Assembly (NCBI GenBank): GCA_045863335.1
Contig: BTVY01000087.1
Span: 1-12,121, forward strand
Origin: Candidatus Hydrogenedentota bacterium
Lineage (GTDB): Bacteria > Hydrogenedentota > Hydrogenedentia > Hydrogenedentales > SLHB01
DNA length: 12,121 bases
Direction: 5' to 3'
The notes below the pieces were generated by a model. It was not told the DNA's origin. It saw nothing but the letters and a program-made list of their open reading frames with translations, and ran no database searches. The position numbers were made by a program, and so were the translations under genes. Positions 1-12,121 of the stretch are shown piece by piece. The first letter of the stretch is position 1. Every line of letters starts with the position of its first letter.

Positions 1-60
1 ACACGGACCAACACGGACCAACACGGACCAACACGGACCGACACGGACCAACACGGACAG
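1..60. repeat. Tandem 10-bp repeat (ACACGGACCA), 6 units, truncated by the window edge
   Basis: Units read directly: ACACGGACCA x3, ACACGGACCG, ACACGGACCA, ACACGGACAG. No spacers. Lies 36 bp beyond the stop codon of the minus-strand GH127 gene. Confidence 0.95.
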
Positions 61-96
61 CTGGACAAGTAGAGACAGGCGAAGCACGTGCTCATT

Positions 97-2034
97 CTAC
101 TTGCTTAGTGTGGGAAACTCGGTTATGCGGAGGTTGGTGCATCCGTAGGGGATGAGGGATAGCTCTTCCTGGGGCGAATCGGATTGAACCGAGCTTTGGG
201 GAACGGGTGCGGCGGCGTTGCGGTGGAGGGTCCAGCCGGGTAGTTGGCTTCCTTTGACCGATGCAACGATGGGCGCGCCTTCGGGGGAGAAGGGGTTTGC
301 GCCGAGGGGGCGTTCTTCCACGGTGATGGAACCGGCTGGGTTTTCGGGATCAAGAGCCAGGGCGTAGTTCCACGGAGAGAGCGGGTGGACTTCCCAATCG
401 GCGTGCGGCAGTTCGCCGCGAATCTGGCGCCACTCTTCTTCAATCTTGAGACTCAACACGAGGGGTCCGCGGTGGATGGCGACGCCGGCATTGAAGCGCC
501 GTTCGACGCGTGGATGCATGGGGAAGCGGAGTAAGACGAGGGTTTCTCCCTCCCACTCCCGATCGATGCGATGAAAGGCGCCGGACTTTGGCGAGGCGAC
601 GGTTTCGCCGCCCACTTCGAGTTGCGTGTCTTGCGCCCAGTCAGGGATGCGCAACACGAGCGGGAAGGTCACGGGGCGGTCAACCGTTACGGCGATCGCT
701 ATGGATTCGCGGAAGGGATATTCGGTATCGACGCGGACGGATACTTCCGCATCTCCCAGGCGGGTTTGAATGGAGCATGGCGCGTAGGCCACGGCGGCGA
801 GGCCGTTATCGGGGGTCTTCATCCAGAGGTGAGAAGCGAACTTGGGCCAGCCCTGGTGCATGTTTGAAGTGCAGCATCCGTAGTTGGGTTCGAGGCCGAA
901 GATGTTTGAGTCGGGGCCGTTGGTGGTGTAGACGTTTTCCGGTGCGATGCAGGCGATAACCTGGTTGGCCTGCTGGTCGTACTGATGGGCCCACATGTCG
1001 GGTTTGAAGGTTGCGGGCAGCGCGTTGAAGGCGATGCGTTCCATGCGGTCCGCGAGCGTTGGTTCGCCGAAAGTCGCGATGAGGTATTCGAGGGAGTAGA
1101 GGTATTCGACGACCGCGCAGAGTTCGGTGCCTTGCGAGGGATTCTTCCCGGCGAGATGCTCGTCGCCACTGAAGAGTCCGGTCGCCTGGCCGTGATAGCG
1201 GTCGAGGTTGGCGAGGCCTTCGAATACGGCTTGCTTCGCGGACTCTCCACCACCGAGGCGATAGGACAGGCCGGGCGCCTTGATGCCCATGGCGTTGTTG
1301 ACGACGTGGGTGTCCATGGAGGCCTTGGATCGATCGGTTCGCTCGCGGTAGGGGAAGTTGGTGAAGTGGGCGCGCCAATCGTATCCCTGCCGTGCCAATA
1401 GCGTCGCGACTTCGAAGAGGCGTTCGTCCCCGGTGCGGTCGTAGAGCCAGAGCATTGAAAGGGCGCCGTCCATCCAACGGTGGCGTCCCCACTCGAAGAG
1501 GGGGTCGTCTTCGAGGACATTTCGTAAGGCAGTGGCGTAGCGAAGGAGCGCCAGGATGACGCGGTCGTCGCCGGTGGCTTCGTAGTACTGCGTCATCGCC
1601 TTGACCGTAATGAAGGTGGGCCAGGCGTCGTGGGTATGTTCGGCGGGCTTGCCGCCGCGCTGACCGTGGAGGGGTCCGAGCCAACCGTCTTCGTGTTGGT
1701 GTTCGAGGATGTAGTTCATCCAGCGCTCGGCCTTGGCAATGAGCGCGGGATCGTCGAGGAGATAGGCGAGCGGCACGAGGCCATCGAGCCAATAGGGGCC
1801 GCGCTCCCAGCCTTCGGCGTCGCCGCCGATCCAACCGCTGTCGCGCACGTCCGGCCAGAATTCGTCGAGGTGACCGGTCAGGCCGCCGGCTTGAATGCGC
1901 AGTTGGTTCGCGAGCCATCCTTCGGGTTTGATCGCGCCGAGAGGCAGCGGTTCCAGTGCGAACGGTTCCGGTTGCGCTCCGAACGCTTCCCCGACCATTG
2001 TCAGACTCCACATGATTGCCGCGATGGTTCGCAT
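97..2034 (-). CDS. GH127/GH146-like glycoside hydrolase (beta-L-arabinofuranosidase-like cysteine glycosidase), probably secreted, 645 aa
   Basis: Motifs LPLGAIKPEGWL, WERGPYWLDG, SGDEHL...GTELCAVVE (acid/base Glu plus E-x-C) and NYGCCTSN (CC pair) match the HypBA1-type Zn-Cys3-Glu site. C-terminal TEYPF, LRIPDWA, RGPLV and LIPYG beta-domain motifs. Start moved from 2076 to ATG 2034 because it follows a GCAGGGGA RBS and begins a signal-peptide-like segment (MRTIAAIMWSLTMVGEAFGA). Confidence 0.88.
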   Translation of the reverse strand: MRTIAAIMWSLTMVGEAFGAQPEPFALEPLPLGAIKPEGWLANQLRIQAGGLTGHLDEFWPDVRDSGWIGGDAEGWERGPYWLDGLVPLAYLLDDPALIAKAERWMNYILEHQHEDGWLGPLHGQRGGKPAEHTHDAWPTFITVKAMTQYYEATGDDRVILALLRYATALRNVLEDDPLFEWGRHRWMDGALSMLWLYDRTGDERLFEVATLLARQGYDWRAHFTNFPYRERTDRSKASMDTHVVNNAMGIKAPGLSYRLGGGESAKQAVFEGLANLDRYHGQATGLFSGDEHLAGKNPSQGTELCAVVEYLYSLEYLIATFGEPTLADRMERIAFNALPATFKPDMWAHQYDQQANQVIACIAPENVYTTNGPDSNIFGLEPNYGCCTSNMHQGWPKFASHLWMKTPDNGLAAVAYAPCSIQTRLGDAEVSVRVDTEYPFRESIAIAVTVDRPVTFPLVLRIPDWAQDTQLEVGGETVASPKSGAFHRIDREWEGETLVLLRFPMHPRVERRFNAGVAIHRGPLVLSLKIEEEWRQIRGELPHADWEVHPLSPWNYALALDPENPAGSITVEERPLGANPFSPEGAPIVASVKGSQLPGWTLHRNAAAPVPQSSVQSDSPQEELSLIPYGCTNLRITEFPTLSK

Positions 2035-2090
2035 GGTGTCCCCTGCTTGTTGTGTCCCGGGTGTCGTTGGTGACACCGCCCCCGTTAGGG

Positions 2091-2203
2091 CGATTCTACC
2101 GCAGCGCGAATCGAAAGAGTTAACTCACTTTATCGCGTTTGAGACATTGTTGCGTTAGAATTAGCCGGTTCTATTGTTCGGGAAATTCCCGTCCATAACG
2201 CAA
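2091..2203. promoter_or_regulatory. Divergent promoter region with candidate operator palindromes
   Basis: AT-richer than the flanking genes. Minus-strand TAGAAT (-10-like) at 2093-2098. Plus-strand TTGCGT(2150-2155)-N16-TATTGT(2172-2177). Perfect palindromes GAGTTAACTC (2117-2126) and CGGGAA-A-TTCCCG (2179-2191). Confidence 0.45.
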
Positions 2204-2222
2204 GTAAACCAAGGAAAGACAA

Positions 2223-4379
2223 ATGCAGTATCGAGTTCTCGCGGCAGTGTTGGTTGGGTTTGGTCTTTCGATATGTCACGGTGAGGGGCTGCCCGATCTG
2301 CCAATCGACGTTGGAACGTTTCAGCAAGAGGAGCATCTGCGGTACACGACGGCGCAGGGACTTCCTGGCAGCGTTGTGGATAGGATTGCGATAGACGCTC
2401 AGGGCGATATCCTCGCGGAGACGGTTGAAGGTATCGCGCGGTTCAACGGGGATCGATGGGAGCGGGTGGAAGATGATGCGGTGCAGTTGCCCGCGCTTCC
2501 CGCGCTTACACTGGAACAGGAAGCGAAGCTGCGGGCCGTTGCGGGGAGTGACATTGCGATCCGCGAAGTGGCGATACGCGCTGGGGAAATTGCGGTAGCA
2601 GCGGATTCGGGATTGTATGTTGGTGAGGGAACCGATTGGCGTTTGGCGTTGCCGCGCGAAGGGGAGATTCGTTGGGCCCCGGTGGATGTGCGGGCGGTTG
2701 CGTATGACGCGGACGGAACGCTTTGGTTTGCCGCGCCACAGGGGGTGGGACGACGGGTGTCCGATGATGAATGGGATTTGTTCACCGGGCAAGACGGGCT
2801 TCCGTACAACGATTTTACGTGCATGGCGACAGGACCAGAGGGGGTGTGGTTCGGGACGATGAATGGGGCCATTCACTACCTCGACGGGTACTGGGCGTTC
2901 CGGCAAGGCGGGCGCTGGTTGTTGGACGACCATGTGCGGGATATCGCGGTGGACACCGAGGGGAACGCGTGGATCGCGACGGCGTCAGGGGTGTCGTGTA
3001 TCGCGCGGAAGCCGATGACGCTGGCGAAGAAGGCGGCGTTTTATGAGGAGGAGATCGAGAAGTATCACCGGCGGACGAGCCTCGGGTATGTGTGCCCGGC
3101 GGAACTTGCGGTGCCCGGAGACAAAAGCACGGGGACGCCGGTGTTCACGGATAACGACGGACATTTCAACGGCCTGTACCTCGGCGCGATGAGTCTGGGC
3201 TATAAAGCGACGGGCGATCCCGTGTTGAAAGAGCATGCCCACAGCGCCTTTCGCGCGATGGCTTTCCTCAGCGAGGTAACGCAGGGAGGCACGCATCCGG
3301 CGCCGGAAGGGTTCTTTGCGCGGGCGGTCGTGCCGACGACGGATCCCGATCCGAATCCGGAGTTTGACTTGGAGTATGACATTCGCAGGAACGAACGGGA
3401 TGCGTTGTGGAAGATCATTCAGCCGCGTTTTCCGATCGACGAGACGGGTGACTGGTACTGGAAGAACGATTCGAGTCCGGATGAGTTGGACGGTCATTTC
3501 TTCGGGTATGGCGCGTATTACGACCATGTGAGTGAGACCGAGGCGGAGAAGGAGGCTGTGCGGGAGGTCGTGCGGCGGCTTGTGGACCATATCATCGAGC
3601 ATGACTACAACCTCGTCGACTACGACGGCAAGCCGACGCGGTGGGGTCATTTTTCGCCCGACGATCTGAACCGGAATCCCGAGTGGGTCATGGAACGCGG
3701 GCTGAACTCTTACAGTATCCTGACGTATCTTTCGGTGGCGCATCATGTGACGGGCGATCAGAAGTATCGCGACGAGTATCTGCGATTGGCCTTCGACGAA
3801 GGGTATGGCATGAACGGCATGACGCAGCCCAAGGATATCGCGGGGCCGGGCACCTTTGGCCAGGGCGACGACTACATGGCGTTCATGAACTACTACCATC
3901 TGATCCGGTATGAGACCGATCCGAAGCTGCTGAGCATGTATTACTTCGCGATTCGCCGGCATTGGGAGATGGAGCAATACGAGCGCAATACGTTTGCGAA
4001 CTTCGTCTACGCGGCATGCTGTCAGGGGAAGATTCGGAGCGATCAGTGGGGCGATTCGGATCTTTCGCTTGATCCCGTATACTTTGAGGACGCCATCGAC
4101 ACCTTGAAACGCTATCCGCTCGACCTCGTCGATTGGCCCCACTCGAACGCACACCGGATCGACATGGTTCCGCTGCAGTCGCATTTATGGCAGAGTCCCG
4201 GAAGCGCGGGGCATCGGGTCGATGGATACGTGTTTCCCATTGATGAACGCAATGCGATCAATTGGGGGCGCGATCCCTGGTTTCTCTCGTACGGAGGCAA
4301 GGGAGCGGAGTTGCGGGACAGCATCCATTACCTTGTCGCGTATTACTTGGGGTTGGCGCACGGGTTTATTCAGGGATAG
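2223..4379 (+). CDS. Secreted hypothetical protein, 718 aa: N-terminal two-component-regulator-type (Reg_prop-like) beta-propeller repeats plus a C-terminal helical, putative (alpha/alpha)6 catalytic domain
   Basis: AAGGAA RBS before ATG 2223; signal-peptide-like MQYRVLAAVLVGFGLSICHG. Blade repeats GLPGSVVDRIAIDAQGDILAET, VRAVAYDADGTLWFAAPQGV, GLPYNDFTCMATGPEGVWFGT, LLDDHVRDIAVDTEGNAWIATASGV. Aromatic/acidic-rich C-terminal ~450 aa with YKATGDP and HHVTGDQKY helix-turn motifs typical of six-hairpin glycosidase folds. The ORF is solid; the function is uncertain. Confidence 0.8.
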   Translation: MQYRVLAAVLVGFGLSICHGEGLPDLPIDVGTFQQEEHLRYTTAQGLPGSVVDRIAIDAQGDILAETVEGIARFNGDRWERVEDDAVQLPALPALTLEQEAKLRAVAGSDIAIREVAIRAGEIAVAADSGLYVGEGTDWRLALPREGEIRWAPVDVRAVAYDADGTLWFAAPQGVGRRVSDDEWDLFTGQDGLPYNDFTCMATGPEGVWFGTMNGAIHYLDGYWAFRQGGRWLLDDHVRDIAVDTEGNAWIATASGVSCIARKPMTLAKKAAFYEEEIEKYHRRTSLGYVCPAELAVPGDKSTGTPVFTDNDGHFNGLYLGAMSLGYKATGDPVLKEHAHSAFRAMAFLSEVTQGGTHPAPEGFFARAVVPTTDPDPNPEFDLEYDIRRNERDALWKIIQPRFPIDETGDWYWKNDSSPDELDGHFFGYGAYYDHVSETEAEKEAVREVVRRLVDHIIEHDYNLVDYDGKPTRWGHFSPDDLNRNPEWVMERGLNSYSILTYLSVAHHVTGDQKYRDEYLRLAFDEGYGMNGMTQPKDIAGPGTFGQGDDYMAFMNYYHLIRYETDPKLLSMYYFAIRRHWEMEQYERNTFANFVYAACCQGKIRSDQWGDSDLSLDPVYFEDAIDTLKRYPLDLVDWPHSNAHRIDMVPLQSHLWQSPGSAGHRVDGYVFPIDERNAINWGRDPWFLSYGGKGAELRDSIHYLVAYYLGLAHGFIQG

Positions 4380-4399
4380 CGTTAACAGGGGAGGTATCC

Positions 4400-7009
4400 A
4401 TGTTCTTCGTTGGACGAAAGCGTGTTCGATTTGGCATGCGCTTCGTGTCCATGCTGGCCGCGACACTTGTCGCGGTGATGGCAGGAATCGCCAGTTCGCC
4501 TGAGGAAAGCGGAGATTGGCCCGAGACCATCGAGATACAGCACTGGCCGGGGACGTATTGGTGGGCTCCGGGGAGCGCGTGGCGGGAATCGGACATCGAT
4601 TTCAACTTGACGACCATGGCGGAGGCGGGCATCCGGAACGTGCACATCGTGCCGATTTATGGGGCGAATGGATATGAGGATCGGTACATTCAATATCTCT
4701 CGCCGGAATGGCTGGGGATGCTCGACTATATTGTCGAGAAGGCGCAGGCGCTGGATATGAACGTCGATATGACGACGGGGACGGGCTGGTGCTTTGGGGG
4801 ACCGGGGCTGGAAGGCAACGCGGCGGACACGATCATCGCGCCGAATGAGAATGGCGAGGGGTATACGCTGAAGCCGGGGCGGCAGGTGAAGCGCGCGGCG
4901 CCGGGCGGCGAAGGCATGATGATGAATCCGTATTCGCCGGCGGCGATGGAGCAGTATCTGGAGCGATTCACCGAGGCATTTGATGCCGCGAAACCGGCCA
5001 TGCCGCGGGCGCAGTATCACGATTCTTTCGAGTATCAGGGGAATTGGGCAGCCGAAGTCATTCCGGCGTTCAAAGAACGGCGCGGGTACGATTTGGAGGC
5101 ACGGCTGCCGGAACTGTTCGGTTCGAATACGGACGCGGATACGCTTTCGCGGTTGAAGTATGACTATCGGTTGACGCTTGCGGAACTGCATGGGGAAACG
5201 ATACAGGTCTGGATCGACTGGTGCCGCGCGCGGGGCATGTTGACGCGGGATCAGGCGCACGGGAGTCCGACGAACCTGATCGATATGTATGCGGCCTGCG
5301 ACATTCCGGAGACGGAGATGTTCGGCGCGCCCGAGTATCCGATACCGGGGTTCCGGTTGGACCCGGACATGTCGCGCGAGGGCGATACGGATCTGCGGGT
5401 TTGCATGCTGGCGGCGTCGGCGGCGCATGTGGCGCACGAGCCGGGCAAGCAACTGGTATCGTCGGAGACGTGCACGTGGTTGCGGGAGCATTGGCACACG
5501 AACCTGGGGCAGGTGAAGCTACAGCTGGACCGATTCTTCCTGGCGGGGATCAACCACATCTTCTATCACGGCACCTGCTTCTCGCCGGAGGACGCGCCTT
5601 GGCCGGGCTGGTTTTTCTACGCGTCGACCAAGTTTGATTGGCGCAACTCCATCTGGCGCGACTTCCCGCAGATCAACACCTACGTGGCGCGTTGCCAGTC
5701 GGTGTTGCAGGCCGGGACGCCCGCAAACGACATTTTGCTTTACTGGCCCATCCACGATCTGTGGAGTTCGCCGGAGGGGCTGGACATGCGCATGTCGGTG
5801 CATGGCGCGAAATGGATGTCGGAATCCACGATGGGCGATCTGGCGCAGCGGTTGATGGATCGAGGCTACACCTTCGATTTCATATCGGATGCGTTGATTC
5901 AGAGATTGCAGGTTCGCGATGGGAAATTGCAGGCGCCGGGCGGCGCGTATCGGGCGGTGGTCATTCCGCAGTGCACGTATATGCCGCCGGAGACGCTGAA
6001 GCAACTCGTCGACCTTGCGGAACAAGGCGGGACGGTTTTAATCGAAGGCTCGTTTCCTACCGATGTTCCTGGGTTCGCGCGGCTGGAGGAGCGGCGAGCT
6101 GAACTCGACAAAGAGCGGGACCGCGCGCAGCATTCGGTCTGGTCGGGGCAGGACGCGTTGATCGTGCTGGACGCTTCGGGCCTGCGCCGGGAGCCGATGG
6201 CGGACGAAGGGTTACAGTTTGTGCGGCGGCGCGTGGACGGCGGGTATTACTACTTCATCGTCAATCACACGGCGGAGGCGTTTGATGGATGGCTGCCGTT
6301 GGCGACGTCTTTTGAAACGGCCGTGGTGTTCGATCCCATGACGGGGGCAACAGGAGCGCTTCGTGTTGCGGAAGGCGAAGGCGGGAAATCGATCTATCTG
6401 CAACTCGAACCGGGCGTGTCTACCGTCGTTCGGACTTACGATGCGGCGACGGATACAGCGCCTTGGTCGTACCTGCAGACGGCGGGCGATGCGATTCCGG
6501 TTGAGGGACCGTGGACGCTCGAATTTATTGATGGCGGTCCGGCGCTGCCGCCGTCCGCGACGCTAGAATCACTGGCTTCGTGGACGGAGACGCCGGGTGG
6601 CGCGGCAACGGAGTTCGCCGGCGCAGGACGCTACACCGTACGGGTTGACGTCCCCTCCCCCACTTCCGCCGATGAGTGGATACTGGATTTGGGCGACGTG
6701 CGGGAGAGCGCGCGGGTACACGTGAACGGCAAGGACGCCGGAACGCTGGTGTCGTTGCCGTTCCGTGCGCGGGTTGGGAAGTATCTCCAGGCGGGCGAAA
6801 ACACGATCGAGATCGAGGTGACCAATTTGACGGCCAACCGGATTCGCGCGCTGTCGCAGGAGACGGACGCGTGGAAGGTCATGCGGGAGATCAACATCGT
6901 CACCGTGGATTACACGGAGTTTAAGCCGGAGGAATGGCCGCTGGTGGAGTCGGGATTACTGGGGCCGGTGCGGTTGGTGCCGATGGCGAAAGTGGCGGTT
7001 ATGGAGTGA
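4400..7009 (+). CDS. GH106-like alpha-L-rhamnosidase with C-terminal GH2-type sugar-binding beta-sandwich, probably secreted, 869 aa
   Basis: Motifs PGTYWWAPG, YLSPEW, DMTTGTGWCFGGP, HDSFEY, FKERRGYDL, DIPETE, AASAAH, SSETCTW, GINHIFYHG, and C-terminal LDLGDVRESARVHVNG, GENTIEIEVTN, SGLLGPVRL. Start reassigned from 4262 to ATG 4400, which follows a strong GGGGAGGT RBS (4388-4395) and lies 20 bp after the upstream stop. Basic then hydrophobic N-terminus suggests a signal peptide. Confidence 0.85.
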   Translation: MFFVGRKRVRFGMRFVSMLAATLVAVMAGIASSPEESGDWPETIEIQHWPGTYWWAPGSAWRESDIDFNLTTMAEAGIRNVHIVPIYGANGYEDRYIQYLSPEWLGMLDYIVEKAQALDMNVDMTTGTGWCFGGPGLEGNAADTIIAPNENGEGYTLKPGRQVKRAAPGGEGMMMNPYSPAAMEQYLERFTEAFDAAKPAMPRAQYHDSFEYQGNWAAEVIPAFKERRGYDLEARLPELFGSNTDADTLSRLKYDYRLTLAELHGETIQVWIDWCRARGMLTRDQAHGSPTNLIDMYAACDIPETEMFGAPEYPIPGFRLDPDMSREGDTDLRVCMLAASAAHVAHEPGKQLVSSETCTWLREHWHTNLGQVKLQLDRFFLAGINHIFYHGTCFSPEDAPWPGWFFYASTKFDWRNSIWRDFPQINTYVARCQSVLQAGTPANDILLYWPIHDLWSSPEGLDMRMSVHGAKWMSESTMGDLAQRLMDRGYTFDFISDALIQRLQVRDGKLQAPGGAYRAVVIPQCTYMPPETLKQLVDLAEQGGTVLIEGSFPTDVPGFARLEERRAELDKERDRAQHSVWSGQDALIVLDASGLRREPMADEGLQFVRRRVDGGYYYFIVNHTAEAFDGWLPLATSFETAVVFDPMTGATGALRVAEGEGGKSIYLQLEPGVSTVVRTYDAATDTAPWSYLQTAGDAIPVEGPWTLEFIDGGPALPPSATLESLASWTETPGGAATEFAGAGRYTVRVDVPSPTSADEWILDLGDVRESARVHVNGKDAGTLVSLPFRARVGKYLQAGENTIEIEVTNLTANRIRALSQETDAWKVMREINIVTVDYTEFKPEEWPLVESGLLGPVRLVPMAKVAVME

Positions 7010-7238
7010 TGCGGGTCGGAGGCGGAGGAAGATCATCCGACGCGGATGCTGCAGCAAAAGCGATGGCAGCGCGCACGTCATCCTCGGTTATCGTTGGGTA
7101 ATCTCTCACGATATCCGCGATTGTGTCTCCATCGGCGAGTGATGCGAGTATCGTTTTAATGGTAACCCGAGTCCCGGTAATCACCGGTTGGCCGCCACAT
7201 ATCATTCGATCAGTTGTGATGTGCTTCCCAAAGTTCAT
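6999..7238 (-). CDS. DUF433 family protein (VapB45-like antitoxin / small HTH), 79 aa
   Basis: ITTDRMICGGQPVITGTRVTIKTILASLADGDTIADIVRDYPTITEDDVRAAIAFAA is the characteristic DUF433 pattern. Its 3' end overlaps the convergent GH106 3' end by 11 bp. Confidence 0.92.
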   Translation of the reverse strand: MNFGKHITTDRMICGGQPVITGTRVTIKTILASLADGDTIADIVRDYPTITEDDVRAAIAFAAASASDDLPPPPTRITP

Positions 7239-7296
7239 TGGGTACTTTCCAGCGAGACCGCCGAAGTCATGCGCACTGCACAGGTGTCAATTCCTC

Positions 7297-7305
7297 ATTC
7301 TACCA
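7297..7305 (-). promoter_or_regulatory. Candidate extended -10 promoter (TG-G-TAGAAT) for the DUF433 gene
   Basis: Minus strand reads TGGTAGAAT immediately after the aroK stop and about 60 nt upstream of the DUF433 ATG; fits TGn-TAnnnT. Confidence 0.5.
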
Positions 7306-7309
7306 CTAA

Positions 7310-7819
7310 CTAATCGGAATGTTGGTACTGGATAACGTCCTCCGCGACTTCTTCCGGGGTGAGGGGGTCGGTGTCGATTTCGTGGTGGGCGGAGGCTTGG
7401 TAGATGGGGGTCCGGCGTTCGAGGACTTCGGACACCTCGTCGGTGAAGCTCTTCTGTCCGGTGAGCGAAGGGCGTTCGGTGTCGCCCTGGATGCGGGAGA
7501 CGATGGTGGGGACGGAGGCTTTGAGCCAGAAAATACGTCCGTTCTGGCGGAGGGCTTCGATGTTTTCGGGGCGTTCGATGACGCCGCCGCCGCAGTCGAT
7601 GATGAGGTTGTCGCGGGCGGCGTATTCGCGGGCGACCTCGGTTTCGATGTCGCGGAAGCCGGGCCAGCCGTGCTTCTCCACGATCTCCGGCACGGACATG
7701 CCGGCCTTCTCGATGATGCGCGCGTCCATGCCGACATATTCCATGCCCAAGCGTTGGGCGAGAAGCTTGCCGACTTCCGATTTGCCGGTGCCGCGATAGC
7801 CGATCAACACGATATTCAT
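7310..7819 (-). CDS. aroK: Shikimate kinase, 169 aa
   Basis: MNIVLIGYRGTGKSEVG (Walker A), GWPGFRDIE, DCGGG shikimate-binding motif, lid RPSL, ERRTPIY. True start ATG 7819 overlaps the aroE stop as ATGA (7816-7819). Confidence 0.95.
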   Translation of the reverse strand: MNIVLIGYRGTGKSEVGKLLAQRLGMEYVGMDARIIEKAGMSVPEIVEKHGWPGFRDIETEVAREYAARDNLIIDCGGGVIERPENIEALRQNGRIFWLKASVPTIVSRIQGDTERPSLTGQKSFTDEVSEVLERRTPIYQASAHHEIDTDPLTPEEVAEDVIQYQHSD

Positions 7820-8685
7820 GATTTCAGATTCTCCAGCACGATGTTGCGCATGACTTCGACGGGGGCGTCCACTCCGGTGAACCGTTCGAACTGCAGGACG
7901 GCCTGGTTGACGAACATCTCCACCCCGGGGATGGTCGTCAGACCTTTGGCCTTGGCGTCTTTCAGCAGTTTCGTTTCGAGCGGGTTGTACACGATGTCGA
8001 AGACGACTTGCCCCGCGCGGAAGAGGTCGGGTGGCACGAGGGACGCGTCTTCCTTGGGGTGCATGCCGACGGAGGTGCAATGGATGATAATGTCGGCCTT
8101 GGCCATGGCGGCGGCGAGGGAATCGGGCGTTGAGAGGCTCGCCTGGATGTTGGCCTTCGTGCCCGACTTGAGGTCGGAAGTAAGGCCGTTGAGCAACTCT
8201 TCGTTGATGTCGAGCAAGTTCAGCTCGTTGAGTTTCGTGGTCCACGCGAGCGTGAAAGTAATTGCGCGCGCCGCGCCGCCTGCGCCAATGACGAGCACGT
8301 TCTTACCGTCCACATCGACGCCGTGATCCGTGAGTGACTTTAACGCGCCCGGCCCGTCCGTGCCGAACCCGATCAGTTTGCCGTTCTCGTGTACGACAGT
8401 GTTGATGGCGCCGATGGACCGGTCGACTTCCGCGATTTCGTCGCAGTACTTCATGACCTCCACCTTGTGGGGGATGGTCACGCTCATGCCGCGGAATCCG
8501 TTGAACGCGCGCATGCCGGCCAATGCGCCTTTCACGTCTTCGACCGCGAAGGCGACGTAGACAAAGTCGAGTCCTTTGGCCGCGTAGCCCGCGTTGTGAA
8601 TAGCGGGCGACATGCTGTGGCCGATGGGATTGCCGATGACCGCGCACAATTGGGTCTTCGCGCTGATCGCTGGTGAACCGCTCAT
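7816..8685 (-). CDS. aroE: Shikimate (or quinate/shikimate) dehydrogenase, 289 aa
   Basis: GNPIGHSMSPAIHN, SVTIPHK (catalytic Lys), GAINT, TDG (catalytic Asp), GAGGAARA, DIVYNPLET, GVEMFVNQA. Start ATG 8685 follows an AGGAGGT RBS (8689-8695); the upstream extension in the ORF track runs through repeat DNA. Confidence 0.95.
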   Translation of the reverse strand: MSGSPAISAKTQLCAVIGNPIGHSMSPAIHNAGYAAKGLDFVYVAFAVEDVKGALAGMRAFNGFRGMSVTIPHKVEVMKYCDEIAEVDRSIGAINTVVHENGKLIGFGTDGPGALKSLTDHGVDVDGKNVLVIGAGGAARAITFTLAWTTKLNELNLLDINEELLNGLTSDLKSGTKANIQASLSTPDSLAAAMAKADIIIHCTSVGMHPKEDASLVPPDLFRAGQVVFDIVYNPLETKLLKDAKAKGLTTIPGVEMFVNQAVLQFERFTGVDAPVEVMRNIVLENLKS

Positions 8686-8736
8686 GAAACCTCCTGTTGT
8701 AGGCGTCGCCAATAGTTGTCGGCGGACTGCGAAAGC

Positions 8737-8802
8737 AAATTCGAAATACGAAACTCGAAATACGAAACAAGCACAAATGACCAAAATTCTAATGACCGAA
8801 AC
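8737..8802. repeat. A-rich degenerate 7-bp tandem repeat array
   Basis: AAATTCG AAATACG AAACTCG AAATACG AAAC, then AAGCACA AATGACC AAAATTCT AATGACC GAAAC. Sharply AT-rich against the GC-rich background. Confidence 0.85.
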
Positions 8803-8854
8803 GAGCACCAGGATCCATCGACGGTCGTAGACGGTAGTCGTTGGCTCCGAATCT

Positions 8855-8880
8855 CGCCCGGCATGGAAGCCGGGCGCTAC
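8855..8880 (-). repeat. GTAG-family REP-like palindrome
   Basis: Minus strand reads GTAG-CGCCCGGC-TTCCAT-GCCGGGCG: a GTAG tetranucleotide foot directly followed by a perfect 8-bp GC stem with a 6-nt loop. Single copy in the window. Confidence 0.7.
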
Positions 8881-9059
8881 AATTCGAACTCCCCGTCTCG
8901 GTCGGCCTGCAAATTCGCATCGCGGGCGCGTTACGACGTCGTCGGAGCGCATAGAGTAGCGTGCGGGGCGGGTGCGGCGCAATTCTGTTGTGATTGCAGT
9001 CTTGCTCGTACATCGGGACATGTGCACAATGACGCGGGGTAGTTGGCAAGCGGGGCGGC

Positions 9060-11852
9060 ATGGCACAAGCACCTGACATCATTCGATACCTGCGGCGGTG
9101 TTACGAGTCGGATAATCGTGAGACGTCGATTACGAATCTATTTCACGAGAAGATTCGTCATCGCGTGTTTGTCCGGGATACGGAAGACCTGCTCCGGGGG
9201 ATCTTGAATGAGATTCCGCTGGAGCCCGCGGGCGCCGAGGCGGCGTCCAAGGAGGCGAGTCTTCACCGGAAAGAGAAGTCGCTGGTGTACTGCGCGTTTC
9301 CCATCGTGGGCCCGTCGCCGAAGCACGGTTTGCTGCCCACGCAACTGTGCGCGCCGTTGTTTTTCTATCCGGCGGAGATTGTCGAATCGCCGAAGGGATG
9401 GATGCTGCGGGCGGCGCTGGACCAGCAGCGCGTCAATGTACCCGTGTTGACGGCGCTGGCGGGCGGGGGCGAGATTTCCGAGACGTTTGTGGAAGAGTTG
9501 CTCGCGGAGCTGCCTGCGCCGCCCTTTGAGAAGGACAGCGTCCATCAGTTGATGGGGCTGCTGTCGGACTTTGCGCAGGGAATCGACTTCTGGGGGCTTT
9601 CTGAGTATCCAAATCTGGCGAACGAGCGGCGCGTTCGAGAGGCGATGAATGCGGAACGTCCGGGCGACACCCCTCCCCTCGCCTGTTTGAGTGCCGCGGC
9701 GATGGCACTGATTCCAAACTCACCGGACACGCGGGGCGTGTTGTTCGAGCTAGAGGCAATTGCGAACTCGCCGCGTCTGTCGACGCCGCTGCGGGTGCTC
9801 TTCGGGGAAACGGCGGCGGACGCAACGAGTTCATCCAAGGAACGAACTGACCCGTGTGTGCCGGCCGTGTTGAGTCAGGCGCAAGTGGCGGTGATGGATT
9901 CGGCCTGCACCAATCCGTTGACGCTGGTCATCGGTCCGCCGGGTACGGGGAAGTCGTACACTATCGCGGCGCTGGCGCTGGATCAGTTGAGCAAGGGACG
10001 GTCTGTTGTGGTCGCGTCGCGGATGCATCACGCGATCGAAGTTATCCACGGCAAGATCGAGGACATGCTCGGTCCAACCCAGTGCGTCATTCGGGCGGGC
10101 CGCGAAGAGTCCATGCGCGAGATGAAGAAGTATCTCGAGTTACTTCTTCAAGGTATTCGACCTAGAAAGAGTGATACGCCGATAGCGTCCGATTCGATAC
10201 GGCGTTCGCTTGCGCAAACGGAACGGTTGGCCGGGAAGCTGGAGCGGCGTCTCGAACAATTGAGCGCGTTGGAACAGCGCTGGGGGCTGGTGACGACGCA
10301 ATCGGCGGCCGACGGTTTGTGGAGCCGGTTGCAGCTTGCGTACCTGAACTGGCGCAAGGCTACTCCGGAACCGCTATGGAGTTTAGCGGAGAACTACGAG
10401 CGACTCCTTGACCAGCGAACGGCGCTTACACGGCAATTGCTCCAGGAGCTGATCGCCGAACGTCTCGATACGATGGTGACGAAACACCGGGGCGACCTCA
10501 CCAAACTGCTTCACGCCTTGCGAAGCCGGACGGACCGCAAGAAGGAGAGAATGTTCGGCGAGATCGATCTGGACGTGTTGTTCCGGACTTTTCCGATTTG
10601 GCTCGTAACGATGTCGGAGTTGTCCGAAGTACTCCCGCTAGGTGACGAACTGTTTGACGTGGCGATCATCGACGAAGCGACGCAGTGCGACATGGCGAGT
10701 TGTTTGCCGCTGCTGCAGCGGGCCCGGCGGATCGCCATTGTGGGCGATCCGAATCAGCTTCGGCATGTATCGTTCTTGTCGAGGGAGCGTCAGCGACTGG
10801 CCGCGGAGGAGTTCGGACTTGACGATGCGCAGCAGGGGGCTTTCGCGTACCGGGATAAGAGCGTGCTGGATCTCGTGAACGAGTCCATCGGCTCGCAGAA
10901 GAGCGTGATGTTTCTGGACGAGCATTTCCGCAGCCTGCCGCAGATCATTGCCTTCAGCAACCGCGAGTTTTACGCGGACGCGTTGCGCGTCATGACGCGA
11001 CGGCCAGAGACGACGGGTTTGCGGGCGATAGAACTGCGCCGGGTGCAGGGCTCGCGGAATGAGCAGGGGGTGAACCGCGCGGAGGCCGACGCGCTGGTTG
11101 AAGAGGTTCTGCGGCGGATGGAACGGGAAGCCGGACTTTCGGGGACGGCTTCCTCCATCGGAATTCTGAGTCCGTTTCGCGATCAGGTGGATCACTTGCT
11201 GGCTCGGATTGAGAAGGCGGTCTCGTTGGATGCGTTGAGGAAGCACGACATCCTCGTCGGTACCGCGCACACGTTTCAGGGCGAGGAGCGCGATGTGATG
11301 TATTTGTCGCTGGTGGTCGATCCGGCATCTCACGCGGCGACGTTCCGGTTTCTGAACAATCCGAATGTGTTTAACGTGGCGGTGACGCGCGCGAGGAACT
11401 ATCAGTACGTGTTCTGTTCGGTGGATGCGGAATCTCTCGAGGGGGATTCGCTGCTTCGCCGGTATTTACAACATGCTGAAGCGGCTCCGGGGGCGACGGT
11501 AGCGTCGAGGGATGCGGTAGATGATGCGTATCTCGCCGAAGTGTGTAGCGCGCTGGAGTCGGCAGGAGTGCAGGTGTTGCCGTCATATGTGGTCGCCGGA
11601 ATGAAGATCGATCTCGTGGCTTCGCGGGACGAGCGATCGATTGGGATCGATCTCATTGGGTATCCGGGAGCGCTGGCGGCGGCGTTTGCGCTGGACCGGT
11701 ATCGGGTGTTTCAGCGCGCGGGGCTTGCGTTGTTTCCGCTGCCGTATTCGGCGTGGTTGGAGCGGCGGGATGAGTGCGTTGCGGGGATATTGGGGTGGTT
11801 GGGGGCGCGGCAAGCGGGTTGCGCTGTGCGCGAGCGCACAAATCTCCAATGA
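9060..11852 (+). CDS. Superfamily 1 (Upf1/DNA2/NAM7-like, AAA_11/AAA_12) helicase with DUF4011-like N-terminus and C-terminal Vsr/MTES_1575-like restriction-endonuclease-fold domain, 930 aa
   Basis: Q-motif LSQAQ, Walker A GPPGTGKS (9933-9956), Walker B FDVAIIDEATQ (DE at 10671-10676), VGDPNQL, LDEHFRS, IGILSPFRDQ, GTAHTFQGEERD, FNVAVTRAR. Helical/coiled insert between motifs I and II. C-terminal VCSALESAG...YVVAGMKIDLV...IGIDLIG...RAGLALFPL..SAW. Confidence 0.88.
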   Translation: MAQAPDIIRYLRRCYESDNRETSITNLFHEKIRHRVFVRDTEDLLRGILNEIPLEPAGAEAASKEASLHRKEKSLVYCAFPIVGPSPKHGLLPTQLCAPLFFYPAEIVESPKGWMLRAALDQQRVNVPVLTALAGGGEISETFVEELLAELPAPPFEKDSVHQLMGLLSDFAQGIDFWGLSEYPNLANERRVREAMNAERPGDTPPLACLSAAAMALIPNSPDTRGVLFELEAIANSPRLSTPLRVLFGETAADATSSSKERTDPCVPAVLSQAQVAVMDSACTNPLTLVIGPPGTGKSYTIAALALDQLSKGRSVVVASRMHHAIEVIHGKIEDMLGPTQCVIRAGREESMREMKKYLELLLQGIRPRKSDTPIASDSIRRSLAQTERLAGKLERRLEQLSALEQRWGLVTTQSAADGLWSRLQLAYLNWRKATPEPLWSLAENYERLLDQRTALTRQLLQELIAERLDTMVTKHRGDLTKLLHALRSRTDRKKERMFGEIDLDVLFRTFPIWLVTMSELSEVLPLGDELFDVAIIDEATQCDMASCLPLLQRARRIAIVGDPNQLRHVSFLSRERQRLAAEEFGLDDAQQGAFAYRDKSVLDLVNESIGSQKSVMFLDEHFRSLPQIIAFSNREFYADALRVMTRRPETTGLRAIELRRVQGSRNEQGVNRAEADALVEEVLRRMEREAGLSGTASSIGILSPFRDQVDHLLARIEKAVSLDALRKHDILVGTAHTFQGEERDVMYLSLVVDPASHAATFRFLNNPNVFNVAVTRARNYQYVFCSVDAESLEGDSLLRRYLQHAEAAPGATVASRDAVDDAYLAEVCSALESAGVQVLPSYVVAGMKIDLVASRDERSIGIDLIGYPGALAAAFALDRYRVFQRAGLALFPLPYSAWLERRDECVAGILGWLGARQAGCAVRERTNLQ

Positions 11853-11854
11853 AG

Positions 11855-11883
11855 ATGGGTCCCCGCCTGCGCGGGGATGACGG
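11855..11883 (-). repeat. CGTC-family REP-like (dRS3-like) palindrome, possibly also acting as the helicase terminator hairpin
   Basis: Minus strand reads CCGTCATCCCCGCGCAGGCGGGGACCCAT. The 7-bp stem TCCCCGC/GCGGGGA (11860-11866 / 11871-11877) has a 4-nt loop and a CGTCA foot, directly after the helicase stop. Confidence 0.75.
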
Positions 11884-11943
11884 TTTGGGGGTGGGGGTAG
11901 TTACTGGTTCTTTATCCCGACAGCGGAATGATGCGCACATGTA

Positions 11944-11996
11944 GCGAGATGCAGTGGGACATGATGCCACTGATATTGCGAGACGCAGTGGGATAT
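11944..11996. repeat. 19-bp imperfect direct repeat, 2 copies, 34-bp period
   Basis: GCGAGATGCAGTGGGACAT (11944-11962) and GCGAGACGCAGTGGGATAT (11978-11996), 17/19 identical. Confidence 0.7.
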
Positions 11997-12024
11997 TCGC
12001 GCGCAAAAGCACTGCACATGGTCC

Positions 12025-12121
12025 TCGGGATCGGTATCGCGATCGCTATCGGTATCGGGATCGAAGTTTGAGGCGGCAGTTGCTCTCGATTTCGATCTCG
12101 ATACCGATACCGATACCGATA
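12025..12121. repeat. Inverted pair of 6-bp tandem arrays (GGTATC-like / GATACC-like) forming a long hairpin, truncated by the window edge
   Basis: Left arm GGGATC GGTATC GCGATC GCTATC GGTATC GGGATC GAA; right arm TTC GATCTC GATACC GATACC GATACC GATA. 12035-12065 pairs with 12091-12121 at 27/31 positions around a 25-nt loop. Confidence 0.92.

Follow-up and report, generated by a model that had tools for sequence, protein, structure and literature searches.

A secreted Candidatus Hydrogenedentota protein with a Reg_prop-type beta-propeller and a predicted (alpha/alpha)6 barrel: a candidate for an unnamed family of glycan-active enzymes

A gene in the genome of a Candidatus Hydrogenedentota bacterium encodes a two-domain protein that is best read as a founding-type member of an unnamed family of six-hairpin glycoside hydrolases, with a lyase being possible as well. 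In broader terms, we assume with a probability of roughly 0.55 that the protein is exported and acts on glycans, most likely as a glycoside hydrolase, and that its family is an unnamed one of the six-hairpin (alpha/alpha)6 superfamily. Since the family is very large, well conserved and unnamed in the databases, it may well represent a new group of enzymes that degrade carbohydrates. Its domain architecture, fold class, residue conservation, size and fusions were established in this study. The gene is located on a stretch of 12,121 nucleotides (contig BTVY01000087.1), which is referred to as the window (Table 1).

Results

The start codon of the gene is preceded by a ribosome-binding-like stretch (AGGAAAG), and homologues of the same length as the encoded protein share 58-92% identity with it. 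The signal peptide that had been proposed in an initial annotation is supported by the hydropathy profile, in which windows of 19 residues exceed a Kyte-Doolittle value of 1.6 only once in the whole protein, with a start at residue 5, and by the full-length AF2 model, which contains a helix at residues 2-17 and has pLDDT values below 50 at residues 14-21. A scan of all 718 residues revealed no hydrophobic segment after residue 23, and neither Pfam nor NCBIfam identified a kinase, receiver, HTH or Y_Y_Y domain in the protein, which is in agreement with the previous statement that transmembrane helix and kinase are missing. The chain ends at residue 718, within the barrel domain. As the protein contains no transmembrane helix, kinase, receiver or Y_Y_Y domain, it is not a hybrid two-component sensor.

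Table 1. Coordinates of the gene, its domains and conserved motifs, and the neighboring genes in the window. Fractions give conservation among 58 diverse relatives.
Feature	Position	Strand	Basis or conservation
Whole gene, 718-aa secreted two-domain protein (P0001)	2223..4379	+	Single open frame, 718 codons and stop at 4377-4379
Probable Sec signal peptide, about residues 1-21 (MQYR, hydrophobic core, CHG/EG)	2223..2285	+	Hydropathy, AF2; cleavage site by eye
Reg_prop-type beta-propeller, residues 33-265, about five four-stranded blades, inserted helix 97-107	2319..3017	+	Pfam PF07494, PDB matches, Foldseek, DSSP
(alpha/alpha)6 six-hairpin-type barrel, residues 267-718, about 450 aa, without named family	3021..4376	+	AF2, Foldseek, Pfam null
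TDNDG, residues 309-313, directly before barrel helix 312-330	3147..3161	+	D310 54/58, N311 55/56 non-gap, D312 56/58
R367, long loop after helix 333-351	3321..3323	+	57/58
WKNDSSPDELDGH, starting with W413 and leading into helix 419-435; D420-E421 at 3480-3485	3459..3497	+	
DYDGKPTRW hairpin after helix 440-459	3618..3644	+	D466 54/58, D468 53/58, T472 58/58, W474 54/58
Y528, loop after helix 513-525	3804..3806	+	58/58
GDDYMAF, residues 548-554, start of helix 547-563	3864..3884	+	D549 52/58, D550 45/58
NAHRID, long loop after helix 618-630	4146..4163	+	N642 56/58, R645 57/58, D647 57/58
E675	4245..4247	+	54/58
GH127-like six-hairpin glycosidase (P0002), divergent neighbor, probable ATG at 2034	97..2076	-	Pfam, PDB
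Divergent intergenic region between GH127-like gene and target gene	2035..2222	.	No sigma-70-like consensus site in 1900-7400
GH106 alpha-L-rhamnosidase-like gene, 3′ neighbor	4400..7009	+	Pfam, NCBIfam, PDB, 20-nt gap

For the N-terminal third of the protein, the only significant matches in sequence and fold were sensors of hybrid two-component systems (HTCS). The Pfam Reg_prop model was matched with an E-value of 4.9e-11 and 41.9 bits (cut-off 20.4), and searches of PDB sequences retrieved HTCS sensor propellers only (3v9f, E 6.5e-9; 4a2l). Foldseek searches with the full-length AF2 model (pLDDT 89.8, pTM 0.89) likewise led to HTCS sensor domains at E-values of 1e-8, and NCBIfam returned only a weak PorZ match, which is located on the propeller. 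In the DSSP assignment of this model, residues 33-265 comprise 21 strands forming five four-stranded blades, the last one being closed by strand 33-41, and this agrees with the approximately five blades initially recognized at about 2340-3010.

Because propeller matches swamped the full-length Foldseek search, the C-terminal domain was modeled and searched alone. The AF2 model of this part (pLDDT 95.3, pTM 0.94) is a predicted twelve-helix (alpha/alpha)6 barrel, and the best 50 Foldseek matches in the PDB were without exception six-hairpin enzymes (GH76, GH9, cellobiose 2-epimerase/AGE/YihS, GH88, and GH146), so that the six-hairpin fold previously suspected for the unassigned half of the protein is supported by the prediction. 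The similarity is distant, with E-values of 2e-4 to 7e-3 (only five at or below 1e-3), 9-14% identity, TM scores of 0.25-0.52, and rmsd values of 8-15 Å among the best 50 matches listed. The domain is rich in tryptophan and tyrosine, as had been noted before (W+Y 9.5%), and in acidic residues (D+E 15.6%).

In Pfam, NCBIfam and the PDB, this domain is not assigned to any named family, be it by sequence, profile or fold. Pfam (2025 copy) yielded no match for it at E<=10, and the same was observed for four short relatives. NCBIfam (June 2026) contained no match either, and phmmer and a 23-sequence profile searched against the PDB (2026) retrieved propellers only. Among 58 members of the family, weak Pfam echoes appeared at E<=1 for GH127_cat (6/58, best 0.0022), C5-epim_C (4/58), and GH76 (1/58). 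In the ESM Atlas the nearest clusters are unnamed, and the sole named lead, PcRGLX_3rd (0.78-0.79), lies below the lead threshold; a literature search on PcRGLX found no paper. The architecture is undescribed in the open-access literature searched, apart from the apparently unrelated PgSGL4 group discussed below. A confident match to a characterized family, which would have contradicted the proposal of a new family, was thus looked for in Pfam, NCBIfam, the PDB and Foldseek and did not emerge.

Conservation was assessed in 39 close homologues (58-92% identity) and in 58 diverse relatives (32-76% identity). The acidic motifs on which the initial annotation was built are situated exactly at the reported coordinates (TDNDG, the DE pair, and GDDYMAF) and are among the best-kept positions in both sets. 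Residues D310, N311, D312, G313, D416, S418, D420, E421, L422, D423, G424, and D550 are invariant in all 39 close homologues. Within WKNDSSPDELDGH, W413 (56/58), K414 (55/58), D416 (56/58), S418 (58/58), D420 (57/58), E421 (58/58), and H425 (55/58) are retained in the diverse set as well, and this motif provides the prime candidates for a catalytic acid or base. Altogether, the C-terminal domain contains ten conserved acidic residues, which is above the need of a plain hydrolase. According to DSSP of the AF2 models, helix pairs are joined by turns of two to four residues (330/333, 435/440, 510/513, and 563/567), and these conserved residues are all found in the long loops following a helix pair or where the subsequent helix begins, within its first turn. 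Six-hairpin enzymes have a single catalytic face, and this is the layout by which residues are placed on it. By helix and loop topology, the acidic motifs would lie on the same face of the predicted barrel, where they may meet in one pocket.

The family comprises 1392 clusters at 50% identity. Its members are annotated as hypothetical, 'propeller', 'transcriptional regulator' or 'ligand-binding sensor domain-containing protein', and only such generic names occur among the about 240 relatives listed. At 58-70% identity, the acid-rich site is kept in Hydrogenedentota, Planctomycetota, Calditrichota, KSB1, and others. In four distinct clusters (1638-1662 aa) the propeller-barrel module is joined to GH20, GH20b and CHB_HEX_C; one of these GH20 fusions (P0133) aligns to residues 122-716 of the target protein with 45% identity, and therefore propeller and barrel move together. 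Fusions with GH16, BNR_2, and a metallophosphatase were each found in a single protein. No output or transmembrane domain was detected among 23 diverse relatives scanned. A relative of 420 aa (P0230) was considered as a stand-alone barrel and rejected; it is probably a fragment, since its close relatives have 686-697 aa including the propeller and its contig is only 2.7 kb long. Forms of 555-610 aa without a Pfam match to Reg_prop do exist. Several copies per genome were observed in eight MAGs, and one tandem pair was seen; multiple copies per genome are usual for CAZyme families.

In the window, the gene is flanked by two glycosidase-like genes. The divergent neighbor matches PF07944 (catalytic domain, E 7e-20), PF20736 (middle domain, E 2e-16), and PDB entry 4qjy (E 5e-15). 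The downstream gene, with its likely ATG preceded by GGGGAGG, matches Glyco_hydro_106 (PF17132, E 4.9e-48) and PDB entry 5mqm (E 3.5e-39), and scores 818 bits with the BT4145-type model of NCBIfam, below the cut-off of 1300. It is probably co-transcribed with the target gene, and no terminator-like site was found between the two. No sigma-70-like consensus site was found in 1900-7400 either, a negative result that is of little meaning for this phylum. The gene order described in the initial annotation, 20 bp upstream of a GH106 gene and divergent from a GH127 gene, is supported by Pfam for both genes and by the length of the gap.

The value of this context as support is, however, weakened by the neighborhoods of homologs. 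The target open reading frame was recovered in 71 of 79 loci (lost in eight) by a crude calling that includes spurious open reading frames. Considering the ±1 and ±2 neighbors in these 71 loci, a GH127-like gene is next to the target only in L001 and L002, and a GH106 gene only in L001. A conserved neighborhood was rejected, as the GH127/GH106 context is limited to the closest orthologues and lost in the more distant loci examined. Most neighbors are unrelated genes, for example those of sigma factors, kinases, transporters, and enzymes of redox metabolism; the types seen across loci include GH20b, GH109, GH123, NAGPA, YdjC, and sulfatase. Neighbor Pfam scans had been run at thresholds of 1e-5, 1e-8, and 1e-10 and were all re-cut by hand to 1e-10. 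Glycan-degrading neighbors are only modestly enriched: strict glycan-degrading Pfams were found in 15/129 adjacent open reading frames in comparison to 6/150 located at least four genes away (odds ratio 3.2, p=0.022), with the loci not being independent (orthologous pairs L001/L002, L070/L076, L014/L024, and L015/L019). When the ±1 and ±2 neighbors are pooled, the enrichment is not significant (22/242 vs. 6/150, p=0.069).

Discussion

The predicted fold of residues 267-718 is shared with GH76 (6shd, 4c1s), GH9 (6dht, 3h7l, 6gdt, 5dgr), GH88 (3wiw), and GH146 (6yqh), and as in other six-hairpin glycosidases conserved carboxylates are found at alternate helix starts and within the long loops. 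The N-terminal fusion of a Reg_prop propeller to the barrel distinguishes the target from these enzymes. The best Foldseek match to GH76 had an E-value of 2.3e-4, with TM scores of 0.30-0.37. GH76 uses a catalytic Asp-Asp pair (Foldseek entry titles name D136/D137 variants), for which the adjacent D549-D550 of the target would be a candidate counterpart. Membership in GH76 was rejected, since the model PF03663 gave no match for the target at E<=10 and matched 1/58 members only (E 0.0037). GH127 and GH146 have a six-hairpin fold as well, and 6yqh (GH146) shows the highest identity among the Foldseek matches listed (14%). Membership in GH127/GH146 was nevertheless rejected: Pfam matched 6/58 members at E-values of at least 0.002, hhalign of the family profile against the GH127-like neighbor P0002 gave a probability of 0.2%, and the 58-sequence alignment contains no column with Cys in at least 20 sequences. 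The catalytic center of GH127 is a Cys/Zn center with a Cys nucleophile and a Cys/Glu zinc site; since a conserved Cys column is missing, this center is absent from the target family.

The HTCS sensors BT4663 (4a2l/4a2m), BT3049 (3v9f), and BT4673 (3ott/3va6) have Reg_prop repeats in common with the target. Their chains of about 750-800 residues comprise two propellers, whereas the target has a single propeller of about five blades and no signaling parts. Full-length HTCS proteins carry a Y_Y_Y domain, a membrane helix, a kinase, a receiver, and an AraC output domain. Membership in this group was rejected, as Reg_prop repeats are present but Y_Y_Y, transmembrane helix, HisKA/HATPase, receiver, and HTH_AraC are all missing.

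BT1020 of the rhamnogalacturonan-II locus of Bacteroides thetaiotaomicron is another secreted protein in which an (alpha/alpha)6 barrel follows a beta-propeller; it reportedly consists of a GH143 propeller and a GH142 barrel. Both domains are said to be catalytic and neither to be of the Reg_prop type. The neighbors of BT1020 are of the pectin type, like the GH127-like and GH106 genes of the target. BT1020 (GH142/GH143) gave no sequence or profile match in the PDB searches and is absent from the best 50 Foldseek matches of both models.

PgSGL4 agrees with the target in its overall architecture and consists of a signal peptide, a six-bladed beta-propeller (43-344), and an (alpha/alpha)6 barrel (345-739) (PMC12102758). 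PgSGL4 was found by BLASTP with GH144-like queries and was inactive on the substrates tried, its relatives occur in Planctomycetota and Phycisphaerae, Group 4 is small with 20 homologues, and the SGL clan (GH144, GH162, GH189, Groups 1-4) is defined by a Glu/Phe/Tyr triad (PMC12102758). These 20 homologues compare with 1392 clusters in the target family. Identity with the PgSGL4 group was rejected by eye, the Group 4 sequences shown in the publication lacking the DNDG, WKxDxSxDELDGH, and DxDGxPTRW motifs. Moreover, GH144 was matched by none of the 58 members in Pfam (E<=1), structures of GH144, GH162, and GH189 are absent from the best 50 Foldseek matches, and no PDB profile match was obtained. 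In the target family, E421 and Y528 are invariant and position 477 is mostly aromatic (W 24, F 22, Y 7 of 58), a set that might correspond to the SGL triad.

With respect to catalysis, the acting residues, a possible metal, the contribution of the propeller, and the substrate, we infer the following working. The signal peptide would direct the protein out of the cytoplasm, and the active site would be the barrel face made by the long inter-hairpin loops. On this face, W413, W474, and Y528 may stack against a sugar, with a carboxylate pair drawn from E421/D420, D312/D310, and D549 acting as putative general acid and general base. R367, K414, H425, N642, R645, D647, and E675 would hold the substrate in position. 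A metal ion might be bound by two DxDG-like turns, D310-N-D312-G and D466-Y-D468-G of the DYDGKPTRW hairpin. The five-bladed Reg_prop propeller travels with the barrel as one unit and probably extends or caps the substrate site, by analogy to hybrid two-component sensors, in which such propellers bind oligosaccharides. Judging from the hints available, the candidate substrates are complex heteroglycans and not a single polymer, namely hexosamine-containing, sulfated, or rhamnose-/uronate-containing ones. Tentatively, the target might even be the first representative of a new CAZy family of very large size, in which a sensor-type Reg_prop propeller would have been recruited for good by a six-hairpin catalytic barrel and both would form one composite active site. 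This site would be directed at a cationic or metal-bridged glycan, examples being de-N-acetylated hexosamine polymers or sulfated, uronate-rich heteroglycans. An acid-rich site acting on such a glycan would explain the GH20 fusions and the GH20b, GH109, GH123, NAGPA, YdjC, and sulfatase neighbors.

An enzyme acting on uronate glycans, either a polysaccharide lyase or a GH88/GH105-like unsaturated-uronyl hydrolase, appears unlikely, and so does the chemistry that it would employ: a single Asp hydrating the C4=C5 bond, or beta-elimination by Tyr/His, with Arg and Asn holding the carboxylate. Residues suited to this are conserved (Y528 58/58, H425 55/58, R367 57/58, R645 57/58, N642 56/58), and the best target-normalised TM score is that of the GH88 unsaturated glucuronyl hydrolase 3wiw (TMt 0.52), with 3ani (GH88) also listed. 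Its Foldseek E-value (3.8e-3) is, however, weaker than those of GH76 or GH9, and since none of the 58 members has a Pfam match to GH88, GH105, or a lyase at E<=1, membership in GH88/GH105 was rejected, the similarity being one of fold only. The genes directly upstream in L008 and L009 encode KduI and a PfkB kinase, enzymes consuming unsaturated monouronate, but this context is restricted to 2 of 71 loci, which are probably orthologous. The GH106 neighbor in the window resembles the BT4145-type rhamnosidase, which acts on rhamnogalacturonan I, and the sub-threshold ESM lead (0.78-0.79) concerns the alpha/alpha toroid of a rhamnogalacturonan exo-lyase. Ten conserved acidic residues are in turn unlikely for an anionic substrate unless it is metal-bridged. 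The (alpha/alpha)6 fold is also used by sugar epimerases and isomerases, lyases, and non-glycan enzymes. An epimerase or isomerase of the AGE, cellobiose 2-epimerase or YihS type acting on a free oligosaccharide is highly improbable, even if such enzymes provide many of the listed Foldseek matches (TM 0.40-0.49) and 4/58 members weakly match the C-terminal domain of D-glucuronyl C5-epimerase. Enzymes of this type work in the cytoplasm with a His/His or His/Glu pair, whereas the target is predicted to be exported and its conserved set consists mostly of Asp and Glu; in addition, its family is fused to exo-glycosidases, and no Pfam GlcNAc_2-epim match was obtained in 58/58 members at E<=1.

It also seems very unlikely that the protein is a non-catalytic periplasmic or surface glycan binder or sensor, whose propeller and barrel would bind an oligosaccharide and relay signal or ligand to a partner; a sigma/anti-sigma pair, a kinase, or a transporter would be examples of such partners, with the same small likelihood. 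The propeller is of the ligand-sensing type known from hybrid two-component systems, and the 'ligand-binding sensor domain-containing protein' and 'transcriptional regulator' labels of relatives point in this direction, yet the recurrent fusion partners are glycosidases instead of signaling domains, and an output or transmembrane domain is absent from the target and the 23 diverse relatives. ECF sigma factors adjoin the gene in L015 and L019, and response regulators or histidine kinases are located at most two genes away in L029 and L044, though regulatory neighbors of this kind occur in a handful of loci only. PgSGL4, which has the same architecture in another six-hairpin group, was inactive on the substrates tried (PMC12102758). 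The carboxylates, His, Tyr, and Arg on the loop face are, on the contrary, conserved in an enzyme-like manner (E421 and Y528 58/58). Finally, CAZy gains families every year, and the protein might already be part of a recent CAZy family without a Pfam model or solved structure, which would reduce the finding to an annotation gap. This is quite unlikely in view of the missing C-domain matches in Pfam (2025 copy), NCBIfam (June 2026), and the PDB (2026), the exclusively generic names among the about 240 relatives listed, and the open-access literature searched, which describes such an architecture only for the apparently unrelated PgSGL4 group.

Hydrogenedentota, Planctomycetota, Armatimonadota, and Acidobacteriota play a major but poorly understood part in breaking down complex glycans in sediments, soils, and reactors. 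When their genomes are interpreted on the basis of CAZymes, a secreted family of 1392 clusters that is hidden under generic or 'transcriptional regulator' names leaves a considerable gap. Should the protein only be a binder, many 'regulator' annotations would still need correction. If it is an enzyme, as we favor, it would stand for a new family, probably with a new specificity, in which a sensor propeller has been reused as part of an enzyme, and the high conservation offers E421, D420, D312, and D549 as clear mutational targets.

C-Terminal Domain of P0001

The C-terminal domain (residues 267–718) of the propeller-bearing protein P0001 yielded no Pfam match even at E ≤ 10, no NCBIfam match and no PDB match by phmmer or profile search, which agrees with the initial annotation, where no named family could be assigned to it. 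Modeled alone from an alignment of 58 family members (pLDDT 95.3, pTM 0.94), the domain is predicted to be all-helical and to consist of repeated helix pairs. The best 50 PDB matches listed by Foldseek were all six-hairpin (alpha/alpha)6 proteins, with GH76 mannanases (best E 2.3e-4), GH9, cellobiose 2-epimerase/AGE/YihS, GH88 and GH146 among them. Within these listed matches only five reached E ≤ 1e-3, identities were 9–14% and TM-scores 0.25–0.52, the best target-normalized value (0.52) belonging to GH88. Across the 58 members, faint Pfam matches at E ≤ 1 were obtained for GH127_cat (6/58), C5-epim_C (4/58) and GH76 (1/58), all from the same clan as the fold relatives, and nothing else relevant was found at this threshold. 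The model, the Foldseek relatives and the faint clan matches together support the six-hairpin fold class guessed initially, and also the lack of a closely related solved or modeled family. GH127 was rejected as the family of this domain, given an hhalign probability of 0.2% against the GH127-like neighbor protein P0002 and the absence of any conserved Cys or Cys-rich column from the 58-sequence alignment.

In 39 close homologs the residues D310, N311, D312, G313, D416, S418, D420, E421, L422, D423, G424, R473, W474, D550, H644, R645, D647, D674, and E675 are invariant. In the wider set of 58 sequences (identity down to 32%), E421 and Y528 were retained in all members, D420, R645, and D647 in 57, D312, D416, and N642 in 56, H425 in 55, D310, D466, and E675 in 54, D468 in 53, D549 in 52, and D550 in 45. 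Both alignments show conservation of the acidic motifs that had been pointed out in the barrel. According to the models, the conserved residues lie in the long loops after helix pairs or within the opening turn of the following helix, while the helices within a pair are linked by turns of 2–4 residues. The long-loop side is the catalytic face of six-hairpin enzymes, and from this topology the conserved residues of P0001 would be located on that face.

Propeller and N-Terminus

P0001, whose previously assigned coordinates proved correct to the base when recomputed from the sequence, has a probable signal peptide at its start, which ends near residue 21 and is its sole hydrophobic segment according to hydropathy. 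Its single Pfam match is Reg_prop (residues 33–265, E 4.9e-11). Sequence matches of the propeller in the PDB, 3v9f (E 6.5e-9) and 4a2l, as well as its Foldseek matches (E about 1e-8), were exclusively propellers of Bacteroides hybrid two-component sensors. The full-length AlphaFold2 model (39-sequence alignment, pLDDT 89.8, pTM 0.89) predicts 21 strands forming five four-stranded blades, with the N-terminal strand 33–41 closing the last one. Pfam, NCBIfam and hydropathy revealed neither a Y_Y_Y, kinase, receiver or DNA-binding domain nor a membrane helix, and P0001 is therefore not a sensor kinase. The propeller motif RQGxRWL (residues 227–233) is invariant in the 39 homologs, including R227, Q228, R231, and W232, and its core RxGxRWL is retained in the consensus of the 58-sequence alignment. 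Such conservation appears unusually strong for a supposed accessory propeller, and these residues may contact the active face of the barrel.

Distribution of the Family

A word-indexed search with P0001 identified 1368 relatives among 8000 scored candidates; the best 120 of these share 58–92% identity and are mostly about 706–744 residues long (range 667–1239). An exhaustive search with the C-terminal domain alone yielded 1392 representative clusters at E ≤ 1e-3, 312 of them at E ≤ 1e-30, in which the domain is almost always C-terminal, behind about 250–350 residues. The 79 retrieved loci stem mostly from Hydrogenedentota and Planctomycetota MAGs, with further ones from KSB1, Calditrichota, Omnitrophota, Verrucomicrobiota, and Armatimonadota. 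Members from Fimbriimonadales, Acidobacteriota, and Sumerlaeota turned up in a second search. Two or three copies per genome, located on separate contigs, are present in eight MAGs (e.g., Co_bin.7 with L041, L051, and L077), and one locus contains a tandem pair. The listed relatives are named in their sources solely as “hypothetical protein,” “two-component regulator propeller,” “ligand-binding sensor domain-containing protein” or “transcriptional regulator.” Four clusters (1638–1662 residues) show a complete GH20 hexosaminidase fused to the P0001-type module. One such fusion, P0133, aligns to P0001 residues 122–716 with 45% identity, indicating that propeller and barrel move as one. Single examples of fusions with GH16, BNR_2, a metallophosphatase and a PDZ domain were also found.

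The closest orthologs originate from a Hydrogenedentota MAG (L001, 93% identity) and an “uncultured Nitrospiraceae” MAG (L002, 92%), and several further loci in an otherwise Hydrogenedentota-like set are labeled “Nitrospirales” or “Cytophagia.” This suggests binning or labeling errors, or recent transfer. In two Omnitrophota loci, only about 590–690 query residues are spread over a tblastn match of about 3.1 kb (L049, 8001–11116; L056, 7190–10298), which suggests an insertion, a frameshift or another copy next to the first.

Genomic Context

Features of the window and of loci carrying relatives of P0001 (L numbers)
Feature	Position	Strand	Basis or remark
GH127-like gene (P0002)	97-2076, probable ATG at 2034	-	ORF + Pfam/NCBIfam scan
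Target ORF (P0001), 718 residues	2223-4379	+	ORF + Pfam/NCBIfam scan
RQGxRWL motif of P0001	2901-2921	+	
GH106-like gene	ATG at 4400, end 7009	+	ORF + Pfam/NCBIfam scan; 20 nt past target ORF
aroK + aroE	7310-9072	-	ORF + Pfam/NCBIfam scan
Shadow frame	7319-8326	+	antisense to aroK/aroE
SF1 helicase-nuclease gene	9060-11852	+	ORF + Pfam/NCBIfam scan
Ser/Thr protein kinase fused to TIR_2	L002:7603-9240	-	in place of GH106 gene
KduI then PfkB kinase	L008:30-1439, L009:342-2384	same as family member	directly upstream of family member
Tandem pair of family members	L069:7920-10259 and 10299-12737	+	
Melibiase	L006		neighbor
Sulfatases	L024, L030, L031, L037, L078		neighbors
BNR_2	L014, L024, L062, L067		neighbors
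NAGPA	L070, L076		neighbors
YdjC + GH38	L073		neighbors
GH109	L078		neighbor
GH123 + DUF6259	L027		neighbors
GH78	L052		neighbor
GH140-like apiosidase	L077		neighbor

The window (12,121 bp, G+C about 60%) shows a positive GC skew in every 1-kb step (0.07–0.26), notwithstanding genes on both strands. P0002 retains the stretches TELCA and GCC, which we take to be the motifs that provide the Glu/Cys zinc site and the nucleophile in GH127 HypBA1; its sole NCBIfam match is a partial one to aceric acid hydrolase (53 bits, cut-off 950). The genes for shikimate kinase (aroK) and shikimate dehydrogenase (aroE) are arranged tail to head, and since their mechanical ORFs extend about 135–140 residues N-terminally past the Pfam domains, the true starts are probably well downstream. 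The 930-residue SF1 helicase (AAA_11/AAA_12) has a weak C-terminal match to the nuclease-like REase_MTES_1575 (22.4 bits, below the cut-off of 38.2) and partial sub-cut-off NCBIfam matches to anti-phage ProA, Hhe, and PLuB helicase; it may be a defense-type helicase-nuclease.

The GH127/GH106 context had been cited in favor of a glycan-related role, but this neighborhood is not conserved beyond the two closest orthologs: among the loci examined, the GH127-like gene is retained in L001 and L002 only, and GH106 in L001 only. Counting strictly glycan-degrading Pfams (GH, PL, sulfatase, BNR_2, NAGPA, YdjC; E ≤ 1e-10), 15/129 adjacent ORFs were positive, compared to 7/113 next-but-one ORFs and 6/150 distal ones (at least four genes away; random 150 of 299). 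This corresponds to an enrichment of adjacent over distal ORFs (odds ratio 3.2, p = 0.022; 2.4, p = 0.069 when both near positions are pooled) and lends modest support to a glycan role of the family, modest because the loci are not independent, the crude ORF caller missed the target in 8/79 loci and the three Pfam scans were run at different thresholds. The KduI/PfkB pair of two loci forms a small uronate-catabolism cassette.

Proposed Function

The interpretation of P0001 as a candidate glycan-active enzyme is supported as far as fold, conservation and the absence of a named family are concerned. We consider it, with a probability of roughly 55%, to be a glycoside hydrolase that is exported and represents a new six-hairpin family. 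On the side of the barrel that bears the long loops, the substrate would dock against W413, W474, and Y528. Acid and base would be two carboxylates out of E421/D420, D312/D310, and D549, and the sugar would be held by R367, K414, H425, N642, R645, D647, and E675. A metal is possibly bound by the two DxDG-like turns, and the propeller would form part of the binding site or a lid over it.

A lyase or GH88-like unsaturated-uronyl hydrolase, for which the GH88 fold score, the conservation of Tyr, His, Arg, and Asn residues and the KduI/PfkB neighbors of two loci speak, is considered unlikely. That P0001 belongs to an existing CAZy family, a possibility overlapping with the other alternatives, seems quite unlikely alongside the empty Pfam, NCBIfam and PDB searches. 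A non-catalytic binder or sensor, as the origin of the propeller matches might suggest, is judged improbable, and an AGE-type epimerase, represented among the fold matches, highly improbable.

P0001 can be set beside known proteins of similar build. BT1020 (GH143 + GH142) has a comparable propeller-plus-barrel plan; no match between it and P0001 was obtained by PDB sequence search or among the top fold matches listed. In open-access papers and bioRxiv, nothing on this type of architecture or annotation was found besides PgSGL4 (“Group 4” of the beta-1,2-glucanase clan). Within this literature, this protein of unknown function has the closest architecture, with a signal peptide, a six-bladed propeller and an (alpha/alpha)6 barrel, and its group was tied to GH144 by BLAST (PMC12102758). 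In contrast, no GH144 signal was present in the P0001 family in the Pfam scan of 58 members, the PDB profile search or the listed Foldseek matches, and in a comparison by eye the P0001-family motifs are missing from those Group 4 sequences that the supplement of PMC12102758 displays. The P0001 family can credibly be proposed as a candidate new CAZy family, one that occurs in glycan-degrading phyla so far little studied.
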